Shown here: piece by piece, positions 1 to 64,000 of the stretch
Layout: each line of letters opens with the position of its first letter
How positions within the stretch are numbered: position 1 is the stretch's first letter
Assembly (NCBI GenBank): GCA_963926355.1
Contig: CAWUWW010000003.1
Location: forward strand, 41,264 to 105,263
Length of the DNA: 64,000 bases
DNA from: an uncultured SAR86 cluster bacterium
Lineage (GTDB): Bacteria > Pseudomonadota > Gammaproteobacteria > Magnimaribacterales > D2472
Reading direction: 5' to 3'
Made by a program: the position numbers and the translations under genes
Notes under the pieces: model-generated
Database searches by the model: none
Told to the model about the DNA's origin: nothing
What the model saw: only the letters and a program-made list of their open reading frames with translations

Positions 1-661
1 AGGGCTGGACTATGGAAATATTTAACAGGTTGTTTTTGTCTATCTCTTCTTCAGATCTGGGTATTAATAATATTAAAATAACAGCCAATACAACTACTGA
101 AATTATTTTATTTTTTTTCCATGACAATCCCAGAATAGCTGCCAATAAATAAATAATATATGACCCTCCAGCAACTCCTAAAATACGAAAGAGGGATTGA
201 CTAATTGTATCTAAAAATATGACTCCAGGTATCAACCAAGGAACTCCATTTAATAAAAAATACATAGACCATTCATTTAGTATGAACATGCTGCCTACAT
301 ATAAAATAGTATAGAAATTTGCATACTTTATATTATTAAATAACTTTATTTTTAATAGTAATAATGGAGCAGAAAATACCAATGTAAGAATTGCAATTAA
401 TAATATAAATATTACTAAAGCTAATAATATATGGGTATTTCCGTAATAGTAAACGCTTACTATTAACCAGGACATTCCAAATCCCCAGTGACCAAAAGAC
501 CAGCAAATTAATTTTATTATAGATTCTTTATTATTCTTTAATAACCCATTAATAAGATAGGCATAGGATAGAAAAATTAGCGGCTTAATAGAGAAGGGCG
601 CAAACGAAAGTATACCAATTAACCCAAAAATAAATGGGACTAAATACCTCTTTATTTTCAT
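1..661 (-). CDS. lnt: apolipoprotein N-acyltransferase (partial, runs off window start)
   Basis: Manual translation from ATG at 661: MKIKRYLVPFIFGLIGILSFAPF...WGFGMSWLIVSVYYYG; multi-TM; canonical position after corC. Confidence 0.9.
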   Translation of the reverse strand, partial: MKIKRYLVPFIFGLIGILSFAPFSIKPLIFLSYAYLINGLLKNNKESIIKLICWSFGHWGFGMSWLIVSVYYYGNTHILLALVIFILLIAILTLVFSAPLLLLKIKLFNNIKYANFYTILYVGSMFILNEWSMYFLLNGVPWLIPGVIFLDTISQSLFRILGVAGGSYIIYLLAAILGLSWKKNKIISVVVLAVILILLIPRSEEEIDKNNLLNISIVQP

Positions 662-1515
662 TAAGTTTTGGTTATCGAGACCTTGTCGATTTTTCTCTTA
701 TCTGCATGAGTGACTTCAATATTTAAGTCCTCGACTTTAACTTTATCTCCTACGCTTGGAAGTATCCCAAATTGGCTAATAATAAATCCCCCAAGAGTTT
801 CAGCATCTATGCCCATTGGATCAAGTTTCAATTCAAAGAACTCAATAAATTCTTCAATCTCAACTTTGGCATCAGCGGAATAAACGCCTTCAGAGATTTT
901 AATTATTTCTTCCTCGTCGACATCATGCTCATCCTCAATCTCACCTACTAGCTCTTCTAAAATATCCTCAATAGTAACTAAGCCTGATATTGATCCGTAT
1001 TCATCTATAACAACTGCCAAATGAGATTTATCTTTTTTAAATTCCTCTAACAATGAATCTGCTTTTTTTGTTTCTGGGACAATATTTGGCTCTCTAAGCA
1101 TTTCCAGTAAATTAAAATTATTATTTCCCTCTACTATCTTTGGAAGAATATCTTTTGCAAGAAGAATTCCTTTAACTTCATCCCTTTCATCTCCTAAAAC
1201 AGGATACCTTGAATGACCTGATTCAATAATCCTGTCTATAATAACGCTGGTCTTCTCCTCTATGCTTATAGTCACCATATCTACCTTTGGTACCATTATT
1301 TCTTTAATTGTTGTTTTGCCAAGTCTGATTGCTTTGTTGGCTATTGACTCAGCTTCTTTATCGATAATATTTAGATCAACTGCATCTTTTAAAAAATCTG
1401 TTATTTCAGATACAGATTGAGTTTTTATAAAAAATGGATTTCTAAAATATTTCTTTACTTTGGTTAAAATTCCCGACGGGGGGTGACTATCTTCGTTATC
1501 TGCTTTTTTATTCAT
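661..1515 (-). CDS. corC: CBS-domain Mg/Co transport-related protein CorC
   Basis: GHSRYPV, CBS pair, GLVTIEDILEELVGEIEDEHD; synteny ybeY-corC-lnt. Confidence 0.92.
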   Translation of the reverse strand: MNKKADNEDSHPPSGILTKVKKYFRNPFFIKTQSVSEITDFLKDAVDLNIIDKEAESIANKAIRLGKTTIKEIMVPKVDMVTISIEEKTSVIIDRIIESGHSRYPVLGDERDEVKGILLAKDILPKIVEGNNNFNLLEMLREPNIVPETKKADSLLEEFKKDKSHLAVVIDEYGSISGLVTIEDILEELVGEIEDEHDVDEEEIIKISEGVYSADAKVEIEEFIEFFELKLDPMGIDAETLGGFIISQFGILPSVGDKVKVEDLNIEVTHADKRKIDKVSITKT

Positions 1516-1518
1516 TTC

Positions 1519-1968
1519 TCAATTGTATGGGTTGTTAATATGTAATTTACCTAGCGTGCTTATTTCTTTAGCTTCCATAATGCTAGCTGAGGCTTCATCT
1601 TGGTGATCATAACCTAATATATGATATACACCATGCGCCAGCATGTGAATTAGGTGGTCTTCAAAAGTTTTCTTCTCTACTTTAGCTTCATTCAAAACAA
1701 AGTCATAACTAATTGCTATATCTCCAATATTTTTAGTTTTCTCTAGAGAGATATCATTATTGACGAAAGATAGCACATTGGTTGTTTTATCTTTATCTCT
1801 AAATTGCTTATTCAGTTCCTGCATTTCTGTGTTGCCTAGAATTCTTAAATTAATAGAGCTTTCCTTTACTCCCTCTTCAGTAAATATAAGTTGAGTTGTA
1901 TCTTCAAGTTTTATTAAAAGACTGTTATTTATTGAAAACCCGTCCTGAAAAGAGATTACTAAATTCAC
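1519..1968 (-). CDS. ybeY: rRNA maturation endoribonuclease YbeY
   Basis: TNVLSF, GDI, HMLAHGVYHILGYDH metal motif. Confidence 0.95.
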   Translation of the reverse strand: MNLVISFQDGFSINNSLLIKLEDTTQLIFTEEGVKESSINLRILGNTEMQELNKQFRDKDKTTNVLSFVNNDISLEKTKNIGDIAISYDFVLNEAKVEKKTFEDHLIHMLAHGVYHILGYDHQDEASASIMEAKEISTLGKLHINNPYN

Positions 1969-2954
1969 TTGGCTATTTTTTCTTCAAACGCTATGTAGGC
2001 ATCTATTATTTTTCTTACTAATGGGTGCCTGACAACATCTTTAGATGAGAATTCAGTAAAGCCTATTCCCTTCGTTTCCTCTAGGACTTGCATGACATGG
2101 TCTAACCCTGATGTGATGTGTTTTGGTAAGTCTGTTTGCGTAAGATCCCCGTTAATTACGGCGTAGGATCCGAAGCCCATCCTAGTTAAAACCATTTTCA
2201 TCTGGTCAACTGTTGTATTTTGGCTTTCATCCATAATAATAAATGAATTATTTAAGGTTCTTCCTCTTAAGTATGCCAAAGGCGCCACTTCAATGGCCTC
2301 TTTTTCAATTAACTTACTTACCCTATCAGCCCCTACCATTTCATACAAAGCATCGTATAAAGGCCTCAAATATGGGTCTACTTTTTGTGACATGTCACCT
2401 GGAAGGAAGCCTAGCTTCTCCCCAGCCTCAACAGCAGGTCTAATTAAAATTATTCTTTGAACCTTATCAGTCAACAATGCGTCCACTGCGGCTGCAACAG
2501 CTATATAAGTCTTTCCAGTTCCAGCGGGGCCAATTCCAAAATTTAATTCATATTTTGAAATTCTTCTCATGTAATCTTGCTGATTCTTACCTCTTGCTCT
2601 AATAATTTTTTTTGGTGTTTGTATTGTTATTTCAGTTTTTTGAATATCTTCCTTGGTGTGCCTTGCAAGGCTTAAATTTAAATGAGATTGAATGGTTAAA
2701 TGCACTGCTTCTTTGGTGAGCTCAATATTTTTTTTTGTTAAATTATATAAATCTAAAATAGCGTCTGAGGCATGTTTAATATTTTGGTTGCTGCCTGTAA
2801 TATTAATTTGATTACCTTTGTGAAATACTTTTACTGAGAATGTTTTTTCAATGAGCTTTAGATTTCCATTAAGTTCGCCCACAAAAATCGCAATTCTGTC
2901 AGCGCTTGATGGTTTTAAAGAAATATTTTTAAGAGCGGTTTGTGTTTCTTGCAT
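1965..2954 (-). CDS. ybeZ: PhoH-family ATPase (YbeZ)
   Basis: GPAGTGKT, RPAVEAGEKLGFLPGD, RGRTL. Confidence 0.95.
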   Translation of the reverse strand: MQETQTALKNISLKPSSADRIAIFVGELNGNLKLIEKTFSVKVFHKGNQINITGSNQNIKHASDAILDLYNLTKKNIELTKEAVHLTIQSHLNLSLARHTKEDIQKTEITIQTPKKIIRARGKNQQDYMRRISKYELNFGIGPAGTGKTYIAVAAAVDALLTDKVQRIILIRPAVEAGEKLGFLPGDMSQKVDPYLRPLYDALYEMVGADRVSKLIEKEAIEVAPLAYLRGRTLNNSFIIMDESQNTTVDQMKMVLTRMGFGSYAVINGDLTQTDLPKHITSGLDHVMQVLEETKGIGFTEFSSKDVVRHPLVRKIIDAYIAFEEKIAK

Positions 2955-2960
2955 TAAAAG

Positions 2961-4301
2961 TTAATTTTGTCCTATTGAGTTATGCAATGTGCCTAGTAAT
3001 GAATAAGAAAAAGTCTCATCAATACTTATATCTACTAATTTACCTATAAAACCAATGTTTTGGAAGTCAAAATTAACAACTCTATTACATTCTGTTCTTG
3101 CTTGGAGCTGATGAGCGCTTTTCTTTGATAGACCTGTCACTAAACATCTTTGTATAGAGCCTATCATGCTCATACTATGCTCTTTATGATGCTTGTTTAA
3201 TTGTGCTTGAAGAATATTAAGTCTTTCTTTTTTTTCAGCCGTAGGAGTGCTATCTTCTAGTTTTGATGCGGGGGTGCCAGGTCTTTTAGAGTATATAAAG
3301 CTATAAGATGAATCAAATTTAATTTGATTTACTAAGTCCATGGTTTCATTGAAGTCTTTTTCTGTCTCGCCTGGAAACCCTACTATAAAATCAGATGATA
3401 CCCTGAGATCTGGTCTATGAGATCTAATTCTCTCAAGTGCGTCAGTAAAAACATCAACCGTATAATTTCTTTTCATCTTTTCTAAAATTTTATTAGACCC
3501 AGATTGAACGGGGAGATGGAGCTGACTAACAAGCTGGGGAACATATTGATAAACATCAATAAGATCATCGGTCATGTCAAGAGGGTGAGATGTCGTGAAC
3601 CTAATTCGCTCTACTCCGTCTATATGACTAATTATTTCTATAAGGTCTGAAAGTCTTAGAATTCTATCTTTATAAGGCATCTTGTAAGAATTAACATTCT
3701 GGCCAATAAATGTAATTTCTGAAACACCTTGCTCGGCCAACCTGGCTACCTCATCAAAAATCTGATCAGGCTTTCTACTTACCTCATCTCCTCTGGTATA
3801 TGGAACAACGCAAAAAGAGCAATATTTAGAACATCCTTCCATTATAGCGACAAAACTTGAAGGTCCTGCTGAGGTTGGAGAGGGCAGTGAATCAAACTTT
3901 TCTTCTATTGGAAAAGTAATATCTATTGCCTTTATGCCCTTGCTTTGGTCTATGTCCAAGAGATCTGAAACTCTATGAAGAGTTTGCGGTCCGTATATTA
4001 AGTCCACATAAGGTGCTCTTTTTTTAATATTAAGCCCTTCTTGTGTTGCAACACAGCCTCCAACTCCTATTTTCAGATTTGGGTTTTTTTTCTTAAGTTT
4101 GTTTAGCCTACCAAGCTCTGAGAATACCTTTGCTTCAGCTTTATCTCTTATTGAGCATGTATTTAATAGGATGATATCTGCATCTTCTATATTATTTGTT
4201 ACCTCTACGCCTCTTTTCTCTTTAAGTATATCAACTGTCTTTTCGGAGTCATACTCGTTCATTTGACATCCGTAAGTTTTAATATAAAGTTTTGTTCCCA
4301 T
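2961..4301 (-). CDS. miaB: tRNA-2-methylthio-N6-dimethylallyladenosine synthase
   Basis: TYGCQMNEYDS, NTCSIR, radical SAM CSKYCSFC, C-terminal TRAM domain. Confidence 0.97.
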   Translation of the reverse strand: MGTKLYIKTYGCQMNEYDSEKTVDILKEKRGVEVTNNIEDADIILLNTCSIRDKAEAKVFSELGRLNKLKKKNPNLKIGVGGCVATQEGLNIKKRAPYVDLIYGPQTLHRVSDLLDIDQSKGIKAIDITFPIEEKFDSLPSPTSAGPSSFVAIMEGCSKYCSFCVVPYTRGDEVSRKPDQIFDEVARLAEQGVSEITFIGQNVNSYKMPYKDRILRLSDLIEIISHIDGVERIRFTTSHPLDMTDDLIDVYQYVPQLVSQLHLPVQSGSNKILEKMKRNYTVDVFTDALERIRSHRPDLRVSSDFIVGFPGETEKDFNETMDLVNQIKFDSSYSFIYSKRPGTPASKLEDSTPTAEKKERLNILQAQLNKHHKEHSMSMIGSIQRCLVTGLSKKSAHQLQARTECNRVVNFDFQNIGFIGKLVDISIDETFSYSLLGTLHNSIGQN

Positions 4302-4314
4302 ATAATTAAGTATT

Positions 4315-4641
4315 ATGAAAATAAAGAGCGTTTACAAGATAATTTTTATGCAGCTTGGTGAAATCTATGAGGTTTTTGCTAATCAAATATATCAAAGTGA
4401 CATGTACGGTTTTATTGAAGTTGAGGATTATATATTTAACAAAGATAAACAGCTAGTTGTTGACCCTGCTGCTGAAAAACTTAAAAATGAATTTGCAAAA
4501 GTTGAAAGAAGCTATATTCCTATTAATTCAATAATAAGAATAGATGAAGTGCGGGAATCTGGCGAGGCAAAGATAAAAGAAAATAAAGGCCAAGTTAGCC
4601 CTTTCCCTGTAAATATTCACCCTATAAATAACTCAGACTAA
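4315..4641 (+). CDS. DUF1820-family conserved hypothetical protein
   Basis: YKIIF..GEIYEVFA..IYQSDMYGFIEVE..VVDP..EKLK.EF pattern recognised from memory; usually divergent from miaB. Confidence 0.8.
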   Translation: MKIKSVYKIIFMQLGEIYEVFANQIYQSDMYGFIEVEDYIFNKDKQLVVDPAAEKLKNEFAKVERSYIPINSIIRIDEVRESGEAKIKENKGQVSPFPVNIHPINNSD

Positions 4642-5193
4642 TTACCCTTCTGGTAAAAATAACTTTTTGTAGAATTTAAGTTCGCCTACTGAATCCTTAA
4701 TATCTCCCATAGCCCTATGAGATCCTTGCTTCTCGTAGACTTGAGCCTCATTCATCCACCTAACAGCAACTTCTTTAAATGAAGAAACATCTATATGCCT
4801 ATAATTAAAATAAGATTCTAGACGGGGCATATACTTAATTAAAAAACGCCTATCATGGGAAACTGTATTACCGCACATAGGTGATTGATTGTGGCCTACA
4901 TATTTTGATATAAATTCAAGAGTTTCAATTTCAGCCATTTGCTCTGTTACTGCGCTCTTGTTTACAGAATCAATTAGCCCAGAAGATCCATGTTGGTTTT
5001 GATTCCAGTCATCCATTCCCTCAAGAAGAGATTTGGGCTGACTAACAATAATATTTGGACCTTCGGCTAAAATATTTAATTGAGAATCGGTAATTAAAGT
5101 CGCTATTTCGATGATTCTTTCTTTTTCAGGATCTAATCCCGTCATCTCTAAATCTATCCAAATTAAGTTTTGTCTTGATTGTTGGCTCTTCAT
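4642..5193 (-). CDS. orn: oligoribonuclease
   Basis: LIWIDLEMTGLDP, HRAMGDI. Confidence 0.97.
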   Translation of the reverse strand: MKSQQSRQNLIWIDLEMTGLDPEKERIIEIATLITDSQLNILAEGPNIIVSQPKSLLEGMDDWNQNQHGSSGLIDSVNKSAVTEQMAEIETLEFISKYVGHNQSPMCGNTVSHDRRFLIKYMPRLESYFNYRHIDVSSFKEVAVRWMNEAQVYEKQGSHRAMGDIKDSVGELKFYKKLFLPEG

Positions 5194-5234
5194 AACTTTT
5201 TATATTCCTTCCTTTAGTGTATTTTGTGCTTTAT

Positions 5235-6104
5235 ATGGAAAAATTTCAAACTGGTTTGGTAATAGAATTCTACTCTAATAGCTGCTTGGTGCGAACCAAA
5301 GAGGCAGATATTATCTGTATTGCCATAAAAGATGTTGTGGTAGGGGATATTGTAAATATTGAAATTATTCAGGATAGTAAAAAAATAAAAGGATTAATTC
5401 TTTCAAGAGAACAAAGATTTTCTATTCTGGAGAAAAAAGAAGTCTTAAAATCTAAGGTTGTTGCGGCAAACGTTACCCATGTAGGAATCCTTGTTACCCA
5501 GGAACCCAAAACAAGTGCTGACTTTATTGATAAATGGGTTCTAACTGCCAATCTATCAAATATCACACCATTTATTATTAATAATAAAATTGACTTAGTA
5601 CAAGATGAGCAATATCTAGCTAAATTAGAAATTTATAAAAATTTGAATATTGATTATATGGAGATTTCAGCAAAGACTAGCCAAAACTTAGACCAGGTTT
5701 CTAGTTATTTAAAAGGTAAGTGTGTTGTTTTTGTAGGGAATTCTGGAGCTGGAAAGTCAACCCTTACCACATCACTTACTGGAAAGGATATTAAAACAAA
5801 TGTCCTCTCTAATAATCAAGGTGTGCACACTACTTCGATTTCTACACTTTATGAAATTGATAATGATACAAAAATTATTGATTCGCCTGGTGTTAGAGAT
5901 TTATATATAACAGGATGGGGTGATAAGGAAATTATTAAAGGTTTCTCAGAAATTTATGAATTTTCAAGACAGTGTAAATTTAACGATTGCAATCACATTA
6001 ATAATGAAGGCTGTCATGTGATTGGTAAACTAATGAATGGAGAAATAAACGAAAGCAGATACAATAATTTCATAAAATTTAGAGATAGAGAAGAAGATGA
6101 ATAA
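5235..6104 (+). CDS. rsgA: ribosome small subunit-dependent GTPase A
   Basis: Circularly permuted GTPase NKID...GNSGAGKS...HTT...DSPG, CKFNDCNH...C Zn site; ATG 5235 preferred over GTG 5217. Confidence 0.93.
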   Translation: MEKFQTGLVIEFYSNSCLVRTKEADIICIAIKDVVVGDIVNIEIIQDSKKIKGLILSREQRFSILEKKEVLKSKVVAANVTHVGILVTQEPKTSADFIDKWVLTANLSNITPFIINNKIDLVQDEQYLAKLEIYKNLNIDYMEISAKTSQNLDQVSSYLKGKCVVFVGNSGAGKSTLTTSLTGKDIKTNVLSNNQGVHTTSISTLYEIDNDTKIIDSPGVRDLYITGWGDKEIIKGFSEIYEFSRQCKFNDCNHINNEGCHVIGKLMNGEINESRYNNFIKFRDREEDE

Positions 6105-6837
6105 AAAAACTCATTTTGGATTCACAGAAGTAGATGAAAAAGATAAGAGCGAGCATGTTGGCAAGGTCTTTAGCTCAGTAGCTGGCAACTACGACATTAT
6201 GAATGATGCTATGTCTATGGGGATGCACAGGTTGTGGAAAAAAATTCTTGTTGAACTAGCTGGGGTTTCTGACAATGATATTGTTCTTGATATTGCGAGT
6301 GGAACGGGAGATATCGCCAAGTTAATTGCCAAAGAATACCCTAGTACCGAAATCTATATGTCAGATATTAATATGGATATGTTAACTGAAGGTAGAAATA
6401 GGGCTATAAATGAGGGCTTTTCTTCCAATACCCACTTTTGCCAATTAAGCGGGGAAACAATTCCCTTTGCAGATAATACTTTTAATTTAATTACGATAGG
6501 CTTTGGTTTAAGAAATTTTACTAATAAAGATAAAGGTCTCAAAGAGATGAAAAGATGTCTTAAAGATGATGGTAGATTGCTTATTTTAGAATTTTCAAAA
6601 CCTATCAATCCATTATTTTCAAAAGTTTATGACTGGTATTCATTTAATATCCTGCCAAAACTAGGGGCGATGTTGGCCAATGACTCAGAGAGTTATAAAT
6701 ACCTAGCAGAGTCTATTAGGATGCACCCCAACCAAGAAGGTCTTCAAGAAATGGTTATTGAGGCTGGATTCAAAAAATGTAAATTTTATAATTTGCTTAA
6801 TGGTATCGTGGCTATTCATGTTGCATATGGAAAATAA
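6097..6837 (+). CDS. ubiE: ubiquinone/menaquinone C-methyltransferase
   Basis: THFGF, YDIMNDAMSMGMHRLWK, LDIASGTGD. Confidence 0.97.
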   Translation: MNKKTHFGFTEVDEKDKSEHVGKVFSSVAGNYDIMNDAMSMGMHRLWKKILVELAGVSDNDIVLDIASGTGDIAKLIAKEYPSTEIYMSDINMDMLTEGRNRAINEGFSSNTHFCQLSGETIPFADNTFNLITIGFGLRNFTNKDKGLKEMKRCLKDDGRLLILEFSKPINPLFSKVYDWYSFNILPKLGAMLANDSESYKYLAESIRMHPNQEGLQEMVIEAGFKKCKFYNLLNGIVAIHVAYGK

Positions 6838-7330
6838 TCTTAAAGAGGCTTTATCTAATTTTTTGAATGATATTGAAGAGGCCTCCCCTAATTCAAAAAG
6901 CTCACTTTATAGTATTTACCCAATTAGTTTTTCTTTAGAAATAAAGGGGCATAAAAAAATCTATATTCAGCTTAATAAAGAATATAAAAAGATTTCTTTT
7001 AAAGAGTCAATTTCATCAGATTTTGAAATACAAACTAATATTGCTGAGATTTTTCAACTTATTTTTACAAAGAAACTAAAAAGGAGCATGTTATCAGGAG
7101 ATGTTGAACTAGCGATGGTTATGATGAATATTATAATAAAAGCTGATGTTAATTTTATCTTTCTAGTTGATAAATATTTTGGGAATATTCCTGCCGTTAC
7201 GGCTCATCTAGTTAAAGAAAAATTATTTACTAAAGAAAGAAGTGATTTAAATCATGGGAATCCTCTTCAAGCTAAATTAAGAGACCTTGCAATAAGAGTT
7301 GATAGATTAGAGGCTATAAATAGCTTATGA
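6827..7330 (+). CDS. ubiJ: ubiquinone biosynthesis accessory factor (SCP2-like), divergent
   Basis: Between ubiE and ubiB; SGDVELA and C-terminal LRDLAIRVDRLEA; start reassigned to ATG 6827. Confidence 0.75.
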   Translation: MENNLKEALSNFLNDIEEASPNSKSSLYSIYPISFSLEIKGHKKIYIQLNKEYKKISFKESISSDFEIQTNIAEIFQLIFTKKLKRSMLSGDVELAMVMMNIIIKADVNFIFLVDKYFGNIPAVTAHLVKEKLFTKERSDLNHGNPLQAKLRDLAIRVDRLEAINSL

Positions 7331-8808
7331 ATATAGTCGTTCTTATTTACCAGGGTCTTAAAATGTCCTTTTTAGGATTGAGATTTGGTATCTTTAGAAA
7401 TTCAGATGGTAGAAATTTAGCTCATTTTCTAGAATCTCTAGGGCCTATTTTTATAAAATTTGGTCAGTTACTTTCTACTCGCACAGATATTCTAGATATT
7501 GAAACAGCAAAAAATTTACAAGGGCTTACGGACAGCTGCAAACCATTCCCTGTTTCCACTTTAAGAAAAATTGTTGAAAAAGAGCTTGGAGAATCTATAG
7601 AGGATCTTTTTGATGACTTTAATGATAAGCCCCTTGCAGCAGCTTCTCTTGCTCAAGTTCATTCTGCAAAACTAAAAAATGGTCGCGAGGTAGTTATTAA
7701 AGTACTAAGGCCTAATATAGAAAAAGAAGTTAGGAAAAACTTGAGACTTCTTAAAGCAGCAGCAAAATTTTGTACCTATGTTTACTCCCAAAGTCATAGA
7801 CTAAAACCACTTGAAGTTGTCAGGGATTACGAAAGCACCATCCTTAGAGAATTAGATTTAAAGCTTGAAGCAGCGAATACGAATCTTACTAGAAAAAACT
7901 TTGCCAATTCTGAAGAGCTATACATACCAGAAGTATTTTGGGAAATGACAACTAATAAAGTAATGGTTCTTGAAAGAATAGATGGCATACCTTGTACAGA
8001 TATTGAACAAATAGAAAAGCATGGGATCAATAAGCAAAGGCTTGCTGAAAATGGGGTCATGATATTTCTTAACCAAGTCTTTAGAGATAACTTCTTTCAT
8101 GCCGATATGCACCCTGGTAATATTTTTGTATCTAAAAAACACCCTGAAACCCCAGGCTATATAGCAATTGACTGCGCAATAACTGGCTCTTTATCAAATG
8201 AAGAAAGGTACATGCTAGCAAGAATGCTTCAAGCAGTTCTGAAACAAAAATATAAATCTTTAGCTCAGTTATTTATAGGCTCTGGATGGGTTAATACTGA
8301 TACCAATATTAATGAACTTGAAAATACTTTAAGAGCTTGTTGCGAGCCTATTTTTGAAAAGCCCTTGTCTGAAATTGAATTTGGTAAATTACTCTTATAT
8401 CTTTTTCAAAGCACTCGACCATATGGCCTATCCCTTCAGCCATCTTTAGTGCTTCTTCAAAAAACATTAATTCATATTGAGGGTATGGGCAGACAGATTT
8501 ACCCTGAATTAAACTTCTGGGGCATAGCTGAGCCTTACCTTGATAACTGGCTTAAAGAGCAATTTAGCCCACTTAAACTTAAAGATTTTATTATTGAAAA
8601 TAAAGAAGATCTTTTCCTTAAAGCATCGGAGATGCCTGGCTTTATATACGAGGCTCTTGACGAGCTTAAGGGCTATTCAAATAATAGAAAATCAAATGAC
8701 GAAAAGCTCCACAAGATGGAAATGCAGCTACAAAAACAAAAATACATCCTATGGTTCTTTGGAATTGGTATAATTATTATATGGGGTATCTTTGTAATAC
8801 TTTCATAG
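7327..8808 (+). CDS. ubiB: ubiquinone biosynthesis kinase-like protein
   Basis: LGPIFIKFGQLLSTR, AAASLAQVH, FFHADMHPGN. Confidence 0.96.
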   Translation: MNIVVLIYQGLKMSFLGLRFGIFRNSDGRNLAHFLESLGPIFIKFGQLLSTRTDILDIETAKNLQGLTDSCKPFPVSTLRKIVEKELGESIEDLFDDFNDKPLAAASLAQVHSAKLKNGREVVIKVLRPNIEKEVRKNLRLLKAAAKFCTYVYSQSHRLKPLEVVRDYESTILRELDLKLEAANTNLTRKNFANSEELYIPEVFWEMTTNKVMVLERIDGIPCTDIEQIEKHGINKQRLAENGVMIFLNQVFRDNFFHADMHPGNIFVSKKHPETPGYIAIDCAITGSLSNEERYMLARMLQAVLKQKYKSLAQLFIGSGWVNTDTNINELENTLRACCEPIFEKPLSEIEFGKLLLYLFQSTRPYGLSLQPSLVLLQKTLIHIEGMGRQIYPELNFWGIAEPYLDNWLKEQFSPLKLKDFIIENKEDLFLKASEMPGFIYEALDELKGYSNNRKSNDEKLHKMEMQLQKQKYILWFFGIGIIIIWGIFVILS

Positions 8809-8817
8809 GAGATTCAT

Positions 8818-8982
8818 ATGGGCTTTGGTGGAATAAGTGTATGGCAACTACTAATAATTTTAGTCGTAGTTCTTTTAATTTTTGGAAGCGGTAAATTAAA
8901 ATCTTTAGGCTCTGATCTTGGAGCAAGTCTTAAGGGTTTTAAAAAAGCTGTGAAAGACGAAGAAAAAGAAAAAGACGAATAA
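8818..8982 (+). CDS. tatA: twin-arginine translocase TatA (54 aa, below ORF-track cutoff)
   Basis: Manual translation [54 protein letters not shown]; AGGAG SD upstream. Confidence 0.95.
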
Positions 8983-8985
8983 CAA

Positions 8986-9234
8986 TTGTTTCAAATAGGC
9001 TTTCTAGAAATTGCGGTTATCCTTATCCTAGGACTCATCATTGTTGGTCCGACCAGACTTCCTGAGCTCATAAAAACTTGGCTAAAATATTATAAAAAAA
9101 TTCAAAGACAAATTTCTAATTTTCAAAAAGATATTGAAATAGAGATTGGTACTGATGAAATTAAGAAAGACGTATTTAATGAGATGCGAATGGAAGAGTT
9201 AGATCTTTCAGGAGAATCTAAAGAAGATGAATAA
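8986..9234 (+). CDS. tatB: twin-arginine translocase TatB
   Basis: MFQIGFLE...GPTRLP; TTG start; between tatA and tatC. Confidence 0.9.
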   Translation: MFQIGFLEIAVILILGLIIVGPTRLPELIKTWLKYYKKIQRQISNFQKDIEIEIGTDEIKKDVFNEMRMEELDLSGESKEDE

Positions 9235-9928
9235 AGAATCTATTTCAAGTCACCTTCTAGAGCTTCGAACCAGACTTATTAGAATACTAATATGCCTAGG
9301 TATTCTTTCAGTTGCTGGGATTCCTTTTGCATCTGAGATATATGCCTTTATAGCGTCTCCACTTCTAGATATCTTGCCAGCTGGCAGCTCTATGATTGCC
9401 ACTCAAGTAACATCGCCTTTTATGGCACCGCTAAAACTAGTTCTTTTTTCTGCATTATTACTAACTATGCCTTATCTCTTTTACGAGCTATGGATGTTTA
9501 TATCTCCAGGGCTTTATAAAAATGAAAAGTCATTTGTAGCACCATTAATGATTTCGACTATTTTCTTATTTTCAGCAGGCGTGGCTTTTGCATACCTTGT
9601 AGTTCTTCCAATAATATTTACATTTTTTATTGGGGTTGCTCCTGAATCTATTCAGGTAATGACAGATATCAACCAGTATCTAAGTTTTGTAATTAAGCTT
9701 ATTTTTGCATTTGGAATAGCATTTGAAATTCCAGTAGCGACCTTCCTTCTTATAAGAACAGGTATCGTAAAAAAAGAATCCTTAATTAAGGCTAGGCCTT
9801 ATTTAATTATTCTGTTCTTTGTTATTGGAATGCTTTTGACACCACCTGATATCTTCTCTCAACTTTTTCTAGCTATACCAATGTGGTTATTATTTGAAGT
9901 TGGCCTTGTAGTTTCAAAGAAAAACTAG
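9227..9928 (+). CDS. tatC: twin-arginine translocase TatC
   Basis: HLLELRTRL, FISPGLY, AFEIP, TPPD. Confidence 0.97.
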   Translation: MNKESISSHLLELRTRLIRILICLGILSVAGIPFASEIYAFIASPLLDILPAGSSMIATQVTSPFMAPLKLVLFSALLLTMPYLFYELWMFISPGLYKNEKSFVAPLMISTIFLFSAGVAFAYLVVLPIIFTFFIGVAPESIQVMTDINQYLSFVIKLIFAFGIAFEIPVATFLLIRTGIVKKESLIKARPYLIILFFVIGMLLTPPDIFSQLFLAIPMWLLFEVGLVVSKKN

Positions 9929-9929
9929 A

Positions 9930-10511
9930 TTAAAGTCCCAACCTATTAGTCCAATCACTATCAGATGGCCTTGTGTTATTAACAATCCTTTCAAGCAAAT
10001 CTTCACAAGAATCAGAAATGATTAAATTATTAAAGTTTGCCTCAGATATAAATCCTTCCTCAACTGCTTTTTGCATCCAGGCAATCAGGTGGTCATAGTA
10101 TCCAGCGGTGTTTAAGAGTCCTATTGGTTTATTTATTAAACCTAACTGGTTACTCGCCATTATTTCAGCAAGCTCGTCCAGGGAGCCTATGCCTCCAGAA
10201 AGTACTATAAAAGCATCGGACCTTTCCATGAAAATATCTTTTCTATCAAGAAGCGTATCGGTAATAATAAGTTCTTTTACCTTTGGGTTAACTAATTCAA
10301 GTTCAATCAGTGACTTTAAAGATATCGCAATAACCTCTACCCCATTATCCATGGCAGCAGCAGAAACAATACCCATCAACCCGACATTGCCACCACCAAA
10401 AACAACATTAATTCCTTTTTGGGCAATCAGCTCTCCCATTTTTTTTGCTTCTTCAGCAAAAATTGGATTTTTACCTGAGTGAGCTCCACAGAAAACAGAA
10501 ATATTTTTCAT
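9930..10511 (-). CDS. LOG-family nucleotide phosphoribohydrolase
   Basis: VFCGA, GGGNVGLMG, RK..F, GGIGSLDE. Confidence 0.88.
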   Translation of the reverse strand: MKNISVFCGAHSGKNPIFAEEAKKMGELIAQKGINVVFGGGNVGLMGIVSAAAMDNGVEVIAISLKSLIELELVNPKVKELIITDTLLDRKDIFMERSDAFIVLSGGIGSLDELAEIMASNQLGLINKPIGLLNTAGYYDHLIAWMQKAVEEGFISEANFNNLIISDSCEDLLERIVNNTRPSDSDWTNRLGL

Positions 10512-10512
10512 A

Positions 10513-11523
10513 TTAATCCTCTAACCCCTCATTCCATTGTCCTAGCGCTGCCAATTTATTCATCTTAGCTCTGTGAGATAGGGCGTCTTGGGCAATAAAC
10601 ACATTCTCTGGTTTTCCCATCCAAGCTTTAAGGGTTGGCGCTTGAAGCGCTCTTCCGTATGAAAAACTTAACTTCCAGTTAAAGCCACCAATTTTATTCA
10701 TAGCATCTAAGTGGGCAGTAGCCAGAAGCTCTGATTGCCCGCCTGATAGGAAAGTTATTGCTGGGAGTTCCGATGGAACATTTGCCTTTAGACAATCTAA
10801 AGTTCTTTGAGCTACCTCATTTATACTTGCTTGGTGAGAGCAAGTTGCTCCTGCCGTAACCATATTAGGTTTTAATATAGTCCCTTTTATATTTACTTCA
10901 TTTTTATTTAAATGATGAAATAAAGATTTTAAAGATCTATCTGTTACTTCGAAGCAGTCATCAATAGAATGACTTCCTTCCATTAAAACTTCGGGCTCAA
11001 CCATTGGAACCATGCCATTGTCTTGAACAATCTTTGCATAATCAGCCAAGGCTTTCATGTTGGCATCAATACAATGATCAGTGGGCATATTATTGCCTAT
11101 TTTTATAACAGCTCTCCATTTAGTAAATTTAGCTCCTAGTTCGAAATACTCTTTAAGTCTTTCATCCAAGCCGTCTAAGCCGACCGTAACTGTTTCTTCT
11201 GATTCTCCAATAGGCTGAAGTCCTTTATCTACTTTTATTCCTGGTAATGCTCCATGAGAATTCATAATCTCTACTAAGGAAGTTCCATCTTTTGCATGCT
11301 GCCTTATCGTTTCATCAAAAAGAATTACCCCTCCAATATTGTCTTGTAATGCACCTGATGTAAAAAGCATCTCTCTATAATCTCTTCTGCTTTCTTCTGT
11401 TGATTCAACTCCAATAGTATTAAACCTTTTCGTGCAAGTTGGATTACTCTCATCTGCAGCAAGAATACCCTTACCATCGGAAACTATATAGGATGCTATT
11501 TCTTCTAAACTATTTAATGACAT
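10513..11523 (-). CDS. class I (Schiff-base) fructose-bisphosphate aldolase
   Basis: GKGILAADES, KWRAV, VEPEV, LKPNMV, FLSGGQ, SFSYGRALQ. Confidence 0.96.
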   Translation of the reverse strand: MSLNSLEEIASYIVSDGKGILAADESNPTCTKRFNTIGVESTEESRRDYREMLFTSGALQDNIGGVILFDETIRQHAKDGTSLVEIMNSHGALPGIKVDKGLQPIGESEETVTVGLDGLDERLKEYFELGAKFTKWRAVIKIGNNMPTDHCIDANMKALADYAKIVQDNGMVPMVEPEVLMEGSHSIDDCFEVTDRSLKSLFHHLNKNEVNIKGTILKPNMVTAGATCSHQASINEVAQRTLDCLKANVPSELPAITFLSGGQSELLATAHLDAMNKIGGFNWKLSFSYGRALQAPTLKAWMGKPENVFIAQDALSHRAKMNKLAALGQWNEGLED

Positions 11524-11535
11524 TTTTTCTCCTCT

Positions 11536-12681
11536 CTAATTCTTTAACTTTAAGGCGGTTATTGAAGGCAAGTCTTTGCCCTCCATGAACTCTAAAAAAG
11601 CTCCTCCGCCTGTCGAGCAATATGATACATCATCTGAATTGATAAATTTATTAATAGCGGAGATAGTTTCGCCGCCTCCTGCGATAGAAAAAGCTTTTGA
11701 TTGTGCGATTGCTATTGAAAGTTCTTTAGTGCCTTTTTCAAATAGCGAATTTTCGAACACGCCCAGAGGGCCATTCCATAATATAGTTTTTGAAGAATTA
11801 ATTACATTTAACATTTGGTCAGTAAGAGGTTGATCTAAAATCATTTCATTTTTTGCTACTTCATTAATTTTTTTTTCTTCTATCTGACTGCCTTCAAAAG
11901 TAGTCGAAGTAATAACGCTTTCTGGCAAAATTATCTTACCTCCATCTAGAAGATCTTTAGCTATATTTAGCATGGATTCCTCATATAAAGAAATTCCTAC
12001 CTCATGACCAGCAGCTTTTATGAAAGTATTGGCAATGCCACCCCCAACAATTATATGACCCGCCTTGGTGTTAATATTTTTTATAAGCTCAAGTTTTGTT
12101 GATACTTTTGAGCCGCCTATAATAGCTGTATAAGGATTTTCATACTCATTTAAAGCTTTAGTTAAAGAAGCAATTTCTTGCTGCAGTAAAATTCCGGCAC
12201 AAGCTATTTTTGAATGCTTAATTGCAGAATGTGTAGAGGCATGTTCACGGTGTGAAGTACCAAAAGCATCAAAAACATAAATATCACATATGGAGCCAAG
12301 AAGCTTTCCTAATGGATCACTGTTTGATCGCTCTCCATCAAAAAATCTTATATTTTCAAGAACCTGTATTCTTGCTTTGCTATTAAATATGGATGAGTCA
12401 TTCAGATTACTTATTAGTTCTACCTCTTCTTGAGCAATATTCATCAGTGATTCTACAACCGGCCTTAAAGATAATTTTTCATCAAATATACCTTCTTTAG
12501 GCCTTCCTAGATGGGAGACTAAAAGAATTTTAGCGCCTTGCTCTAAAGCATGATTGATAGTTGGCATCGATGCTAATATTCTAGAATTGTCATAAACAAC
12601 GCCATCTTTAATGGGCACGTTCATATCAACTCTAATAGCAAGATTTTTATCTTTTAGATTTAGATCAAAAAGATTATTCAT
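11536..12681 (-). CDS. pgk: phosphoglycerate kinase
   Basis: RVDMNVP, SHLGRP, GGSKVSTK, STGGGAFLE. Confidence 0.97.
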   Translation of the reverse strand: MNNLFDLNLKDKNLAIRVDMNVPIKDGVVYDNSRILASMPTINHALEQGAKILLVSHLGRPKEGIFDEKLSLRPVVESLMNIAQEEVELISNLNDSSIFNSKARIQVLENIRFFDGERSNSDPLGKLLGSICDIYVFDAFGTSHREHASTHSAIKHSKIACAGILLQQEIASLTKALNEYENPYTAIIGGSKVSTKLELIKNINTKAGHIIVGGGIANTFIKAAGHEVGISLYEESMLNIAKDLLDGGKIILPESVITSTTFEGSQIEEKKINEVAKNEMILDQPLTDQMLNVINSSKTILWNGPLGVFENSLFEKGTKELSIAIAQSKAFSIAGGGETISAINKFINSDDVSYCSTGGGAFLEFMEGKDLPSITALKLKN

Positions 12682-14662
12682 CTAATAATGATTTTGCCAT
12701 TTCAATAACATTTTCAGTAGTAAAGCCAAAATGGTCTAGCAAAATATTAGCAGGTGCCGATTCACCAAAAGTCTCTATACCTAAAACCTTGTCAGTTTTA
12801 TTTAATAATTTATACCAAGAGTTTGGGTGTGCTAACTCTGCAACCAATATTGGAAGATCTTTTTTTATTATTGAGGATTGGTATTCTTCGGAACTAGACA
12901 AGAAAATATCTAAGCAAGGCATAGATATGACATTAGAGGCAATGCCTTGTTTATCAAGATCTTCCGAAGCATCTAGCATCATCTGCAATTCACTTCCAGA
13001 GGCCATCAAGGTTATCTGAGCATCTGAATTTTCTTTAACAAGATATCCGCCTTTTTTAATATCGGAAATCTGGTTAGCATTTCTTGTTATTGGAGATGTG
13101 TTTTGTCTGCTAAAAATTAAACATGTAGGTGTTTTAGTTGAAGTAACCGCATTCTCCCAAGCAACAGCTGTCTCAACTAAATCTGCAGGCCTCCAATTAT
13201 TAAGATTAGGTGTTGATCTCAAGGTAACCAGATGCTCTACAGGCTGATGGGTTGGACCATCTTCACCAAGAGCTATTGAGTCATGAGTGTATACAAAAAT
13301 ATTTGGTATTCCCATAAGAGCAGAAAGCCTGATAGCATTTCTTGCATAATCAGTAAATACTAAAAATGTAGCCCCATAAGGCTTGATTCCACCATGCAGA
13401 ACCATTCCATTCATAATGGCTGACATCCCAAACTCTCTCACGCCATAGTTAATATGATTACCAGTAGGGTTTTCATTTGAGAATGTAGTACTTGATTTTG
13501 AAAAAGTATTATTTGAAGGAGTTAAATCAGCAGAACCTCCGACAAGTTCTGGTATTTCTTTTACAAAGAAATCTAAGCAAACTTGAGAGGCTTTTCTTGT
13601 TGCCATTGATGCATTCTCTTTGTCGCAATGCTCAAGGAATTCAGTATATTTTTTTGAGAAATCTTCTGGTAAATTACCGGATATTCTTCTTGTTAATTCT
13701 GTATACTTTTCTAAATCTTCTGCTTTTAGCAAAGTCATAACAGAATCCCATTCCTTGTTTTTGCTTTCACCATCTGAAACTGCATTCCAAGATTCATAAA
13801 CAGCATCTGGAATATCAAAGGGTACATGTGTCCAGCCAAGAAGTTCTCTTGTTTTTAATATCTCTTCGTCGCCCAAGGGAGAGCCATGTACATCAGAGGT
13901 CCCGGACTTATTTGGAGATCCAAACCCTATGGTTGTTTTACAAAAAATCATGGTAGGCATTTTGTTTTCTTCTTTTGCCAACTCAATAGCAGCACTTATA
14001 GCATCTGCATTATGACCATCTACACATATTGTTTGCCAGCCATAACTATCAAACCTTTTTACTGTATCGTCTGTAAACCAATTCTCAATCTCTCCATCAA
14101 TTGAAATTCCATTCTGGTCATAAAAACAAATTAATTTTCCAAGCTGATGGGTTCCAGCAAATGAGCAAGCTTCGTGGGATATGCCTTCCATTAAGCACCC
14201 ATCTCCTAAGAAGGTATATGTATAGTGATCTATTGGCTTAAGATTTGGTGAATTAAACTCTGCAGCAAGCATCTTCTCAGAAATAGCCATGCCAACCGCA
14301 TTAGCAATACCTTGACCCAAAGGCCCAGTAGTTGTTTCTATGCCATGATCCAGGTCAAACTCTGGATGGCCGGGTGTTTTAGATTTAAGTTGTCTAAAGT
14401 TTTTTAAATCATCTATGGAGATATCGTAGCCCGTTAAATGTAACAAGCTATATAAAAGCATAGAGCCATGTCCGTTAGACAAGACAAATCTATCTCTATT
14501 AAACCAATGTGGATTAGACGGGTTGTGATTTAAATGAGTTTTCCATAAAGCAGTGGCAATATCTGCCATTCCCATAGGCATTCCAGGATGTCCAGAATTA
14601 GCTTTTTGAACACCATCTACTGAGAGAAACCTTAAAGCATTTGTTTGATCTGAGTTATTCAA
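12674..14662 (-). CDS. tkt: transketolase
   Basis: SGHPGMPMG, GDGCLMEG, YGVREF, GEDGPTHQP; TTG start. Confidence 0.97.
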   Translation of the reverse strand: MNNSDQTNALRFLSVDGVQKANSGHPGMPMGMADIATALWKTHLNHNPSNPHWFNRDRFVLSNGHGSMLLYSLLHLTGYDISIDDLKNFRQLKSKTPGHPEFDLDHGIETTTGPLGQGIANAVGMAISEKMLAAEFNSPNLKPIDHYTYTFLGDGCLMEGISHEACSFAGTHQLGKLICFYDQNGISIDGEIENWFTDDTVKRFDSYGWQTICVDGHNADAISAAIELAKEENKMPTMIFCKTTIGFGSPNKSGTSDVHGSPLGDEEILKTRELLGWTHVPFDIPDAVYESWNAVSDGESKNKEWDSVMTLLKAEDLEKYTELTRRISGNLPEDFSKKYTEFLEHCDKENASMATRKASQVCLDFFVKEIPELVGGSADLTPSNNTFSKSSTTFSNENPTGNHINYGVREFGMSAIMNGMVLHGGIKPYGATFLVFTDYARNAIRLSALMGIPNIFVYTHDSIALGEDGPTHQPVEHLVTLRSTPNLNNWRPADLVETAVAWENAVTSTKTPTCLIFSRQNTSPITRNANQISDIKKGGYLVKENSDAQITLMASGSELQMMLDASEDLDKQGIASNVISMPCLDIFLSSSEEYQSSIIKKDLPILVAELAHPNSWYKLLNKTDKVLGIETFGESAPANILLDHFGFTTENVIEMAKSLLDE

Positions 14663-14761
14663 TTTTTTTTCCTTGGATTTGCTTGGTTTGAATAGATAAT
14701 AATAATATTTTAATCATCATAAATATAGGTGTATTAAAGGTTAATATAATATAAAATGCCA

Positions 14762-14809
14762 TAAATGTGATTTTCTAATTTTTTGCATACATTTAAACTG
14801 CTAAAAAAT
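14762..14809 (+). ncRNA. SAM-II-type riboswitch aptamer (H-type pseudoknot) in the metK leader
   Basis: P1 TAAATGT(14762-68)/ACATTTA(14789-95); loop GATTT; P2 ATTTTTTGC(14778-86)/GC-T-AAAAAAT(14800-09); matches the SAM-II GAUUU..UUGC..GCUAAA signature; directly upstream of metK. Confidence 0.75.
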
Positions 14810-14850
14810 AAATATTTTAAATTACTTACATAAAAATTCTAGGAGAGAGA

Positions 14851-16005
14851 ATGAGTTATATATTTACATCTGAATCAGTTTCTGGAGGTCATCCTGACAA
14901 AGTCTGTGACCAAGTATCTGATGCCGTTCTTGATGCATATTTAGCAGAAGATCCAAATAGCAGAGTGGCTTGTGAAACAATGATTAAAAATAATATGGTC
15001 TTTATTGCCGGGGAGATAACATCTCTAGGTAATCCAGATTTAGAGCCAATTGTAAGAAAAACAATTAATGATATTGGCTATAACACTGATGAATATGGAT
15101 TTAATGGCGATACGTGTGAGTTTACGAACCTTGTTTTTCAACAGTCTCCTGATATTGCTCAAGGGGTTAATGAAGGTGAGGGTGAGGATTTAGAACAAGG
15201 AGCTGGAGATCAAGGTCTTATGTTTGGTTATGCCTGTAAAGAGACTAAATCTTTAATGCCCCTGCCTATAGACTTATCACACAAGCTTGTTAAGAGACAG
15301 GCTGATGCTATGAAGAGTGGTGAAATTTCATGGCTCAGACCAGATGCAAAAAGCCAAGTTAGTGTTATATATTCCGATGATGGCAAAACAATTGAAGGCC
15401 TTTCTGCAGTAGTTCTTTCAACACAGCATGACGAAGATGTGTCTCAAGAAGAAATAAAAGCTGAAATAATGGATAAAATTATCAAGCCAATAGTCCCTGA
15501 GGAATGGATTTTAGATTCAACCAAGATCTATATAAATCCAACTGGGAAGTTCGTTATAGGTGGTCCAGTTGGTGATTGCGGGCTTACTGGAAGAAAAATT
15601 ATTGTTGATACTTATGGAGGTATGGCGCGCCATGGCGGCGGTGCTTTTTCTGGCAAAGACCCTTCAAAAGTAGATAGATCTGCAGCTTACGCGTGTAGAT
15701 ATGTAGCAAAGAATATTGTTGCAGCAGGGCTAGCAGACTATTGTGAAATTCAAGTATCCTATGCAATTGGTGTTGCAACACCAACATCCATAAATGTTAA
15801 TACTTTTAATAGCGAAAAAATCTCAAAAACTGCTATTGAAAAAATAGTTGAAGAGCACTTTGATCTTAGGCCTAAAAATCTTATCAATATGCTAGATCTT
15901 AAGAGGCCTATATACCTTCCAACTGCTGCATATGGACACTTTGGAAGAACTGATATTGATCTTACTTGGGAAAAAACTGATAAAGTTTCAGATATCTCAC
16001 AATAA
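14851..16005 (+). CDS. metK: S-adenosylmethionine synthetase
   Basis: [26 protein letters not shown]. Confidence 0.98.
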
Positions 16006-16025
16006 AAATAAACTTAGGAAAAAAA

Positions 16026-17420
16026 ATGGAAAATGATTATAAAGTAGCTGATATGTCTCTTGCTGAGTTTGGTAGAAGAGAGATATCTCTTGCTGAAAAT
16101 GAAATGCCTGCACTTATGGCCTTAAGAGATAAGTATAGAGCTGAACAGCCTTTAGCTGGAGCTAAAATTATGGGCTGTATTCATATGACAATTCAAACAG
16201 CAGTTCTAATGGAAACCCTAATTGATCTTGGTGCTGAATTAAGATGGTCATCATGTAATATTTTTTCAACACAAGACCACGCGGCTGCAGCAATGGCCGC
16301 TGTTGGAATTCCAACTTTTGCATGGAAGGGCGAGACTGAAGAAGAATTTGTATGGTGTATTGAGCAAACTATTTTAAAAGATGGAACTCCATGGGATGCA
16401 AATATGATCCTTGATGATGGTAGTGATCTTACTGCAATGGTTCATGAAAAATTTCCAGAGATGCTAGAGACTATTCATGGTGTATCTGAAGAAACTACAA
16501 CTGGCATTCATAGATTAAAAGATATGCTTTTAAAGGGTGAATTAAAAATACCTGCTATTAATGTTAATGACTCTGTAACGAAAGCAAAAAATGATAATAA
16601 GTACGGATGCAGGCACAGTCTTAATGATGCCCTTAAAAGAGGTACTGACATGCTCCTGTCAGGCAAAAGAGGCTTGGTGATTGGGTATGGAGATGTTGGC
16701 AAGGGATCTGCTGCTAGTCTCGCTCAAGAAGGCATGATAGTTAGCGTAGTAGAATCTGATCCAATATGTGCAATGCAAGCATGCATGGATGGTTTTGCTG
16801 TTGTGTCCTGTTATAAAAATGGAGTTGTAACCAGAAAAGAAGCTGATATTGATATGCAGGTCATGGGAACAACTGATTTAGTGGTTACAACAACTGGAAA
16901 TGTGAATGTTTGTGATTCAGCCATGTTGAATACACTTAAAAATGCTGCCGTGGTCTGTAATATTGGCCATTTTGACAATGAAATTGACACTGCATTTATG
17001 AGAGATGCCTTCTATTGGGATGAGATTAAACCTCAAGTTCATAGAATTTTTAGAGATACTAAACCAGAAGGAACTCCCAATCTTTCGAGTAAAAACTATC
17101 TTATTCTTTTGTCTGAGGGAAGACTAGTAAACCTAGGAAATGCCACAGGACATCCAAGTAGAATTATGGATGGTTCGTTTGCTAACCAAGTACTTGCTCA
17201 AATTCATTTATACAAACAAGGGTTTGCTAATATCAATGATGCTGATACAAAAGCTGAGATGATTACTGTAGAGGTTTTACCTAAAAAACTAGATGAAGAG
17301 GTAGCTGCATTAATGGTTGCAGGTTTTGGAGGGGTTATAACTCAACTTACTCAAGAACAAGCAGAATATATTAATGTTCCTCAAGAAGGCCCTTTCAAAG
17401 AAGACGCCTACAAATATTAG
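16026..17420 (+). CDS. ahcY: adenosylhomocysteinase
   Basis: [36 protein letters not shown]. Confidence 0.98.
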
Positions 17421-17430
17421 CCAAACATTG

Positions 17431-17463
17431 TGCAATTATGAGCTTTATTGCTCATAATATGCA
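17431..17463. promoter_or_regulatory. inverted repeat / hairpin between ahcY and the lptM-lysA operon
   Basis: ATTATGAGC(17435-43) loop TTTATT GCTCATAAT(17450-58), extendable by flanking TGCA; no U-tract. Confidence 0.5.
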
Positions 17464-17465
17464 TT

Positions 17466-17567
17466 ATGAAAATAGTCCGAATCATTGTTTGTATATTTGC
17501 TACTGCATCTCTAGTTGGATGCGGAGTAAAAGGTCCTATTATTAATTCAATAACCCATATCGTGTAA
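17466..17567 (+). CDS. lptM: small lipoprotein, LptM/YifL/LppL family (33 aa)
   Basis: MKIVRIIVCIFATASLVGCGVKGPIINSITHIV: lipobox LVGC plus CGxKGP motif; canonical position before lysA. Confidence 0.85.
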   Translation: MKIVRIIVCIFATASLVGCGVKGPIINSITHIV

Positions 17568-18809
17568 ATGGATTTTTTTAACTATAAAGATGGAAAGTTA
17601 TTTTGTGAAGATGTAGATCTTTCACTCATATCAGACGCTTTTAATACTCCTGCTTATGTATATTCAAAAAAGACTCTTGAAAGGCATGCGGATGCTTATT
17701 TAAAGTCGTTCTCATCTAGTAACAATTTAGTTTGCTTTGCTGTCAAATCATTAAGTAATATTTCTATTCTAAAAATACTTAAAGATAGAGGGTGTGGCTT
17801 TGATATTGTCTCAGGCGGAGAATTACATAGAGTTTTACTAGCAGGAGCTGATCCTAAAAAAATAATATTTTCTGGTGTTGGGAAAACTAAAGAAGAAATA
17901 GCCTCAGGAATTAAAAATAATGTCTTATCTTTTAATATTGAGTCGCCCTCTGAGCTTTACAGAATTGAGAGAGTTGCTAAAGACTTGGATAGAGTTGCTC
18001 CCATATCAATTAGATTCAATCCTGATGTAGATTCAGGAGGCCATGATTACATCACAACAGGCAGAAAGGGAGACAAGTTCGGGATCTCCTCAATAGAGGA
18101 TATTTTAGAACTAAGCAGTTATATCTCTAGCTCTAAAAATTTAAAAAATGTTGGCGTTGCTTGTCACATTGGATCTCAAATTCTTGGACTAGACAGTTAT
18201 AAGGCTGCTGCACGCAAAACCATTGAACTGGCTGATATGCTTCTTGAGATGGGTATTGAGCTTGATTTTCTAGACCTAGGCGGAGGCCTCGGGGTTCCTT
18301 ACAACGGAGAGACACCACCGTCTCCCAGTGAATTAGTTGCTTGTCTTGAAAATGAATTATCCGAAAGAAAAGAAAGAATTATTATAGAGCCAGGAAGAAG
18401 TATATCTGCCAATGCGGGGGTTCTTCTTACTAAGGTTGAGTACATCAAAGATGAATTTTTAATAGTTGATGCCGCAATGAATGACCTTTTAAGGCCCGCT
18501 CTATACAAAGCTGAGCATGATGTATGGAATCTAGAAAAAGATAGTACTCAAGAAGCTAAAGTATGGAATATTGTTGGTCCAATTTGTGAATCTTCTGATT
18601 TCTTAGCAAGAAATATAAGTATTCCTGCAAAAGAGGATGACGTGTTAGCAATAAAATCAGCTGGAGCATATGGGTTTGTTATGTCTTCAAATTATAATTC
18701 TAGACCAAAATCTGCTGAGATTCTTGTAGATGGAAGCGAATTCAAACTAATAAGAAAAAGGGAGAATTTCGATGACCTTGTTCAATCTGAGATAAGCCTA
18801 GATGATTAG
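17568..18809 (+). CDS. lysA: diaminopimelate decarboxylase
   Basis: FAVKS, DIVSGGE, HIGSQ, EPGR, CESSD. Confidence 0.96.
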   Translation: MDFFNYKDGKLFCEDVDLSLISDAFNTPAYVYSKKTLERHADAYLKSFSSSNNLVCFAVKSLSNISILKILKDRGCGFDIVSGGELHRVLLAGADPKKIIFSGVGKTKEEIASGIKNNVLSFNIESPSELYRIERVAKDLDRVAPISIRFNPDVDSGGHDYITTGRKGDKFGISSIEDILELSSYISSSKNLKNVGVACHIGSQILGLDSYKAAARKTIELADMLLEMGIELDFLDLGGGLGVPYNGETPPSPSELVACLENELSERKERIIIEPGRSISANAGVLLTKVEYIKDEFLIVDAAMNDLLRPALYKAEHDVWNLEKDSTQEAKVWNIVGPICESSDFLARNISIPAKEDDVLAIKSAGAYGFVMSSNYNSRPKSAEILVDGSEFKLIRKRENFDDLVQSEISLDD

Positions 18810-19584
18810 TTTTGATAAGATGCATGGGAATGGTAATGATTTTATTGTTATGAATTCTATTGAGCAAGATTTTATACCGTCGATGAAATTTATAAAAAAA
18901 AATGCTGATAGACAGACTGGGATAGGCTTTGATCAATTAATCTTAATAGGCCTCCCTATTAAAGAAAATTCAGATTTTATGATCAAATTTTACAATGCAG
19001 ATGGTGGTGAGGCAGACATGTGCCTGAATGGTATAAGGTGTGCTGTGGCTTATATTTGGAAGCATAGTTTTGCTGCTAAAAGATCTTTAGTTCTTGAAAC
19101 TAATAAAAAAATAATAATCTGCAAGCCCGCTGGAAAAAGCATTCAAGCATCTTTTGATATGCCATTAGTAAATACTGATACAAAGCTCTATTCATCACTT
19201 CAAAAGTCTCTAAAAAATGAGGCATTTTTTATAGTAGACGCTGGGAACAAGCATTTGTGTCTTAAAAAAAGAAGCATTAAGAATGAAGATTTAGATGCAT
19301 TGTATTCAAAATTAAAAAAAATAATTAGGCCGCATAATATTAATTTATCAATCTTTAAGCATACTAAAGAACTGATCGAAATAAGAACATATGAGAATGG
19401 TGTTGGGGAGACGCTTTCCTGTGGTTCAGCGTCTGCATCAGTTGCCTCCTTATATCTTAATAGTAAGATAAATAAAGTGACTGTTAGATCTTCGGGTGGC
19501 GAGATAAAATTTTCTAAGTCAAAAAATGGCATTTTAATGACGGGACCTTCAGCTCATATATTCTCAGGAGATATTAATGACTAA
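18802..19584 (+). CDS. dapF: diaminopimelate epimerase
   Basis: KMHGNGNDF, NADG.EA.MC.NG.RC, E.GVGETLSCGS. Confidence 0.92.
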   Translation: MISFDKMHGNGNDFIVMNSIEQDFIPSMKFIKKNADRQTGIGFDQLILIGLPIKENSDFMIKFYNADGGEADMCLNGIRCAVAYIWKHSFAAKRSLVLETNKKIIICKPAGKSIQASFDMPLVNTDTKLYSSLQKSLKNEAFFIVDAGNKHLCLKKRSIKNEDLDALYSKLKKIIRPHNINLSIFKHTKELIEIRTYENGVGETLSCGSASASVASLYLNSKINKVTVRSSGGEIKFSKSKNGILMTGPSAHIFSGDIND

Positions 19585-20206
19585 AAAACTAGATCCAAAA
19601 GACGTTGAGTTATTTCTTTTAGACAATATTAATTTTTTTGAATCAAGGGAATCTCTTGTTGGAGAACTTAAATTTAGACACTCATCAAGCTCTGCATCTT
19701 CTTTATTAGAGCGTCAGATTATGAAATTAAGAGATGAGCAGAAAGATCTTATGGACCTGCTTTCTTCATTTATAAAGACAGCTTCACTTAACGAAGATTT
19801 ATTTAATAAATCAAAAAATTTGACTCTTTCAATATTGGGATCCTCCTCTAAAGAAGAGGTTATAAGCAATGTTCAAGATGATTTTATAAAAAACTTTGGT
19901 GTTGATAGCTGTATCCTTGATTTTATTGAAAACGAAAAAATGGATCAGCTAGAAAGTAATACAGGAATGTCCTTTCATAAAGGAGCAATTTATTGCGGGT
20001 CTTATTCTAACGAAAAAATGGAACTTCTCTTCGGTGATAACAAGGTTGCATCTATTGCCGTAGCAGTAATAGCTGGGCATAAAGACATTGGTTTGCTGAA
20101 ATTAGGAAGCTATGAGCGTACTAGATATCTTGGAGATGAAGATACTACTTTCATAGAATACATTAGGGATATTTTAGAAAAGAAATTTTCATCGTTTGAT
20201 GTCTAG
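19577..20206 (+). CDS. DUF484 (YigA-like) protein
   Basis: SLLERQI..LR motif; synteny dapF-DUF484-xerC. Confidence 0.85.
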   Translation: MTKKLDPKDVELFLLDNINFFESRESLVGELKFRHSSSSASSLLERQIMKLRDEQKDLMDLLSSFIKTASLNEDLFNKSKNLTLSILGSSSKEEVISNVQDDFIKNFGVDSCILDFIENEKMDQLESNTGMSFHKGAIYCGSYSNEKMELLFGDNKVASIAVAVIAGHKDIGLLKLGSYERTRYLGDEDTTFIEYIRDILEKKFSSFDV

Positions 20207-21101
20207 CGACTATTTTATCTCAAAGGATGTAAAACTTTACATCGATTATATTTCTGAGATTAAAAATCTCTCTACCAATACAAGCTCTTCTTACAAAAGA
20301 GACCTTGATAAACTGGTTAAATATTTTCATTCTATAGGCATTGCTGACTATGAAGATATAAATGATGAGATATGCTCTGGATGGATTGGTAGCCTTTATT
20401 CTTTAGATATTAATCCTAGAAGTATTCAAAGACATTTATCCTCTGGAAAGGGGTTTTTTAGATTCCTAAAAAAGAATCATAGAGTTACAGGCTCCCCTTT
20501 TGAGCTTGTAAAAGCACCCAAAACACCAAGCTATCTGCCTGAAGTTCTTTCTCCTGAAAGCGTTGAGCAATTGCTTAATTTTAAACCAGATGGTTCTCTT
20601 GAGATTAGAGACCTGGCCATTGTTGAGCTCATGTACTCATCAGGTCTGAGAGTATCAGAAACAGCCGGGGTTGATCTAGATCATTTTGAAGAAGAAATGT
20701 CATTCCTAAGAATTTTAGGTAAGGGCTCAAAGACAAGGATTGTACCTCTTGGAAGGTATGCAATAAATGCTATTAAAAATTGGATTCATGAAAGATCTAA
20801 GTATTCTGAAGAATCAACAGCTCTTTTTATAAACCTAAAGGGCACTAGGCTTTCTGTAAGAAGCATTCAGCTTAGATTAAAACGATTGGCAACTAAACAA
20901 GGACTCCCACCAATACACCCTCATATGCTTCGTCATAGCTTTGCAACTCATATGCTTGAGTCAAGTGGTGACCTTAGAACAATTCAGGAGCTATTAGGTC
21001 ATAGCTCACTTTCAACAACCCAAATTTATACCAAATTAGATTACCAACACTTAGTAAAGATTTACGATAATGCCCATCCTAGAGCAAAAAAAAATGAATA
21101 A
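20199..21101 (+). CDS. xerC: tyrosine recombinase XerC
   Basis: LMYSSGLR, GKGSK.R, HPHMLRHSFATH, LLGH...TTQIY; synteny. Confidence 0.95.
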   Translation: MSSDYFISKDVKLYIDYISEIKNLSTNTSSSYKRDLDKLVKYFHSIGIADYEDINDEICSGWIGSLYSLDINPRSIQRHLSSGKGFFRFLKKNHRVTGSPFELVKAPKTPSYLPEVLSPESVEQLLNFKPDGSLEIRDLAIVELMYSSGLRVSETAGVDLDHFEEEMSFLRILGKGSKTRIVPLGRYAINAIKNWIHERSKYSEESTALFINLKGTRLSVRSIQLRLKRLATKQGLPPIHPHMLRHSFATHMLESSGDLRTIQELLGHSSLSTTQIYTKLDYQHLVKIYDNAHPRAKKNE

Positions 21102-21810
21102 TATTAAATTGATAACCTTTGATCTTGATGATACTTTTTGGGATATAGAGACTGTTATTATTAAGGCTGAAATGGAAACAAGAAACTGGCTTGAAAAAAA
21201 GGTTGGTAGTATTGAATGGGGTTCCATGAGAGATCTTCTAGACTATAGAAAAGTCTTAATTACTAAGACTCCTTCACTGGAGTGGGATATTAGCCTCCTT
21301 AGAAAAGAGATGTATAGAGCTAAGTTAAAAAATATTATTAAAGATGATTTAAAAAGAGAGAAAATAATCGAAGAGGCCTACAAAATTTTTATAGATAAAA
21401 GACATGAAGTATCTTTCTATGATGGCGTTTTTGATGCTATTAAAAAATTATCTAAAGAATATTCTTTAGGTATATTAACTAATGGTAATGCTGATATCTA
21501 TAAATATGAAATAGGAAAATATTTTAAATTTTCTATACATTCCTCGGACGTGCAAGGAAATAAGCCTGATGAAGGGCATTTCTATAAAGCATTAGAAAGC
21601 TATGAAAAAGATATCTCTTTTGATCAAGTTATTCATATTGGAGATCACCAGGTTAATGATATCTTTGGCGCTAATAGGCTTGGAATTAATGCTTTATGGT
21701 TTAATAATAAAAATGCCGAATGGTATCAAGAGTTTGATAAGCCACTAGAGTTTAGCAGTTGGGATACATGCATAGATGCAATAGAGAGAATAAAAAATGG
21801 ATCAAAGTGA
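21094..21810 (+). CDS. HAD-family hydrolase (YigB-like)
   Basis: FDLDDT, TNGN, KP, HIGD...D; start reassigned to ATG 21094. Confidence 0.88.
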   Translation: MNNIKLITFDLDDTFWDIETVIIKAEMETRNWLEKKVGSIEWGSMRDLLDYRKVLITKTPSLEWDISLLRKEMYRAKLKNIIKDDLKREKIIEEAYKIFIDKRHEVSFYDGVFDAIKKLSKEYSLGILTNGNADIYKYEIGKYFKFSIHSSDVQGNKPDEGHFYKALESYEKDISFDQVIHIGDHQVNDIFGANRLGINALWFNNKNAEWYQEFDKPLEFSSWDTCIDAIERIKNGSK

Positions 21811-22030
21811 AGTTACTAAAGCTGTTTTAAAAATACTAAAAAAGGAAATTGGCGCGGTTAGTAAACTAATTCCGTTAGATATTTTTAAAGCTATAGAAGA
21901 AAAAGTTGGGCCTGAGATAGATATAATTATTGAAAAAAGTGGTTATGTAAAAAAAGAAAAGTACGAACGCTTGAAAAAAATTACAGACAATCTAGAGAAA
22001 AGAATTACAGACCTAGAAAAAGACTTATAA
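21797..22030 (+). CDS. probable UbiK/BMFP-family accessory protein
   Basis: 77 aa; VKKEKY...LEKRITDLE C-terminal coiled coil resembles UbiK. Confidence 0.55.
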   Translation: MDQSEVTKAVLKILKKEIGAVSKLIPLDIFKAIEEKVGPEIDIIIEKSGYVKKEKYERLKKITDNLEKRITDLEKDL

Positions 22031-22429
22031 AGTAACTATATATTTTGAAAGCTCTTTAATATCTTTCTCTGACAGAGCTGCGGCTTGAGCATACATCAAG
22101 GCACTTTGCGGACCTCTTTCTTCCTTGTTCTTGTACTGGGTTAGTGCAGCGGCTATATATTCACTTTTTGATCCTTTAAAAGATGGGCCAATACCTCCCT
22201 CTCCTTTAGCTCCGTGACATGCAATACATCCAGCATATAACTTAGTAGCTCCTGAAGCCGATCCTGATGAAGCCTGAGCAGTTGATGCAGAAGTACCACA
22301 ATCTTGACCTTCTACACAAATATTAACTTGAAGACTAAGTCTCTCTATGACTGAATCATCATACTTCTTCCCATTAAATAGAAAGAGTACGCATAAAGGT
22401 AAAATATATAGGTAGTATTTATTTTTCAT
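22025..22429 (-). CDS. monoheme c-type cytochrome
   Basis: CIACH heme motif, distal Met in ALMYAQA, hydrophobic N-terminus; start reassigned to ATG 22429. Confidence 0.9.
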   Translation of the reverse strand: MKNKYYLYILPLCVLFLFNGKKYDDSVIERLSLQVNICVEGQDCGTSASTAQASSGSASGATKLYAGCIACHGAKGEGGIGPSFKGSKSEYIAAALTQYKNKEERGPQSALMYAQAAALSEKDIKELSKYIVTL

Positions 22430-22436
22430 TTTTTTC

Positions 22437-23060
22437 CTAAGAGTTTGGTCTTTGTAATTCAACTAGATGATCGACAACCTTCAACATGTCGCTAAAGCTT
22501 CCCTTTGATTCAACTATATATGTGCCATCAACTACAATCATTGGCACGGATGAAATCTTAAGCTGCCTTGCATATTTAATGCCTCTGTTAACTTTTTGTT
22601 TAACTGTAAAGGACTCTAGATATTGAGCTGTTACTTCGGGAGCAACTCCAAATTTAGATAAGAAATCTTGAATAGCTTTTGGGCTTTGAAGGAAATTACC
22701 TTCCTTGTGAATAGTTACAAAAACTGCTGAGTGAGTTGATGCATCTAACTTTAATGCCTCTATAGTAAAAAATAATGCTGCATGAAGTTGGTGAATTGGT
22801 CCCCATGTTATTGGCATTTTTGTTAATTTAGTGTCGTCTGATTGCTTAGATTCCCATGAATTGATTGCTGGCTCAAAAGAATAGCAATGAGCACAGCCAT
22901 ACCAAAAAGATTCAGTTACCTCTACTATTCCATCTCTTTTAACTGGAAGAGGGTTATCAACCAATCGATAATCTTTCCCTAGTTTATATTCTGCGTTTAT
23001 TGATACTGCAAAGACAGCCAATAAAAGCAATTTAGAAAAGTTTGTTAAATATATTTTCAT
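22437..23060 (-). CDS. dsbA: thiol:disulfide interchange protein DsbA
   Basis: Signal peptide, FWYGCAHC, cis-Pro SVP; next to cytochrome c4. Confidence 0.92.
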   Translation of the reverse strand: MKIYLTNFSKLLLLAVFAVSINAEYKLGKDYRLVDNPLPVKRDGIVEVTESFWYGCAHCYSFEPAINSWESKQSDDTKLTKMPITWGPIHQLHAALFFTIEALKLDASTHSAVFVTIHKEGNFLQSPKAIQDFLSKFGVAPEVTAQYLESFTVKQKVNRGIKYARQLKISSVPMIVVDGTYIVESKGSFSDMLKVVDHLVELQRPNS

Positions 23061-23722
23061 TTGTATAGTCCGTGCATGTAGTTTGCAAGAGCATCAATCT
23101 CTTCATCGCTTAAATTCTGAGCAATTGATTGCATTACAAGCGCTTGCTCGCCTGCGTTTCTTTCCTTAGACCTATATTCTTTAAGTGTGGAGACAAGATA
23201 GCCAACTTGCTGACCTGCTAATGATGGGAAGCCTGCTAGACTGTTGCCATCTCCATATACTGAATGGCAAGCAGTACATGCGGGAATAGCTTTTTTCATA
23301 TCGCCTGATCTGTATAAGCTTGCACCAAGAGCAAGAAGCTCTTCGTCATCTTTAGCCTTACCAACTGTTGATTTTTTTGAAGAATAAAAAGCAGCAATAT
23401 CAAGTAAATCATCATCTTTTAAGGATTGAAGATACGGGATAACTGCCATCATTAAGACGTTATTTCTTTCTCCATCTTTAAAGTATTGAAGTTGCTCATA
23501 AATATATCTTTGATTCTGACCTGCTAGCTTTGGCCAGTCTGAATTCATGCTGTTTCCATCACTTCCATGACATGCTGCACATGATGCAACAAGCTCACTT
23601 CCTTTATCTACATTCCCTGATTTAAAACCATGAGGCATATCCTCTGCATGGGATGAATTTTCAACAGCATTAATATTAAATATTAAAGTGAAAGATGTAA
23701 TGAATACTAGAAATAATTTCAT
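23057..23722 (-). CDS. diheme cytochrome c4
   Basis: CAACH and CTACH, WPKLAGQ / FPSLAGQ, signal peptide. Confidence 0.93.
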   Translation of the reverse strand: MKLFLVFITSFTLIFNINAVENSSHAEDMPHGFKSGNVDKGSELVASCAACHGSDGNSMNSDWPKLAGQNQRYIYEQLQYFKDGERNNVLMMAVIPYLQSLKDDDLLDIAAFYSSKKSTVGKAKDDEELLALGASLYRSGDMKKAIPACTACHSVYGDGNSLAGFPSLAGQQVGYLVSTLKEYRSKERNAGEQALVMQSIAQNLSDEEIDALANYMHGLYK

Positions 23723-23792
23723 ATGTTTTTTAATTAAGTATGTCTAAGTGATGTGTATTATAAACATAGGTTGGTATGATATAAACGTTTAA

Positions 23793-24371
23793 ATGAAAAA
23801 CCTTTTTAAAGAATCCGAATTTATGCTTGGTGTGACCAAGTTCAAAAATCTTCCCGAAGACGAAGGTGTGGAAATATTATTGGCTGGAAGATCTAATGCT
23901 GGTAAATCTAGCGCTCTAAATGCACTTACTGAAAACCCTAAACTTGCAAGAATAAGCAAGACTCCAGGAAGAACAACTGAGATAAATTATTTTAGAGTTA
24001 ATGAAACTTTAAAATTTGTTGATTTGCCTGGTTACGGATTTGCTAAATCAAGCTTTTATAAAAGGAAGGACTGGGCTCCTCTTTTGGAAGAATATTTTGC
24101 AAAGAGGCAATCCTTTAAGGCTGTAGTTATTTTTATGGATATAAGACACCCACTTAAAGATAGTGACAGAGATTTAATTGATTTATGTAATAATTCAGAC
24201 GTCGCTTTTATCCCCGTACTAACAAAAAGTGACAAGCTATCAAACAATCAAAAAGCCAAAGCAGTTGCTGCAGTTAATAGACAAATGCAGGATTGTGAAG
24301 CTATTGCTGTTTCTTCTAAAGATATTGTGGGCTTTGACAAGTTAACAAGGGCTATATTGGAATTCTGTTGA
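23793..24371 (+). CDS. engB: ribosome biogenesis GTPase EngB/YihA
   Basis: GRSNAGKSS, SKTPGRT, DLPGYG, TKSD. Confidence 0.96.
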   Translation: MKNLFKESEFMLGVTKFKNLPEDEGVEILLAGRSNAGKSSALNALTENPKLARISKTPGRTTEINYFRVNETLKFVDLPGYGFAKSSFYKRKDWAPLLEEYFAKRQSFKAVVIFMDIRHPLKDSDRDLIDLCNNSDVAFIPVLTKSDKLSNNQKAKAVAAVNRQMQDCEAIAVSSKDIVGFDKLTRAILEFC

Positions 24372-24886
24372 TGCTTGAATATCAAAAACAGGACTGCGGC
24401 CTAACTATAGCTGAAGGTCTAGAGTGCTATTACAATTCATTTCCCAAATCTAAAGAGGTTTTTAAAGACAATCCTCAATCAGGGACCTTGCTTAGAGACC
24501 ATGACTGCACACATGTTATTTTTGGCTTAGATATAAGCCTAGAACATGAGGCTGTCCTCGATTCTTGGGTGCTTTGGGGCTGTTCGTTTAAATGGAAATA
24601 TTTACTAGGTTACAACAAGCTTCCTGAGCTGAAAGATCTGAATAAAAGACTTTTCAAGGAACTCGGTGTCATTGGTTTTATAAAGCTTTATTGGAAGGTC
24701 GGCGCAATTAAAAGAAAGGTAATTTATAGAGCTTTTAAAATGCAAAAGAAATGGCCATTTAAAGTGCCCGAACAATATTTATCTATGAAGATATCTGACC
24801 TTAGAAAAATGCATGGAATTAAAATTCTTCCTCCAGAAGAGATGAATTACGTACCAACTAAATGGTCTGGGTCTATAAGTAACTAG
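24371..24886 (+). CDS. hypothetical metalloprotein with Coq4-like HDxxH-x11-E motif
   Basis: HDCTHVIFGLDISLEHE; TGATG coupling to engB. Confidence 0.6.
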   Translation: MLEYQKQDCGLTIAEGLECYYNSFPKSKEVFKDNPQSGTLLRDHDCTHVIFGLDISLEHEAVLDSWVLWGCSFKWKYLLGYNKLPELKDLNKRLFKELGVIGFIKLYWKVGAIKRKVIYRAFKMQKKWPFKVPEQYLSMKISDLRKMHGIKILPPEEMNYVPTKWSGSISN

Positions 24887-25970
24887 ATATTTGATCTATA
24901 AATGAATCAAAGTAATCAGACTGACCTTTGGATACCGCATTCCTGCTAGCTAGGGTCATATAATATGCTCCTTTAGGTATATTGCCAGTATTTATATAGG
25001 CAGCACCCATGTAGAAATTTGTCATTGATAGCAAATTTTTATATTTTTGCCTATCGGATGAATATATTTTGTAATTTTTTTCTAAATCGATTATTTCTTG
25101 ATATCTACCCAAGTTAAATAATGAATCTACTTGCATGCTGAAGCTTGTAACATAGTATTGTTCGTTAATCTCCTTGCCTTGATTAATTGCACTTGATTGA
25201 AATTTTTCTAGCAACTCTAGGCTTTCAGTATAATTTTTTTGAGAAAACTTAATGACGGCTTTTTGAAAAATAAAATAGCTATCCTTTTCAATATTTTTAT
25301 TTGCAATAATTAAAGCGGTTTTAAGGTCATTTTTTTTCATAGCGTAAAGTAGCTTGCTATAGGACCTGGCCCCTTTGGTTATTTGAATAGTTTCCTCTTC
25401 TTCCATCAGAAATCCAAATCTATGCAGAACACCCTTATGGTTTATTGGGATTTTTTTATACAGAGTAGGTAAATATTTTAGTTGTGTTGCAGCCTGCAAT
25501 GAGCTTTTATTAAAATCTTGGCAAGGTTTAAGCTCTTCTTGTGGATTGTATAAATTTCCACACAAGCTTTCTTGAATTTTATGATTTTCTGTAGCGCCAA
25601 ACTGGTTTATATCCAACTTAATAACTACATACCCCATTTCTCCTTTTTGCTGCATTCTTCTGGGATATTGAAGTAAAGGTTTTTTTTTATTTTCATATCT
25701 TTTGAATTCATCAAGTAAATCTGAAGAAACTAGTCTTTTCTTTGAATGCAATATGTAAGCCGAATCCTCTGCTAGCTCTGATATTTTACAATCTGTATAA
25801 ATTTGATCCTCAGGAATTAGGTTCTCTGATGCAACACATTGTAGAAATTTACTCTTTTCGTCTTCAAAAACTTTTCCAAAATAACTGATGAGAATTGGGT
25901 TTGTGTCACCTTGAATAATTAAAGAAAAGTTGATTAATAATAAAGTTATCCAGATTTTAATGTGCTTCAT
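24873..25970 (-). CDS. exported protein with TonB C-terminal-like domain and TPR-like repeats
   Basis: Signal peptide; QYPRRMQQKGEMGYVVIKLDINQFG; helical C-terminal half (FYMGAAYINTGN...A). Confidence 0.65.
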   Translation of the reverse strand: MKHIKIWITLLLINFSLIIQGDTNPILISYFGKVFEDEKSKFLQCVASENLIPEDQIYTDCKISELAEDSAYILHSKKRLVSSDLLDEFKRYENKKKPLLQYPRRMQQKGEMGYVVIKLDINQFGATENHKIQESLCGNLYNPQEELKPCQDFNKSSLQAATQLKYLPTLYKKIPINHKGVLHRFGFLMEEEETIQITKGARSYSKLLYAMKKNDLKTALIIANKNIEKDSYFIFQKAVIKFSQKNYTESLELLEKFQSSAINQGKEINEQYYVTSFSMQVDSLFNLGRYQEIIDLEKNYKIYSSDRQKYKNLLSMTNFYMGAAYINTGNIPKGAYYMTLASRNAVSKGQSDYFDSFIDQISSYL

Positions 25971-28677
25971 TCCAATTATCCCCTATAGCCGCATCGGCAA
26001 TTAAAGGAATATCAAGCTTTACAGCTTTTTCCATCATGCCTTTCATGGTTGATAAAATTTCTTCTGCATTTTTCTCAGGTGCTTCAAAAATTAACTCATC
26101 GTGAACCTGCATAATCATTTTAACATCTGGCATTTCATTTTCAAGAAATCCTTGAATATCAATCATAGCTTTCTTGATAATATCAGCAGCAGATCCCTGA
26201 AGAGGAGCGTTAATTGCTGCTCTTTCAGCCGCCTGTCTTCTTAGTCCATTTGCAGCATTGATTTCATTTAAATAAAGTCTTCTTCCCATTATAGTTTCAA
26301 CATACATGTCTTCTTTTGCCTGGGCTTTGGTATTGGCTATATAGTCTTTAACCCCGGTATATCTTTCAAAGTATGTATCCAGATATTTTTGAGCCTCTGC
26401 TCTGGTAATATCGAGTTGACGGGTTAAGCCAAAAGCTGACATTCCATACATTAAACCAAAGTTAATGGCTTTTGCGCTTCTTCTATGATCTACAGTGACA
26501 TCCTCAAGGCTTACCCCAAAAACCTCAGCGGCAGTTGCAGAATGAATATCCAAATTATTGTTAAATGCATGTGTTAAATTTTTATCTTTTGATAGATGGG
26601 CCATGATTCTTAGCTCAATCTGGGAATAGTCAGCAGATATCAAAACATTCCCTTTCTCAGGCACAAATGCCTCTCTTATTCTTCTTCCCTCAGCTGTCTT
26701 GATTGGAATATTTTGGAGATTTGGCTCGGTTGATGAAAGCCTTCCCGTTGAGGTTACCGCTTGTTGGTATGAGGTATGAATTCTTCCTGTTTTAGGATTT
26801 TCTATCTTTATTAGGCTATCGGTATAAGTAGATTTTAATTTAGCTAGTGTTCTGTATTGTAAAATTATTCTTGGTAGCTCATATTCTTCGGAGAGTCTTT
26901 GAAGGGTCTCTTCATTTGTAGAAGGTTGACCTTTTGGTGTTTTCTTTAAGATAGGAAGTTTTAATTTTTCATACAAAACTTCTAGTAATTGTTTTGGGGA
27001 GTCTAAATTAAATTCCTCGCCAGCTATTGCAAAAGCCTGAATTGAAAGCTTTGCTATCTTTTCTGATAATTCCTTAGAGTGTTCTGAAAGTTTATTTTTA
27101 TCTATCTTTGCGCCATTTTGCTCTATCTTAGAGAGAACATGAACTAGTGGATATTCAATATCTTTAAGAAGTTTTATTTGCGCTGGTTTATCTTTTAAGA
27201 GGCTATCTAACTTATTAAATAATCTTAATGTGATATCTGCATCTTCGGCAGCATAATTTGAAGCGATCTCTATTTCAACAGCTGAAAAATTAATTTGTTT
27301 AGATGCTGTACCTGTTACGTCTGTATATTTAACAGTCGAGTAATTTAAATAATACTCAGCCAACTTATCCATCCCATGTCTTGTTGCTGTGCTATTAATT
27401 ACGTATGACATTAGCATGGTATCAGCATGGAATACATCAAGAACTATCCCATGTCTGGCTAAAATTGGTATGTCAAATTTAAGATTTTGCCCTATTGCTT
27501 TATGTTTATTTCTTTCTATTGCAGACCCAATAATATCTACTAGGGTTTCAAGGTTTATTTGAATAGGACATCCTTCATAATCATGCCTAAGTGGAATATA
27601 ACAACCATCGCCCTCTTTATCTGATAAAGATATTCCAACTAAATTTGCAGATACTGTGTCAAGTGAGTCTGTCTCTGTGTCTATTGCGAATACCTTACAA
27701 GTGTCTAGTCTATTTGCCCATTCTTCTAAATCTTTCTTGCTAAGAATTGTCTTATAAATGCCCTTGGGTTTAGGAGGGCTAACCTCAAGTATACTTTCTA
27801 GAGATTCAGGGGCTTTTTTATCTTCTTTGTTAGCAGGTTTCTTTTTAGGTTTCTTAAACTCTAAATCTGCAAAAAGCTCATCTAGCCTTTCTTGATTTCC
27901 ATCAAGCTTCAAAAGACTTTCAAACGTTACGCCAATTTCAACGTCATTTTTAAGTGAAACTAATTCAACATTTCTATCTAGACTATCTAATGAATTCCTT
28001 AAGTTTTCTCCTACAACTCCCTTTATTGAGCCGGCGTTAGATTTAATCCCCTCTAGATCTTTAAATTCATTAAGCCATTTTGCTGCTGTTTTTTGTCCAA
28101 CTTTTGGCACCCCTGGGATGTTATCAGATGTATCACCTGTAAGTGCTAGCATGTCTCTTATCTGATTTGGCTTTACACCAAATTTTTCGAAGACTTTCTC
28201 CTCATCAAAGATTTGATGAGTCATTGTATTCATCATTTTTGCAGACGGGTCCTCAACTAACTGCATTAAATCTTTATCTAATGATGAGATTACACTTTTA
28301 AAATTATTTTCTTTTGCAATTCTTACTAATGTTGCAATCACATCATCTGCCTCAACTCCCTCAATCTCTATTAAAGGGAATCCTATAGCTCTGCATACAT
28401 TTTTAAGGGGCACTAATTGCTCTCGCAAATCGTCAGGCATTGGAGGTCTATTGGCCTTATAAGACTCATATATATCGTTTCTAAATGTCTTTCCTTTTGC
28501 ATCAAAGGTTACAATGATTGGTGAGCCCTCGCTATCTTTTTTGAGTGTCATCAACATATTAGTTACGCCTTTTATAGCACCAGTTGGTCTGCCGTCTGAT
28601 GTTGTGAGTGGCGGCATGGCATGATATGCCCTGTATAGATAAGACGAGCCGTCAATTATAAAAATTCTATCTTTCAT
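25957..28677 (-). CDS. polA: DNA polymerase I
   Basis: IDGSSYLYRAYHA 5'-exo, DTET 3'-exo, ADYSQIELR, AKAINFGLMYG, QVHDE. Confidence 0.98.
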   Translation of the reverse strand: MKDRIFIIDGSSYLYRAYHAMPPLTTSDGRPTGAIKGVTNMLMTLKKDSEGSPIIVTFDAKGKTFRNDIYESYKANRPPMPDDLREQLVPLKNVCRAIGFPLIEIEGVEADDVIATLVRIAKENNFKSVISSLDKDLMQLVEDPSAKMMNTMTHQIFDEEKVFEKFGVKPNQIRDMLALTGDTSDNIPGVPKVGQKTAAKWLNEFKDLEGIKSNAGSIKGVVGENLRNSLDSLDRNVELVSLKNDVEIGVTFESLLKLDGNQERLDELFADLEFKKPKKKPANKEDKKAPESLESILEVSPPKPKGIYKTILSKKDLEEWANRLDTCKVFAIDTETDSLDTVSANLVGISLSDKEGDGCYIPLRHDYEGCPIQINLETLVDIIGSAIERNKHKAIGQNLKFDIPILARHGIVLDVFHADTMLMSYVINSTATRHGMDKLAEYYLNYSTVKYTDVTGTASKQINFSAVEIEIASNYAAEDADITLRLFNKLDSLLKDKPAQIKLLKDIEYPLVHVLSKIEQNGAKIDKNKLSEHSKELSEKIAKLSIQAFAIAGEEFNLDSPKQLLEVLYEKLKLPILKKTPKGQPSTNEETLQRLSEEYELPRIILQYRTLAKLKSTYTDSLIKIENPKTGRIHTSYQQAVTSTGRLSSTEPNLQNIPIKTAEGRRIREAFVPEKGNVLISADYSQIELRIMAHLSKDKNLTHAFNNNLDIHSATAAEVFGVSLEDVTVDHRRSAKAINFGLMYGMSAFGLTRQLDITRAEAQKYLDTYFERYTGVKDYIANTKAQAKEDMYVETIMGRRLYLNEINAANGLRRQAAERAAINAPLQGSAADIIKKAMIDIQGFLENEMPDVKMIMQVHDELIFEAPEKNAEEILSTMKGMMEKAVKLDIPLIADAAIGDNWNEAH

Positions 28678-28753
28678 TGTTTTGTGTATGTTTATGCTTG
28701 TGTATTATGACATGGCTTTTTTGTATACTATATAAAGAAAATAACCCAAAGAC

Positions 28754-29269
28754 ATGATTAGACATCCTATTAACTTTATTAAAACAGTTTATCAAAACTA
28801 TTTTGAAATAGCGTCCTCTTTAGGCGCAATTTTGATTATCTTATTGGCTATCTTAATGGACAATCTTCTTAACTTAGAGGCTTGTCCTATGTGCATAATG
28901 TCCAGATATGCTTTTGGTGCAATTGCTATTATTTCAATCTTGGGAATGTTTACAAAGAAGCTTTTTAGATTAAATAAAATTTTTATTGTTCTCTCTTCTC
29001 TTGCTGGAATAGCCGTTACCAGCAAACAAGTCTATCTTCAAAATCTTAGCCCAGAAGAAATTGCCAATCTTGCCATGGGTTGCGGAATGCCTTTGGAAAC
29101 TCAAATAGAATACTTCGGTTTAATTGGTGGCATTTTAAATGCATACAAGGGTGGCCCAACATGTGCTGCAGAAAATTGGAGATTTATCTTTAACTTTGCT
29201 GAATGGGGATTAATTTTCTTTATTATTTTCTTAGTAACTTCAATAGCTAAGCTTCTTAAGGGAAAATAA
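28754..29269 (+). CDS. dsbB: disulfide bond formation protein B
   Basis: 4 TM segments, CPMC..R, second Cys pair. Confidence 0.88.
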   Translation: MIRHPINFIKTVYQNYFEIASSLGAILIILLAILMDNLLNLEACPMCIMSRYAFGAIAIISILGMFTKKLFRLNKIFIVLSSLAGIAVTSKQVYLQNLSPEEIANLAMGCGMPLETQIEYFGLIGGILNAYKGGPTCAAENWRFIFNFAEWGLIFFIIFLVTSIAKLLKGK

Positions 29270-29278
29270 GAATATTTT

Positions 29279-29293
29279 TGTAATAAAACTACA
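29279..29293. promoter_or_regulatory. HexR-like operator upstream of pckA
   Basis: TGTAATAAAACTACA, close to the TGTAAT-www-ATTACA HexR consensus. Confidence 0.6.
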
Positions 29294-29340
29294 TAAAAAT
29301 AGCTCTTAGAGTACTGTTCTTATAGTCTATGGGGTGATTC

Positions 29341-29371
29341 TTGACTTTTTTAAGCTAAAATATTTTAATCT
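29341..29371 (+). promoter_or_regulatory. candidate sigma70 promoter of pckA
   Basis: TTGACT at 29341-46; TTTAAT 17 bp later (or TAATCT 19 bp later). Confidence 0.45.
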
Positions 29372-29383
29372 ACTACATAGTTA

Positions 29384-29398
29384 TGTAAATTATTTACC
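29384..29398. promoter_or_regulatory. second HexR-like operator
   Basis: TGTAAATTATTTACC, same 15-bp dyad geometry. Confidence 0.5.
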
Positions 29399-29462
29399 TA
29401 AAAAGTATTAATATTTTATATAATGCATTATAAATTTTTAAAATAACTGGCTTTAAATAAAT

Positions 29463-31007
29463 ATGAATAACCAAAATCAAAATTTCCAAGCCTTTGAATT
29501 TTCAAGTGAAGAATTAATACGAAAAGCTGTTGAAAACGGTGAAGGTGTTATTGCAAGCAACGGAGCTTTTTCAGCGAATACTGGCGAAAGAACTGGGAGA
29601 AGTCCTAATGATAGATTCATAGTTCAAGAGCCCGGAACTTCTGATCTCATAGATTGGGGTTCTGTTAACAAGCCTTTTGATGCTAATAAATTTGATAAAC
29701 TCTGGGGTAAGGTTGAGTCATACATATCTGAAAAAAATAGATATGTCTCAAAGGTTCACGTTGGATCTCATGACGAACATTACCTACCTGTTAAAGTTAC
29801 TACTGAAACTGCATGGCATGGCTTGTTTGCTAGATTGATATTTGTTGTTCCTGCAGAGTTTAATCCCTCAATCAAACAGGAATGGGAAATTTTAAGTGCT
29901 GCAAATTTCAAATGTGACCCTGCTGAAGATGGAACTAATTCTGAAGGTTGTGTGATAATTAATTTTGCTGAAAGAAAAGTCTTGCTTGCTGGAATGAAGT
30001 ACGCAGGGGAAATGAAGAAATCTATGTTTTCAGCTCAGAATTTCTTGCTACCAGCCAAAGACGTGCTTCCAATGCACTGTTCAGCCAATGTAAATGCAGA
30101 AGGCAAGGTGGCATTATTCTTTGGGCTATCTGGAACAGGTAAAACAACCTTATCTGCAGACCCAAGCTGTTCACTTATAGGTGATGACGAGCATGGCTGG
30201 GATAAAGGATCTGTATTTAATTTTGAGGGTGGTTGCTATGCTAAGACCATTGACCTATCAGAAAAGAATGAACCCGTTATATTTAAAGCTATCAAGCACG
30301 GCAGCGTGATTGAAAATGTTTTTCTTGATGAATCCGGCGTTCCCGATTATACAAATACATCTTTATCTGAGAATGGCAGATGCTGTTATCCAAGAACACA
30401 TATTGAAGGTGCTATAGAGAAAAATGCAGCAGGAGAGCCTGAAACTGTAATTTTTTTAACGTGTGACCTTACTGGACTTATCCCCCCTGTATCGATTCTT
30501 TCAAAGGAAGCTGCTGCCTACCATTTCTTAAGTGGCTATACGGCTAAAGTTGGCTCAACTGAGATGGGATCAAGCTCCTCGATTGAATCAACTTTCTCTA
30601 CATGTTTCGGAGCTCCTTTTTTTCCAAGGCCAGCAGGAGTTTATGCAGACTTATTAATGAAAAGAATTGAAGACTTTGGATCAAAAGTATTTTTAGTTAA
30701 TACTGGGTGGACTGGTGGTCCATACGGAACTGGAACAAGATTTAGTATTCCTACTACAAGAAGAATTGTTAACGCAATTCAAAATGGCGAACTTAATGAT
30801 ATTGAAACTCAACATATACCAGGATTAAACCTTGAAGTCCCTGTTTCTGTGGAGGGTGTTGAGCAAGATCTTCTCAACCCTGTAAAAACATGGGAAAGCC
30901 AAGAAGAGTATCAAAACTATCTAGAGGAGCTTGTAACTAAGTTCAAAAATAATTTTGAAAAATTTGATGTAAAAGCTGATATAGTTTCCGCAGGACCCAA
31001 CCTATAG
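29463..31007 (+). CDS. pckA: phosphoenolpyruvate carboxykinase (ATP)
   Basis: [37 protein letters not shown]. Confidence 0.98.
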
Positions 31008-31015
31008 GGAGAAAT

Positions 31016-32512
31016 TTGGATTTCCACAGTCAGTTACAAAAACTTAAAGAAGAAAATTTCTTTTCATCGCTAGGCATAGAAAGAGGCATAGAGAAAGAAT
31101 CTTTAAGAGTTACTAAAGATGGCTTTATATCTGAAAAAGCTCATCCTTCTTCCTTAGGGGCGTCTTTTACTAACCCCTCTATTACAACTGACTTTGCTGA
31201 ATCGCTTGTTGAAATGGTTACTCCTGTTTTTACTGATGTAGATGAACTTTATGAGTATTTATTAGGTCTTCATGTTTTTATTGCTAACAGCTTAGAAGAT
31301 GATGAGTTACTCTGGCCATTCTCGATGCCCCCCAAAATTATTGATTCATCCAAAATAAATATAGCAACATACTCAGATACAAACATGGGCAAACTTAAGC
31401 ACATATACAGAAAAGGGCTTGCCCTTAGATATGGAAAAACTATGCAATGTGTTTCTGGAATTCATTATAATTTTTCACTATCGGATAGCTCTCTTTCAAA
31501 AATTGCGAAATCCAATGATCAAGGAGATATTAATAATGCATATCTCGGATTGATAAGAAATTTTAAAAGGCTATTTTGGTTTGTTCTGTCTGAGTTTGGT
31601 CACTCCTCAGTGGTCGATAAATCATTTGTTAGCGGCAGAGATAATGATTTAGATCTTTTAAATAGCTCAGACTTATTTAAAGAAGGTGCCACTTCATTAA
31701 GAATGAGTGATATAGGATATCAAAGCAAAGCTCAGAAGAATTTAGATATAAAATATAATGATTTGGATGAGTTTTTGGAAGAGTTAAGATTAGCCATCTC
31801 TGAGCCATACCCAGAATTTGATGCGATTGGTTTAAAGGATAGTGACGGAAATTTTCAACAAATATCCAATGGCATTCTTCAGATTGAGAATGAGCTTTAT
31901 GACTGCATAAGACCAAAAAGAGCTGGGTTGAGTGGTCAAAGGCCCTATGAATTGTTAAAAAAAGAAGGTATTAAATATGTAGAAATTAGGGGCATTGATT
32001 TGGACCCAGATGATGTAGCAGGCATATCAAAAGATAAAATACTGTTACTTGATTTGATTTTACTATATTGCTTTATTAGGCCGAGTCCTATGATGGATGA
32101 TAAAGAGAAATCTATTATCGAAAATAATGATACTACTACCATCAAATATGGCAGGCTGCTTGAGACAACTATTATCCTCAATAATAAAAAAACCGGAATA
32201 TTTGAAGCACACAGAGATATCGTAAAAGATTTAATGTCCTTAGCTGAAGCCATGGATGATACCAGGTATGTTGATGTTGTTTTAGATATTAAAGATAGGG
32301 TAAATACGTTTAATGCAGATAAGCCATTTCACGACCTAGGATTAGAGAAAGCTCAACAAAACTCTAATATTCTTAGATCTCATAAAAATATAGAGACTAA
32401 GAGCTTTAAAGAAGAGGCTGAGATATCTTTGCTAAAATTTGATAAAATTCAAAAAGAGGCTAGTCTCGATAATATAGATGAATTCATGAATTCATATAAC
32501 TCTCAATTATAG
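31016..32512 (+). CDS. gshA: glutamate-cysteine ligase
   Basis: GIEKESLR, ITTDFAES..E, SGIHYNFS, LQIENELY; TTG start with GGGAG SD. Confidence 0.95.
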   Translation: MDFHSQLQKLKEENFFSSLGIERGIEKESLRVTKDGFISEKAHPSSLGASFTNPSITTDFAESLVEMVTPVFTDVDELYEYLLGLHVFIANSLEDDELLWPFSMPPKIIDSSKINIATYSDTNMGKLKHIYRKGLALRYGKTMQCVSGIHYNFSLSDSSLSKIAKSNDQGDINNAYLGLIRNFKRLFWFVLSEFGHSSVVDKSFVSGRDNDLDLLNSSDLFKEGATSLRMSDIGYQSKAQKNLDIKYNDLDEFLEELRLAISEPYPEFDAIGLKDSDGNFQQISNGILQIENELYDCIRPKRAGLSGQRPYELLKKEGIKYVEIRGIDLDPDDVAGISKDKILLLDLILLYCFIRPSPMMDDKEKSIIENNDTTTIKYGRLLETTIILNNKKTGIFEAHRDIVKDLMSLAEAMDDTRYVDVVLDIKDRVNTFNADKPFHDLGLEKAQQNSNILRSHKNIETKSFKEEAEISLLKFDKIQKEASLDNIDEFMNSYNSQL

Positions 32513-32524
32513 GTAGAATAGATT

Positions 32525-33529
32525 ATGAAAGCTTTACAATGCATAGAATTAGGCGGACCGGAGAAACTCCAAGTTTGTGAGGTAGAAGACCCAATAGTAA
32601 TTCCCGAGCATGTAATTATTGAAGTTAAATCAGCAAGTGTTAATTTTCCAGATGTTTTAATGATACAAGGCTTATATCAGTTTCAGCCTCCTATGCCATT
32701 TACTCCTGGTGGAGAGTCAGCGGGTATTATTATTGAAGTTGGTGAAGGCGTTACTGACTATAAGGTTGGTGACAAGGTATTCGCTGCAACCATGGTTGGA
32801 GCGATCGCTGAAAAAGTATTAACACATGTTTCAACTCTTAGGCCTATACCTGACGACATGGATTATGAAATAGCAGCTGCCTTATCAGTTACATACGGAA
32901 CTTCTCTTCATGCATTAAAGCAAAGAGGTAACATACAGCCAGGCGAAACATTGCTTGTTCTTGGAGCATCTGGTGGAGTTGGTCTTGCAACTATTCAACT
33001 TGGCAAGGCGATGGGCGCAAAAGTTATTGCCGCTGCATCAACCCAAGAAAAAATAGATATATGCCTAGCAAATGGAGCAGATGAAGGCTTTGTATACCCT
33101 TCGGGTAACCTAGATAGAGATCAGCAAAAAGCACTTTCTACTAAAATTAAAGAGCTTACTGGTGGCCTAGGTCCAAATGTAATCTATGATCCAGTAGGAG
33201 GAAGCTATGCCGAACCTTGCCTTAGATCTATTGCGTGGGAAGGAAGATATCTAGTTATTGGCTTTGCTGCTGGCGCTGACCAGATTCCAAAAATGCCTCT
33301 AAATTTAACGTTGTTAAAAGGATGCCAAATTGTAGGAGTTTTCTGGGGAGCCTGGGCAGCCATGTTTGCTGATGAAAATAAAAATAATTTTGATGAGCTG
33401 TTTAGTTTGTATTCTCAGGGAAAGATTAATCCCAAGGCAACTGATAAATTTTCTTTAGATAACTCTGCAGATGCTATTGCTCATCTTGCAAATAGAAAAG
33501 CTAAAGGCAAAGTTATAATTAATATCTAG
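32525..33529 (+). CDS. NADPH:quinone oxidoreductase family protein (MDR superfamily)
   Basis: VNFPD..G.YQ..P, GASGGVG, GKVII. Confidence 0.9.
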   Translation: MKALQCIELGGPEKLQVCEVEDPIVIPEHVIIEVKSASVNFPDVLMIQGLYQFQPPMPFTPGGESAGIIIEVGEGVTDYKVGDKVFAATMVGAIAEKVLTHVSTLRPIPDDMDYEIAAALSVTYGTSLHALKQRGNIQPGETLLVLGASGGVGLATIQLGKAMGAKVIAAASTQEKIDICLANGADEGFVYPSGNLDRDQQKALSTKIKELTGGLGPNVIYDPVGGSYAEPCLRSIAWEGRYLVIGFAAGADQIPKMPLNLTLLKGCQIVGVFWGAWAAMFADENKNNFDELFSLYSQGKINPKATDKFSLDNSADAIAHLANRKAKGKVIINI

Positions 33530-34167
33530 TCCTGGGTAATAGATTGGTAGGTTAGGGAAAGTCTTGAGATGTCGAATGGCGGTCTAAAGATCCCTGCAAA
33601 ATCTCCATCTGGATTCAGTAAAATAATGTTATTAGCATGACTATCTAAATGTTTATGCTCCATGCCATGGCTATTGCTAGGCATAACATTATTTACAGAT
33701 AATTGAGTTGCCAAGCTCAACAACATAGGCCTTGTATTAGAAACTCCCATAAAATCCTCATCGAAACCTTTGGCGTAGGTATCTATAATCTCAGGGCTAT
33801 CTCTTTCTGGGTCTATGGAAACAAGAACCCACTGCTTATTGTCTAATTGGTAGTTCTTTTCTTTTAATACCTTAATTAACTTTGATAGTTGATACATTGT
33901 TGTAGGGCATTCATCTGGGCATCTGCTAAACCCAAAATACATTAACGTCCATTTTCCAATTAAGTTAGATTTTGTAAAAGAAGAATTATTAGAAGAAAAG
34001 AATTCAAAATCAGATATCTGCTTAGGCTTCTCAAATAAAAATAGTCCGTTTACCAAAAGCTCATTGTTATTTAGTACTCTTGGAGTGGTGAGTTTGCTTA
34101 TAAATAAGCTCATTACAATAATAATAAATAGAGCGATTAAAATAAGATTTCTATTTATAGCGTTCAT
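33526..34167 (-). CDS. SCO1/SenC copper chaperone
   Basis: FGFSRCPDECP, SIDPERD, conserved His. Confidence 0.93.
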   Translation of the reverse strand: MNAINRNLILIALFIIIVMSLFISKLTTPRVLNNNELLVNGLFLFEKPKQISDFEFFSSNNSSFTKSNLIGKWTLMYFGFSRCPDECPTTMYQLSKLIKVLKEKNYQLDNKQWVLVSIDPERDSPEIIDTYAKGFDEDFMGVSNTRPMLLSLATQLSVNNVMPSNSHGMEHKHLDSHANNIILLNPDGDFAGIFRPPFDISRLSLTYQSITQD

Positions 34168-35036
34168 TGAATGAGATAGTGATCACATAGCAGAGCTACG
34201 AATATTAAGAATATATAATATATTGAGAAGTTAAATGTCCTCATTGCATAGGAATCATCATCGCTTAAATAAAGCCTTATTGAGTAATACATAAATATTG
34301 AACTCAGGATGACTGCCGATATCAAATATATAGCTCCTGACATTAAAACAATATAAGGAAGTATGCTTACTATAAATAGAATGATTGTATAAAGAACTAT
34401 CTGCAATTTTGTGAAGGCAACTCCATGTGTGACCGGAAGCATTGGAATTGATTCCTTTGCGTATTCATCCCTTCTATATATTGCTAAGGCCCAAAAATGA
34501 GGCGGTGTCCATACAAAAATTATTAAGACCAAGAGAAGAGCGAAAGGGTCAATAGTGTTGCTAATCGCTGCCCACCCTAAAAGAGGGGGCGCGGCACCAG
34601 CAAGCCCGCCTATAACAATATTCTGAGGAGTGGCTCTTTTTAGATAGATCGTATAAATAAAAGCGTAACCGATTAGGGATGCTAGTGTAAGCAGCATTGT
34701 TAAAGTGTTAACAAATAGATATAAAATAAGCGCTCCCACCAGGCCAATAACAAAAGAAAAACATGATGCATGAAATGGGCTTAACTCCCCTTGAGGAAGA
34801 GGTCTTTGGTCGGTTCTGGTCATTGATGCATCTGACTTCCTGTCAACAACTTGATTTATAGCTGCAGCAGATCCTGAGCACAATGCTATGCCCAGTAAAG
34901 AGATAATTATGTTACTTATCGAGCTAACTGAGTCCTCTGCTAGAAGCATACCAACTAAGGCACATATCAGCATCATATAGACAACATTAGGCTTACATAG
35001 GATGTAATAACTTTTTAAAAGTTTCACTTTTTCCAT
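34164..35036 (-). CDS. cyoE: protoheme IX farnesyltransferase (heme O synthase)
   Basis: D..M.RT..RPLP.G, YT..LKR.TPQNIVIGG, WTPPHFWAL. Confidence 0.96.
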   Translation of the reverse strand: MEKVKLLKSYYILCKPNVVYMMLICALVGMLLAEDSVSSISNIIISLLGIALCSGSAAAINQVVDRKSDASMTRTDQRPLPQGELSPFHASCFSFVIGLVGALILYLFVNTLTMLLTLASLIGYAFIYTIYLKRATPQNIVIGGLAGAAPPLLGWAAISNTIDPFALLLVLIIFVWTPPHFWALAIYRRDEYAKESIPMLPVTHGVAFTKLQIVLYTIILFIVSILPYIVLMSGAIYLISAVILSSIFMYYSIRLYLSDDDSYAMRTFNFSIYYIFLIFVALLCDHYLIQ

Positions 35037-35998
35037 GCCAAATAATTAACCATAAACATGGTTGCTAAAAGTGTTGCCGCAATTAAATTATGGGCAATAG
35101 CAATGTACAAAGGAAGTACATATACGACGTTTATAATGCCTAAGGTGATTTGAGTTAAAAGAAGAATTCCAAGAGTAGATGCTAAAGGTGCCGCGGCTGA
35201 AAACCAAAGTTTAGACATTAAAATTATAAAAACTATTGTTACCAATATTGCAGTAACTCTATGCGAGTAATGAATTGCAACTCTTGCTGGATTATCCAAT
35301 AAGCCATATAAATAATTTGGCCCCACTTCTTGAGCCATATTAAAGCCATTTTTAAAATCCATTTCAGGAAAATATGTACCCTGACATGTGGGGAAGTCTG
35401 CACAAGCCAAAGACGCATAATTTGTACTTGTCCAAACCCCAAGAAATATTTGAATCACTAAAATTATAAATGCGAGTGTGGCAATGCCTTTTAAATTAGG
35501 TATTCGCATAACCTCTAAGCTTTTAAAATTACCGGACATTAAGAATATATATAAGAATAATATTAATGTTGTGAAGCCACCAAAGAGATGGCCTGTAACT
35601 ATTATTGGTAAGAGTTTTAGACTAACAGTTAAATAGCCAAACAGTCCCTGGCAGCAAATAAATGCTAACAGACCAATAGACCATCTTCTTATAGATTTAT
35701 TTTCGTTTTGCTTAAAAGATAGATAAACCATGATGATTGCTACGAATCCAAGCGTTGCTGCAAAGTACCTGTGAACAACTTCTGGAATAGCCTTATTAAT
35801 GTCATATGGGAAGGTAGGAAATCTACTTTCAGCTACGACTATGTCCATTTCACTTGTAGGAAAAACGATGAAGCCATAACATCCAGGCCAATCAGGGCAC
35901 CCCAAGCCGGCATCTACAAGCCTAGTCCAAGCACCAAGTGCAATAACAACAAAAGCGAGACATATTGCAAAGAATGATAAATTCCTAATATTAATCAT
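35024..35998 (-). CDS. ctaA: heme A synthase (COX15/CtaA)
   Basis: AGLGCPDWPGCYG, EVVHR, second CADFPTC, HR. Confidence 0.94.
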   Translation of the reverse strand: MINIRNLSFFAICLAFVVIALGAWTRLVDAGLGCPDWPGCYGFIVFPTSEMDIVVAESRFPTFPYDINKAIPEVVHRYFAATLGFVAIIMVYLSFKQNENKSIRRWSIGLLAFICCQGLFGYLTVSLKLLPIIVTGHLFGGFTTLILFLYIFLMSGNFKSLEVMRIPNLKGIATLAFIILVIQIFLGVWTSTNYASLACADFPTCQGTYFPEMDFKNGFNMAQEVGPNYLYGLLDNPARVAIHYSHRVTAILVTIVFIILMSKLWFSAAAPLASTLGILLLTQITLGIINVVYVLPLYIAIAHNLIAATLLATMFMVNYLAWKK

Positions 35999-36546
35999 TA
36001 AATTAATACCTTAAGGTCTTTTAATATCTTTTTAGGGTCTATGTTGGGCTCAAAGTACATAACAGCTCTTCCATATGGATCAATAATAAAAATTGGATTT
36101 TCATTATTCATATCAATTTTAGAATTTTTTTGAAGTACATTAAGCAGAACGCTATTGCTGTCCTTGATTAATTCTGTTCTTTCGTACTCAGCTATAAGAT
36201 TTTGAACATCATCCTTAATTAGCTCATTTGAATAAAATGCGACTCTTTTAACTCTGTATATATCCCTATTTAGGGCAACATTTAACTGCCTCATAAGATA
36301 TAAGGATTCTGACGACTTATCGGGATTCGTTATATAGACTCCCATAACCCATTTCCCATCTTCAAACTCAAGTAAGGCTTTTTTTTCATTGCCCTTAAAC
36401 TGATCAAAATTAAAATAGCTCTTAAAAAAGACCCCGTTATTCTTAGTGCCCTCTGGCGACATCCCAGAGGTAAAGTACAAGGAAGAGAAAGTAACTACTA
36501 AAATAGGAGTTAATAATATTATTGCAAGAAAAATTTTATTCTTCAT
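35998..36546 (-). CDS. membrane-anchored cytochrome oxidase cluster protein
   Basis: N-terminal TM, TKNNG, IIDPYG....F...KDLK tail; sits between SURF1 and ctaA. Confidence 0.7.
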   Translation of the reverse strand: MKNKIFLAIILLTPILVVTFSSLYFTSGMSPEGTKNNGVFFKSYFNFDQFKGNEKKALLEFEDGKWVMGVYITNPDKSSESLYLMRQLNVALNRDIYRVKRVAFYSNELIKDDVQNLIAEYERTELIKDSNSVLLNVLQKNSKIDMNNENPIFIIDPYGRAVMYFEPNIDPKKILKDLKVLI

Positions 36547-37237
36547 TTTTTTTGAATCCTAACCAGATATACATTAAACATAAAACCAAAAACATCGTGA
36601 ACCATTGGGCTGAATAACCATAATGTTTTGAAGGCAGCATATTAGTAGGAATAATTTTTATGTATTCCAGGCTATCTTTTAGAACTGGGTCAGCAACTAA
36701 AATAAAAGGCTCTAGGTCCATATTATATTCTTTACTAACTACATTTAGGTGTTTTGTTTGCGAGATTTTTGGCCAGGTTGACGTAACTAAGTTATCAGAC
36801 AGGACGAACCCAAGCTCTGGATTTTCAAGGATGCCGCTAACTGAAAGTTCATTTTTTTGAACGTCAATATCTGGTAATTCATTTCTAAAAATATTTTGAG
36901 CAACCCATCCTCTATCTACTAATATTGCCCTATCTTCATTTTTAATTTTAAGAGGAGTCAAGACCTTGAAACCAGCAACCCCTCTATTAATACTGTTGTC
37001 TACTAATATCTGCTTTGATTCATCCCAGATTCCATCCACAAATACTCTGTCCCACTTTTTAGAGGTGCCTGAAAGATATGAAGGATCTTGATTTAGATTG
37101 CTATTAAAATCTGCAATTAACCTCGCTTTAGCTTGGCCTCTTTCTATTTGCCAAAGGCCTAAAAGAAAAAAAAGGGTGGCAAAAAATATAAAAAATATAC
37201 TAATTTGCTTTCCTGGTCTAAATTTACTTATTTTCAT
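36536..37237 (-). CDS. SURF1-family cytochrome oxidase biogenesis protein
   Basis: LGLWQIER, LVDRGWV, HYGYSAQWF. Confidence 0.93.
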   Translation of the reverse strand: MKISKFRPGKQISIFFIFFATLFFLLGLWQIERGQAKARLIADFNSNLNQDPSYLSGTSKKWDRVFVDGIWDESKQILVDNSINRGVAGFKVLTPLKIKNEDRAILVDRGWVAQNIFRNELPDIDVQKNELSVSGILENPELGFVLSDNLVTSTWPKISQTKHLNVVSKEYNMDLEPFILVADPVLKDSLEYIKIIPTNMLPSKHYGYSAQWFTMFLVLCLMYIWLGFKKNEE

Positions 37238-37271
37238 ATCTATAAATCCATGCATACCCTAAAATTGTTCA

Positions 37272-37490
37272 ATGATAAAAACTCTTATATACATTGATGT
37301 ATTTCTAATAATAATATCACTTGCTAGCGGTCTTGTTTTTCTGCTTATTGATCAAGGGAAGAAAGATAGCAAAAGAACAACTTATAGCCTCGGTATTAGG
37401 GTTGCATTAGCTGTAATACTAATTATCTTAATTGTGATCGGCCTTATGACCGGTGAACTTGGTAATAGCGTCCCTTGGGACGGTTCTTAA
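37272..37490 (+). CDS. twin-transmembrane small protein (DUF2909-like)
   Basis: SL.SGL.FL..D......SL..RV.L; opposite strand between SURF1 and cox subunit III as in other proteobacteria. Confidence 0.82.
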   Translation: MIKTLIYIDVFLIIISLASGLVFLLIDQGKKDSKRTTYSLGIRVALAVILIILIVIGLMTGELGNSVPWDGS

Positions 37491-38405
37491 CTAAAGTATA
37501 TAAACAAATAAGAAAAGCATTACCCAAACAACATCAACAAAATGCCAGTACCATGATGCTGCTTCAAATCCAAAATGATCATGGTCCTCAAAATGCCCTG
37601 CAAAAAGCGATCTAGCTAACATTATCGCGAGCATAATACCGCCCATCATCACATGGAATCCATGGAAGCCAGTCAGCATAAAGAAAGTAGATCCGTAAAT
37701 ACCAGAATTTAGCGTCAAGCCATAATGAGCATAAGCTTCGTAATATTCGGCTGCTTGAAGCCCTACAAATATAAGTGCTAATGAAACAGTAATTCCTAAG
37801 AATAAATTGAATTTCTTTCTATTTCCATTTTTTAAGCCTAGATGGGCAAAATGCACTGTGACACTAGAGCTTAAGAGAACAATGGTGTTCCACATTGGAA
37901 GCCATTCTAATGCATGGCCCCAACCAGGCCAGGCCATACTTTTGTCTGCTAATTCATAAGATACGCCTTGATCTGGGGTAGAGATAACAGGCCATGTTGA
38001 TTCAAAGCCCTTCCATAGCTCTATAGCCGCGACTCCAACACCTTTTTCACCTTCACCGGCCAGCCATGGCACAGCAAAAGTTCTTACGTAAAACAGAGCT
38101 CCAAAGAAAGCAGCAAAAAACATAACTTCTGAAAAAATAAACCATGCCATGCCATAAACATAAGATGTTTTTAACTGATTGCTGTCCAGTCCTTCCAGAT
38201 GTTCTTTTATAACCTGTCTGAACCAGAAAAATAAAGTTGTGAATAAGCAAGCAAAGCCTATGTAGAGGATATAAACAGAGTTACTTTCAGCATTTCCTAA
38301 GTTATTAATAGTGCTTGAAGCACCCATAACCAATAGAAAAAGTGAGAAAGCAATAAAAATAGGAAACCTACTTTGATCAGGTACGTAATAGTTTTGTGTG
38401 CTCAT
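37491..38405 (-). CDS. coxC: cytochrome c oxidase subunit III
   Basis: FIFSEVMFF, TGFHGFHV, WYWHFVDVVW. Confidence 0.97.
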   Translation of the reverse strand: MSTQNYYVPDQSRFPIFIAFSLFLLVMGASSTINNLGNAESNSVYILYIGFACLFTTLFFWFRQVIKEHLEGLDSNQLKTSYVYGMAWFIFSEVMFFAAFFGALFYVRTFAVPWLAGEGEKGVGVAAIELWKGFESTWPVISTPDQGVSYELADKSMAWPGWGHALEWLPMWNTIVLLSSSVTVHFAHLGLKNGNRKKFNLFLGITVSLALIFVGLQAAEYYEAYAHYGLTLNSGIYGSTFFMLTGFHGFHVMMGGIMLAIMLARSLFAGHFEDHDHFGFEAASWYWHFVDVVWVMLFLFVYIL

Positions 38406-38411
38406 AATATT

Positions 38412-38996
38412 TTAGTATTGTCCGCCGTGATTATCCATGTTTTCGTGATTCATTTCGTTATTCGCCATTGAAGCATCTTCGTATTCTGTAATATCAAAAA
38501 TTGTGTATGACAAAGTTATATTTTTTATATTCTTAGGTAGGTCGTTAGAGACAAGTAATTTAACTGGGAGAAGCGCCTCTTCTCCTGGCATTAATACTTG
38601 CTGCTCAAAACAGAAACATTCTAATTTTTTAAGATGAGCTGCAGCGTTTGAAGGTGCGACACTAGGAACTGCTTGTGCAGTCATTTTTTTATTCGTTGTA
38701 TTTTTTACATAAAATGTAGCTGTATAGTATTTTCCAGTAGAAATTGTCATAACTTCTTCAGAGGGCTTAAACACCCAAGGCATATTTTCATTGTTAGTTG
38801 AGATGAATTGCAGTCCTATTGGCCTGCCGTCTTCTATAACTAATTTGTCAACATTTTTAGATTGAAAAACCTTTCCATTTATCCCAGTAACTTCACAAAA
38901 AACATCATATAGAGGCACAAGAGCAAACCCAAATGCAAACATTAAAGGGACTGCAATAAGCAGTCTTTTTAGGGTTTTTTTAGCTCCTTCGTTCAT
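38412..38996 (-). CDS. ctaG: cytochrome c oxidase assembly protein Cox11/CtaG
   Basis: FALVPLYDVFC, KLECFCF; true start ATG 38996 overlapping the coxA stop. Confidence 0.95.
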   Translation of the reverse strand: MNEGAKKTLKRLLIAVPLMFAFGFALVPLYDVFCEVTGINGKVFQSKNVDKLVIEDGRPIGLQFISTNNENMPWVFKPSEEVMTISTGKYYTATFYVKNTTNKKMTAQAVPSVAPSNAAAHLKKLECFCFEQQVLMPGEEALLPVKLLVSNDLPKNIKNITLSYTIFDITEYEDASMANNEMNHENMDNHGGQY

Positions 38997-40579
38997 TAAT
39001 CTATTTTTGGAGGAGTCGTAAATGTGTGATACGGAGCAGGTGATGCAACAGTCCATTCTAGACCTCTTGCTCCTTCCCAAACCTGAGCAGTAGCTTTTTT
39101 GCCACCCATTACTGTTTTTATGACAATAAACAAAAAGAATACTTGAGATAGCCCAAATAGGAAAGCTCCTACGCTTGATACCATATTCCAATCTGCAAAT
39201 TGAAGAGCGTAATCAGGAACCCTTCTAGGCATCCCAGCTAATCCAATAAAATGCTGTGGGAAGAAAGTAACGTTTACCCCAATGAAAGAAAGCCAGAAGT
39301 GAAGCTTCCCAAGTCTTTCGTCGTACATATTTCCAGTCCATTTAGGTATCCAATAATATACTGCAGCCATAATTGAGAAAATGGCTCCAGGGACAAGAAC
39401 ATAGTGAAAATGAGCAACTACAAAATATGTATCATGATATTGAAAGTCTGCAGGTGTTATTGCTAACATTAGTCCTGAAAAACCACCCATAGTAAATAAA
39501 ACTACAAAGGCGATAGCAAACAACATTGGTGTTTCAAATGTTATTGAGCCTCTAAACATAGTTGCTATCCAATTAAATACCTTAACTCCAGTTGGAACAG
39601 CGATTAACATTGTTGCCCACATAAAGAATAATTCTGCTGCAAGGGGAAGCCCTACTGTAAACATATGATGCGCCCAGACAACAAAGGAAAGGATTGCAAT
39701 TGAAAGCATGGCCCAGACCATTGAAGCATAGCCAAAGAGCTGCTTTCTAGAAAATGTTTCTATAATATGAGAAACAATTCCAAATGCTGGAAGAATCATA
39801 ATGTAGACCTCTGGATGACCAAAGAACCAAAAAATATGTTGAAAAAGAACTGGGTCGCCGCCGCCAGCTGCATTAAAGAAACTTGTGCCAAAATGTATGT
39901 CCATTAACATCATTGTTACAGCTCCAGCTAAAACAGGCATAACCGCAATAAGCAGATATGCAGTTATTAACCAAGACCAAACAAATAAAGGCATTTTCAT
40001 AAGACCAACGCCTGGCGCTCTCATGTTCATGATAGTTACAACAATATTAATAGCTCCCATAATAGACGAGGCTCCCATAATATGAACTGAGAAAATAAAA
40101 AAGGTAACACTTGGAGGTGCATAAGTAGTTGAAAGTGGCGCGTAAAATGTCCATCCAAAATTTGGTGCTCCGCCTTCCATAAATAATGAAGAAAGGAGTA
40201 TAAAAAATGCAAAGGGTAGTATCCAGAAACTTAGATTATTCATCCTTGGAAGTGCCATATCTGGGGCGCCTATCATCATCGGAACTAACCAGTTTGCAAG
40301 ACCTACAAAGGCTGGCATAACCCCACCAAAAATCATTATCAACCCATGAAGAGTGATCATCTGATTATAGAATTCTGGTTCTATTATTTGCATGCCTGGC
40401 TGAAATAACTCAGCCCTAATAACCATTGCCATAGCTCCGCCGATTAGGAACATTGCAAAACTAAACCATAAATATAAAGTACCTATGTCTTTATGGTTTG
40501 TTGTATATAACCATCTTGTTAGTCCCTTTGCTGGGCCATGATGGTGATCTTCGTGGTGATTTTCTACTGCTGAGCTCAT
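38996..40579 (-). CDS. coxA: cytochrome c oxidase subunit I (A1 type)
   Basis: HKDIG, WFFGHPEVY, WAHHM, HFHYV. Confidence 0.98.
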   Translation of the reverse strand: MSSAVENHHEDHHHGPAKGLTRWLYTTNHKDIGTLYLWFSFAMFLIGGAMAMVIRAELFQPGMQIIEPEFYNQMITLHGLIMIFGGVMPAFVGLANWLVPMMIGAPDMALPRMNNLSFWILPFAFFILLSSLFMEGGAPNFGWTFYAPLSTTYAPPSVTFFIFSVHIMGASSIMGAINIVVTIMNMRAPGVGLMKMPLFVWSWLITAYLLIAVMPVLAGAVTMMLMDIHFGTSFFNAAGGGDPVLFQHIFWFFGHPEVYIMILPAFGIVSHIIETFSRKQLFGYASMVWAMLSIAILSFVVWAHHMFTVGLPLAAELFFMWATMLIAVPTGVKVFNWIATMFRGSITFETPMLFAIAFVVLFTMGGFSGLMLAITPADFQYHDTYFVVAHFHYVLVPGAIFSIMAAVYYWIPKWTGNMYDERLGKLHFWLSFIGVNVTFFPQHFIGLAGMPRRVPDYALQFADWNMVSSVGAFLFGLSQVFFLFIVIKTVMGGKKATAQVWEGARGLEWTVASPAPYHTFTTPPKID

Positions 40580-40600
40580 AATTGTCTTTCCTTTCTGCTA

Positions 40601-41746
40601 TTAAATCTTTGGTTCTTTATAATCTACGATATCTTTAGGTATTACTATTTCACCGTCTCCGCTTTTAGCATTTCCCCAGGCCTGTCTTGTGTAAGTAATT
40701 ACAGCTGCAAGCTCAACCTCTGAAAGGTAATCAAATGAGTTCATGGCCGCTCCTTGAACTCCTTCCATTAATATTTCGATATGTCTTGCTTTGTTATTTA
40801 GAGCAATGTCACTTCCGGCAAGTGCCGGGAAGATTCCCGGTATTCCTTGCCCTGCAGTTTGATGACAGGCAACACAATTAAGTGCATAAACATCTTCACC
40901 TCTAGCAACTAACTCTTCGACACTCCAGTCTTTAGTTGTTAATTCTGCCATTTTAAAAGCTGCTTCTTTTTTTTCTCCAACCCATTCATCGTACTCGGCC
41001 TGCTCTACAACCTTGACCACTATGGGCATAAATCCATGATTCTTTCCACAAAGCTCTGTACATTTACCACGGTAAATACCTGGCTTGTCTACTATCGTCC
41101 ATGCTGTATTTACAAACCCTGGAATTGCGTCTTGCTTAATTGCAAATGCAGGCATCCACCATGAATGTATAACGTCATTAGCAGTAATTAGAAATCTTAT
41201 TTTTTTGCCTACAGGAATTAAAACCATCTCATCAACTTCTTGCAGATAATTTTCGCCCTTAGGAACTAAATTGTAAATCTCATCTAAATCAGTAGCTGGA
41301 TTTGCAAAAAAACTAATGTCATCTTCTAGGTATCTATACTGCCATTTCCACTGGTATCCTGTAACTTGTATATTAATATCTCCGGCCTCATCATCGTAAA
41401 TGTTTACCAATGTTTTTGATGCTGGGATAGCCATGGCTATTAAGATAAGAAAAGGAATAATTGTCCAAGCAATCTCTACCTTTGTATTCTCATGAAAAGT
41501 GGCAGCTACTGGATTTTTCTTTTTAGTATGTGCATACATTGAATAGAACATTACTGAAAAGACGACTACTCCGATGGCAACACAAATCCAAAATATAAGC
41601 ATATGCAATTCAAACACTTCATTACTTATATCAGTAACACCTCTTGTCATATTTAAGGCAAACCAGTCAGCTTGGACTGAATTTGTAAAAAGAATAAATA
41701 TAAAAATTAGTTTATTTGGAAAATTCTTTAAAGATTTTAGTGACAT
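40601..41746 (-). CDS. coxB: cytochrome c oxidase subunit II with fused cytochrome c
   Basis: DVIHSW, CTELCGKNHGFM CuA site, C-terminal CVACH. Confidence 0.97.
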   Translation of the reverse strand: MSLKSLKNFPNKLIFIFILFTNSVQADWFALNMTRGVTDISNEVFELHMLIFWICVAIGVVVFSVMFYSMYAHTKKKNPVAATFHENTKVEIAWTIIPFLILIAMAIPASKTLVNIYDDEAGDINIQVTGYQWKWQYRYLEDDISFFANPATDLDEIYNLVPKGENYLQEVDEMVLIPVGKKIRFLITANDVIHSWWMPAFAIKQDAIPGFVNTAWTIVDKPGIYRGKCTELCGKNHGFMPIVVKVVEQAEYDEWVGEKKEAAFKMAELTTKDWSVEELVARGEDVYALNCVACHQTAGQGIPGIFPALAGSDIALNNKARHIEILMEGVQGAAMNSFDYLSEVELAAVITYTRQAWGNAKSGDGEIVIPKDIVDYKEPKI

Positions 41747-41870
41747 ATTTTTACCCTATGGAAGTGCTGAATAAAATAAATTTAGCATATAAACTATTAT
41801 AAGCTATTTATATAGTACAAACAAAAAAATTTAGTAATTAATTTGCTGCGTATGATATCTTTTTGTTGCG

Positions 41871-42077
41871 TTATTTACTAGTTTTTGGACTTGAAAAATC
41901 TTGTATATTTAAAGCCTTAATTGCATTGTTTTTTTGGCTAACTGCCTTAGGTCTTTTTTCAAAAAAATTACACTTCGCACAATATATTTCATCGTCATCT
42001 GAGTTAATTGCAATGGTGTCTTGAGCTTTGCAAGAGGGGCATACAGCGCCTGCAATAAACTGAACTAGCTTTTTCAT
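41871..42077 (-). CDS. YheV-family zinc-ribbon protein
   Basis: FIAGAVCPSC...D...CAKC. Confidence 0.82.
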   Translation of the reverse strand: MKKLVQFIAGAVCPSCKAQDTIAINSDDDEIYCAKCNFFEKRPKAVSQKNNAIKALNIQDFSSPKTSK

Positions 42078-42889
42078 CCGTTTAAATTTTTAATATCTTT
42101 AAAAATATTTTCTGTTGATGGGATCTTCCCAAACCAAAGTTTAAAAGATTGCGCAGCCTGGTATATAAGCATTCCAATACCGTCAAACACTTGAGGGGAA
42201 TATTCTATAGCCCAACTGCAAAAAGGCGTGGATTCAAGCGAGTAATTTAGATCATAGAAGCAAACTAATCTAGAAAACTTTATTCCTTCAGGAGCTATAA
42301 ATTCTCCGGTCAAGCCAGCCGAACTTCCATTAATAACAAGATCATAATAGATATCTTCTTTTAGATTCGATCCTATCTTTACATGTTCATTATATTTATT
42401 TACTAAAGTCTCTGCTTTTTCTTGGGACCTATTTAAAATAGAAATTGTGCTTGGCCTATCCATTACCAGTTTATATAAAATACTTTGCACAGCTGCGCCA
42501 GCACCTAATATCAAGATATTCTTGCCTGAGATACTTATATTCTTTGATCTAAGATCCTCCATAAAACCAATTCCATCTGTAGACTCAAGAGACAGAATAT
42601 TATCTATCTTAATTATGGTATTGACTGCTTGGAGGTGCTTTGCTTCCTTTGATATATTGCCAGGGATTCCTGCAGCAAGATTCTTCAAGGGTAGTGTTAT
42701 ATTTAACCCTCTTGCCAAAGGATCGGCAAAAAAATCAGCAACAAAGCTATTAAAATTATTGGGCTCTACCTTGAACGGCATGTAGCTTAGGTTAATCTTT
42801 TCTTGCTTTGCAAAACGTGAATGAATGAAAGGAGACAAAGAATGCTCAATGGGACTTCCGGCCACGCCGAGTTTAAATTTATTAGACAT
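42074..42889 (-). CDS. aroE: shikimate dehydrogenase
   Basis: G.PIEHSLSP.IH, NITLPLK, AVNT, TDG.G, GAG. Confidence 0.95.
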   Translation of the reverse strand: MSNKFKLGVAGSPIEHSLSPFIHSRFAKQEKINLSYMPFKVEPNNFNSFVADFFADPLARGLNITLPLKNLAAGIPGNISKEAKHLQAVNTIIKIDNILSLESTDGIGFMEDLRSKNISISGKNILILGAGAAVQSILYKLVMDRPSTISILNRSQEKAETLVNKYNEHVKIGSNLKEDIYYDLVINGSSAGLTGEFIAPEGIKFSRLVCFYDLNYSLESTPFCSWAIEYSPQVFDGIGMLIYQAAQSFKLWFGKIPSTENIFKDIKNLNG

Positions 42890-43787
42890 TCCAATCCTTG
42901 TTTATATATTTAAGAGCTTCTTTTTCCATCTTGATGTAATTCTTATCTTTTTTATATGACCATTTAACATCTTTTGGTAGCGAGGCTAATATAGACTCTA
43001 TTCTTCCATTGGATTGAAGGCCAAAAGAAGTACCTCTATCATAAATTAGATTAAACTCAGCGTACCTTCCCCTTCTTAGTAGCTGAAATTCTTTTTGCTT
43101 TTTATCAAATTTAGTAGATTTTCTTCTATTAATAATGGATTGGTATGATTCTAGGTAGGTATTGGCTATATCTGAAAGCATGTCTGTACTTTTTTCAATG
43201 CTCATGTTGGATAGATTATCAAAAAAGAGCCCTCCAATTCCCCTTCTCTCTTTTCTATGGGGTATATAAAAATACTCATTGCAATTCTTAGAAAATTTCT
43301 TATAAAAACCTTTATTATATGAATCTAGTGTTTCTTTTGCCTCGTTATGCCATTTAACACAGTCTTCTTTAATAGGTAGATAAGGCGTTAGATCATATCC
43401 ACCTCCGATCCACCATTTTTTTATAGTGTTATTGCCACCCATTAAACAGAATAATCTTATATTCATATGACTAGTTGGAATAAAGGGGTTTTTAGGATGT
43501 GCAATTACCGAGACGCCCATTGCTCGATACCCATGCTTTGATGGCTCTGATATTAATTTTCCAAGAGCGGCTTTTGGGAGTTTATTACCTGATATAGATG
43601 AGAAATTTACAGCACAATTATCAAAAAAATCTCCATCCTGAATTACAAAAGTATGACCGCCTCCGCCTTCGCTTCTTTTCCATTTATCAGATGTAATGAT
43701 TGATGTTTTAGATTTCTCTAAAGACATAAAGACATCCATGATTTTTGCATGACTAGTCGTAAAAATATTTTCTAAATCTTTGATCAT
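42882..43787 (-). CDS. hemF: oxygen-dependent coproporphyrinogen III oxidase
   Basis: HPKNP..PT.HMN.R, GGG.DLTP, RGIGGLFFD, RRGRYAEFNL. Confidence 0.96.
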   Translation of the reverse strand: MIKDLENIFTTSHAKIMDVFMSLEKSKTSIITSDKWKRSEGGGGHTFVIQDGDFFDNCAVNFSSISGNKLPKAALGKLISEPSKHGYRAMGVSVIAHPKNPFIPTSHMNIRLFCLMGGNNTIKKWWIGGGYDLTPYLPIKEDCVKWHNEAKETLDSYNKGFYKKFSKNCNEYFYIPHRKERRGIGGLFFDNLSNMSIEKSTDMLSDIANTYLESYQSIINRRKSTKFDKKQKEFQLLRRGRYAEFNLIYDRGTSFGLQSNGRIESILASLPKDVKWSYKKDKNYIKMEKEALKYINKDWNV

Positions 43788-43788
43788 A

Positions 43789-44349
43789 TTATTCTCTAAT
43801 GACTTTCTTAGATTCTAAATCAATAATTGTTGAAGGCTTTTTATTATTGCCCAATAGAGCATCATAATATGCCAGATCTGTATCATCAAAGGTATCCATT
43901 ATTTGCTTAGGGTTTAATAAATTTTTCTGGCCTGAGATATTGGCAGAGGTAGATATCATAAATCCATCAAACCCTTCTATAAGTTGTTTTGTAGGTAAGT
44001 GATTACTTACTCTTAAAGCAATCTTGCCGCTATCATTATGCAAGTGGCTAGGTAGATTCTCGTTATATTCAATTAATATTGTTGTGTGCCCTGGCCAGAT
44101 TTTTTTAAGGAAGACAGTGTCTTCAATGGATAAAGTTTTAAGGTATTTTTTAAAACTATCTATTGAAGGAATCAATAAAATAAAACTTTTATTTTGTGTT
44201 CTTTTTTTTAAATTATAAATTTTGGTAAAGCTATTTTTATTTAAAGCATTACACCCCAAACCCCAAACCCCCTCTGTTGGGTGAGCAAGAATTTTACCGC
44301 AAGATAGCCACTCAATTGATGAGGAAATATCTAAAGATTTTGTTTGCAA
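43789..44349 (-). CDS. tsaC: threonylcarbamoyl-AMP synthase (TsaC/YrdC)
   Basis: PTEGVWGLGC, K.R...K, WPG, STSAN.SG. Confidence 0.93.
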   Translation of the reverse strand: MQTKSLDISSSIEWLSCGKILAHPTEGVWGLGCNALNKNSFTKIYNLKKRTQNKSFILLIPSIDSFKKYLKTLSIEDTVFLKKIWPGHTTILIEYNENLPSHLHNDSGKIALRVSNHLPTKQLIEGFDGFMISTSANISGQKNLLNPKQIMDTFDDTDLAYYDALLGNNKKPSTIIDLESKKVIRE

Positions 44350-44850
44350 TTATGAGTTAAGAGCCTTATCTTTTTTAAGAACTTCTTCCCTCATATTATT
44401 TTTGTAATCATGAAGTTTTTGTGCAAACTCTTCGTTAGATGTTGCCAGTATTTGGACGGCTAAAATTGCGCTATTTTTAGCGCCGCTTTTGCCAACTGCA
44501 ACTGTTGCAACCGGAACTCCTGGAGGCATCATCACTGTAGATAGTAATGAATCCATTCCGCCCATTCCGCCTGATTCAATTGGAATTCCAATCACTGGTC
44601 GAATAGAGTGAGCTGCAACTGCTCCTGCTAAATGAGCAGCCATTCCAGCAGCTGCAATAAATATTTTGCAACCATTAGCCTCAGATAGTTTAATCAATTC
44701 CATAACCTCATGAGGGGTTCTGTGCGCTGACATCACATTTTTTGTATATTTAACGCCAAAAGAGTCAAGAACGGAGAAACATGCCTCTACAATGGGAAGA
44801 TCCGAGTCAGAGCCCATTATTATTGCTACATCTATTTTTTGATTTGTCAT
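44350..44850 (-). CDS. purE: PurE (N5-CAIR mutase / AIR carboxylase)
   Basis: IMGSDSD, SAHRTP, AGMAAHL, PVIG.P, PVATV. Confidence 0.96.
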   Translation of the reverse strand: MTNQKIDVAIIMGSDSDLPIVEACFSVLDSFGVKYTKNVMSAHRTPHEVMELIKLSEANGCKIFIAAAGMAAHLAGAVAAHSIRPVIGIPIESGGMGGMDSLLSTVMMPPGVPVATVAVGKSGAKNSAILAVQILATSNEEFAQKLHDYKNNMREEVLKKDKALNS

Positions 44851-44923
44851 AATTTATTTATTGTATATGTGAATGTGGATTATAATGAGTGAATTATAAT
44901 ATATTTATGCAGATTTCCAATAA

Positions 44924-45421
44924 ATGAATGACGAAAAATTAACAATCTTAAAATTTCCAGATCCACGCCTTAGAACTGTAGCAAAAAGGGTTACAAAATT
45001 TGACAAAAGTCTTGAAATGCTTGCCAAAGCTATGCTCAAGCTTATGTATAAAGAAAATGGTATTGGTTTAGCGGCCTCACAGGTAGATAGGCATATAAGA
45101 TTAATCGCAATGGATCTAAGTGAAGACCGCAATGAGCCAATGTTTTTTGTTAATCCTGAGTATAAAATCATTGATAAGCATAGTCTTGATTCATTCGAAG
45201 AAGGGTGTTTATCAGTGCCAGGTTTTAATGAGACTATAACTCGCCCAGATAAAATAGAGCTTTCATGGCAGGACTTACAGGGAAATCACCATAATATGGA
45301 GCCTAGTGGACTCTTAACCATCTGCATACAACATGAAATTGATCATCTAGAAGGAAAGTTGATGGTTGACTATATAAGCCCCATTAAAAGAGATAGGATA
45401 AGAAAAAAACTATCTAAATAG
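44924..45421 (+). CDS. def: peptide deformylase
   Basis: GIGLAA.Q, EGCLS, QHEIDH. Confidence 0.97.
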   Translation: MNDEKLTILKFPDPRLRTVAKRVTKFDKSLEMLAKAMLKLMYKENGIGLAASQVDRHIRLIAMDLSEDRNEPMFFVNPEYKIIDKHSLDSFEEGCLSVPGFNETITRPDKIELSWQDLQGNHHNMEPSGLLTICIQHEIDHLEGKLMVDYISPIKRDRIRKKLSK

Positions 45422-45468
45422 ATATTTAACAGAATTTAAAAGATTATAGAGGTATTTTAGAAGATTTT

Positions 45469-46389
45469 ATGAATATTTTATTTGCAGGTACGCCAGAACC
45501 CTCTGGTAAAATACTTGAATACCTTATAAGCCATCCGGCTTATAAAATTAAAGGGGTAATAACTCAGCCTGACAAGCCTCAGAGAAGAGGAAATAAAATC
45601 CTTGAATCAAATGTATCTATGATATCTAAACAATATGACTTTCCACTTTTCAAGCCTTCCAACCTAGATGACCCTATCTTCAAAAAAAGTATTAAAGATA
45701 TTAATTTTGATTTTCTAATAGTTGCTGCTTATGGGAAAATAATCCCCAACTGGTTGCTTGAAGCTTCAAATAAAATACCAGTTAATATTCATTACTCGAT
45801 CTTGCCATCTTATAGAGGAGCTTCTCCAATCCAAACCTCTCTATTAAATGGAGATGATTTATCAGGCGTTACCTTCATGGAAATGAGTGAAGGGTTGGAC
45901 GAAGGAAGAATTATAAAAATTTTTACTTTACATATATCTGATGCACACAACAAGACTTCTTTAGAAAATGATCTTTGTGATCTTGCTATAAAAAATATAG
46001 ACAATGTTCTCTCATTAATATTTTCTAATCAATTTTTATTAAATGAGCAGGATAATTTAAATGCAACCTATTGCTCTAAGATAAAAAAATCTGACTCTAT
46101 AGTTAATTTTACAGAAAATGCAGATGTTATTGTTAATAAGTACAGAGCTTATTCTGAGTGGCCTGGCTTGGCTTTTGTACATAAGGATACAATCATTAAA
46201 ATACATACCATGGACATATTTCATGAAAATTTATCAGGGATGCCAGGTACAATAGTTAGGTTTGATAAGACTGGTATTTACTTCAAAACATGCTCTGAAA
46301 CTATAGTGATTACTTACTTACAGATGCCTAATAAAAATATTATCAACTCTATTGATGCTTTCAATGCTTACAGAGAGTTTTTCGTATAA
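45469..46389 (+). CDS. fmt: methionyl-tRNA formyltransferase
   Basis: FAGTPE, TQPDKP, AYG, NIH.S.LP..RGASP. Confidence 0.96.
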   Translation: MNILFAGTPEPSGKILEYLISHPAYKIKGVITQPDKPQRRGNKILESNVSMISKQYDFPLFKPSNLDDPIFKKSIKDINFDFLIVAAYGKIIPNWLLEASNKIPVNIHYSILPSYRGASPIQTSLLNGDDLSGVTFMEMSEGLDEGRIIKIFTLHISDAHNKTSLENDLCDLAIKNIDNVLSLIFSNQFLLNEQDNLNATYCSKIKKSDSIVNFTENADVIVNKYRAYSEWPGLAFVHKDTIIKIHTMDIFHENLSGMPGTIVRFDKTGIYFKTCSETIVITYLQMPNKNIINSIDAFNAYREFFV

Positions 46390-46447
46390 TTATTTTATTT
46401 ACTCAAGAAGCTTTTAATTACATTAAAAGAGGTTTAATTTACTCTTT

Positions 46448-47803
46448 ATGAAAATAGTAATTTTAGGTGCCGGGAAAGTTGGGGGAAGTCTTGCTAGAAA
46501 TTTATCAAATAGTGACTATCAAGTTTCAATAGTTGATGAAGATAAATCAAAACTTTCTGCCCTAGAGGAAAGACTAGACATAATGACTATTGAGGGTCAT
46601 GCAGCAAAACCAAATTCAATAATGAGAGCTGGTGCTGATGAGGACACTATAGTAATAGCTGTAACCTCAAATGATGAGGTTAATATTATCGCCTGCCAGA
46701 TTGCCAAAAAAATGTTTAACGTTAAAAAAACAATATGTAGATTTAAGGACACTTCTTATTTAGAGCATTATGAGGTTTTTGGTGAAGGCATAATTGATAT
46801 TCCCATATGTCCAGAAAATGAAGTTACATCTCATCTTAAGGAACTTATAAATAACCCCGGTGCAGATCAAATCGAGCACTTTGCTGGTGATAAAGTGAAA
46901 TTAGTTTCCGTTAAAGCAAAGAAAAAAGGAAAGCTTGTTGGAAGAGAGTTAAAAAGTATTAAAGATGACATGCCAGATGTCGATGCCTACATCCCATCAA
47001 TATATAGAAAAGGTAGGCCTTTCATTCCAGATGGGGATACCATCATTAAAGAAAATGATGAAGTCTACTTTATCTCATCTTCAGATAACATAGGTTCGAT
47101 TATTGATGAGTTTAGAGACCACGAAGATGCATATTCAAGAATTATGATAGTTGGGGGTGGAAGAGTAGGTTATTCTTTAGCAAGAGACCTTGAAAAGACG
47201 TATAAAGTTAAATTAATAGAATCTAATATAGATAAATGTAAGTTTTTATCAAAAGAACTTGAAAAGACTATTGTTCTAAATGGTTCTGCAACTGATGAAG
47301 AATTATTAAAGAGTGAGAATATATCAAATATCGATATGTTCTGCGCATTAACTGATGATGATGAGACAAATGTCATGTCTTCATTGTTAGCAAAGAAGAT
47401 GGGTGCTAAAAAAACAATGATTGTTTTAAATAACCCCTCTTATCTTGGCCTTGTGCCTGGATTCATAGATATCTATATAGCTCCGTATAGACTAACGGTA
47501 TCATCGGTTCTCCAAGATCTTAGAGAGAGCGATGTTGCTCAAGATGTAATGCTGAAAATGGAAGCTGGAGCTGAGGCAATTGAAGGAATAGTTCATGCAA
47601 ATGAATACACCTCTAAGCTTTTTGACAAATCAATTAAAGATATACCGCTACCTGGCGGGGCTTGTATTGCCGCTATTGTTAGGCATGGTGAGGTTATAAT
47701 GCCTAGTTCTGCCGTTGAACTCTGCCTAAATGATCATTTAATAATCTTTCTAGCAGATAAAAAGGCTGTGAGTGAAGTAGAGAAGCTATTTAAATCAAAT
47801 TAA
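46448..47803 (+). CDS. trkA: Trk K+ uptake NAD-binding subunit
   Basis: Two RCK domains: GAGKVG and GGGRVG. Confidence 0.95.
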   Translation: MKIVILGAGKVGGSLARNLSNSDYQVSIVDEDKSKLSALEERLDIMTIEGHAAKPNSIMRAGADEDTIVIAVTSNDEVNIIACQIAKKMFNVKKTICRFKDTSYLEHYEVFGEGIIDIPICPENEVTSHLKELINNPGADQIEHFAGDKVKLVSVKAKKKGKLVGRELKSIKDDMPDVDAYIPSIYRKGRPFIPDGDTIIKENDEVYFISSSDNIGSIIDEFRDHEDAYSRIMIVGGGRVGYSLARDLEKTYKVKLIESNIDKCKFLSKELEKTIVLNGSATDEELLKSENISNIDMFCALTDDDETNVMSSLLAKKMGAKKTMIVLNNPSYLGLVPGFIDIYIAPYRLTVSSVLQDLRESDVAQDVMLKMEAGAEAIEGIVHANEYTSKLFDKSIKDIPLPGGACIAAIVRHGEVIMPSSAVELCLNDHLIIFLADKKAVSEVEKLFKSN

Positions 47804-49236
47804 TGAACTTAAAAGCAATAATTAATCTATTTAGCATCTTGGTGATGTTTTTTAGTGCCTCTTTTGCGCTTCCTATCGCAGTATCTATAATTTTTAAAGA
47901 TTCTGCATTGATGATTTTTATAATTACCTTTTGTATAGTATTTGGGCTTGGTTTTTTTGGGTGGCTTGCCTCTAAGGGTAAAAATGATGAGCTTGGTAAA
48001 AAAGATGGATTTATTATTGTTACTTTCTTTTGGCTAATCCTAGCTGTAGCTGGCTCGATTCCTTTTGCCTTAAGTGGAATGTCATTTGTTGATGCTTTTT
48101 TTGAATCGATGTCTGGTATTACAACAACAGGGGCTACTGTTATTTCTGGTCTTGATGATCTACCACAGTCACTTCTATTTTACAGACAGCTGCTGCAGTG
48201 GATGGGGGGAATGGGTTTAATTGTTTTAGCAATAGCTGTTATGCCGTTGCTTGGCATTGGAGGGGGTCAGTTATATAAGGCTGAAATACCTGGCGCAATG
48301 AATGATCAAAAATTAACTCCCAGGATGAAAGAAACAGCGCAAGCTCTTTGGGCTATATATTTTGGACTAACTGTTTTATGTGCTCTTTTATACTATATTG
48401 GCGGCATGTCTGGTTTTGACGCTATCTCCCACAGTTTAAGTACTGTGTCCATTGGAGGTTTTTCAACGCACGACCAAAGCATTGGCTACTTTAATAGTGG
48501 ATTTATCGAGACTGTATGTATTTTATTTATGGTACTTTCGGCGCTTAGTTTCGCGCTTCATTATTTTGCTATTTATATGCGAAAACCGCTTAAATACTTT
48601 GCTGATCCTGAGCTACGTTTTTTTATATCTATATTAATAATAATATTTTTAGTTTCTCTTATTATAAACTTGTTCTCGAAATCTAGCGATATCTCCATTA
48701 GAGAGCTTTTATTTCATTCTGTTTCAATAGTAACTACTACCGGTTTCTCTATAAGTGATTCTGCCGATTGGCCGATTTCCATTGGCTTCTTATTCCTGTT
48801 AGGAGCTTTTATCGGAGCTTGCTCTGGATCAGTTGGTGGTGGTATTAAGTCCTGGCGTGTGTTGATTATGATTAATTATGCTTATATTAATCTTATGAAA
48901 CTTGTTCATCCAAATGGCGTTTTCTCTTTAAAAATTGGATCTAAAACTGTAGAAGAGGGTGTCGCCTCATCTGTTTGGGGCTTCTTTTCTATATATGTAA
49001 TATCATTTGTAATCTTGCTTTTAGCCCTTCTTGTCACTGGTCTAGATTTTGAATCAGCCTTTTCAGCAATTGGCGCTTGTCTAAATAATTTGGGTCCTGG
49101 TCTTGGCGATGTATCTCAAACATATGGAACAGTTACCCCGTTTGGAAAAAGTATATTAGCCTTTGCTATGATTCTTGGAAGGTTAGAAATATTTACTTTG
49201 CTTGTATTATTTACTCCCATTTTTTGGGATAAATAA
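47803..49236 (+). CDS. trkH: Trk K+ uptake membrane protein
   Basis: FFESMSGITTTG, SIGGFS, NNLGPG, GRLE. Confidence 0.95.
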   Translation: MNLKAIINLFSILVMFFSASFALPIAVSIIFKDSALMIFIITFCIVFGLGFFGWLASKGKNDELGKKDGFIIVTFFWLILAVAGSIPFALSGMSFVDAFFESMSGITTTGATVISGLDDLPQSLLFYRQLLQWMGGMGLIVLAIAVMPLLGIGGGQLYKAEIPGAMNDQKLTPRMKETAQALWAIYFGLTVLCALLYYIGGMSGFDAISHSLSTVSIGGFSTHDQSIGYFNSGFIETVCILFMVLSALSFALHYFAIYMRKPLKYFADPELRFFISILIIIFLVSLIINLFSKSSDISIRELLFHSVSIVTTTGFSISDSADWPISIGFLFLLGAFIGACSGSVGGGIKSWRVLIMINYAYINLMKLVHPNGVFSLKIGSKTVEEGVASSVWGFFSIYVISFVILLLALLVTGLDFESAFSAIGACLNNLGPGLGDVSQTYGTVTPFGKSILAFAMILGRLEIFTLLVLFTPIFWDK

Positions 49237-50100
49237 CTAGATACCTAGATAAGGATTCTTGGTTCCGATTGGCGGTTTTTTAAATCTTTTGTATTCCCAT
49301 GAATAATCAGAGGGACTTATATTAATAAGTTTTTCTATGTCCTTGTTCATAGATAGTTGGTGCTTACTATCAATATATATATCTTTATTACTGTCTATTA
49401 TAGTTACTTCTAGATTTTTATTTAGATTAAGGTTGAGGCTTACATAGATCACAGGTTTCTTTGTTTTTAAAGCAAGTGATGGAACTAGTGTTGTGGTATA
49501 TGAATCTCTATTAAATAATTTTATATACTCCCCCATGCCGTCCTGTGGGACTTGGTCTGCTGCCAGGCACACTACTTGATTTGCAATTAACGCTTTGTAT
49601 ATTTGTCTTACCCCTGAGATTGAAGTTTCAAAAACTTTATTGCCATCTGCCTCTCTTTGACTTCTAACAAAAGAATCTAAAATTTTATTATTTATTTTTT
49701 TGTACAGCGTTGTTGTGTTTGTTTTAGCGTTGATCCACTTCAAAAGTAAATCGACGCTTCTGCTGTGAACAGCAACTATGATCAAACCATTATTATTTAA
49801 TATATTTTGTGTTATCAGGAATTGGTTTGTAATTCTAAAGATTTTATTATGGGCGGTATGTGACCTTCTTGACCAGCTTCTAAATGTCTCCACGGCACCT
49901 GTCAGGCTTTCAACAAAACTAGACTTGGCAAGAGCATTTTGCTCTTTAATTGTAAGAAGTGGATAAGCTATCTTTATGTTTATTAGGGTAACCTTAAACA
50001 TTGAAGATCTTTTATAAAATCCAAGCAAGCAATAAAACTTAACTAAGCTCCTGATTAATGAGCTTGATGGAATTGATATTAAATAAAATAAAACTTTCAT
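49237..50100 (-). CDS. lipid A biosynthesis acyltransferase (LpxL/HtrB family)
   Basis: H-x4-D (HSRSVD), ADQVP, P.DYSW.YKRFK; synteny with the Pseudomonas locus. Confidence 0.85.
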   Translation of the reverse strand: MKVLFYLISIPSSSLIRSLVKFYCLLGFYKRSSMFKVTLINIKIAYPLLTIKEQNALAKSSFVESLTGAVETFRSWSRRSHTAHNKIFRITNQFLITQNILNNNGLIIVAVHSRSVDLLLKWINAKTNTTTLYKKINNKILDSFVRSQREADGNKVFETSISGVRQIYKALIANQVVCLAADQVPQDGMGEYIKLFNRDSYTTTLVPSLALKTKKPVIYVSLNLNLNKNLEVTIIDSNKDIYIDSKHQLSMNKDIEKLINISPSDYSWEYKRFKKPPIGTKNPYLGI

Positions 50101-50247
50101 TCTGATTACTTATTCTTTGATTGTTATATAATCTTCATAGATTTTATTAATATAGGTTAATTAATATTTAATGCAATAACCTAATATTTAAGAACTAAAT
50201 ATTTAATAAGCGGACATTTGTCTACTTAAATTAAAAGGGAGATAAAA

Positions 50248-51609
50248 TTGACAGCTAAAACGATGGATGAGCTTGTTGCGCTTTGTAAAAGAAGAGGTTT
50301 TATCTTTCAATCTGGTGAAATCTACGGAGGACTTCAGGGCATGTATGACTATGGCCCACTAGGCGTAGAGTTAAAAAATAATCTTAAAAGGGCATGGTGG
50401 AGCTCTATGGTCTACGAAAATGATAATATTGAAGGGCTAGATGCCGCAATATTAACAAATCCTCTTATTTTAAAGCATTCAGGTCATGAAGATACATTCT
50501 CAGACCCAATGGTTGATTGTAAGTCCTGTCAAGCAAGATGGAGAGCGGATCTACTTGAAGATACTAAGTGCCCAGCCTGTAAATCTAGCGACCTAACCGA
50601 ACCAAGACCATTTAACCTAATGTTTAAAACTAGTGTTGGACCAATTGATGATGGTAAGTCTTTTGCTTACCTTAGGCCTGAAACTGCTCAACAAATATTT
50701 ACTAACTTTAAGAATGTTGTTGACTCAACCTCTAAATCACTCCCTTTTGGAATTGTGCAAATTGGAAAAGCATTTAGAAATGAGATAACTCCCAGAAATT
50801 TTATCTTTAGAGTTAGAGAGTTTGAGCAAATGGAGTTAGAGTTTTTTGTTACTCCTGGTACAGATGAAGAGTGGCATAACACATGGGTTGAAAGCAGGGT
50901 AAATTGGTGGGAAGCTCAGGGAGTTCCAGAGAGCAGTCTTGAGTTGTATGAGGTTCCTGCTGATGAGTTAGCCCATTACTCAAAGAGAACTGTTGATATT
51001 ATGTATAAATTTCCCCATGGGGTAGAAGAGCTTGAGGGTATTGCCAATAGAACAGATTTTGATTTAGGCTCTCATACTAAAAATCAAGGGGACTTAGATA
51101 TTTCTGCAGATGTTATGCCTAATAATGCTTCTAACTCAAAGTTAGCAATTCAAGATATAGATACAAAAAAATGGGTGGTTCCATATGTAATAGAGCCTTC
51201 CGCTGGGGTTGATAGGGGCATCTTGGCAATTTTAAATGAATCTTATGAAGTACAAGAACTAGAAGGCGGAAAAGAAAGAACTGTATTGCATCTAAAGCCA
51301 CATTTAGCACCTATTAAAGCTGCTGTAATACCTTTAAAGAAAAATAATGCAGATCTTGTTAAAACAGCTTCTGAGCTCAAAAAATCTCTTCAAAAACTAA
51401 ATCTAGGAAGGGTTGTCTTAGAAAATTCAGGGAATATAGGTAAAAGCTATAGGAGACATGATGAAATTGGGACGCCTCTTTGCATAACAATAGACTTTGA
51501 TACACTTGAAGATAGATCTGCGACTATAAGGGATAGGGACTCAATGAAACAAGAAAGAATAAGCTTAGAGTTAATTCCTGAATATTTGATTAAGGCTATG
51601 AATGTCTAA
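50248..51609 (+). CDS. glyS: glycine-tRNA ligase, homodimeric alpha2 type
   Basis: KRRGF...EIYGG...[44 protein letters not shown]; TTG start. Confidence 0.97.
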
Positions 51610-51612
51610 TAA

Positions 51613-54239
<2,627 letters not shown>

Positions 54240-55316
54240 TTATCTTAATTGTTCCACGTGGAACTTTTTAAACTCTCTAAAACTATCCTCTATTTTACTA
54301 CTAAAATGATCATCTATACAGGAAAAAATAATTTGATTATTTAACGTATTGAGAAGCTCTAAAAAGATATCAAATGTATTACTATCAAGCTCAGATTTAA
54401 TGTCATCTATTATTAAAGTAGCGTTTATATTATGTTGTTTTCTAAGAACCTCATGCTGAGAACAGCACCATAGTATTGAAAATAATTTTTGCTCTCCTCT
54501 TGAAAGAATTTGTCTCGCATCTGCGTCTCCAATAAGAAATCTAATGTCTGCCTTGTGTGGACCTTCTGTTGTTGATCTTCTTTTGAGATCTTTAAACCTG
54601 TTATTGGTCATGGTAGTTAAAAGGTCTGATGACTTATCCCAGCCTGGAAAAAAATCAATCACGATGTCATTTAAAAATTTTATGGATGCTGAATGATTAA
54701 TTTCTTTAATAAGAATCTTTAATTCATTTAGGGTTGCTTGGAAAAAGATTTCTCTTTTAAGGTCGAGCTTTACGCCCTCCTCTGAAATTTTTATATCCCA
54801 AGGCTCAATATTTGAGATAGAACCAGATTTAATAAGGCTGTTTCTTTGCTTCAAGCACCGATAATAAGCAAACCAGTTTTCAAGAAAGCTTTTATCAGAA
54901 ACAAAAAGAGCTCTATCTAAGATTTTTCTCCTAAAGTCAGGTGAGGCATCGGCAAATGAAAATGTATTGTTATGTATTGCTGTTGATGGAAACTCTCTTA
55001 TAAGCCTACTAGAGGTTGCCTTGGTATTATTTATTAGGACTGAGATAGATTTGTTTTTTTCTTTCGTTATGGAGAGGATGTATCCTTTATCAACATCGTA
55101 GCTTCTAAGAGAGAAAGAATCTTCGCCCTGAGCAATTAAAGATTGAAGATTTGAGCTTTTAAAAGACTTACCACTTGAGCAAAGATGAATTGCCTCAAGT
55201 AAAGAGGTTTTACCAGAGCCGTTTTTACCGTAAAAAAAATTAATGCCAGGTGATAGGTTTATTTTTATTGATTTAAAACACCTAAAATTATTAAGTGTTA
55301 ATTCTTTAAAGGCCAT
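54240..55316 (-). CDS. recF: DNA replication/repair protein RecF
   Basis: NFR, GKNGSGKTS.LEA, GPH.AD, LSRGEQK, IDD..SELD. Confidence 0.94.
   Translation of the reverse strand: MAFKELTLNNFRCFKSIKINLSPGINFFYGKNGSGKTSLLEAIHLCSSGKSFKSSNLQSLIAQGEDSFSLRSYDVDKGYILSITKEKNKSISVLINNTKATSSRLIREFPSTAIHNNTFSFADASPDFRRKILDRALFVSDKSFLENWFAYYRCLKQRNSLIKSGSISNIEPWDIKISEEGVKLDLKREIFFQATLNELKILIKEINHSASIKFLNDIVIDFFPGWDKSSDLLTTMTNNRFKDLKRRSTTEGPHKADIRFLIGDADARQILSRGEQKLFSILWCCSQHEVLRKQHNINATLIIDDIKSELDSNTFDIFLELLNTLNNQIIFSCIDDHFSSKIEDSFREFKKFHVEQLR
54250..54265. other. parS centromere-like site inside the 3' end of recF
   Basis: TGTTCCACGTGGAACT: perfect 14-bp palindromic core matching the parS consensus. Confidence 0.88.
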
Positions 55317-55318
55317 TC

Positions 55319-56422
55319 TTAGATAAGCAAAGGCATTACGACATACTTAAAGCAATCAGAAGCAGGATTTGTTATTAAACAGCTTTTATCTGAGCCAAAA
55401 AAATGTATCTCAACATTATCATTTTCAATTGATGAAATTATTTCTTGAAGATAATTAACGTTAAAAGCTATGTCCATAGCCTCACCAGAATAGACGCATT
55501 CAACACTTTCTTCTGCCTGTTCTTTTTCAGGATTGTTGGCTGAAATATTAATTTTATTATCTGAAGTTATTATTCTTATTCCTCTATATTTTTCACTTGA
55601 GAGCACGCTAACTCTGCTTAGGCTTTCTGCTAGACTTTTTTTATTAATTGTTAGTGTTGAGCTTTCTCCGGACGGGATGACTTGCTCATAATCTGGGAAC
55701 TTGCCCTCTATTAACTTGCTTGAAAAAGTTGTTCCTGAAACATTAACTGTTATTGAGTTGGCGCCCAGGTGGAGAAGAATATTTTCTTTTTCGTCTCCGA
55801 CAAGTTTTCCTATTTCATTGATAGATTTTCTTGGGACAATCCCTGTTATTTGCTCTGTGACACCTTCATTAAGGCCCAGTGAAGCAAGCGCAAGGCGATG
55901 GGCGTCTGTTGCAACACTAGTAATCTGCGTATCCTCTATTGAAAGATATAAACCATTTAGGTAATGCCTCCAATCTTGGTTACCCATAGCAAATGCGGTC
56001 TTGCTAATTAAAGATTTTAGATTTTGGGGAGTTATGTTTATTGCGCTAGATTTCTCTTCTTTTTCAAAGACTGGGAAGTCTTCACTTGGAAGTGTTGCTA
56101 GGTTATATTTACCTGAGTCTGTTTCAATTCTTAGGTTGTCTCCATCTAAGAAAAAATGGACTTCTGACATATCTGAAAAAAGCCTACACAGCTCACTAAG
56201 TTTTTTTGCAGGTGCTGTAACCCTTCCACCACTTTTAAAGTTTGATATTGTTGATATTGTTGATATCTCTGATTCCAGATCGGTCGCTGTAAGTCTTAGG
56301 GATGACTCATCTACTTCAAATAAAACATTTGCTAGAATTGGGAGGGTTTGTCTTTTTTCAACAACTCCAAGGGTTGAGGTCAGGGATTTTACAATCTCCT
56401 CTTTTGATATATAAAAATCCAT
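55319..56422 (-). CDS. dnaN: DNA polymerase III beta clamp
   Basis: ATDLE, ATDAHRL, LIEGKFPDY, VVMP. Confidence 0.97.
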   Translation of the reverse strand: MDFYISKEEIVKSLTSTLGVVEKRQTLPILANVLFEVDESSLRLTATDLESEISTISTISNFKSGGRVTAPAKKLSELCRLFSDMSEVHFFLDGDNLRIETDSGKYNLATLPSEDFPVFEKEEKSSAINITPQNLKSLISKTAFAMGNQDWRHYLNGLYLSIEDTQITSVATDAHRLALASLGLNEGVTEQITGIVPRKSINEIGKLVGDEKENILLHLGANSITVNVSGTTFSSKLIEGKFPDYEQVIPSGESSTLTINKKSLAESLSRVSVLSSEKYRGIRIITSDNKINISANNPEKEQAEESVECVYSGEAMDIAFNVNYLQEIISSIENDNVEIHFFGSDKSCLITNPASDCFKYVVMPLLI

Positions 56423-56424
56423 AA

Positions 56425-57720
56425 TTAGTTTGTTAGTGCTCTATTGAGGTTTCTGTAGTCTTCTTCTTGAGATGGGTTCTCTTTTCTTAATTCGGCTATT
56501 TTTTTGCAAGCATGTAGAACTGTTGTGTGGTCTCTGCCATTAAAAGCTTCTCCGATCTCAGGAAGGCTGTGGTTTGTTAATTCTTTAGTAAGGGCCATGG
56601 CAAGCTGTCTCGGCCTGGTAATTGACCTGCTTCTTCTCTTAGACAAAAGATCGGAAAGTTTAATGTTGTAGTATTCTGCAACTGTTTTTTGAATATTTTC
56701 AATACTTACCATTTTTGCTGATATTACAAAAAGATCTTTTAATGCCTCTTTGACTAAGGTTAAGTTAACGGGTTGATTTGTAAAGCGAGAGTTGGCAACA
56801 ACTCTTTTAAGTGCGCCCTCTAATTCTCTTATGTTAGACCTTATTCTTTGGGCTATGTAAATAGCACAATCCTCTGGAAGCTCAACACCCATAGATGTGG
56901 CTTTCTTTAAAAGAACCGCTGCTCTTGTTTCTAGCTCTGGCGGATCTATTACCACTGGCAGACCCCATCCTAGTCTAGATTTTAACCTATCCTCTAACCC
57001 GTCTATTTCTTTGGGATACCTATCACAGGTAAGAATCATTTGATTATTTCTGTCTAAAAGCGCGTTAAATGTATGAAAAAACTCTTCTTGGGATTGCTCT
57101 TTTCCAGCAAAAAACTGAATATCATCTATTAATAAAGCGTCTGCATTTCTATAGAATGACTTAAATTCATTCATTGCGCCTAATTGAAGGGCTTTAACCA
57201 TATCTGATACAAACTTTTCTGAATGAACGTAGACTATTCTCTTACTTGGGTCGTTCTTGCGAATTTCATTGCCGACAGCGTGCATTAAGTGGGTTTTGCC
57301 CAAACCAACACCGCCGTATATAAACAAAGGGTTGTAGTCTCCTTTTGGATTCGAGGCCACTTGTTTAGATGCCGCAAGAGCAATATGATTTGACTTGCCT
57401 TCTACAAAATTATCAAAAATATAAGACTCTACTAACTTAGATTGACCAGACTCGCTGCCTTTTTTATATTTATCGACAAATGTTTCTTTTGTATGGGTTT
57501 TAAAAACAAGACTTATGTCTTTTTTAGACATATGCTTAACCATTTCATTAATTTCAGAAGATAGGTTTGCTTCTACATAATTTAGAATGAAGTCATTTGG
57601 AGCCACAAGTTCTAATATATTTTCATTTAAATTCGCTTTTAATGGCCTGATCCAGGTGTTAAAATCATCCTGCGTTAGTTTATTTTCAAGCTTCTCTGAG
57701 CATTTATTCCAAAATTCCAA
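56425..57720 (-). CDS. dnaA: chromosomal replication initiator DnaA
   Basis: [31 protein letters not shown]; TTG start. Confidence 0.98.
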
Positions 57721-57768
57721 TCCATTCTCCTCATTTATGAATACCTAGTCTATTAAAAAACTAACAAG

Positions 57769-57817
57769 ATATCTACAGGATAACACCATGAATTTTCTGT
57801 GGATAACTTGTTGATAT
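57769..57817. promoter_or_regulatory. DnaA-box cluster in the dnaA-rpmH intergenic region
   Basis: Perfect TGTGGATAA 57798-806; degenerate TGTTGATAT 57809-817 and ATATCTACA 57769-777. Confidence 0.8.
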
Positions 57818-57902
57818 AAATTATTTGTTTGTTTTTGCTAAATTATGTGAAATGTATAAATTATTGGGCTATAATGCCCCACTATTTTTTGGACAGTATA
57901 TT

Positions 57903-58037
57903 ATGAAAAGAACATTTCAACCTAGCACTCTTAAGAGAAACAGAACTCATGGCTTTAGAGCTAGAATGGCTACCAAGGCTGGTAGAGCTATATTGTCTAG
58001 CAGAAGAAAAAAAGGGCGTAAGGCTTTAACTGTATAG
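57903..58037 (+). CDS. rpmH: 50S ribosomal protein L34
   Basis: [22 protein letters not shown]; true start ATG 57903. Confidence 0.98.
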
Positions 58038-58040
58038 AAC

Positions 58041-58328
58041 TTGGTGCTATCAAGGCTTCCAAAACACTTCCATTCGTCTAAAAATTGTAGAATTTTCTTT
58101 TTAGAAGACGATAAAGAATCATTAAGAATATCCATATCAAAGAAAAATTTTAAGTTAGCGGTTTCTAGAAATAAAATTAAAAGACGTATCAAAGAAATAT
58201 TTAGGATTTATAATCTAAAGGTTGAACAGGGGTGTTTTCTTGTTTTTGTTTATCCTCCTTTTTCTAAATTAAAATACTCAGAAGCTTCTGTTGAAATGGT
58301 TAACGCTGTAAAATCTCATAACTTGTAA
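58041..58328 (+). CDS. rnpA: ribonuclease P protein component (shortened)
   Basis: ISISKK..K.AVSRNKIKRRIKE RNR-like motif; synteny. Confidence 0.85.
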   Translation: MVLSRLPKHFHSSKNCRIFFLEDDKESLRISISKKNFKLAVSRNKIKRRIKEIFRIYNLKVEQGCFLVFVYPPFSKLKYSEASVEMVNAVKSHNL

Positions 58329-58342
58329 CAAAACCCTATCAA

Positions 58343-59887
58343 ATGAATATCAGAAAAATTTATATTGGCTTAATTGTATTTTTATTAATGGGTCTGTTTT
58401 ATGCATGGACGTCTGAGACCAGAGCCCTTTCAACAGCAACGCATATGTCTGAGGTTGAGTATGAAAAGTCCCTACCAACTGTTTCTGATGATGGTAATTA
58501 TATAAGTATAGAGAATGATCTTTTGAAAATAAGAGTGGCTGTTAAGACTGGGGCAATAGTAGAGGCTAGATTAAAAAAATATAAGGTTGAGAATAGCGAC
58601 AGCGCATTGGGCTCGAGGGTTTTTGGATCTGATGATTCTAGTTTGTTTAAGTATTATTTTAAAAGTGGTTTCACGGGTCAAAATTTAAACTATGAATTAG
58701 ATTCATACTCTGACAATTTTGTAATTCTTCTTGATAAAGAAGTTGGAATAAGAAAAAAAATATCATTTCTTCCTGAGACATATGAACTATCTGTTACGGA
58801 CTCATCTATAAATGGGGTTAATGGCAAGGCCTTTGCATCACTATATCGAACAGGTGGAAGATCATTAGATTTAAAAACAAATATGGCTGACGGTGGTTTT
58901 ATGAATAGCAGTTCATATGAAGGTGTTGCTATTAGCACTGAGAAAGATGCATATGAAACTACCAGGCTAAGGTCTTTAGATGAGCCTATTTCTGAACTTT
59001 CAAGGTCAGGTTGGATAGCCTTTATAGAAAAATATTTTTTTGCCGCACTGTTGGGGTCAGAGGGTGTTATATATAATTATATTGCTCAACCGGCAAATGC
59101 GGGTATTTATAGCATGGGTTATACCGTTGAAAAACCTGAAACGCAAAACCTTGTTTATGAGCACACGCATAGACTTTTTATTGGCCCTAAGATTAGAAAA
59201 GATCTTGAAACCAGGGCTGAAAACTTAGAGCTATCAATAGATATGGGTTGGTTCTGGTTTATCTCACAGCCAATGGTTTTAATTTTAGATTTAATTAATG
59301 GAATTGTTGGTAGTTGGGGCCTTTCAATTGTTATTTTTACAATCCTTTTAAAGCTCCTGCTGTGGCCTGTCACTGCTAAAGGTTATGCCTCTATGGCTGG
59401 TATGAGAAAAGTGGCACCAGAGATGAAGGAGCTCCAAGAAAGATATAAAAACGATAGACAGAAGCTCGGAACAGAGACGATGGCTTTATATAAAAAACAT
59501 AATGCAAACCCAGTGGGTGGCTGCCTGCCAATGCTTGCTCAGATGCCTTTTTTTATAGGCTTCTTCTTTGCATTAAGGGAAATGGTGGAGCTGAGGCACG
59601 CATCTCTTGGTTTTTGGCTTACCGATCTTTCAGTACCGGACCCGCTTTTCATACTGCCTATACTTTTTGGAATGGTGATGGTTCTTACGCAAAGACTTAA
59701 CCCTCAACCAGCAATGCAAGATCAAACCCAGGCTCAGGTAATAAAGTATATGCCTGTAATTTTTTCTGGTTTCTTTTTTGTTATGCCTTCTGCGCTCGCC
59801 CTTTACTCGGTCATTAATAGTGGGGTTTCCTTAATTCAACAAAGGCTTGTTTATAAAAAACATGGTGCTAATGTTGATGGCTCATAG
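58343..59887 (+). CDS. yidC: membrane protein insertase YidC
   Basis: D.GWFWFI, NPVGGCLP...QMP, W.TDLS.PDP. Confidence 0.96.
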   Translation: MNIRKIYIGLIVFLLMGLFYAWTSETRALSTATHMSEVEYEKSLPTVSDDGNYISIENDLLKIRVAVKTGAIVEARLKKYKVENSDSALGSRVFGSDDSSLFKYYFKSGFTGQNLNYELDSYSDNFVILLDKEVGIRKKISFLPETYELSVTDSSINGVNGKAFASLYRTGGRSLDLKTNMADGGFMNSSSYEGVAISTEKDAYETTRLRSLDEPISELSRSGWIAFIEKYFFAALLGSEGVIYNYIAQPANAGIYSMGYTVEKPETQNLVYEHTHRLFIGPKIRKDLETRAENLELSIDMGWFWFISQPMVLILDLINGIVGSWGLSIVIFTILLKLLLWPVTAKGYASMAGMRKVAPEMKELQERYKNDRQKLGTETMALYKKHNANPVGGCLPMLAQMPFFIGFFFALREMVELRHASLGFWLTDLSVPDPLFILPILFGMVMVLTQRLNPQPAMQDQTQAQVIKYMPVIFSGFFFVMPSALALYSVINSGVSLIQQRLVYKKHGANVDGS

Positions 59888-59896
59888 TTTTAATTT

Positions 59897-61207
59897 ATGT
59901 CTGTAGTTTTTGCATTAGCTACTCCGGCTGCAAAGTCTGCTATTTGTGTTTTTAGGGTTTCGGGAAAAGGTTGTTTAGAATCCTTAAATGATCTTATTGA
60001 AAAACCCTTAGAAGGTCATAGGGTTTTTGAGGTTAGGCCTGTTTATTTTAATAAAAGACTTTTAGACACTGTCGGGGTGATTTCTTTTAAAGGGCCTGAA
60101 AGTTATACAGGGGAGGATTCTTTTGAGGTTTATGCTCATGGGGGCTTGGGTGTTATGTCTTTGTTTGTAGATCTTTTTAAAAGCCTTGGTTTTGATGAGG
60201 CGCCTCCGGGAGAGTTTACTAAAAGGGCTTTTTTGAATGGTAAGTTAAGCTTAAATGAGGCTGAGGCTGTTGTTGATGTTATAGATAGCTCAGCGGTTGA
60301 GGATGTCTACCTGTCGTCCAGGTCTCTTTCTGGGGATTTTTCAAAAGCTGTTATTGCTTTTGCAGAAGAGATAGATTTCATAAGAGTGAGGGTTGAGGGT
60401 GAAATAGATTTTTCTGATGAAGGCCAAGAATTTTTAGATGGTTCTCTTTTTAATGACTTGGTTAATTTAATTACCAGGTTTGATCTTTTTACAGGGGGTT
60501 GTCTTAATAAAAAAAACCGGTTGGTTAAAAATAAGGTCCTTTTTGTTGGGCCTGTTAATTCAGGGAAGTCGTCTGTTTTTAATAGGCTTTTGGGTTTTGA
60601 GAGGGCTTTGGTTTCTAACGTCCCGGGAACAACAAGGGATTTGATTGAGTCTGAGGTTTTTTATAATGATTTAAGTTTTTCTATTTTTGACTCTGCTGGG
60701 TTAAGAGATACAGATGATCTAATTGAGGCAAGGGGTATTGCCCTTGCTGTGGATGAGATTAAAAACGTTGATGTTGTTGTTGGTGTTTTTGAAAAAAAAG
60801 ATAGTGTTGTTATGGATTATTTTGAAAAAATTTCAAAAAGTAAGATATATATTAGTTTATTAAATAAAGTTGACTTGGGTTTGGTTGATTCTTCTGGTTT
60901 TGATTGTTGTCTTTCCGCAAAAACAGGTGAGGGCTTTGAGCTCTTTAAGGAAAGGCTTAAAGGGGTTTTTGCTGAAGAGAATAATAGTGATTCTACTTTT
61001 CTAGTGAGACAGAGGCATATAAATCTTTTTGAGGAGTCTGTTTTAAACCTAAGGGCGGCGTTGGACAAATTAAGAAAGGCGGAGGTGTTGGAGCTTGCTG
61101 CAGAAGATTTAAAAATAGCTAGGTCTTGTTTGGATGAGGTTGTTGGTTTTAAAAGTTCCGATGATTTGTTGGGTGATATTTTTAGTACTTTTTGTATTGG
61201 TAAGTAG
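59897..61207 (+). CDS. mnmE: tRNA modification GTPase MnmE
   Basis: SYTGED, GEFTKRAFLNGK, GKSS, PGTTRD, D.AG.R, FCIGK. Confidence 0.96.
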   Translation: MSVVFALATPAAKSAICVFRVSGKGCLESLNDLIEKPLEGHRVFEVRPVYFNKRLLDTVGVISFKGPESYTGEDSFEVYAHGGLGVMSLFVDLFKSLGFDEAPPGEFTKRAFLNGKLSLNEAEAVVDVIDSSAVEDVYLSSRSLSGDFSKAVIAFAEEIDFIRVRVEGEIDFSDEGQEFLDGSLFNDLVNLITRFDLFTGGCLNKKNRLVKNKVLFVGPVNSGKSSVFNRLLGFERALVSNVPGTTRDLIESEVFYNDLSFSIFDSAGLRDTDDLIEARGIALAVDEIKNVDVVVGVFEKKDSVVMDYFEKISKSKIYISLLNKVDLGLVDSSGFDCCLSAKTGEGFELFKERLKGVFAEENNSDSTFLVRQRHINLFEESVLNLRAALDKLRKAEVLELAAEDLKIARSCLDEVVGFKSSDDLLGDIFSTFCIGK

Positions 61208-61426
61208 TTAACCTGTTGATAATCTGTGGTGCTTTTTACCCCCCTTTTTTTATCAACAGCTTGTTCGCAGTTTAGGTGTTGGTGTGTGGGTATGCTTAAA
61301 CATGCTTTATACATCTCTGAGATGGTTGTTTTTTATAGGTTTTATAGAGTTGTTAACAGAAAACAGCCTCTCTAATAGAAATAACAATAAGTATATAATA
61401 TAGATATTATTGGTTTTAATAAGTAT
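61208..61426. other. putative oriC (DnaA-box variants plus AT-rich unwinding region)
   Basis: TGTTGATAA 61214-22 and TTATCAACA 61250-58 as an inverted pair, weaker boxes near 61285 and 61350, AT-rich tract about 61372-61426; lies upstream of mnmG (gidA). Confidence 0.65.
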
Positions 61427-63274
61427 ATGGAAAATTATGATGTGGTTGTTGTGGGCGGGGGCCATGCTGGGGTTGAGGCAGCTCACGCTGTTTTTCGCTC
61501 AGGCTTAAAATGCGCCCTGGTAACCTTTGATGCAAAAAAAATTGGTCAAATGTCATGCAACCCTGCAATAGGAGGATTAGGAAAGTCGCATATTGTTAGA
61601 GAGATCGACGCAATGGGTGGAATAATGCCTATAGCCACAGACATGTCAGGCATACAATACAGAACACTAAACACAAGAAAGGGATATGCCGTTCAAGCCC
61701 TAAGGGTTCAATGTGACAGAGAGCTTTATAAAAAAGGAATACAAAAACTATTAAAAGAAACAAATATAGATATTTTTGAAGACGAGGTTATTGATGTCGT
61801 TCTAGAGAAAAATTCTGTAAAAGGGGTTGTAACCAAAACAGGTAAAATTTTAGCCAACAAGACAATCTTAACAACAGGCACCTTTTTAAACGGCGTTATG
61901 TATACAGGCCAAGAGTCCGTAAAAGGAGGGCGCGTAGGAGATAGCTCGTCAATACCTCTGTCAAAAAAACTTTACGATTTAAAACTGCCAATGGGAAGGC
62001 TGAAAACAGGAACGCCTGCAAGAATTAAACTAACAAGCCTCAACACCTCTGTTATGGAAGAGCAGCCGGGCGACACACCAACCCCTTGGATGTCTTTAAC
62101 AGGAAGGGTTAAAAAACATCAAAAACAACTCTCTTGCTTTATAACAAGAACGGACGCCAACACCCATAAAATAATTGAAGAAAACATTCACTTATCAGCA
62201 ATGTATTCAGGAAACATAACAGGCATAGGCCCAAGGTACTGCCCCTCAATAGAAGACAAAATATTTAAATTTAAAGATAAAGACAGCCACCAAATATTCA
62301 TAGAACCAGAGGGAATAAGTAAAGACCTTGTTTACCCAAACGGCATATCAACAAGCCTGCCAAAAGAGATTCAGAAAGAATTTATTTTATCCATAAGCGG
62401 CATGGAAGACTCAATAATAGAAGAGTATGGGTACGCCGTAGAGTACGACTTTATTGACCCAAGGTCCTTACATCAAACACTCGAAACTCATTTTTTTAAA
62501 GACTTTTATTTAGCTGGACAAATAAACGGAACAACCGGGTATGAAGAGGCCGCGGCTCAAGGCTTAATGGCTGGAGTTAACGCAGCCCTTTCTGTAAAAA
62601 AAGAAGAAGAGTTTGTTCTGGACAGGAGCGAGGCCTATATAGGGGTCATGATAGACGACTTAACAACCCACGGAATAACAGAGCCGTATAGGATGTTTAC
62701 AAGCAGAGCTGAGTACAGACTTCTTTTATCTCAAAGCAACGCCGAGCAAAGACTTTTAAGAAAAGCCCATAAAGTTAACCTTGTGGAAGATCAAAGGCTG
62801 ACAACTTTCAACAAGGAAGAAGAGGAATACAAAGAATTTATTATTAACACGCTAGAAAAAACAAAAGTAAAAGAGTTTTTAAATAACAAAAAAGAGGTAA
62901 TAAAACTTAACGAGAAAAAAAGCATAGCAACAATCCTCACAAGACCAGATATCGAAATAGATACAATACTTAAAACCACAAAAGAAAACAAAAAACACTT
63001 AAAAAGAGCGGCTGTTGAAATAAAGTATAAGGGCTATATTGAAAAGCAACTTAGAGAGATACATAAAAACAAAAAACAAAACCACAAAAAAATACCTAAA
63101 GACTTTAACTATAAAAACCTAAGCGGACTATCAAACGAGGTGGTTGAAAAATTACTAAAAGCAAAACCAGAAACAATAGGTTCTGCTTCCAAAATAGAAG
63201 GGGTAACACCAGCAGCAATAAACTTAATTCTAGTAATGTTAAAAAAAGAAGAGATGCAAAAAACACATGCATAA
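61427..63274 (+). CDS. mnmG: tRNA uridine 5-carboxymethylaminomethyl modification enzyme
   Basis: GGGHAG.EA, MSCNPAIGG, GPRYCPSIEDK, AGQINGTTGYEEAAAQG. Confidence 0.98.
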   Translation: MENYDVVVVGGGHAGVEAAHAVFRSGLKCALVTFDAKKIGQMSCNPAIGGLGKSHIVREIDAMGGIMPIATDMSGIQYRTLNTRKGYAVQALRVQCDRELYKKGIQKLLKETNIDIFEDEVIDVVLEKNSVKGVVTKTGKILANKTILTTGTFLNGVMYTGQESVKGGRVGDSSSIPLSKKLYDLKLPMGRLKTGTPARIKLTSLNTSVMEEQPGDTPTPWMSLTGRVKKHQKQLSCFITRTDANTHKIIEENIHLSAMYSGNITGIGPRYCPSIEDKIFKFKDKDSHQIFIEPEGISKDLVYPNGISTSLPKEIQKEFILSISGMEDSIIEEYGYAVEYDFIDPRSLHQTLETHFFKDFYLAGQINGTTGYEEAAAQGLMAGVNAALSVKKEEEFVLDRSEAYIGVMIDDLTTHGITEPYRMFTSRAEYRLLLSQSNAEQRLLRKAHKVNLVEDQRLTTFNKEEEEYKEFIINTLEKTKVKEFLNNKKEVIKLNEKKSIATILTRPDIEIDTILKTTKENKKHLKRAAVEIKYKGYIEKQLREIHKNKKQNHKKIPKDFNYKNLSGLSNEVVEKLLKAKPETIGSASKIEGVTPAAINLILVMLKKEEMQKTHA

Positions 63275-63890
63275 AGAACTAGAAGAGAAAATAGAAAACA
63301 GTCTCCCAAAACAATCTAAAGAAGAGGTTGGTAAAATAAAAGAGTTTGTTGTAGATGCAATAGAGTTCAATAAATCCCACAATATATTTGTGAGGGAGTT
63401 GGCAGAAGAGGTTTTTGAAAAAGATATATTAGACTGCATGCCGCTCATAGAAAAAATAAAAGACAATGAAAAAATACTAGACATGGGTTCTGGCGGAGGC
63501 TTTCCAGGACTGTTAATTGCCATTCTTCGACCTAACTGCGAGATTCATTTGTTAGAAAAAAGCCAAAAAAAATGCTACTTTCTAAATAAAACAATTCACA
63601 AACTAGGGTTGTTAAATGCAAAAACACTAAACATAAACATCAAACCAAATAACAAAATAGGAGCCTATAACCTAATAACATCTAGGGCCTTTTCTTCAAC
63701 AGAGAATACATTAAACCTTTCTAAAAAAAACCTTGAGATAGGGGGAAGATATATCCTTTTAAAAGGCAGAGAGGAGAAGATAACAGAAGAACTAGAATCC
63801 TTAGACACAAATAAATATAAATATGAAATAATCAAAATACAAAATACAAAACATGAAAGGCATCTAGTCGAGATAAAAATTAATGAATAA
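63267..63890 (+). CDS. rsmG: 16S rRNA m7G527 methyltransferase
   Basis: [16 protein letters not shown]; follows mnmG. Confidence 0.93.
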
Positions 63891-64000
63891 AATACTAGCA
63901 ATAGCCAACCAAAAAGGCGGAGTGGGTAAAACCACAACAGCGGTAAATTTAGCAGCAAGTCTTGCTGGAACAAAAAGAAAGGTTTTACTTATTGACCTTG
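63883..64000 (+). CDS. parA: chromosome partitioning ATPase ParA (partial, runs off window end)
   Basis: Manual translation [39 protein letters not shown]. Confidence 0.95.

Follow-up and report, generated by a model that had tools for sequence, protein, structure and literature searches.

Why should two neighbouring genes on the same strand, mnmE and mnmG, have such contrasting base compositions? In the window, the whole 64,000-nt stretch of SAR86 DNA analysed here, the average composition is A.318, C.171, G.179, T.331; mnmE has A.255, C.107, G.261, T.378, and mnmG has A.407, C.180, G.198, T.215. The initial annotation had placed mnmE, mnmG and rsmG all on the + strand, which agrees with the ORF list and with Pfam, and its hand counts are exact (T30 G17 A8 C5 at 60121-60180; A35 C11 T9 G5 at 62941-63000). 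Its description of mnmG and rsmG as very A/C-rich is correct mainly in that they are A-rich and T-poor; the C excess is just modest. The features discussed are listed in Table 1.

Table 1. Coordinates, strand and character of the features around the composition flip.
Feature	Position	Strand	Part	Basis or remark
gyrB	52314-54233	-	left halo	name from position and length only
recF	54240-55316	-	left halo	Pfam
dnaN	55319-56422	-	left halo	Pfam
dnaA	56425-57720	-	left halo	Pfam
gyrB-dnaA	52314..57720	-	left halo	top strand G/T-rich, i.e. coding strand A/C-rich
dnaA-rpmH spacer	57721..57902			perfect DnaA box, second box-like site, promoter-like TATAAT
rpmH	57903-58037	+		sequence, ORF list; short, noisy composition
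rnpA	58041-58328	+		sequence, ORF list; short, noisy composition
yidC	58343-59887	+	left arm	Pfam; top (coding) strand strongly G/T-rich
mnmE	59897-61207	+	left arm	Pfam; top (coding) strand strongly G/T-rich
mnmE-mnmG spacer	61208..61426		flip centre	probable oriC, from sequence architecture
mnmG	61427-63274	+	right arm	Pfam; top (coding) strand A/C-rich, T-poor
rsmG	63267-63890	+	right arm	Pfam; top (coding) strand A/C-rich, T-poor
parA	63883 onwards, past window end	+	right arm	Pfam; A/C-rich, T-poor

Composition was expressed as the third-codon-position value (G+T-A-C), GT3 or keto3, and ranked over all 1001 ORFs of 150 aa or more in the genome (G000, 1.25 Mb), where the coding-strand baseline is slightly G/T-rich (GT3 +0.06). 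The AT3 skew of the coding strand was computed for the 1152 ORFs of 100 aa or more in this genome (mean -0.07, sd 0.09). mnmE has the highest GT3 (+0.47, z +5.4) and the lowest AT3 skew (-0.45) of the genome, with the GT3 of yidC at +0.21. On the right, mnmG (-0.31), parA (-0.30) and rsmG (-0.29) have the three lowest GT3 values (z -4.7 to -4.9) and parB (-0.20) has the fifth lowest; the AT3 skew of mnmG (+0.37) is the genome maximum. gyrB and dnaN also rank among the lowest 12 for coding GT3. Chance falls far short of explaining a bias of this size. parB comes next after parA on the contig, beyond the end of the window.

The bias does not depend on gene orientation. In residuals (orientation-corrected top-strand keto3, averaged across 13 loci of the genus), the + strand genes yidC (+0.18) and mnmE (+0.30) and the - strand genes dnaA (+0.15, minimum +0.10), dnaN (+0.15), recF (+0.15) and gyrB (+0.10) are all G/T-rich on the top strand (+0.10 to +0.30), and right of the flip the values are -0.27 to -0.38 (mnmG -0.31, rsmG -0.38, parA -0.31, parB -0.27). 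The residual of rnpA is +0.03 (sd 0.10, 13 loci). The residual profile of the 13 loci continues through the dnaA-rpmH spacer with no break in the bias. A leftward fading of the bias had been suspected and is seen in the fall from mnmE to yidC, with a weaker halo extending to gyrB. The halo on the right is also weaker and extends to glmU and glmS, whose coding GT3 is low (-0.13); atpF through atpG still have residuals of -0.09 to -0.18 in the genus loci. The amplitude is greatest about 1-2 kb from the centre, is still marked at 4 kb and has faded by about 15-20 kb, giving a core of about ±4 kb and a halo of about ±15-20 kb.

The sharp switch described at 61500-61620 coincides with a sign change in the all-sites keto skew (200-nt windows), from +0.06 at 61450-61649 to -0.13 at 61500-61699; the third-position zero crossing is within the first 300 nt of mnmG. 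The mnmE-mnmG spacer is G/T-rich on the top strand (+0.23, all sites), and the first ~100 nt of mnmG are G/T-rich because a glycine/valine-rich dinucleotide-binding motif is encoded there. Centrally the profile is close to zero, and it reaches its peaks some 1.2-1.5 kb to either side, a shape that fits a bubble with both strands open centrally and an asymmetry that grows outward. The spacer contains inverted box-like TTATCAACA sites (61214-61222, - strand; 61250-61258, + strand), a box-like TTGTTAACA at 61350-61358, a DnaA-trio-like run (TAG-AAA-TAA-CAA-TAA) and, ending 9 nt upstream of the mnmG ATG, an AT-rich block (61372-61417). The 30-nt TAAGTATATAATATAGATATTATTGGTTTT in the spacer is invariant in all 13 genus loci, with the flanking four-fold sites near-saturated; this comparison indicates that purifying selection on the central element is very strong. 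The order of box, spacer, NAN repeats and AT-rich stretch is recognisable by eye also in eight loci of other families and in locus L126. Across the whole window, DnaA-box matches are not enriched (64 found, 86 expected). At a distance of 3.5 kb, the dnaA-rpmH spacer carries a perfect and conserved DnaA box (TTATCCACA, 57798-57806, - strand) and a conserved promoter-like TATAAT upstream of rpmH, and may be a dnaA autoregulation region or a second origin of the oriC1 type. From the sequence architecture we infer that the lineage has its chromosomal origin at the DnaA-box/trio-like/AT-rich element directly upstream of mnmG. Together with the symmetry of the bias, this architecture suggests that the element upstream of mnmG, not the dnaA-rpmH spacer, is the origin that fires.

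In the closed genome of the same genus (G019), the flip site is located at 293.3 kb. The cumulative maxima of GC skew and keto skew are at 949.8 and 952.7 kb, respectively, with the antipode of the flip site at 942 kb, and with the flip site taken as the origin, 781 of the 1172 genes more than 25 kb away are co-oriented with replication. A genome-wide antisymmetry scan gives its top value (+0.498, z +8.9) at 293,250 as the sole outlier; the next value (z -4.3) was rejected as a sparse-data artefact of a 5-kb gap without ORFs. The rest of this chromosome has no replication skew (leading- versus lagging-strand genes, -0.002 ± 0.005). The anomaly is thus local and linked to the origin, as had been proposed, and a genome-wide skew is absent rather than equal to it in polarity and amplitude. 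As ordinary forks leave no skew, the local process differs in kind from normal fork passage. The leading strand of bacteria is usually enriched in G and T; here the leading-strand sequence is A/C-rich, which bears out the earlier remark that the polarity is inverted.

Four-fold sites, spacer DNA and amino-acid shifts agree with the suggestion that the bias is mutational, acting at the level of the DNA. The amplitude at four-fold sites is equal or larger; over 13 genomes these have A.204, C.117, G.128, T.552 in the left arm and A.418, C.189, G.087, T.307 in the right arm, against a background of A.358, C.129, G.074, T.438. Codon positions 1 and 2 are affected as well (mnmE +0.143, mnmG -0.115; class orthologue maximum +0.091, minimum -0.085). 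On the template strand for leading synthesis (top on the left, bottom on the right), A goes down and G and T go up. The A/G balance of this strand shifts 2-3 fold, and T/C rises from 3.39 to 4.73 in the left arm, with the equivalent right-arm ratio unchanged. The loss of A, not of C, dominates the change at four-fold sites; simple cytosine deamination of single-stranded DNA is therefore insufficient. Among 630 polarised recent substitutions, an underpowered set, the top-strand A>G / T>C rate ratio reaches 2.04 (p 0.001) for the left halo and has non-significant values of 1.45 and 0.60 for the left and right arms, and C>T lacks the expected flip.

The pattern is specific to this lineage. Relatives share the flip: the mirror pattern is present with the same gene order in all 12 other loci of the genus, the order and flip recur in a named MAG with an MnmG identity of 60%, and three sister families have it in weaker form. 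Families f3 and f4 show a clear right arm but no G/T-rich mnmE (residual -0.08, 4 loci); with the core essentially one-armed there, the two arms are separable. Thirteen syntenic loci of other orders (class orthologues) lack the mirror pattern and have the usual polarity or no contrast. Four Pelagibacter loci that keep the mnmE-mnmG-rsmG-parAB order show no contrast, against the proposed generality for slow-growing streamlined bacteria. Six deep lineages of the genus have an identity of 0.41-0.46 at shared four-fold codons versus a random expectation of 0.31-0.39; with these sites near-saturated and the bias nonetheless present in all six lineages, the pressure is ongoing. We regard it as highly probable that an origin-centred, ongoing, strand-asymmetric pressure acts on the DNA at this locus.

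Like a chromosome-wide replication skew, the pattern is antisymmetric about the probable origin, is found at synonymous sites and shifts amino-acid usage; it differs in its reversed sign, in being local rather than replichore-wide and in the skewless remainder of the chromosome. In yeast and cancer, strand-coordinated mutation clusters switch strand at a resected double-strand break. The geometry is identical, with the 3'-ended strand damaged on each side and a decay with distance, but those clusters are somatic or experimental whereas the SAR86 pattern is an evolutionary equilibrium, and the resection enzymes searched for were not found in the genus. In vertebrate mitochondria, the strand-displacement skew is a gradient with time spent single-stranded (PMC3269012). 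The likeness includes one G/T-rich strand, a scaling by exposure that varies with distance from the origin, a comparable four-fold amplitude and a contribution of A>G; the SAR86 pattern differs in being two-sided and mirror-symmetric about one point, in decaying within kilobases and in its weak or absent C>T, which is prominent in mitochondria.

A preprint (10.1101/2025.08.05.668638) places oriC of E. coli and Vibrio and oriC2 of P. aeruginosa and Halomonadaceae upstream of mnmG (gidA), with a DnaA box, DnaA-trios and an unwinding element. The central element shares this position with E. coli oriC and P. aeruginosa oriC2, with mnmG transcribed away from it, and resembles the origins outlined there in its box in R1 orientation, short spacer, NAN repeats and AT-rich stretch, here known from sequence. 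The box-bearing spacer between rpmH and dnaA would correspond to oriC1, and P. aeruginosa is documented to have a pair of origins separated by about 5 kb (Weigel 2025, bioRxiv 10.1101/2025.08.05.668638). The mnmE-mnmG spacer is short, 214-226 bp in 12 of the 13 genus loci, as compared to the median of 564 bp given for Halomonadaceae (10.1101/2025.08.05.668638). A reversed local skew is not described for mnmG-upstream origins in the available part of Weigel 2025, and none was seen in the 13 syntenic class loci.

We favour the explanation that leading-strand templates are exposed or copied abnormally right after initiation. Within it we tentatively prefer, as a possible cause, an uncoupled replisome. 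Over the first kilobases, the helicase and lagging-strand priming would outrun leading-strand synthesis, so that the leading-strand template would be single-stranded and unprotected for far longer than elsewhere in the genome. The exposed template would gather adenine damage (A>G, A>T), which would become fixed for want of MutS-type mismatch repair in the lineage; MutS_V was found in none of the 41 genomes of the order searched. We know of no canonical bacterial initiation scheme that predicts kilobase-scale exposure of the leading-strand template alone. Cytosine deamination is the fastest single-strand lesion, and the weak C>T with a strong A/G shift is as compatible with polymerase error as with damage, or more so. 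The amplitude does not follow the loss of the Pol III chi subunit (chi was found in 0 of 25 f1, 6 of 6 f2, 5 of 5 f3 and 0 of 5 f4 genomes).

Copying errors centred on the same origin, rather than damage, are an unlikely but serious alternative to the uncoupled replisome. The replisome copying the early kilobases would be in another state or use another polymerase (for example, prolonged synthesis by Pol I, very short Okazaki fragments or a Pol III that is yet to be coupled), leaving uncorrected A:T>G:C errors on the strand opposite to that of the mature fork. The dominance of the A/G and A/T balances with a small C>T signal speaks for this, as does the result for MutS_V, by which polymerase errors would stay uncorrected. 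ColE1-type plasmid origins have a gradient from the Pol I-to-Pol III hand-over, which the decay with distance resembles; a halo of 15-20 kb is long for such a hand-over, and as the mature fork leaves no strand bias in the genome, the errors of the early replisome would have to be asymmetric in a very different way. Selection could instead keep the helicase-tracked strand (the lagging-strand template) A/C-rich and the excluded strand G/T-rich, tuning unwinding, priming-site density or SSB/DnaA binding in populations so large that even weak selection has an effect. The long maintenance of the bias in all deep lineages, its presence in non-coding spacer as well as coding DNA and the purifying selection on the central element are in line with this, but selection would have to act at nearly every synonymous site over at least 8 kb and be strong enough to alter which amino acids essential proteins use. 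The analysis identified no oriented motif, and the smooth decay and long weak halo look like a dose effect, not a functional boundary; we consider selection improbable. The core-arm signs would become textbook if replication started at flanking sites, the dnaA-rpmH spacer with its perfect, conserved DnaA box and a site right of parB, and the forks met in the mnmE-mnmG spacer; P. aeruginosa has its two origins at a spacing of about 5 kb (Weigel 2025). However, the sign is not reversed outside these putative origins, in dnaA-gyrB, atpF-atpG or glmU and glmS, and the best origin architecture sits at the supposed meeting point. Normal fork passage, skewless elsewhere, cannot yield ±0.3 here, so that fork convergence fits poorly and is distinctly improbable.

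A recurrent double-strand break at the origin with 5'-to-3' resection, leaving the 3'-ended strands repeatedly single-stranded before recombinational repair, predicts the exact polarity (top strand exposed on the left, bottom on the right) and a decay with resection length, and RecA is present. It is weakened because the enzymes were not found in the genus: RecC in 0 of 5 genomes (four of them single-contig), the PDDEXK_1 domain of RecB/AddAB-type nucleases in 0 of 2 genus genomes and RecJ in 0 of 2, including the single-contig G019. With the essentially one-armed core effect in f3 and f4 and no apparent cause of a site-specific break, we judge it very improbable. Transcription-associated asymmetry (non-template-strand damage, R-loops) or operon-specific codon usage would account for the G/T-rich coding strands of yidC and mnmE and for the slightly G/T-rich coding baseline. 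The coding strands of mnmG-parB and of the oppositely oriented dnaA-gyrB have the reverse sign; what the bias tracks is therefore where a gene lies with respect to the spacer and not which way it is transcribed. The orthologous operons of the 13 class loci and four Pelagibacter loci have no contrast, so that the bias is not a property of these genes; transcription was rejected because the bias is independent of gene orientation, and has hardly any probability left. Beyond the abruptness of the switch, nothing points to a chimeric assembly, to blocks gained by horizontal transfer or to a recent inversion within a genome of strong skew. The chimera near 61.5 kb, raised as a possibility at the outset, is contradicted by synteny in 13 independent genomes and by a 1397-nt contig of public run X4 that bridges the spacer (window 60380-61776). 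The flip and gene order recur in the 12 other genomes of the genus and in the MAG with 60% MnmG identity, 19 of the 24 public runs listed contain at least 0.90 of the window's sampled words, and read depth is found in all 30 bins in four of four runs. Without a genome-wide skew there is nothing for an inversion to reveal. Chimera and gene transfer were rejected on these grounds, and the probability of any such artefact is negligible.

Literature searches found no publication on a reversed origin-flanking strand bias. The reversed mirror bias at this probable origin hints at an unusual start of replication.

The genes and spacers at the right end of the window are listed in the table. The host genome is 1.25 Mb in 28 contigs, has 35% G+C and is 89% complete.

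Features at the right end of the window and on the contig beyond it, with the basis of each gene name (Pfam match, or gene order and length) and the compositional residual (orientation-corrected top strand, mean over the 13 loci of the genus)
Feature	Position	Strand	Residual	Basis of name or remark
gyrB	within 52314-57720	-	+0.10	order and length
recF, dnaN, dnaA	within 52314-57720	-	+0.15 each	Pfam
dnaA-rpmH spacer	57721-57902			182 bp; perfect DnaA box
rpmH, rnpA	between dnaA-rpmH spacer and yidC	+		order and length
yidC	58343-59887	+	+0.18	Pfam
mnmE	59897-61207	+	+0.30	Pfam; flip comes after mnmE
mnmE-mnmG spacer	61208-61426			219 bp
AT-rich block of mnmE-mnmG spacer	61372-61417			ends 9 nt ahead of mnmG start
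mnmG	61427-63274	+	-0.31	Pfam
rsmG	63267-63890	+	-0.38	Pfam
parA	after rsmG	+	-0.31	order and length
parB	beyond the window		-0.27	order and length
atp operon: atpI, atpB	beyond the window		about 0	order and length
atp operon: atpF to atpG	beyond the window		-0.18 to -0.09	order and length
glmU, glmS	beyond the window			order and length

The third-position keto index GT3, (G+T-A-C)/n, has a mean of +0.063 (sd 0.075) across the host genome. Of the 1001 ORFs with 150 aa or more, mnmE has the highest value (+0.47, z +5.4) and the three lowest belong to mnmG (-0.31), parA (-0.30) and rsmG (-0.29), with parB fifth from the bottom. The coding-strand AT3 skew (mean -0.07, sd 0.09 over the 1152 ORFs of at least 100 aa) has its minimum in mnmE (-0.45) and its maximum in mnmG (+0.37). 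The two hand counts of bases in the initial annotation were both exact on recount, and the keto skew over all sites reverses its sign at about 61,550-61,600, where the sharp switch had been placed. A top-strand replication effect above 0.05 is seen on none of the contigs of this genome. It also contains isolated GT3 outlier genes, each without a mirror partner: one at C7:18186-18656 (-0.24) and four with values of +0.31 to +0.35 (C6:76456-76980, C1:234374-235135, C5:19516-20106 and C9:44463-45293).

Stretches of 20 kb around mnmG were taken from 12 further genomes of the genus (MnmG 72–89% identical) and from eight genomes of three sister families. The flip, whose absence from relatives had been named as a ground for discarding it, is present with identical gene order in all 12 loci of the genus (13 with that of the window). 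All 13 change sign next to the origin-like element, no more than 300 nt into mnmG. The residuals shrink to within about ±0.03 past roughly 20–40 kb. Between -1.5 and -0.9 kb, the top-strand third-position keto skew (300-nt bins, without orientation correction) rises to about +0.4; over the opening 300 nt of mnmG it is +0.03. It has dropped to -0.39 and -0.46 in the bins between +1.2 and +1.8 kb and turns positive once more at about +4.2 kb, where atpI and atpB lie. The amplitude at four-fold sites is equal to or larger than that at third positions. The DNA of the mnmE-mnmG spacer itself is G/T-rich on the top strand (+0.23).

The assembly is not chimeric at this point, a concern of the initial annotation: synteny holds in 13 genomes, and the spacer is bridged by one 1397-nt contig of a public run (X4), which covers 60380-61776 (end of mnmE, spacer and start of mnmG). 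At least 0.90 of the words sampled from the central 10 kb are present in 19 of the 24 public runs listed. Each of the four runs examined has depth in every one of 30 bins, the material being contigs rather than reads, with one flat depth value per contig. Several conserved genes are split into two or more ORFs at the locus of the closed genome G019 (L006, C1:283218-303217; for example, atpA is fragmented and atpB is in parts of 149 + 126 aa) and at that of G011 (L008; for example gyrB, 214 + 453 aa), which suggests frameshift errors in these long-contig assemblies. G008 has eight in-frame stops within its mnmG match.

Beyond the genus, the three loci of one sister family (f2) have both the left arm (yidC, mnmE) and the right arm (mnmG, rsmG, parA) at about half the amplitude. 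In the five loci of the other two families (f3 and f4), the left halo (gyrB-dnaA) is present and so is the right arm, at -0.16 to -0.23, but mnmE is not G/T-rich. The bias is strong in both arms of L126, a metagenome-assembled gammaproteobacterium with MnmG 60% identical. Another 40 loci represent other orders of the class, and mnmE lies no more than 10 kb upstream of mnmG in 13 of these. The GT3 contrast (mnmE minus mnmG) is -0.22 to +0.07 in these 13 loci, with no flip, and +0.50 to +0.78 in the readable loci of the genus. Polarity is opposite at this place in several syntenic loci of other orders, one of them L087, whose leading-strand genes are G/T-rich on both sides. Four Pelagibacter loci with the same mnmE-mnmG-rsmG-parA-parB order show a difference of only -0.09 to +0.01. 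The bias therefore comes neither with these genes as such nor with streamlined, AT-rich genomes of marine bacteria in general, and its proposed extension to slow-growing streamlined bacteria is contradicted by the Pelagibacter loci.

The closed genome (a single contig of 1,297,870 bp, same genus) was analysed whole. Its mnmE-mnmG spacer is located at 293.3 kb, with the antipode at 942 kb; the cumulative GC skew and keto skew have their maxima at 949.8 and 952.7 kb. With the spacer taken as the origin, 781 of the 1172 genes more than 25 kb away sit on the leading strand. This co-orientation and the antipodal skew maximum were the reference for polarity. A genome-wide skew, which would have made the flip no local anomaly, is absent elsewhere: among the genes more than 25 kb from the spacer, GT3 is 0.071 for leading and 0.074 for lagging genes (difference -0.002 ± 0.005), and neither GC3 nor AT3 skew differs. 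When the genome was scanned for antisymmetric steps with flanks of 4 kb, the value of +0.498 at 293,250 (z +8.9) was the sole genome-wide outlier. The runner-up (459 kb, z -4.3) is an artefact of sparse data, with few sites beside a 5-kb gap in the ORFs. That gap (C1:456976-462066), in which all ORFs are shorter than 100 aa, is probably the rRNA operon.

The loci of the genus fall into six deep lineages with a nucleotide divergence of 24–31%. At shared four-fold codons, third-base identity between lineages is 0.41–0.46 (0.31–0.39 expected for independent draws from each lineage's own composition), and only about 10–15% of the ancestral four-fold signal survives. As the ancestral signal is nearly gone and the bias is nevertheless found in every lineage, it is being regenerated; it is still produced today and is not a relic. 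The pressure extends to the protein sequence of MnmE and MnmG. At codon positions 1 and 2, the keto skew is +0.143 in mnmE (13 orthologues of the class: mean +0.024, maximum +0.091) and -0.115 in mnmG (37 orthologues: mean -0.027, minimum -0.085).

Left of the element, the top strand is enriched in G/T in plus-strand genes (yidC, mnmE) and minus-strand genes (dnaA-gyrB) alike. Coding GT3 in the comparison of the genus loci is +0.24 for yidC, +0.36 for mnmE, -0.04 to -0.08 for dnaA-gyrB and -0.21 to -0.32 for mnmG-parB. An asymmetry of the transcription type, with a G/T-rich coding strand at any position, is therefore not what mnmG-parB and dnaA-gyrB show. The bias tracks position, not transcription, and this rules out damage to the non-template strand, R-loops of sense transcripts and codon usage. 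Base changes at four-fold sites were expressed on the affected strand (left arm, top strand; right arm, bottom strand). A falls by 0.15 in the left arm and 0.13 in the right, T rises by 0.11 and 0.06, G rises by 0.05 and 0.06, and C barely changes in either arm. The G/A shift is about 3-fold on the left and about 2-fold on the right; the T/C shift is 1.4-fold on the left, with none on the right. Cytosine deamination is the process usually invoked for single-stranded DNA. Since A falls and C is nearly constant, the signature here is loss of A (A>G, A>T) rather than cytosine deamination.

Substitutions were polarised in three close genomes (L009–L011, 3.6–4.1% apart) with L012 as outgroup, giving 630 events; all other groups of the genus are too distant (at least 13% divergence). 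The left halo has a ratio of top-strand A>G to T>C rates of 2.04; for the left arm the ratio is 1.45, and for the right arm 0.60. The direction of this asymmetry matches the composition, and it is significant in the left halo only, where it is confounded with gene orientation. The public-run contigs contain about 100 variant places over 20 kb (none polarisable), too few to compare the arms.

The mnmE-mnmG spacer contains two inverted TTATCAACA sites and a third box-like site, which is TTGTTAACA in the window and TTATCAACA, TTACCCACA or TTATTAACA in relatives. These sites have one or two mismatches to the DnaA box. About 12 nt past the third site is a run of NAN triplets (TAG AAA TAA CAA TAA). 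In the AT-rich block, 30 nt are invariant in all 13 loci of the genus, though neighbouring synonymous sites are near saturation. The block includes TATAAT and may be unwinding element and mnmG promoter at once. The same order of parts (box, NAN run, AT-rich block) is recognised by eye, without a scoring model, in other families and in L126. DnaA boxes are not enriched across the window (64 matches, 86 expected), so the case for an origin rests on conservation and architecture; on these, the element is probably the chromosomal origin of the lineage.

High conservation in the genus also marks the dnaA-rpmH spacer, where a perfect TTATCCACA box is accompanied by another box-like site and, ahead of rpmH, by TATAAT. 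This spacer may be a second origin of the oriC1 type, as in Pseudomonas, or only the promoter region of dnaA and rpmH. The residual profile is unbroken across this spacer, so the centre of the bias is the mnmG-upstream element. In Pseudomonas aeruginosa and the Halomonadaceae, oriC2 is located upstream of mnmG and oriC1 between rpmH and dnaA (Weigel 2025, bioRxiv 10.1101/2025.08.05.668638). Judged from sequence alone, the mnmG-upstream element shares its position with Escherichia coli oriC and with oriC2 as described there, and appears to share their layout. Origins of this type have a DnaA box in R1 orientation roughly two helical turns away from an AT-rich unwinding element, with DnaA-trio repeats in between. 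The flanking gene on the side of the unwinding element reads away from it, as mnmG does here.

Uracil-DNA glycosylase (UDG), RNase HI, RecA and PriA are present in the lineage. The MutS_V domain was found in none of the 41 genomes of the order (21 at least 90% complete, several in a single contig), and the control search detected it in 11 of 14 well-known genomes; MutS-type mismatch repair appears to be missing from the order as a whole. Searches were negative for SeqA in one genome, for RecC in five (G000, the window's genome, and G019, G026, G031 and G033), for RecJ in two (G000 and the single-contig G019) and for the PDDEXK_1 nuclease domain in two genomes of the genus. In the other three families, PDDEXK_1 occurs only as open frames of 255–292 aa. 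The known enzymes of double-strand-end resection seem to be missing. As the window's genome is incomplete at 89%, its absences rest on the single-contig relatives. The chi subunit of Pol III (PF04364) is present in all six genomes of f2 and all five of f3, and in none of the 25 of the window's own family (f1) or the five of f4, a patchy loss within one order that does not track the amplitude of the bias. The survey of repair and replisome genes points to no single mechanism.

The anomaly is real, strong, lineage-wide and still active; its polarity is reversed, and it is centred on a probable origin in a genome otherwise without replication skew. In computational work, bacterial origins are routinely located by strand skew, which is usually taken as the leading/lagging footprint of the moving fork. 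Fork asymmetry of this ordinary kind, including forks that converge on the spacer from flanking origins, is a very unlikely cause: ordinary forks leave nothing behind elsewhere in the genome, and models built on them fail for this reason. Given the geometry, the strands at risk must be either the leading-strand templates of the two sides or, if there is a break, those with 3' ends. A double-strand break at the origin, with resection exposing 3'-ended strands, would have this geometry, but its enzymes were not found and the bias is one-armed in two families. We regard a break as most improbable and therefore favour a state specific to initiation, in which the first kilobases of the leading-strand template would be exposed, or would be copied with an error bias that goes uncorrected.

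In such an initiation-specific state, the leading-strand template would be left unprotected over the first kilobases on both sides just after initiation. The profile, which is zero at the centre, has its maximum 1–2 kb out and has a long tail, would fit. A spectrum dominated by A, together with the apparent lack of mismatch repair, leaves room for polymerase errors instead of exposure, a variant that we still consider unlikely. More speculatively, the order may have a prolonged, kilobase-scale asymmetric intermediate of initiation outside the textbook DnaA/DnaB/DnaG scheme, with the reversed skew as its footprint and mature forks that are mutationally symmetric; we offer this as a tentative proposal that is open to real doubt. 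The intermediate might take the form of a helicase-first, lagging-first phase or of an origin that is poised and partly unwound; with either, the leading-strand templates to the left and right would go unprotected in each generation.

Replication-associated strand skew is the closest known kind of asymmetry, and the change of sign at the origin is shared with it. Classical skew gives the leading strand an excess of G and, in Proteobacteria, also of T, whereas the leading-strand sequence here is A/C-rich on both sides. The classical skew covers whole replichores and switches a second time at the terminus; neither is seen here, and the residuals are local. In the mitochondrial gradient of single-strand exposure, C>T and A>G both accumulate, graded with exposure. 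Here, the A/G balance shifts 2–3 fold in both arms, graded with distance, whereas C/T shifts 1.4-fold on the left and not on the right; the likeness is functional only. No account of a reversed skew confined to the surroundings of a bacterial origin was found in the literature searched, which takes in the Weigel preprint without its supplements.

In this lineage, the moving fork has no footprint, whereas the surroundings of the origin have a very strong one of opposite sign. Origin finders based on skew polarity would miss or mis-call the origin in these genomes, and the compositionally distorted essential proteins encoded next to the origin (MnmE, MnmG, RsmG, ParA, ParB and YidC) can mislead phylogenies. 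The pattern separates an initiation-specific from an elongation-specific mutational process. It opens the earliest phase of bacterial replication, its first seconds to minutes, to tests by sequence and strand-specific mapping of which strand is exposed or poorly copied, and how far.
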